Part shown: piece after piece, positions 1-20,000 of the stretch
Layout: every line of letters begins with the position of its first letter
How positions within the stretch are numbered: position 1 is the stretch's first letter
NCBI GenBank assembly: GCA_001662655.1
Contig: KV460291.1
DNA length: 20,000 bases
Reading direction: 5' to 3' (one strand)
Origin: Pseudogymnoascus verrucosus
Lineage: Eukaryota
Position numbers and translations under genes: made by a program
Notes under the pieces: model-generated
Database searches by the model: none
What the model was told of the DNA's origin: nothing
The model's input: only the letters and a program-made list of their open reading frames with translations

Positions 1-833
1 CGGTCTATTTGGCCTGGTATTGTCGTGATAATCCTTTGGATGTCTAGGACGACTTGAAACACTTTGATATTTGTCTGCCTGTGACAAGTCAATCGATGGC
101 TATGGGCTTTAGCTAACTGAGGGAACTGACATCACCTTGGTCGTCATTACCAACAACTTCTTCCCCTCCTCAAGTGCACTTTTCAATAGTTAGCGTACAT
201 TTTCTGCAATATAAAGCCAGGAGGGATTATACTTCTGGATGCTTTCGGCTATGCTTGATAGACGCTGCATACACCCAAAATACGAATCCTGAACCCTTCC
301 AACGATGCTCTGGGCTTGTTGTTCGTGGCGTTTCTCATGTAGGGTTGCCGAAGCCCTGTTTTGAGGAAATTAGCCATGGATCTATTTGTCAACCTGGAAA
401 CTCGTTCGTACATTTGCATCGCCATAAGCAGCAATTGGATAGACTCCGTGTGTCCAACTAAATCGGCCTTAAATCTCGCCACATCCTCTTTCTTACACAT
501 CGCCCATTGGATTTTCATCCAGCCATCCTTCAGCCTTGAACTAGAACCTCCAGCTCTCAGATGAGGCTGGTACTTCTGTACTTTCTTCCAGAAGCTGTCG
601 ATCGTCAGCTGACACTGCGCCGCTGCTTGCTGAAGCGAAACAAGCTCAGCATTCTGTGCTGGATCGACTTCAAGTCTTTTTACGCTAATGAGAGCCGTTT
701 CAAGTGAGTATAGTTGTCGTATAATTTCTCGATACTCCGAGCTGGCACCTCCGCTCTCGCGCAGGGCGTCGATGACTGTAGCGACAAGCTCAAGAGCTGT
801 GATGAAATCACCAACTGAGAACCCGAAACTCAT
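1..833 (-). CDS. Partial gene (3' end runs off the window): fungal HeLo-like/SesA STAND N-terminal domain protein, probably followed by a fungal ubiquitin-like domain. Exons 833-412, 355-233, 178-131, 78-<1
   Basis: Starts MSFGFSVGDFITALELV...GGASSEYREIIRQLYSLETAL...WMKIQWAMCKKEDVARFKADL, typical of the fungal STAND N-terminal helical domain. Three GT-AG introns (411-356, 232-179, 130-79) keep the frame open to ...TNIKVFQVVLDIQRIITTIPGQID at the window edge. The C-terminal domain is inferred, not seen. Confidence 0.75.
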
Positions 834-1228
834 AGTTATCTCAGGGGGTATCGTACTAGATTCATCGAGTTTGTCAGTATGATGTCGTTGTCGAAAAGAT
901 TTGGGGGCGGATCTGCACCTTGATGAGGCTGAGCACAACTGTACTATGCATTGATTAATTAGTCCTTACGTACAACAGTATGCATATGCAGCCACAAGCA
1001 GTAGGGTAAATCGCCAACATGTATTTTATAGTAGTAGTAAATGTTTAGTTCGTAGGTTTTAATGATGGTGAATAATAATCGCAGCTTTGTATTTGGTATG
1101 ATATTGTCTGAAAAATCAACTGTTCAAGCCCAGAAGAAATGATGTATATCTGTTTGCTACCCCCCACGCGCCATTCAATATGCATAATGATGATATATAA
1201 AACGCCGTTCCAATGCCGCCAAACTAAA

Positions 1229-4177
1229 TCACCAAATGCGCTTAGCAACCATTTCGTATCTCGTAACCTTGTCAAAATCCGTCTGTTGCTTCGCCTGTTC
1301 AGCCCATTTCTTTTCCCTATCTTTCAGCTGTTTAGCGCCCTCCGGGTCATCTTCATATATGATATTCCTCTTCTCTTCCCCCAGCTCCACCATGCCGAGC
1401 CCGCCCAACCGCTTGCCTTTCGTGTCCAGGCCCATATTCTCGCGTATATTCATGGTCTCGTAGCGGCGGCGAGAATATCGAAGTAAGAGCATCCCGAGAA
1501 CAAGTTTGCAACTTAGAAGCGCGAGGAAGGCTCCGAGGAAGAAAGCTGCCATGGCAATGAATGAAATAATATCGTCAGAGTCAAAGAACTGCCACGTCCG
1601 TTCCACTGATGCGCCGGTGACATATGTCGACCGGCCTAGAGCTTTGCGAATAAGTATATCGAGGTGCTCCATTGCAGCCGTTGTTGCGGGTGAAGCAGTA
1701 GCCTCAGATTCAAGGGATATTGACGTCGCGGTAGATGCCAGTGGTGGTGGGAAATGAGTGGCGACGAACATGTGGTAAGTCTGGACAGACGCGCGGATAA
1801 AGAGGCAAGACAGTGGGATAACTGGGAGGCCGAGCCGTTTCGTGAGATTTTGGTTAACAAATGCGTTGGTATAGTAGTCCTTTGAGAGGATATCAAGAAA
1901 CTTCTTGTAGATAACAGGCTTGACATTGTTGAATTTTCCGACATAGCAGTGTTTGATCCAGTCGACGAGAACTTCGCTGCCGAGAACGAGAAGGAATGGT
2001 GAGAGAACCTCTCCAGACCAACTTGGGATGATCTTGAAGCTGTTTGGGATAATGGAACTGCGGAGTGGAATCGTGGCATTTCGCAACGTATCTGCAGCCC
2101 CATTGGCGGACTGTGGATTGCTGAGGATACTGAGCCCGCCAACTTCGACAATGTTTCGAAGTCCGATAATGATAAGCATCAGCCATAGCTGAAAGCGCTC
2201 CACAACGTCGGCACAAAAAAGCTGAAAGAGATTTTGCTTCTCAACTCGCTTGAAGACCGTCCCTTTGATTTCCACAAACTGGTTGCTGAGAAGCAGTGTG
2301 AATAAAGAGTTAGAGTAGGAATTCACGGCCACATTTAGGGTGATGACTTGGTAGAACAGTGCGGTGGCATGTATGACATTGTACACCAACGTCAAAACGA
2401 ACATCCCTAGCGGTTGAAGAAGCTTGGATCGACCATCCAATCCTCGCTCCAATGTCTCATCACACACCAGGCATTCAAGAATATCTTGTCCAACAGCAGC
2501 GAGCAACCGGTCGCCAACCTAAAGATATTTAGTTCAATCCGCAACCATATGATTCGAATAGCTTACCTCCAAAACGTTGTATATAACATACAATTTCATA
2601 GCTGCCTGCCCTCTGATGCTATGATACATGCGGCTAGCATCTAGTTGCATCAAAATGATACAGCTAAAGATAATAACTAGCCCCTGAAGAATATCGGCCT
2701 TATGATACGGTGATAATGTCGACGGAACAGATCTGGTTCTTCTGTGCCTTCTGCCCCATTCAAGCTTCGTCCTTTTCTCTCCAGAGCGACGGCCTTCCGT
2801 CTCCAGGCCACTGGCGCCGCTAGTATCGGAAAACCTCCCATTTTCACGAGGTCTTGGCGACAATATCTGCGACTGAACGCCGTCCTGACCGCCTTGAATC
2901 GGGGGCGCATGAGGGATATCAGCGCTGGAGCTATAGCCTCTGCGGCGATGCCACAGCCGCGGTGATCCATGATAAATAAACAATGCCACGAAGCGCGCCT
3001 CTGCCGCCAGCGACTTGGCCCACCAAGATACCAAAATACCAATGGCTTTTATGAAACGCAGAGGAAGAATTGTGAATGTATAAAGCCAGGCATCAAGGCA
3101 TGCCAACGTTCCAAACAGAAGAGCAGGTTCTAAACACAAAGGTACAAGTAGAAAGTTCAAAAGCCGTTCAAACTTAACCTTTGCTGACTCGTAGGGGTAT
3201 TCCTGGCCACGAGACCGATGTATATATAACGGCGATGGCCGGGATGACGCTAGTTCTAATTCGAGGTATGTGCTCAACAGCGGAGGGAGAGGGATCTCTT
3301 CGCTGGTCTGCGGTAGCGCGGACTCAGAGGGTAACGGTGTTACTCGTGGGCGTCCATTGCTAGCCGATAACTTGACGGAGGTATTTGGATCAAACCCATC
3401 GGATCCCCGCATCGAAGGGGTTTGTCTTCGCACCGGTGACATATTCCTCGAGCTTCTTTCTTGCCAGTTTTCACGGCGGCCAACTTGTGGGCTAGAAATC
3501 ACACGGGAACTTGTGCCGGGGCGTTGGCTTCCAGACGAGAATCCCGATGTGCGAGCAGATGGTGATCGGATTTGCTTAGATTCGAAATCTTCGAATGTCA
3601 ATGGATTTTGAAGGGTTGTCCCTCTTTTTCTGGAATCCGGTTGCATAGAAGCTGGTAAAGGAAGCGATTCAGGCTGAGATATCAAGTTCTCAATTTCAGA
3701 GGATGACAGTTTCCGGACTCCTTCATTGGCCGTATCGTTGGCCGTGGAGGCATCTCTTTGTTTCTTGACCGTTTCGCCCTGGGCTTTGGGCAGTTTTGGA
3801 CTCCGCAATGCCGCAGCGTCATTGACTGGTGGGATGGGAGCTTCTAAATAAGAATCATCCTTCCATACATTATGTAGAGCGGGCGTCGGTAACCGGCTGA
3901 CAATATTGTTGCTTCGCTCTTTGCCGAAACCTCCATCGAATTCGGTCTCTGGCGTCGCTGGCGAAATGAGGGACGGCGACGTGCTTCTTGGTGACGGAGA
4001 AGGTGACGGCGAAGGAAGCTGGTGACCTTCTAGAGCTTGGTCGCGCTGCTGGGGATTCGATGTGAGGTATTCCCCTCTCAAGTCGTTATTTCGAGCGGTG
4101 GTTTCGGCATGATTCATCGATTCCATCAGTCGGCTTAATTCCTCCCCGCAGTCTGTGGCTGGGATATTAACAGGCAT
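1229..4177 (-). CDS. EMP65: TAPT1/Emp65 (DUF747) family ER membrane protein. Exons 4177-2567, 2518-1229
   Basis: Family motifs LDASRMYHSIRGQAAMKLYVIYNVLEV-GDRLLAAVGQD, LNVAVNSYSNSLFTLLLSNQFVEIKGTVFKR, VDWIKHCYVGKFN and C-terminal RYEMVAKRIW. A 48-nt GT-AG intron (2566-2519) joins the two ORFs in frame. Confidence 0.92.
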
Positions 4178-4632
4178 GGCGCTCTATGAGCGGTACACAA
4201 TAGGTGGCCACATCTATGGCCTTTAAGCAAGGGATATAAGTATACAGGCGTGCTCCGTTGAAACGTAGGTCGTGGACGAGGCTGAGAGATGTTGATGATG
4301 AAATGTGGTGTCTGGTGGCACTCCACTTTGTAGACAAGGTAGCCTCGCCTCGCTCGGCCCGCCCCCAGTATTATTTTTAGCGGATGTTAAACAGCGCAAC
4401 GAACCTAACAAAACTATACAATATTATGAGAGGTGCTATCCATTATCGAGAACTCAGATTTAAATTGAGCAAGCCAGAATCAAGTGACTCTCTTTTAAAA
4501 GAGTGATCCGGCTACATTTATTTAATTCATCATTTCTTATCAAGTCTGTCTATGAAGAGGATATACGCGATAGTCATCTAGCTTGGGTCACCGCGAACGG
4601 TTCCCATATTCATGTTCATTCATCTCTCCCTC

Positions 4633-7600
4633 CTATTCGCTGTCTGAAATAACAATCGGCTCTTTGCTTGCCCAGCCGTCATCCGGTTTGGTATCTTTCA
4701 TTTCAACATCATCATCGAACCCCTCAAACTCATCACTATCGCCAGGATCTACTGCTGGAAACGTTTCTTCGCCATTTGCTGCTTTTTCAGATTCCCATTG
4801 GGCGTAGAGAGCATTGAAAAGCTCCTTTCCAAGAGCCCTTCCGTGTTGCAGAGAGACAGCATTGCCAATCTGCTTGTACATGGCACTTGGAGGCTGGGTG
4901 TTGGGATCCCATGTAAACGTGTCCAGAAACCCTTGGGCCCTGGCAAACTCTCTGACCGTAAGAATTCGGCGTTGGGTTGGATGTAAGATCTGCAATAATT
5001 ATATTAGTCCGCTGAAAGTACGGGATCAACCAGTTAAGGATTGTATTTACCTTGCCATTCTCGCCGCCTGGGTCAACGTTTGTCAGGCAAGTCTGAAATT
5101 GCTCTTTAAAGTCCAACCGATAATAGCGATTCGGGTAGAAGTTACTCTTTGAAGCTCTTTTATTACGCAAGCATGCCATATCGTGCTCAAGGGGCAAATC
5201 GTTATGGTTTGCTTGCGGTCTCATTGGAATACGGGCGAGCCGCAACATTGTCTGAGAGCCCCATTGGCGAGTAACGTGGTTCTTGACAATATCCCCCTTG
5301 ACATAACGGCGTACTTCTCGTTGAAATTCTGCAATCGGTCCATAGGCGTACACAGCTCTGTTATCCCCAATTGGCGCCTTTCCATCTGAAGGCACCTCAA
5401 TTGTTGGTATCCCCAATTCCCGTTGGCGTCGAGCTTGACGGTCTTCGCCAGGCACTTTAATTCTCCAATCAAAAGCTGGCAAGTCGAAAATTGCATCTCC
5501 AACTGTGACTGGATTATGAGGCGCAGTTCTTCCCATGGTGAACGTATTGGTTGGAGCTGAAAGACCTTTGCAAACATGGGTTGGCTGCGGATATAAAGGC
5601 AATTTACGGCCCAACAAGGCACCCCAGAAAAATACTCGTCGCCGGGATTGGGGCGCGCCATGTTCTGCGGCTTGCAGCATATGAAACTGAGCTGAGTAAC
5701 CCAGAGATGTAAGTGCTCGGAGAATGAACTTCACGCTACCTTGTTGGATGCCCCCCTGGACACCGGGGCCGGACTTTTTCTGGGTACTACCCAGTCGATG
5801 TTGTAGTAGCCCACGGACATTCTCCAGCAGGAAGTATTTCGGTCCATAGTGGTCCACATAGGATAAGAATGTCGTCAGTAATGAATTCTTGATCGAATTT
5901 GCCTTGGGACATCGATTGCACCCTGAGAAATCCTGGCAAGGTGGACCACCGTACAAGAAGTCACTGGGAAATGTTAGAAACATCTCCTCTGGCAATAATA
6001 CATATCGACCCCCTCTAGGTTACTGGTAACTCACATATCGCCACGTTTGGGCATAGGGGGCATCGGCTTTCCCTGGAGGTCTTTCATGACGCCAGTTGCT
6101 GTTCCTCGTTCTTCCTGGATAGCTCTCTGTAGCAACGTGTTCGCATTCTCATTGTATACTTTCATACGTGGAAAGTTTCTCTTGAGAGTTCGACTGGCAT
6201 CGATATCCCATTCAATGCCGTAAAGTGTCTCCACAGCGCCACCTTCATGCAGCCCAGAAGAGAGGCCGCCACAACCGGCAAACACATCCATCGCTCGGAG
6301 CTTGAGGCCAGCTTTTGAGAATGCCTCCTGTCGCTTCTCCTCCGTTCCAACCATTACGTTTCCGTCGACGGAATCATGAAAATCCTCAGCATTAAGCGGC
6401 TGAAGGTCTTCGATATCAAATGCTCTTCTCGTCGTTGTTCCATCGAAACAATCAGGCTCTCTGTCGGTCACATAGAATGTATCTTCCAGGTCCTTATATT
6501 TCGCGAGATTATTAACTCTGCTTGGATGCACAACTTGGCACTTTCCAAGCAGCTTATCGTCGACGTCGATCGTTTTCCTCCTATTAGTGAGATACAGTCT
6601 GCGACTGTCCCGAATGGCGTGTTTTTCGCCACTCTTGAATTCAGTCCGATAATCGCTGTTGAAGTCATCATACCTTCTGAGTATCTGTATGGTGATATGG
6701 ATACCTTGCACTGAGTCTCGAAGTTTAGAAGGATCTTTCACAGCCCAATTAAATCCCCCTGTGCATTTGATGTGAATGATTTGACCGATCGTATGAGGCT
6801 CGTCGGACGCCCTTGGGAGCATATAGACACAATCATTGAGCTTGTATTCAATACCGTCGTGTGAGAAGCTGGTTGCTGAGCGGTCTTCGTCGATTGTGCC
6901 TGTTACCCTCGTAGAGAGCTCATGTTGTATCTCTTCGCGTCTGGCGCAGCAGAAGCAAAGTTGAGAGTGCTCTGTGCCTGCAAGCTTGATATTTTCTTCG
7001 TGGAAACTAGCATCTTCAAATCTTACGGGCGTGGTTTCGTCATCATCATAGAAGAATCGATAGAAATAGCAGTTTGGCTTCTTAAAATGGTCGCTTTCTT
7101 CTGAAGGACCAATTTGAGTGCATCTCTCCACATTTACTTTGCCAGCAATTGTGCTCTGTAAGGTTATCAGTGGGGTCCACGAATATACACGTGCCCTCTG
7201 AAAAACTCACCATATCAATATCATCGCAGCGGTCGAGTAGGAATAGCTCTTTTGGGCCGGCAGTTTCATCAAGAAATGTGTCACCTCCATGAGAAAACCA
7301 TCGGACATGAGCCATGGGGTCCCCACTCTTATTGGCGAATATGTTGACAATTCGTGCAAACCAGACCCTCGCAGCTGTCTCCTTAATATTCTGTTTCAGT
7401 TTGCCGTTGGCAGTGAGGTGATCTCGATCATCAATCCCTGCACTGTTTGAGACTTAACAACCATATTGACCTGCCGAGAGGAAGTATATCTTACCGCACC
7501 GTAATACAATCCCCGGGGAGAAACCGATCTTTGTCAATGAAAGCAGCTCCATAAAACTTCGATAGTTTCTTGTCAACCCACTTAACTGGGGGTATCAGCT

Positions 7601-8601
7601 CGACTTTGTCAGTATAATCCCTCCCCGTCCAGCCTTGTTCCCGTAGCTTGTCTCTATTGACGGTCATATCAATAAGACCACCCAACTTGCCTTTCTGAAC
7701 GTATGATTCCATGAGACCTCCTTTCTGATTCAGAGCATCATCTCCATTGCAAACCAGTAGCGTCTTCACATATAATCCGCCAACCAATCTTCCGATCCAT
7801 CTGGTCACGGTTGTATGTTCGGTGGCTTTGTCATCTCCTGAAGGGCGCTGGTGGGGTGCACGAACCCTTGATACTCTCGGCGTTCGGACACGAACGAATG
7901 GCTCATCGTCATCCTCTAAAGAACTGTTCTCCGAGGAATTTTCGTAACCAAGTATATTAGACTTTCCCTCACCTCGGTAGTGTTCGCCATCTGAGCTGTC
8001 ATCGTCGATGACTATCGGGCTTCGAACACCTGGGGGTTCTCCATTCAGATTCTCCGTACTTCCATTATGTCCAATGGTTGCACTACTTGCACTTGGAGCT
8101 AAACCGGGGTCGGAATCGAGTGTTCTTGTGGGCAAACGGTTTTTCGAAGGGCATGGGTCATATCCATTTCTGAGTTCGTATACTTTTCGAAGCGTAACCC
8201 TCTCATTCCAGCCAGAACCTTTGAGGATGTTGACCAACTCATCTGAATTGATCAGTCAATTATATAATAGACTTTGTGGGTGCTCACATACCTGGTTTCA
8301 AGTCTGGATGAATGCTGAAAAACAGCTGAAAACGCTCTCGAATGCCGTCGTCGGTGACTGTCTCCATTCCATCATCGGCAACATCTTCCATCCCATCATC
8401 GGCAACAGTTTCCATATAATCATCAGTGGCATCTCCCATGCCCTCATCAGAGACAGCTTCCATGCCATCGGCGTCCACAATCTCCATGTCATCATCACAG
8501 GTGATATATCCCTTGGATATTACGATATATTCTCTCTCGTCAAGGAGAGCCTCTTCAAAGCCACCCATAGACTCTGCATCTTCTTCCGTGGCAGGTTCCA
8601 T
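4633..8601 (-). CDS. DNMT1: DNA (cytosine-5)-methyltransferase, DNMT1/Masc2-type, with tandem BAH domains and a C-terminal catalytic domain; 1226 aa. Exons 8601-8292, 8242-7495, 7442-7211, 7155-6035, 5963-5051, 4989-4633
   Basis: Motif I DVFAGCGG, IV GGPPCQ, VI LLENV, VIII QSRRR, IX LTVREFARAQGF and X YKQIGNAV are all present. BAH1 reads [30 protein letters not shown]. Five GT-AG introns (8291-8243, 7494-7443, 7210-7156, 6034-5964, 5050-4990) give a continuous 3681-nt frame. The start codon is the least certain part. Confidence 0.9.
8347..8496 (-). repeat. Degenerate 24-bp coding tandem repeat, about 6 copies, encoding DDGMEXVX-like acidic octapeptides in DNMT1 exon 1
   Basis: Plus-strand units: gtcgtcggtgactgtctccattcc / atcatcggcaacatcttccatccc / atcatcggcaacagtttccatata / atcatcagtggcatctcccatgcc / ctcatcagagacagcttccatgcc / atcggcgtccacaatctccatgtc / atcatc. 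Confidence 0.85.
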
Positions 8602-9015
8602 CCCAGTTTTATGAGGGAGCCTCCGTCACTCTGTCGGGTTCGTCGCTAGGCCTAGTGGACTCTTATCAACATAAAGTTGGATTGTTCGTTGTAGAGACCG
8701 TGTGTGCTCGGATCCAAAGTGCGAAATCCAAAATCCGAAAGTCGAAATTCCGCTATGGAAAGGGGGTAGGGTGAAGTTATCTGAAAAAGTGAAGCTCTAA
8801 CAAAGGTAGCTGCGGGCCAAGAAAACTATAGAAAAGATCTAGAAATGGTGTGCAACTATCCGAATTTGCTTTTTATCAGCATAAAGCGAAAGGTGATTAT
8901 CTGGCAAACATTGGAGGTGATGTAAGATAAACGTGGATTAAAAGGGACGGCGACAAGGAGTGGTTGTAAGTCTATGTCTGTTCCAAGTGAATTTGAGTGT
9001 TGACAACACCGCGTT

Positions 9016-9027
9016 GGGGGGGGGGGG
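9016..9027 (+). repeat. G12 homopolymer between the MED7 stop and the DNMT1 start
   Basis: Twelve consecutive G seen directly. Confidence 0.9.
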
Positions 9028-9233
9028 TAAAAGCACAATAAACACAAATCTTCTTCGGTATAATTCCGTTACAACAGTCACCTACAAAATTGATTCCAAA
9101 ACGAAAGGAGTCCTTCCAAGTAGACGAAGACAAAAAAATTCAGGAATAGACAGGCAAAACTATAGAGAATTGTTATTATCTTATTCATGTGAGAGTGTCA
9201 AAGACCACTCTGGGGTCGTTAAGGGCAGGATTA

Positions 9234-10068
9234 TTAGGATTTTCCAGGCTCAACTAAGCCATACTCGCGGTGTAGCTCATCCCATACATCCTTCGCACCA
9301 TCATACTCTTCAAGATCCTTCTTGATGTCTTTATACTCCTCAGCTTCTTCTGGGGCAATGTTCACTTGACCCAAGCCCGCCAGGATCCCTTCCACCTTTG
9401 TTTTCATATTTTCAATGCCGTTCGTTTCTGCCTTTGACCTTGCTAATTGAGCCTCCATCATTAATATCAGACTCTCTCTCGCCTGATGAGGCCTATATTC
9501 GTTCAATAAGTGGTGGAAGTTTATGAATAGTGTCCGTAAATCTTGAATCTTCTCTGCATATTGTTCAGGGTTGACGCTCATGATGCCCATGAGTTCAAGA
9601 AAGTTCAATAGTAAAGACTTCGCAATTCGTTTTAAGATCAACGTGCGATCTGAATGTGATTGTGGGTCTGATCCTGCGCCAGAGCCTGATGGGGTGGCAG
9701 GAGGGGAGTAGAGTTGTTCTATTCCTTGCTCGGTAAGGGACGGTAGGATGTCGTTCAACTGGTAGAATATTAGTTTAACATTCTCCATATCACCAAACAG
9801 CAGCTAGGCATAGGAAACCACATACATTGTAAAGGTCGCCAAAGCTCCTGTACGTTCCTTCGGCAGGAGGCTCTGGCGGTTGAAGGTATTGGAGATCGCC
9901 TCGCAACTCAGGTTCTTTGGGTGAATCATCTTTTTGGCTTGAGTCGGACTCCCTCCCAGCGCGTAATATGGCTACACGGGCGAGGTTTTCTTCGGTGAAG
10001 TGCTGGTAAAACGGAGGTGGGCTTGGAAAGGCCGATGCCTGAACATTCCCTTGTTGTTGGTCTGCCAT
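9234..10068 (-). CDS. MED7: Mediator complex subunit 7; 255 aa. Exons 10068-9826, 9758-9234
   Basis: SAFPSPPPFYQHFTEEN, YLQPPEPP..GTYRSFG, LPSLTEQGIEQLY, SLLLNFLEL and NFHHLLNEYRPHQARESLI are Med7 signatures. There is a 67-nt GT-AG intron at 9825-9759. Confidence 0.95.
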
Positions 10069-10476
10069 TGAGACAGCACACGCGGCACAGCCGCTCAGAA
10101 CCAGGCAAGGTTGTTAATCGAGATATCCAGTATTTATTTCATCGCGTCGTGGTCTATCGTTGGAGCTTTTTGCGATAGGTCCTGCGGTTAAAACGTTGCG
10201 ACGCGGTAGTTGAGGAGTGAGGAGGGGCGCATACGCGGGATCGGCAGGGAAGGTCAATTTAAAGCTTGGGGTGGAGCAACGCGGCTTTGGTGGCAGGGAT
10301 CGCAGTTCGACCCTGTGGGGTACCACCGCCAGATACGACACACGACAACGTCCGTCAGCAGAGAGTTGAACGCCAAATCTCAGTCGATAAAGGCCACCGC
10401 ATCATGGTGTAAGAGCATAATAACATCTCATCGGTGCCTACAAACTGTACCAACTATCTGGGTTCCAAAAGCGACA

Positions 10477-11687
10477 ATGGCGCAATCGAAGGGGAAGGGT
10501 CGGGCTACCAACGGTCTTACAAGCAAACCAGGCGTAATCGGGGCGGTTGCCAGATTTTGGCAGAAGACATATGCCCCGGATTATGTTGGCCTAGCAGTCC
10601 TTATAGCTGCTTATATTGTGGTATGAACCTCGTCATGACTTCTAAATGACTTTGGCTGACATGTTGCGTGTGGATGAAGCTCGAGTTCAACACCACACCA
10701 TTCCATAGATTATTCGAACTGGGCAACATCGACCTTGCCTACCCTCATGCGGAACATGAAAGGGTTCCAGTCTGTGAGTCTCAGTCTTTAGATTACTCCA
10801 CCTCTATACTCGTACGGCCCCAGGGTGTTCGTAAGGCGTGTGCGAAGCAACGAGCAAGATGTCACCAGTTATCCATTCATACGGAGAATCTAGAACTTTC
10901 AGCGGCTACTTCAGCACAGCCCCTATGAATACTTCCGAGCCACACAGGCGCCTTTCAGAGCACTGGCTAACTATAGTTAGCAATGATGTTCCTCTACGGT
11001 GGCGGCGTCCCCCTCATCGTAATGGCTCTCTGGCTCGCCATCTCCCGCGCCGGGTTCCACAAGTCCCACGTTACCATACTCTCATTCTTCATTGGCATGC
11101 TGTTAACGGCTGTCATTACCGACCTTATCAAAAATGCCGTCGGCCGGCCACGGCCTGACCTCATTTCCCGCTGCAAAGCGAAGGCGGGCACACCTCTTCA
11201 TACACTCGTCTCATGGGAAGTTTGCACAGAGACTGACCACCACCGTCTCCATGATGGATGGCGCTCTTTCCCTAGCGGGCACTCCAGCTTCTCATTCTCT
11301 GGCTTGGGCTTCCTGGCGTTGTTCCTCTCCGGTCAGATGCACGTTTTCCGTCGCGAGGGTGACTTGGCAAGGGGCCTATTAGCCTTGGCACCGCTGGTGC
11401 TTGCAGGCTGGGTTGCAATTTCGCGATGCGAGGACTACCGCCACGATGTGTATGATGTTACTATTGGCAGTGCTTTGGGGATGATTGTTGCTCATTGGAG
11501 CTACCGACGATTTTATCCGCGTCTGAGGAATGTGAATTGCGATGCTCCGTATGCATCGCGGACGTCAGCTGCATCTGGAGGTGGATTTGCGAAGGTCGGA
11601 ACCGATGAGGAGGCGGCAGTTATGCATGAAGGGACTGGGCCGAGTGCGTTCAATCTCGGTGAGATTGATAGCGGAGACTCAGACTGA
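10477..11687 (+). CDS. DPP1: PAP2-family diacylglycerol pyrophosphate/phosphatidate phosphatase. Exons 10477-10620, 10680-10773, 10981-11687
   Basis: Catalytic motifs KNAVGRPRPD, SFPSGHSS and SRCEDYRHDVYD; N-terminal PFHRLF..I.YPHAEHERV. Introns 10621-10679 and 10774-10980 keep the frame. The DPP1 versus LPP1 assignment is by resemblance only. Confidence 0.88.
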
Positions 11688-11970
11688 AAGGCCAATTCTT
11701 CATGGGTTTTCGGGGTGATTGAGCACTTTTGATTTAGCACCTGAGCGAAAGGAGTGAATCATGTATGAATATTTTGCGGGGAGCTTTAGGGCTCTTATGA
11801 AGATGGGTGTATATATCTACGGATTATGAGCTACACTGGATGTTTATAAATGGACATAGCATGAGCACAAATGACGATACGAAGGAAGCATTGAATTGTT
11901 CAAAGTTCTTGTCATTTCTCTCGCTCTAGCATAAAAGTACAATGGTTACTCAGCCAACTTTCGTGATATT

Positions 11971-12899
11971 CTAGGTGACAACTCTATCGCCGTCGCTGGT
12001 ATCTTCCTTCGCTAAGTCGTTCTCCTTCAGTAGCGTTTCGATCTCCTCCGCGCTCCATAAGTGATGGTATATCTTGCCCTCCTTCGTCTTGCCAACAGTT
12101 GCAAACTCGACTGTAAAATATGTTAGTTTCCTTGATTAGAAATCAAAGCGCACACAGGAGACTTACTCTTCTCGCTGCTAAGCTTTGTCGCATCCATCGT
12201 CTTGCTCAGCACCTTCACGGCCATCACGCACGCCTCCTTGAGGTTGCAATCCTCCTTGTAATCCTGCTTCAGCAAGCTTTGGGCGCTTGCGTTATTTGCT
12301 CCCACGCTTGTTGCCTTCCACCCGCCGTAGTTGCCACTGGGGTTGCTCTGGTACAGCTGGAACTGCCTTTGGGGGTCGTAACCTGCGTAAATGAACGAAA
12401 CACCGAATGGGCGCAGACCACCGTGCTGCGTGTAGCCTTGCTTGAGATCGCATAACCTCCTCACAAGCTGTTCGCATGGGATATCTTCGTTGTAGGTAAG
12501 GAGGTAGCGCTGGGCGGCTTGACGGGCGTAGTTGATGAGGATGTTTGCGTCGGAGACCATGCCTGCTACTGCGCAGATCATGTTGCTATAGAGAGTTTAG
12601 AATTCATCCTGCTGAACAGAGTATCTGGCCACGTACTCGTTCAAGATGTAGAGCTTCTCAGCTGAGGTATCTTGCTCCAGGAGCTTGCTGGTAACCTTCC
12701 TCTCGGCCGCCAAAACGATTCCATCGGTAGCTAATATTCCAATCGCCGTTCCCGCGTGTGAAATAGCCTCGAGCGCATATTCGACTTGGTACAGACGCCC
12801 TTCAGGCGAGAAGATCGTCGTCTACATCACATTAGATTCAGCCTTCCAAACACGGCTACCTTGACGCATGCTTACTCGGGAATCGTATCTTCTCGACAT
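11971..12899 (-). CDS. PRE9: 20S proteasome subunit alpha-3; 255 aa. Exons 12899-12876, 12821-12637, 12585-12167, 12110-11971
   Basis: [53 protein letters not shown] and [13 protein letters not shown]. Three GT-AG introns give a 768-nt frame. Confidence 0.97.
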
Positions 12900-13036
12900 G
12901 TTTGGCAATTATTCGAAAGTTCACTGGATTTGAAGAAGGGTATCAGGGCCGGAGAAGTGAAAGTTCAAGAGGTTTGGTGGAGAGGGACGTGGAGAGTTGA
13001 TGTGTTGGTTGTAAGGACGTCTGACCCAAGCTTGGG

Positions 13037-13042
13037 GGAGCT
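13037..13042. promoter_or_regulatory. Candidate proteasome-regulon (Rpn4-type) element GGAGCT in the PRE9/WW-FF divergent promoter
   Basis: GGAGCT lies about 140 bp upstream of the PRE9 ATG. This hexamer is recalled as enriched upstream of proteasome genes in filamentous ascomycetes, but it is short enough to occur by chance. Confidence 0.4.
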
Positions 13043-13227
13043 TCAGGCAAGCAGGTCCACGCGTGTTTAGCGCTAAATTATTCGTGCCTTGGCGCCTCAC
13101 ATCATATCTTTTGGCCAGACCAATAAAGCATGACAGACGTACTGGACCATATTAATTCCTCCCAGAACTCTTTTTAATGATTGTCTAATTAATAAGCTGC
13201 TGCAGGTAACGGCAGTCAAAATATACA

Positions 13228-15245
13228 ATGCTAAAATCAACGCACACGCCGACGGCTCAAGGCCAGTCTCCTCTTCCACCTGGGTGGACGGAACATAAAG
13301 CTCCCACAGGTCAGTCACGCTTTTCAGCTCACTTTCTTTGGGTCTTCAAATATGAGTTTCAAGTTTATCATGTTACGATGGTTCTTTTACGTGTCGATTT
13401 TCTGTTCGGACCTGTTACGGCGTCATATTGAGGGGCCCAACCAACCCTGAGAAGAGGAGACATGCTCCAAACCCATTATAGGAGAATGTCCGTTCACTGG
13501 ATTTTTTGTCCTACTCTCACAGGCTACGATACATAAAATCGCCGTGACTTCAGCTTTTTTCGTTTAAAATCTTTTCCAAGAATAATACGCTGACACCCTG
13601 ACTAGGTCACACCTATTATTATAATACTCTTACCAAGAAGTCCACATACCAGCGGCCTGTTGAAACGCCACCGGCTCCTCAAGTCCCTGCTGTTGCCCCT
13701 AACAATCCCGCACTTGGCTTCCTACAGTACCAATCAGTTGGGAATTTGGGGCCGGGCTCTGCTTTTGGACCTCCTTCTGGCCATCACGACAGTAGAGGTG
13801 GCCCGGATAGTCATCGAGGAGGTAGAGGCGGCCATGGTTCACAGCGCGACTCGAGGCCGAAGCCGCAGCCGGTTGACAAGCCAAAAGCAAAGCGTGCTAT
13901 TCCCGGATGTGAGCCATGGTTCCTCATCGATACCAAGTTCGGGAGGCGGTTTGCGTACAACTCCGAGAAGAACCAGAGCTTTTGGCGTATACCGGAAAAG
14001 TTAAAGGAGGGTATCTTGGCACTTGATCAACAACGTATTAAGGAAAAGGCTGCTGCTTGGGCAGACGAAAGGTCAGCTGAGGCGGCTCAAGCTCCAGGGG
14101 CGCAAGAGATGCCAGGGGCTCAATCACGTCCGAAGCCAGAAGCCCCCACTGAAATCCATCCAGAGGCTGATGATAGTTCGGAATATGAAGAGGTGGAAGT
14201 TACTGATGACGAGGATGAGGATAATATTTCGAAAAGGCAACGGACTGAAGAACCTGCCCCCCAAGGGCCCGTTGAGTTCACAGAGGATGACATTGCATTT
14301 CAACTGGCCGCAATGGGCCAAGATTACGGCCTCGAACCAGGCGAATACGACGATGGCAATATGGAAGAGTGGGAAGAAGGTGCCGAGGGTATGGAACTAA
14401 CGGAAGAGGATGCAACTGCTCTCTTCAAAGACCTGCTCAACGACTCCGGTGTGAGCCCCTACGCACCGTGGGATAGAATAGTAGAAGAGGGAACACTAGT
14501 CGATGACGCAAGATATACTGCCGTTACCACAATGCGACGCAGGAAGGAAGTCTGGGACGAATGGTCGACAGAAAAAATCCAACAGCTGCGTGAGAGGCGG
14601 GCGAGGGAGGAGAAGAAAGACCCGAGGATACCATACCTGGCATTCCTACAGAAGAACGCAACACCGAAGCTGTACTGGCCCGAATTCAGACGCAAATTCA
14701 AAAAAGAGCAAGAGATGCGCGATACCAACCTCTCTGATAAAGACCGCGAGAAGTCTTATCGAGAGCATATCAATCGAATCAAACTCCCACAGGCAACACT
14801 CAAATCCGACTTCCTCAACTTACTCAAAGACCAGCCACCGGCTTTACTTAATAATTCCACCCTCCCCTCGCATCTTCCGCCAACCGTACTGGCGGATATA
14901 AAGTACATTTCCATGGATCCTTCTATCCGAGACCCTCTGATCGAGACTTTCATCGCTACGCTCCCTCCGGCACCGGAAGCACCAGAGGCTGAGGAAGATG
15001 AGGAGGCGCGGAATGAGAGGAAGGAGAGGAAGAGGAGACAGAAGGCCTTGGAAGATCGGGAGAAGAAGGTTGCGGAAGAGAAGCGAAGGCAGCAGAAGAC
15101 GTTGGCTTTTGGAAAGGGGAGGATGCGAGAGGAGGAAGAGGAAATTGCAAGAGCCATGAATGTTACGAGGAAGGGGTTAAAGGGACATTTAATGGAGATG
15201 GATGTTGACGAGGTAGACGCGCCAGCCCCAACCCCAGCCCCTTAG
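13228..15245 (+). CDS. WW- and FF-domain protein (Dre4/Urn1/TCERG1-like); 573 aa. Exons 13228-13309, 13606-15245
   Basis: Splicing out 13310-13605 restores the WW domain LPPGWTEHKAPTG|HTYYYNTLTKKSTYQRP. A second WW-like stretch follows (PWFLIDTKFGRRFAYNSEKNQSFWRIP), then FF-like repeats (FKDLLNDSGVSPYAPWD...DARY; YWPEFRRKFKKE...DKDREKSYREH). Confidence 0.88.
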
Positions 15246-15386
15246 TGCGGCTAGTGGGATAGGTTGTCACGGGAAATAAATAGTTGTATAACATATGAGC
15301 GTTAGCAAAGCTATTGGGGTATCATTGTAGTATTACACAGTGACTTCGACTAAATTGTCTGTCTCTCCAACCATGCCGTATATTCC

Positions 15387-16358
15387 TTAGCCACGCAACC
15401 GGAATCCTGCCCAATCATCATCGTCTTCGTCATCATCGTCTTCATCTTCTTCCTCTGGAGTAGCATTTGAGGCCTCCGTTTTACCCCCTTCTGCAGGTTC
15501 TGATGCAACAGTAGTGGGCTCTTTAACCCGCAATGCCTCCCTCTTCTCCTTCAACCTCCTCACTCGCTCCTCTAGTTCATTCATTTGTTCGAACTCATCT
15601 TCCAGTTTCCTCACAGCATCCTCCTTATCCCCCTCCAAGTCCGCCTCAGCCTTTTCTTTCCTCGCACTCATCTCTTCCTCCCTCGATTTTGCCGCGAGCT
15701 CTTCTGTCGTCATTGGCGCCGCGCTTATGACGGCATCGTCTGTTGTCTCTACCGCGACTTGAGCTGCCGCGATGTCGGCTTCGAAAGCTGCCCATTCGTC
15801 TTCGTCAACCGTGGGGAGCTTTGCTGCTTCTGGCACTGCATCTGGTCCTTTAAGAGGAGTGGCTGGACGTGAGGGGAGCCTGAATTCTTGACCATTGGAG
15901 TTATTGGAAGGGGCAGCTTCGGATTCCGCCTTCGTGGCGTCGTCGAAGAATCCTTGGGGTAAGAAGCCAGGCAGAGGTACATTTTTGCTTCGTTTCCTGC
16001 TGGTGTCCGCTTGTTCCTCCTCCTCATCATCATCACTAGCCTTGCGCTTCTTGGTTTGCTTTGCTGCGGGTTCTTTTTCAGCTGAGGTGGCGGCTTTCGG
16101 TTTCTCTTCGTTGTTAATTTTGGTCTGCGCAGGTTCTGGTTCTGGGGAACCAGCTGGAGAACCCGATTCGCGGCCGTTCCTTTTTAGGAGTGTCAAATGA
16201 TTCTCAGACCGCAGGTGGTCGTTCCATAACAATTCATTCTTCAGCTCAACATGACATACTACGCATTGTAGCTTCCCTGTCTCGGAGTATTTTGCATGCC
16301 GATGGCTGATGCGCCGGGCATTACGCTCATTCCGTAGCAGAGTTCGTACATCAGCCAT
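15387..16358 (-). CDS. ZNF830/CCDC16-like matrin-type zinc-finger coiled-coil protein; 323 aa, intronless
   Basis: HAKYSETGKLQCVVCHVELKNELLWNDHLRSENH finger, LPQGFFD motif, VDEDEWAAFEADI, a C-terminal coiled coil and acidic tail ending DDDWAGFR. Confidence 0.8.
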   Translation of the reverse strand: MADVRTLLRNERNARRISHRHAKYSETGKLQCVVCHVELKNELLWNDHLRSENHLTLLKRNGRESGSPAGSPEPEPAQTKINNEEKPKAATSAEKEPAAKQTKKRKASDDDEEEEQADTSRKRSKNVPLPGFLPQGFFDDATKAESEAAPSNNSNGQEFRLPSRPATPLKGPDAVPEAAKLPTVDEDEWAAFEADIAAAQVAVETTDDAVISAAPMTTEELAAKSREEEMSARKEKAEADLEGDKEDAVRKLEDEFEQMNELEERVRRLKEKREALRVKEPTTVASEPAEGGKTEASNATPEEEDEDDDDEDDDDWAGFRLRG

Positions 16359-16972
16359 CAGAGGGTTGTTTGTCGAAATTAGTTTTGTTTACGTAGAGCT
16401 TCTTCTTATGTTCCAATTGAGCTGCCAAGAGTTCCATGCGACGCGAAGCCACTACAGCCACGCCCCGCAAGGAGCTTGGACCAAGCCGCTAAATATATAT
16501 CACGTGACTCATATGACAGGGGTTCTGCCAGGTTAGATTTGCCCCAAAAACAGCTTACTTAAGTTATCTTCGCCTCGCCCCCAACTCCAAAACAACATCA
16601 TCATCGCGAACGATCTCTGCCCGCGATTTCTCGACAACTAATATCGACCCTCAACATTCTGGGTCTTGTGCGCAAACAGCTATAACGCTGTTTGATTGTC
16701 TGCTAGCCCCCTATACTCGCACAAGGCGCGTTCTGGTTGGAATCTATAAACGCGCAGGAACTTGCGTTGCGCAACGCGCCACGGAGATTGTTGAAAGACA
16801 GGCATTGAAGAGGGCTTCATTCTCTGGATAGCTCATTTGCCTTCTACACCTTAGCTTGCCCGTAGATCCAGTGATGCGCGCATGAACACTGCCGCTTGAC
16901 TTGACTGGAATCCAATTGTAAAGCGCGATCGCCTGTGAATATATTGAAATCGCGATAACACTATCACCCAAT

Positions 16973-19612
16973 ATGTCTGGTAAGCATAGATCGCAAGCAC
17001 CACGACCGTCGCCGTGCGCGACAGTGTATGCGCGTGGCGTGTGCGGCATTCAGAGCTTCAAAGCTAACGTGTTTCCCCCCACAGACGAACCTCGAAGGTC
17101 GGTCCGCGCGACCAAAGGTCAACATACGAAGAGTCTCGATCAACTCGACCAACCTGCCGAACCATCGAAGAAGCGCGGAGGAAAGAAGGCGTCTGCCAAG
17201 AAAGTTTCCTCTCAAGAAGCCTCCGCAGAGGAAGAAGAGGAAGATGTCATTCGCTGTGTGTGCGGAGCGGAGGAACAAGACGATTCCGCTGGAGAAGACT
17301 GGATCGCATGCTCAGACTGCGAGGCCTGGCAACACAATGTGTGCATGGGCATTACAACCGACAAAGATGTTCTCGAGAACATGGAGTACTGGTGCGAGAG
17401 GTGCAAGCCAGAAAACCACAAGGAGCTGTTAGACTCCATGGCTCGTGGAGAAAAATTGTGGGAGATTCGACTCAAGGCACACGACCAAGCTGTTCTTGAG
17501 GCACAGAAGAACAAGAGGGGTAGAAAAGGGAAGGGTAAGAGGGTCAGTGAGGTGAGAGCCGAAACGCCACAGAATGGCAAATCAAAGACGCCAGACGCTC
17601 AACCCGAGGCCAAGAAGGAAAAGAAGGAAGCCGCCAGTCGTGCAGGAAGCACCAAACGCAAGACTAGAGACGAGTCTCACGATGAGGCCTTGAAAGTTCC
17701 AAAAATACGCAAGGTGTCATCAACAAACGCCTCACCTGCACCAGCGGAGGAAAATGTGCCCAAGGACCTTGCACAAACAATCGCGCAGTTAGACAGCTCC
17801 CGACAAGGAGCGGCCAAACTTCTCAACAAGTCTCTTCAGTACTCTCTCAAAATTTCTCTGAAAAATGGCAGCTTTCAAGGCTCCGAGGAGGATGTTGACC
17901 CACGAGCTCTAAGCTTTGCGCTTCAAATCGAGAGAGCAATTCACGATGTCTCCATCTCTAAGTCTGCGTATAGCACTCAAGCAAAGAAGGTGGTGGCGAA
18001 CTTGAAGACTAATCAGGAACTGTGTGAACGGTTGCTATCAAGGTCTCTCACGCCAAGCGTCCTTGCGGTCATGAACGAAGATGAGATGGCCTCCAAAGAA
18101 CTCCAACGCCAAACTGCAGAAATGAAGGCACGTGCTGACAAGCAAGCCATAATGATCACCGAAGAAGATGGGCCACGTATAAGGCGCACGCACAAAGGAG
18201 ACGAGGTTATCGAGGACGAGCACTATGAAGGTGCCACCGAGGAGATGCCAGCCAGCCGCCGCCGCAGCATGCTAGATCCTAACCACGGAATGGGCGCAAG
18301 ATCGCGAGAAAACTCGCCAGGAGAAGACGAGCACCCTGAGCTCCCAATGGATATTGACGACTATCACCCACAAGACAGCACTCCTAGCGGTACACAAAGG
18401 CCACAGTCAATATCGGTAGACTCGCAGGAGACGAAGTCAGCCCAGAGGAAGGCTAGCGCGGCCGACAACTTTGACATCAACAGCGTCTACTCCAAAGTCC
18501 AATCACCAACTCTCTCTCAGCATTCACGTAAGCCATCTATGGCAGCACCACCTCCACAAGCAAACCTGGTTCAAGACCCCGATATCGACAGGCTTCTTGA
18601 CGATGGGACAGAGGCAGATTCGCCACCTTACGAACCTCCTGAGCATGCGGAAGATCCATCCGTCGTCTGGCGCGGTAGTATGGTCATGACTTCTATTTGC
18701 GACTTCAGTGCTACTGCTAGACACATTGCCGGCGCAGATCTCAGCACCGTCGGCACACCATGGTCTAACCTTTTGGACCCCCGTCTCTCCGTCGCCGGCC
18801 GCATCGATCCCGGAAAAGCGACTGAGTATCTCTGCAGTCTCCGCTACAGCCCAAAGACCGATGTCACAGTCATCTCTCTTTCTGCATCTGGCGGTGAGCG
18901 CGCGGCCAACGAGTTCATGCAGCTCTACGAATACTTCCGCAGTAAAAACCGATATGGTGTCGTCGGCAACAAGACACTTGCGAACGTGCGCGACACGTAC
19001 CTTATCCCAGTGCCACCCGGGAAAGATAACGGACCAGAGTTTCTCAGCAACCTCGACAACAACATGCTGCCCACGGAGCGTACAGAGCCAATGCTGATCA
19101 TCGCCATTGTCGTGCGCGAGCCAGAGAACCAATCCACGCTGGCCCAATCTTACGATGGCAGCGGCTCACCATCTATGCCATCCAATCACAGCCACCGCCA
19201 GCTGTCACTCGGCGGCCAAGGGCCATCCATGTCTCCCATCGTTCCCCAGCCACCGCAAGGCATGTTTGCCACCCAGTCCCCCGCCCACGCTGCACCAACG
19301 GCTGGTGTCACCTCCACCCAGCCACTCAATTCTGAGCAGCAGCGCCAGGCTCAACAGCTTCGAGGCGAGGCGGTCGCAAGAGAGATCCTGGGCGAGTTTA
19401 TTACGGCTCCCACGGCGACGTTCCTTATGGCGCAGGCGTTTCGCATGGAGCCCACCGAGTGGCGTGTCATCCGCCAGGTGTTTGAAGAAGAGAAGGATGC
19501 CCGTGTGGATCTGAAGATACTGAGTGGGCTCCTAGAGAAGAAGGGTCAGGCCAAGGCTGCCGAAGATGCGGCCAAGGTTTCTGGCGCCGGTGCCATTGGT
19601 GCCCCACAGTGA
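16973..19612 (+). CDS. BYE1: Transcription factor BYE1 (PHD finger, TFIIS central domain, SPOC); 844 aa spliced. Exons 16973-16979, 17085-19612
   Basis: EPRRSVRATKGQH, PHD IRCVCG..WIACSDCEAWQHNVCMG..YWCERC, TFIIS-M (IERAIH...NLKTN...EMASKE), RIRRTHKGDE and SPOC (VWRGSM...GRI...YFRSKNRYGV...VRDTYLIP). Intron 16980-17084 has a GTAAGC donor, GCTAAC branch site and CAG acceptor. Confidence 0.93.
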   Translation: MSGKHRSQAPRPSPCATVYARGVCGIQSFKANVFPPTDEPRRSVRATKGQHTKSLDQLDQPAEPSKKRGGKKASAKKVSSQEASAEEEEEDVIRCVCGAEEQDDSAGEDWIACSDCEAWQHNVCMGITTDKDVLENMEYWCERCKPENHKELLDSMARGEKLWEIRLKAHDQAVLEAQKNKRGRKGKGKRVSEVRAETPQNGKSKTPDAQPEAKKEKKEAASRAGSTKRKTRDESHDEALKVPKIRKVSSTNASPAPAEENVPKDLAQTIAQLDSSRQGAAKLLNKSLQYSLKISLKNGSFQGSEEDVDPRALSFALQIERAIHDVSISKSAYSTQAKKVVANLKTNQELCERLLSRSLTPSVLAVMNEDEMASKELQRQTAEMKARADKQAIMITEEDGPRIRRTHKGDEVIEDEHYEGATEEMPASRRRSMLDPNHGMGARSRENSPGEDEHPELPMDIDDYHPQDSTPSGTQRPQSISVDSQETKSAQRKASAADNFDINSVYSKVQSPTLSQHSRKPSMAAPPPQANLVQDPDIDRLLDDGTEADSPPYEPPEHAEDPSVVWRGSMVMTSICDFSATARHIAGADLSTVGTPWSNLLDPRLSVAGRIDPGKATEYLCSLRYSPKTDVTVISLSASGGERAANEFMQLYEYFRSKNRYGVVGNKTLANVRDTYLIPVPPGKDNGPEFLSNLDNNMLPTERTEPMLIIAIVVREPENQSTLAQSYDGSGSPSMPSNHSHRQLSLGGQGPSMSPIVPQPPQGMFATQSPAHAAPTAGVTSTQPLNSEQQRQAQQLRGEAVAREILGEFITAPTATFLMAQAFRMEPTEWRVIRQVFEEEKDARVDLKILSGLLEKKGQAKAAEDAAKVSGAGAIGAPQ

Positions 19613-20000
19613 GTTGTGAGAGATGGGAGGCCGTTGTGTGAAATAAGGAGTTTATCGGAATTTAATTGTATGGTGGGGGAACTACGGATTGTTGTTTTAT
19701 ACTACGAAAAAAGGCGGCAGGAGGAGGATGTAGGGACGAATACCTTGAACGGGAAACGAGCTTCGTGTGGATGATTGTGTTCGTCTTAAGCTTATGATAC
19801 CACGGCCTCGGGCGGTTTAATTGAGAGAATAAGGCAGGGGAGGATTGACTGTATGTCAGGTTGCGTGGTTTGGGACTGATGTTCTTGTACTTTAGTTGGC
19901 ATTATTGCTGGTGTAGGAGCTGTGTCCATAAGGCTTATGAATGCTAAAATGTAACTTCACACTACTTTATGCTGAATCTCAGTGTTGCCCGAGTACTACT

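Follow-up and report, generated by a model that had tools for sequence, protein, structure and literature searches.

In most filamentous ascomycetes, DNA methylation is carried out by DIM-2, RID and DNMT5, the last an enzyme in which a SNF2-type ATPase is fused to the methyltransferase domain. A hallmark of DNMT1 is its RFD/RFTS domain, which in the animal enzyme blocks the DNA cleft. Here we analyze a 20,000-nucleotide stretch of the Pseudogymnoascus verrucosus genome (contig KV460291.1; hereafter the window) that encodes a DNMT1/Masc2-type methyltransferase. Its counterpart in P. destructans, VC83_01324 (XP_024327078.1), shares a 90%-identity cluster with it, is 91% identical over its full length, has the same neighbor gene and likewise combines two BAH domains with a methyltransferase, in 1233 residues compared with 1226 for the window protein. 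We take VC83_01324 to be the P. destructans "DNMT1" of the Bewick 2019 catalogue, on the basis of which PMC7074731 lists DIM-2, DNMT1, DNMT5 and RID in this species. High CG and low non-CG methylation are described for P. destructans in PMC7862722.

The Ascobolus immersus protein O42803_ASCIM (P0201) is the closest Pezizomycete relative in our trees and shares the BAH1-BAH2-methyltransferase core and the pre-BAH1 linker helix but, unlike the window protein, keeps the RFD (PF12047) as well as the Trp, Leu and Lys of the target-recognition domain (TRD); it is approximately 38% identical to a Geoglossum query. O42803 is presumably Masc2, as a single DNMT1/Masc2 gene is given for Ascobolus in Table 2 of PMC7862722; Amselem et al. 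give the Masc2 accession as O42731. Animal DNMT1 (mouse and human, e.g. 3pt9 and 4wxx) gives the best match among solved structures (E 3.7e-75) and has in common with the window protein the catalytic motifs, the pair of BAH domains, the linker helix and TRD co-linearity; the window protein is without RFTS, CXXC, KG linker and PIP box, has replaced TRD contacts and is 27-34% identical to the animal rows. The DNMT1 enzymes of basidiomycetes and early-diverging fungi belong to the same family and have the same core, those of early-diverging fungi being 40-46% identical in the catalytic exon, but PF12047, undetected in the window protein, is present in most of them. Neurospora DIM-2 (9BAP, 9BAQ and 9BAZ, assigned to DIM2 in the data-availability section of PMC11315935) is of the same superfamily with the same BAH1-BAH2-methyltransferase order and catalytic-core motifs, but its TRD is unrelated in sequence to that of DNMT1 and it depends on HP1 and H3K9me3 (PMC11315935).

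Gene structure and domain organization

The coding region occupies positions 4633..8601 on the minus strand, as do all features described below, and runs from an ATG at 8601 to a stop codon at 4635-4633. Joining six open segments yields an intact gene with a product of 1226 residues; the five introns are all GT..AG, no other splice choices preserve the frame, and the spliced coding length of 3681 nt corresponds to 1226 codons plus the stop. The product aligns over residues 1-1226, with neither mismatches nor gaps (100% identity), to P0133 (OBT91443.1 / XP_018125176.1; VE01_10496 of Pseudogymnoascus verrucosus), and this identity to the RefSeq entry confirms the bookkeeping of intron frames. 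Splicing and RefSeq identity agree with the intact six-exon, 1226-residue gene given in the preliminary description. Full-length orthologs of 1221-1233 residues are found in at least nine Pseudogymnoascus assemblies, and the ortholog P0007 is 97.5% identical to the window protein.

Exon 1 (8292..8601) encodes an acidic, repeat-rich N-terminus comprising residues 1-103 and the first base of the following codon, with no Pfam match; a tandem repeat at 8363..8469 (4.5 copies of 24 nt) encodes acidic eight-residue repeats. Following intron 1 (8243..8291; 49 nt, GTATGT..CAG), exon 2 (7495..8242) passes from a low-complexity part through a conserved pre-BAH1 block to the start of BAH1. The block (7500..7817; residues 246-351) opens with a helix-type motif and runs into the BAH1 start, and at 95-99% identity among eight Pseudogymnoascus orthologs it exceeds the methyltransferase domain (90-98% across eight congeners) and is the most conserved part of the protein. 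The start of the block aligns with the RFTS-to-BAH1 linker, the stretch just after the RFD/RFTS domain, of Geoglossum (near-identical), Neolecta, early-diverging fungi and animals; in DNMT1 the linker after the RFTS helps to keep the catalytic helix in its active state (PMC11315935).

Intron 2 (7443..7494; 52 nt, GTAAGA..CAG) leads to exon 3 (7211..7442), which contains the BAH1 core with a Pfam BAH match at 7214-7357 (PF01426, E 1.6e-05 for the exon alone). Beyond intron 3 (7156..7210; 55 nt, GTGAGT..CAG), exon 4 (6035..7155) completes BAH1 and continues through a Cys-containing linker and BAH2 (6469-6852) into the first part of the methyltransferase, with motif I (6157-6297). Intron 4 (5964..6034; 71 nt, GTGAGT..CAG) separates this from exon 5 (5051..5963), which carries motifs IV, VI and VIII together with the greater part of the TRD, including the codon for the catalytic Cys813 in motif IV (5936..5938; PCQ) and a TRD loop region (5051..5155) co-linear with the DNMT1 loops that bear the DNA-inserting Trp, Met and Lys. 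After intron 5 (4990..5050; 61 nt, GTAAAT..CAG), exon 6 (4633..4989) provides motifs IX-X and the end of the methyltransferase (near 4816), followed by an acidic C-terminal tail that leads to the stop codon.

PF00145 (DNA_methylase) matches exons 4, 5 and 6, and P0007 with E 4.7e-45. Methyltransferase motifs I, IV (PCQ), VI (ENV), VIII (QxRxR) and X are located at residues 722, 812, 851, 909 and 1150, respectively, and a GNAV motif is present in the domain. The two BAH domains lie directly upstream, with PF01426 matching on exon 3 and exon 4 and on two stretches of P0007 (E 2.6e-26). No Pfam family beyond BAH and DNA_methylase was detected on the exons or P0007, and motif scans of the window protein found no PIP box, KG repeat or CXXC-type motif. 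A scan for PxVxL-type HP1-binding motifs, a DIM-2 feature of the N-terminal tail and the TRD, returned a single PxVxV match at residue 218, where by our estimate approximately one chance match is expected in 1226 residues.

The RFD/RFTS region and target-recognition domain

PF12047 (RFD) gave no match at E <= 0.1 on the exons of the gene and none at E <= 1 when five BAH-bearing Leotiomycete orthologs were scanned, while the same scan was positive for Geoglossum, Glutinoglossum, Neolecta and Basidiobolus. A fungal RFD HMM (34 seed sequences, 236 positions) run with filters off on 19 targets, namely the window protein, 12 named Leotiomycete rows and six others, matched only P0019, a sequence from its own seed; after that the best E-value was 0.17, and the window protein did not appear at E <= 10. 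Just 72 residues of the window protein fall within the RFD alignment columns. An AlphaFold2 model of the exon-2 part, built from a 13-sequence alignment, is mostly disordered with two short helices above a pLDDT of 69, and its mean pLDDT of 41.6 is too low to exclude a folded domain. That the RFD/RFTS is not detectable had been overlooked in the preliminary description.

In a DNMT1-type TRD, certain residues fill the DNA cavity and grip the parental 5-methyl group. The TRD of the window protein is co-linear with that of mouse DNMT1, albeit weakly (8.8 and 2.8 bits). At the columns occupied in vertebrates by Trp, Leu, Met and Lys, the window protein has Tyr, Arg, Gly and Glu, the Leu being three residues after the Trp; the role of this Leu and the assignment of residue numbers to alignment columns are our assumptions. 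None of the 12 Leotiomycete rows with residues at the Trp and nearby Leu columns (the window included) keeps Trp or Leu, and Tyr and Arg occupy these columns in 10 of the 12. Early-diverging fungi keep the Trp and Leu in 18/18 rows and the Met and Lys in 17/18, and in basidiomycete DNMT1 the Trp is absent from 11/11 rows, seven of which have a gap at the column. The DNA-inserting TRD residues of DNMT1 are W1512, M1535 and K1537 (PMC11315935), and because these are replaced, maintenance of CG methylation is not assured. That Leotiomycete copies combine the lack of a detectable RFD/RFTS with altered TRD contact residues is a modest new point.

An alternative that we regard as possible, though unlikely, is that the gene is a conserved but functionally shifted relic yielding little or no 5mC in vivo, as for Masc2, with CG methylation due to DNMT5 and the remainder to DIM-2 and RID. 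The loss of the RFD and of the TRD Trp and Leu from all 12 Leotiomycete rows would be consistent with such a shift, as would the report that methylation was unaffected by knockout of Ascobolus Masc2 (Malagnac 1999, summarised in PMC7074731) and the very low 5mC reported for Botrytis, where an ortholog is present; the CG methylation of P. destructans could itself come from DNMT5. However, the catalytic motifs are all intact, and both the methyltransferase domain and the pre-BAH1 block are strongly conserved across the eight congeners at the identities given above. Moreover, the Leotiomycete TRD is conserved in a form of its own, with Tyr and Arg in 10 of the 12 rows, and does not look randomly decayed, and the 11 basidiomycete DNMT1 rows are also without the Trp, yet reviews regard these enzymes as CG maintenance methyltransferases. 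The high CG methylation described for P. destructans likewise speaks against a relic.

Inheritance, distribution and class assignment

The reading we favor, and with considerable confidence, is that the gene is a vertically inherited Pseudogymnoascus ortholog of the fungal DNMT1/Masc2 C5 DNA methyltransferases, derived from a Pezizomycotina ancestor. The gene persists in Leotiomycetes, Geoglossomycetes and Pezizomycetes and was apparently lost from the other large classes. In three trees, the window protein lies inside the Leotiomycete clade, with Geoglossomycetes as sister and then the Ascobolus Masc2-type protein. The main tree (LG+G4, 64 rows by 829 columns, aligned using MAFFT at a faster setting) supports Leotiomycetes at 100/100, their grouping with Geoglossomycetes at 100/94 and the further inclusion of Ascobolus at 88/88, and a mixture-model quick tree left the topology unchanged with support of 100, 93 and 83, such that support for the Pezizomycotina clade is moderate. 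The nesting of Ascobolus, then Geoglossomycetes, then Leotiomycetes, recovered under two models, matches the class order and fits vertical retention rather than horizontal transfer. Neolecta falls outside the Pezizomycotina clade in the LG+G4 and mixture-model trees and inside it in one other tree, and a constraint uniting the 24 presumed ascomycete rows could not be rejected (p-AU 0.159).

The genomic context is that of a housekeeping block, as the preliminary description had proposed: the neighbors encode a DUF747/Emp65-like membrane protein, Med7, a PAP2 phosphatase, a proteasome subunit, a WW/FF protein and a PHD-TFIIS_M-SPOC protein, with no mobile elements seen among them, and GC content is even over the gene and its flanks. 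The neighbors are conserved in other Pseudogymnoascus genomes, where fused gene models include Med7 or DUF747 Pfam domains, and VC83_01323 adjoins VC83_01324. Horizontal acquisition, raised earlier and here framed as a gain by the Leotiomycete ancestor or Pseudogymnoascus from a basidiomycete or early-diverging fungus, is thereby made very improbable, as the gene tree tracks species order, ascomycete monophyly is not rejected, base composition is unremarkable and synteny is conserved across the genus, although the distribution in Ascomycota is patchy, the similarity of the catalytic exon to early-diverging fungi (40-46%) matches that to Neolecta (43%), and Neolecta is placed outside the Pezizomycotina in two trees.

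Homolog searches returned the gene under at least 11 genus-level names in Leotiomycetes and, with Phialocephala and Marssonina also in print, the earlier term "rare" retention is overstated for this class. Only DNMT1-type proteins were among the matches listed. Orthologs widespread across Leotiomycetes, Sordariomycetes and Eurotiomycetes had been named in the preliminary description as evidence that would count against it; such a spread is the case for Leotiomycetes only, and among the matches listed there was no named Sordariomycete, Eurotiomycete or Dothideomycete match. Absence from other classes is weak evidence because the searches are word-indexed and list best matches only; Botrytis, Cadophora, Stipitochalara, Neolecta and Ascobolus, found by two of the searches, were absent from another. 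A protein-cluster search excluding the RFD, CXXC and chromodomain families yielded nothing beyond short, generic methylase clusters. The suspicion that the gene may already be catalogued was well founded, given the DNMT1 of P. destructans and the Masc2 homologs of Phialocephala, Botrytis (CCD54489, which is P0158 in our ortholog set), Sclerotinia borealis and Marssonina in PMC5148876; the supplements of PMC7862722 contain no mention of Pseudogymnoascus or Botrytis. The presence of the gene in Pseudogymnoascus was already known, and the finding is real but largely ordinary.

The rows of the trees, rooted on animal DNMT1 and plant MET1, are DNMT1-type, with DIM-2, RID and DNMT5 not among them, and DIM-2 is excluded instead by PDB scores, architecture and accessions. 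P0007 scores 256.7 bits against mouse DNMT1 (3pt9, E 3.7e-75), 130 bits against maize ZMET2 and 98.6 bits against Neurospora DIM2; the match to DIM2 (9BAP/9BAQ) covers residues 715-935 only, i.e. the catalytic core, whereas that to mouse DNMT1 spans BAH, methyltransferase and parts of the TRD. Exon 5 alone gives E 3.6e-28 for DNMT1 versus 7.5e-15 for DIM2, and DIM2 is itself approximately 16% identical to human DNMT1 (PMC11315935). Grognet et al. list the Dim2 of P. destructans as XP_024321957.1, an accession that differs from the XP_024327078.1 of the ortholog. RID proteins are BAH-less, with EQT or EET rather than ENV in motif VI and a shortened methyltransferase (PMC6709928, PMC4352252), and the window protein, having two BAH domains and ENV, does not match RID/Masc1. 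No DNMT5-like domains were found on the exons or P0007, where Pfam gives BAH and DNA_methylase alone. Separately, Botrytis P0068 and Phlyctema P0250 were suspected of being DIM-2 and are both DNMT1-type by PDB scores.

Together with the Masc2-type grouping, these results uphold the original assignment to DNMT1/Masc2 rather than DIM-2, RID or DNMT5. The four peptide segments quoted in its support were all found, in exons 5, 3, 4 and 6: the catalytic exon-5 segment and, weakly (11.4 bits), the Cys-rich exon-4 segment are covered by HMMER alignments to mouse DNMT1 chains, the exon-6 segment lines up with rows of animal DNMT1, and the exon-3 segment lies within the BAH match and within residues 376-479 of P0007, which match a 158-residue DNMT1 fragment (7lmk, E 5e-11). 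Judged at the sequence level, the similarity to DNMT1 is far beyond chance. Membership in the DIM-2 family, the HP1- and H3K9me3-dependent methyltransferases usual in filamentous ascomycetes and acting in all sequence contexts, is already largely refuted and scarcely credible, for although DIM-2 has the same domain order and superfamily (PMC11315935), Pfam cannot tell the two apart and the trees are without DIM-2 rows, the DIM2 score of P0007 is confined to the catalytic core and well below that of mouse DNMT1, the window protein is placed with RFD-bearing fungal DNMT1s and the Masc2-type protein of Ascobolus, the P. destructans Dim2 accession is separate, and published catalogues count DNMT1 and DIM-2 apart in Pseudogymnoascus.

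Proposed activity and implications

As a vertically inherited DNMT1/Masc2 ortholog, the enzyme would methylate cytosine at C5 through the standard Cys-attack mechanism with S-adenosylmethionine as methyl donor and with CG sites in repeats as its most likely targets, and would presumably act alongside separate DIM-2, RID and DNMT5, as reported for the congener P. destructans. The extra methylation pathway suggested in the preliminary description is a hypothesis. With the RFTS missing and the activating linker kept, the animal type of auto-inhibition probably does not apply, and guidance would more likely be via the BAH domains and the disordered acidic N-terminus.

More speculatively, and with a good deal of doubt, the sequence comparisons might indicate that Leotiomycete DNMT1/Masc2 proteins form a distinct subclass in which the auto-inhibitory RFTS has been lost, the activating linker helix kept and a new TRD state fixed (Trp to Tyr, Leu to Arg and Met to a small residue). 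No description of a Leotiomycete subclass with these features was found in the literature covered, which does not extend to Bewick 2019 and its supplements. If such a subclass exists, the Leotiomycete enzyme would be free of licensing by ubiquitinated H3 or H3K9me3, and hemimethylated CpG would no longer be read as by animal DNMT1, making de novo action or relaxed site preference possible.

The finding by itself adds little because the gene has been reported before. The lack of a detectable RFTS and the changes in the TRD, however, lead to a testable prediction on regulation and substrate preference. The CG methylation of P. destructans is reported to be unusually high for an ascomycete, and lineages with an added DNMT1/Masc2, such as the Leotiomycetes with the genus of the bat white-nose pathogen, may serve as test beds for the division of labor among four methyltransferase classes.

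Gene structure, domain content and neighbours

On the minus strand, the interval 4633-8625 contains six open segments joined by five short GT..AG introns (49, 52, 55, 71 and 61 nt), and at each exon junction only one donor-acceptor pair preserves the frame. Splice-site and frame checks place exons 1 to 6 at 8601-8292, 8242-7495, 7442-7211, 7155-6035, 5963-5051 and 4989-4633, yielding a coding sequence of 3681 nt (1226 codons plus stop). The spliced product matches P0133, a P. verrucosus database protein (OBT91443.1 / XP_018125176.1, locus VE01_10496), without gaps at 1226 of 1226 residues; the coordinates, exon count and protein length of the preliminary description are thus exact, and each of the four peptide stretches it quoted is found in the protein. 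The methyltransferase gene is intact and conserved, its product being 97.5% identical to the full-length ortholog P0007 from Pseudogymnoascus sp. VKM F-4519.

Scanned exon by exon, Pfam recovers a partial BAH domain (exon 3), a full BAH domain (exon 4) and DNA_methylase (exons 4, 5 and 6), while full-length P0007 shows two BAH stretches (E 2.6e-26) and a single methyltransferase domain at residues 718-1167 (E 4.7e-45). Motifs I, IV, VI (ENV), VIII and X are all intact in the window protein, and a motif scan with codon check places the codon of the motif IV catalytic Cys813 at 5938-5936 (minus strand). The N-terminal ~245 residues are acidic and of low complexity, and exon 1 includes a 24-nt tandem repeat (8363-8469, minus strand; 4.5 copies, 73% matching) that encodes acidic eight-residue repeats. 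Among congeners, identity is lowest in this part of the protein (66-100%). The best-conserved block in a comparison of eight congeners is residues 246-351 (7500-7817, minus strand), at 95-99% identity versus 90-98% for the methyltransferase domain. Motif scans of the window protein turned up neither a CXXC-type motif nor a KG repeat nor a PIP box. A single PxVxV at residues 218-222 (7887-7901), with an acidic stretch before it, is similar to the HP1 chromoshadow-binding consensus, for which we estimate about one chance match at this protein length.

Pfam assigns the flanking minus-strand genes to a PigL_N protein (252-965), a DUF747/Emp65-like membrane protein of at least two exons (1232-4183), Med7 (9237-9803) and a proteasome subunit (12126-12596), and those on the plus strand to a PAP2 phosphatase (10977-11684), a WW/FF protein (13602-15242) and a PHD-TFIIS_M-SPOC protein (16922-19609); open reading frames at 10210-10623 (plus) and 15390-16388 (minus) gave no match in the Pfam scan. 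These flanking genes are ordinary and single-copy, in keeping with the housekeeping block first described. The same neighbours recur in other Pseudogymnoascus genomes, as seen in the adjacent tags VC83_01323/VC83_01324 and in fused gene models with Med7, DUF747 or PigL_N domains. The fused models (P0008, P0143, P0144, P0167 and P0178; 1448-2854 aa), in which the methyltransferase is combined with neighbouring genes, come from several Pseudogymnoascus assemblies and place the unrelated Emp65-like neighbour protein in a 90% cluster with a methyltransferase model.

Assignment among fungal DNA methyltransferase classes

With P0007 as the query against all PDB sequences, the best score was obtained for mouse DNMT1 (256.7 bits, E 3.7e-75), followed by further chains named DNMT1, 913-1574 residues long, at ~220 bits and maize ZMET2 at 130 bits. 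Entries 9BAP/9BAQ reached 98.6 bits in an alignment confined to residues 715-935; these, together with 9BAZ, are Neurospora DIM2 (PMC11315935, data-availability section). Exon 5 alone gave E 3.6e-28 for DNMT1 versus 7.5e-15 for DIM2. The TRDs (target-recognition domains) of DIM2 and DNMT1 have no sequence relationship, and DIM2 is ~16% identical to human DNMT1 (PMC11315935); animal DNMT1 rows are 27-34% identical to the window protein. Furthermore, the P. destructans ortholog is XP_024327078.1 (VC83_01324), and Grognet et al. (PMC6709928) give a different accession, XP_024321957.1, as Dim2 of that species. The separation from DIM-2 is drawn from PDB scores, architecture and accessions, as the trees took in no DIM-2 row.

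The remaining two classes were ruled out: RID by the presence of BAH domains and the ENV motif, RID-type enzymes having EQT or EET at the motif VI position (PMC6709928), and DNMT5 by a Pfam scan that found no further domain on the exons or on P0007. Collectively, the PDB score contrast, the BAH domains with ENV and the separate Dim2 accession in P. destructans support the original assignment of the window protein to the DNMT1/Masc2 type, as opposed to DIM-2 or RID.

Distribution and ancestry

Homologs were sought with the catalytic exon against longer proteins (best 120 of 336 matches, 1905 candidates), with the Geoglossum BAH-to-methyltransferase region (best 120 of at least 1096 matches, at least 7999 candidates) and with P0133 residues 352-1226 (at least 115 matches, all listed; at least 7999 candidates). 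Among the matches listed were several Pseudogymnoascus clusters and at least ten further Leotiomycete names (Claussenomyces, Oculimacula, Rhexocercosporidium, Venustampulla, Stipitochalara, Mollisiaceae sp., Cadophora, two species of Botrytis, Sclerotinia borealis and Phlyctema), so that the rarity initially proposed was overstated within Leotiomycetes. Two of these proteins are divergent yet still of DNMT1 type by PDB score, namely Botrytis P0068 (199 bits for DNMT1 versus 74) and Phlyctema P0250 (175 versus 57). The other named ascomycete matches were from Geoglossomycetes (Geoglossum, Glutinoglossum and Trichoglossum), Ascobolus (Pezizomycetes) and Neolecta (Taphrinomycotina). No Sordariomycete, Eurotiomycete or Dothideomycete name occurs among the matches listed, which is weak evidence of absence because two of the searches stopped at 7999 candidates; Botrytis, Cadophora, Stipitochalara, Neolecta and Ascobolus came up in the other searches but not in that with P0133.

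The presence of DNMT1/Masc2 enzymes in Pseudogymnoascus and Leotiomycetes is already known, as the preliminary description allowed. Extracts of PMC5148876 (2016) report a Phialocephala gene closest to Masc2 and Masc2 homologs in Botrytis (CCD54489, here P0158, which clusters with P0068), Sclerotinia borealis and Marssonina brunnea, and a passage in PMC7074731, citing Bewick 2019, names B. cinerea and P. destructans as examples of the few ascomycetes that have DIM-2, DNMT1, DNMT5 and RID together. The B. cinerea Masc2-type gene found here is P0150 (XP_024552518.1, BCIN_13g01910). In PMC8399656, BcDNMT1 is Bcin09p01910 and the chromosome-13 gene is absent from the four methyltransferases, and Grognet et al. 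(PMC6709928) label an accession in the chromosome-9 range Dnmt5. Judging by accession numbers only, the knockouts of the PMC8399656 study may therefore never have included the Masc2-type gene.

Tree rows were hand-picked to sample a spread of taxa, without the fused model P0008 and with few of the Coemansia, Lepidoptera and plant rows; a first set of 60 rows was revised to 64 by removing P0074, P0032, P0034, P0011, P0084 and P0067 and adding ten. From the first set (60 rows x 941 columns), a quick tree under LG+G4 recovered an ascomycete clade with Neolecta (SH-aLRT 96), Geoglossomycetes plus Leotiomycetes (100) and Leotiomycetes (99). In a careful LG+G4 tree (64 x 829), Leotiomycetes (100/100) joined Geoglossomycetes (100/94), the Ascobolus protein formed the next branch (88/88) and Neolecta fell amid early-diverging fungi in an unresolved region; a quick site-mixture tree gave the same arrangement (support 100, 93 and 83). 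Keeping all 24 presumed ascomycete rows together, a group defined after the trees were seen and including six unnamed rows, cost 23.8 log-likelihood units and was not rejected (p-AU 0.159). The accepted class order is Pezizomycetes, Geoglossomycetes, Leotiomycetes. GC content is even across the methyltransferase gene and its flanks. Horizontal acquisition, one of two origins initially considered, is therefore not supported; taken together, the tree order, even GC, ordinary single-copy neighbours and their genus-wide conservation support vertical retention with losses elsewhere.

The RFD region and TRD of Leotiomycete orthologs

The RFD (RFTS, PF12047) was detected by Pfam scan in Geoglossum, Glutinoglossum, Neolecta and Basidiobolus, and by precomputed domain listing in the Ascobolus protein. 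In contrast, none of the scanned Leotiomycete orthologs matched PF12047 even at E <= 1, and a fungal RFD profile built from 34 seeds and run unfiltered on 19 targets matched its own seed and nothing else. Pseudogymnoascus has 72 residues within the RFD columns versus 170 in Geoglossum, and Helotiales orthologs have 109-210 without profile signal. The helix-type segment that follows is nearly unchanged relative to Geoglossum and recognisable in the alignment out to animals; in DNMT1, the linker after the RFTS is critical for activation and the RFTS is a DNA-competitive inhibitor (PMC11315935). Directly ahead of the linker helix, Geoglossum, Neolecta, Ascobolus and early-diverging fungi have a short motif in common that is kept in the Helotiales Oculimacula and Venustampulla; Pseudogymnoascus is gapped there, and Claussenomyces has residues that do not show the motif. 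This pattern of retention and loss suggests that the RFD region eroded step by step in the course of Leotiomycete evolution.

The vertebrate TRD Trp and the Leu three residues on, a Leu that, like the mapping of residue numbers to alignment columns, we take as an assumption, are kept in animals (7/7 rows), plants (4/4), early-diverging fungi (18/18), Geoglossomycetes (3/3), Neolecta and Ascobolus. Neither is kept in any of the 12 Leotiomycete rows with residues there, the window protein included (Stipitochalara is gapped), and ten of the 12 have Tyr/Arg instead. The TRD Met and Lys positions are Gly and Glu in the window protein; the numbering and roles of W1512, M1535 and K1537 are from PMC11315935. 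These substitutions do not prove changed function because basidiomycete DNMT1s, CG maintenance enzymes according to reviews (PMC7862722, in extract), also lack the Trp (11/11 rows, seven of them gapped there).

The window enzyme would methylate cytosines at C5 through the standard mechanism, and its sites would probably be CG within repeats. Excerpts describe P. destructans methylation as high at CG and low at non-CG sites (PMC7862722) and its level as high (PMC8399656), and deletion of Ascobolus Masc2 is summarised in a passage of PMC7074731 as giving no methylation phenotype. CG methylation in the genus may be upheld by the window enzyme, by DNMT5 or by the two together. RFTS auto-inhibition is probably missing, so regulation is likely to differ from that of animal DNMT1, perhaps acting via BAH-histone contacts. 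The RFD-less architecture and altered TRD of the Leotiomycete orthologs, as read from the alignments, may be new, and constitute a modest, testable side observation.
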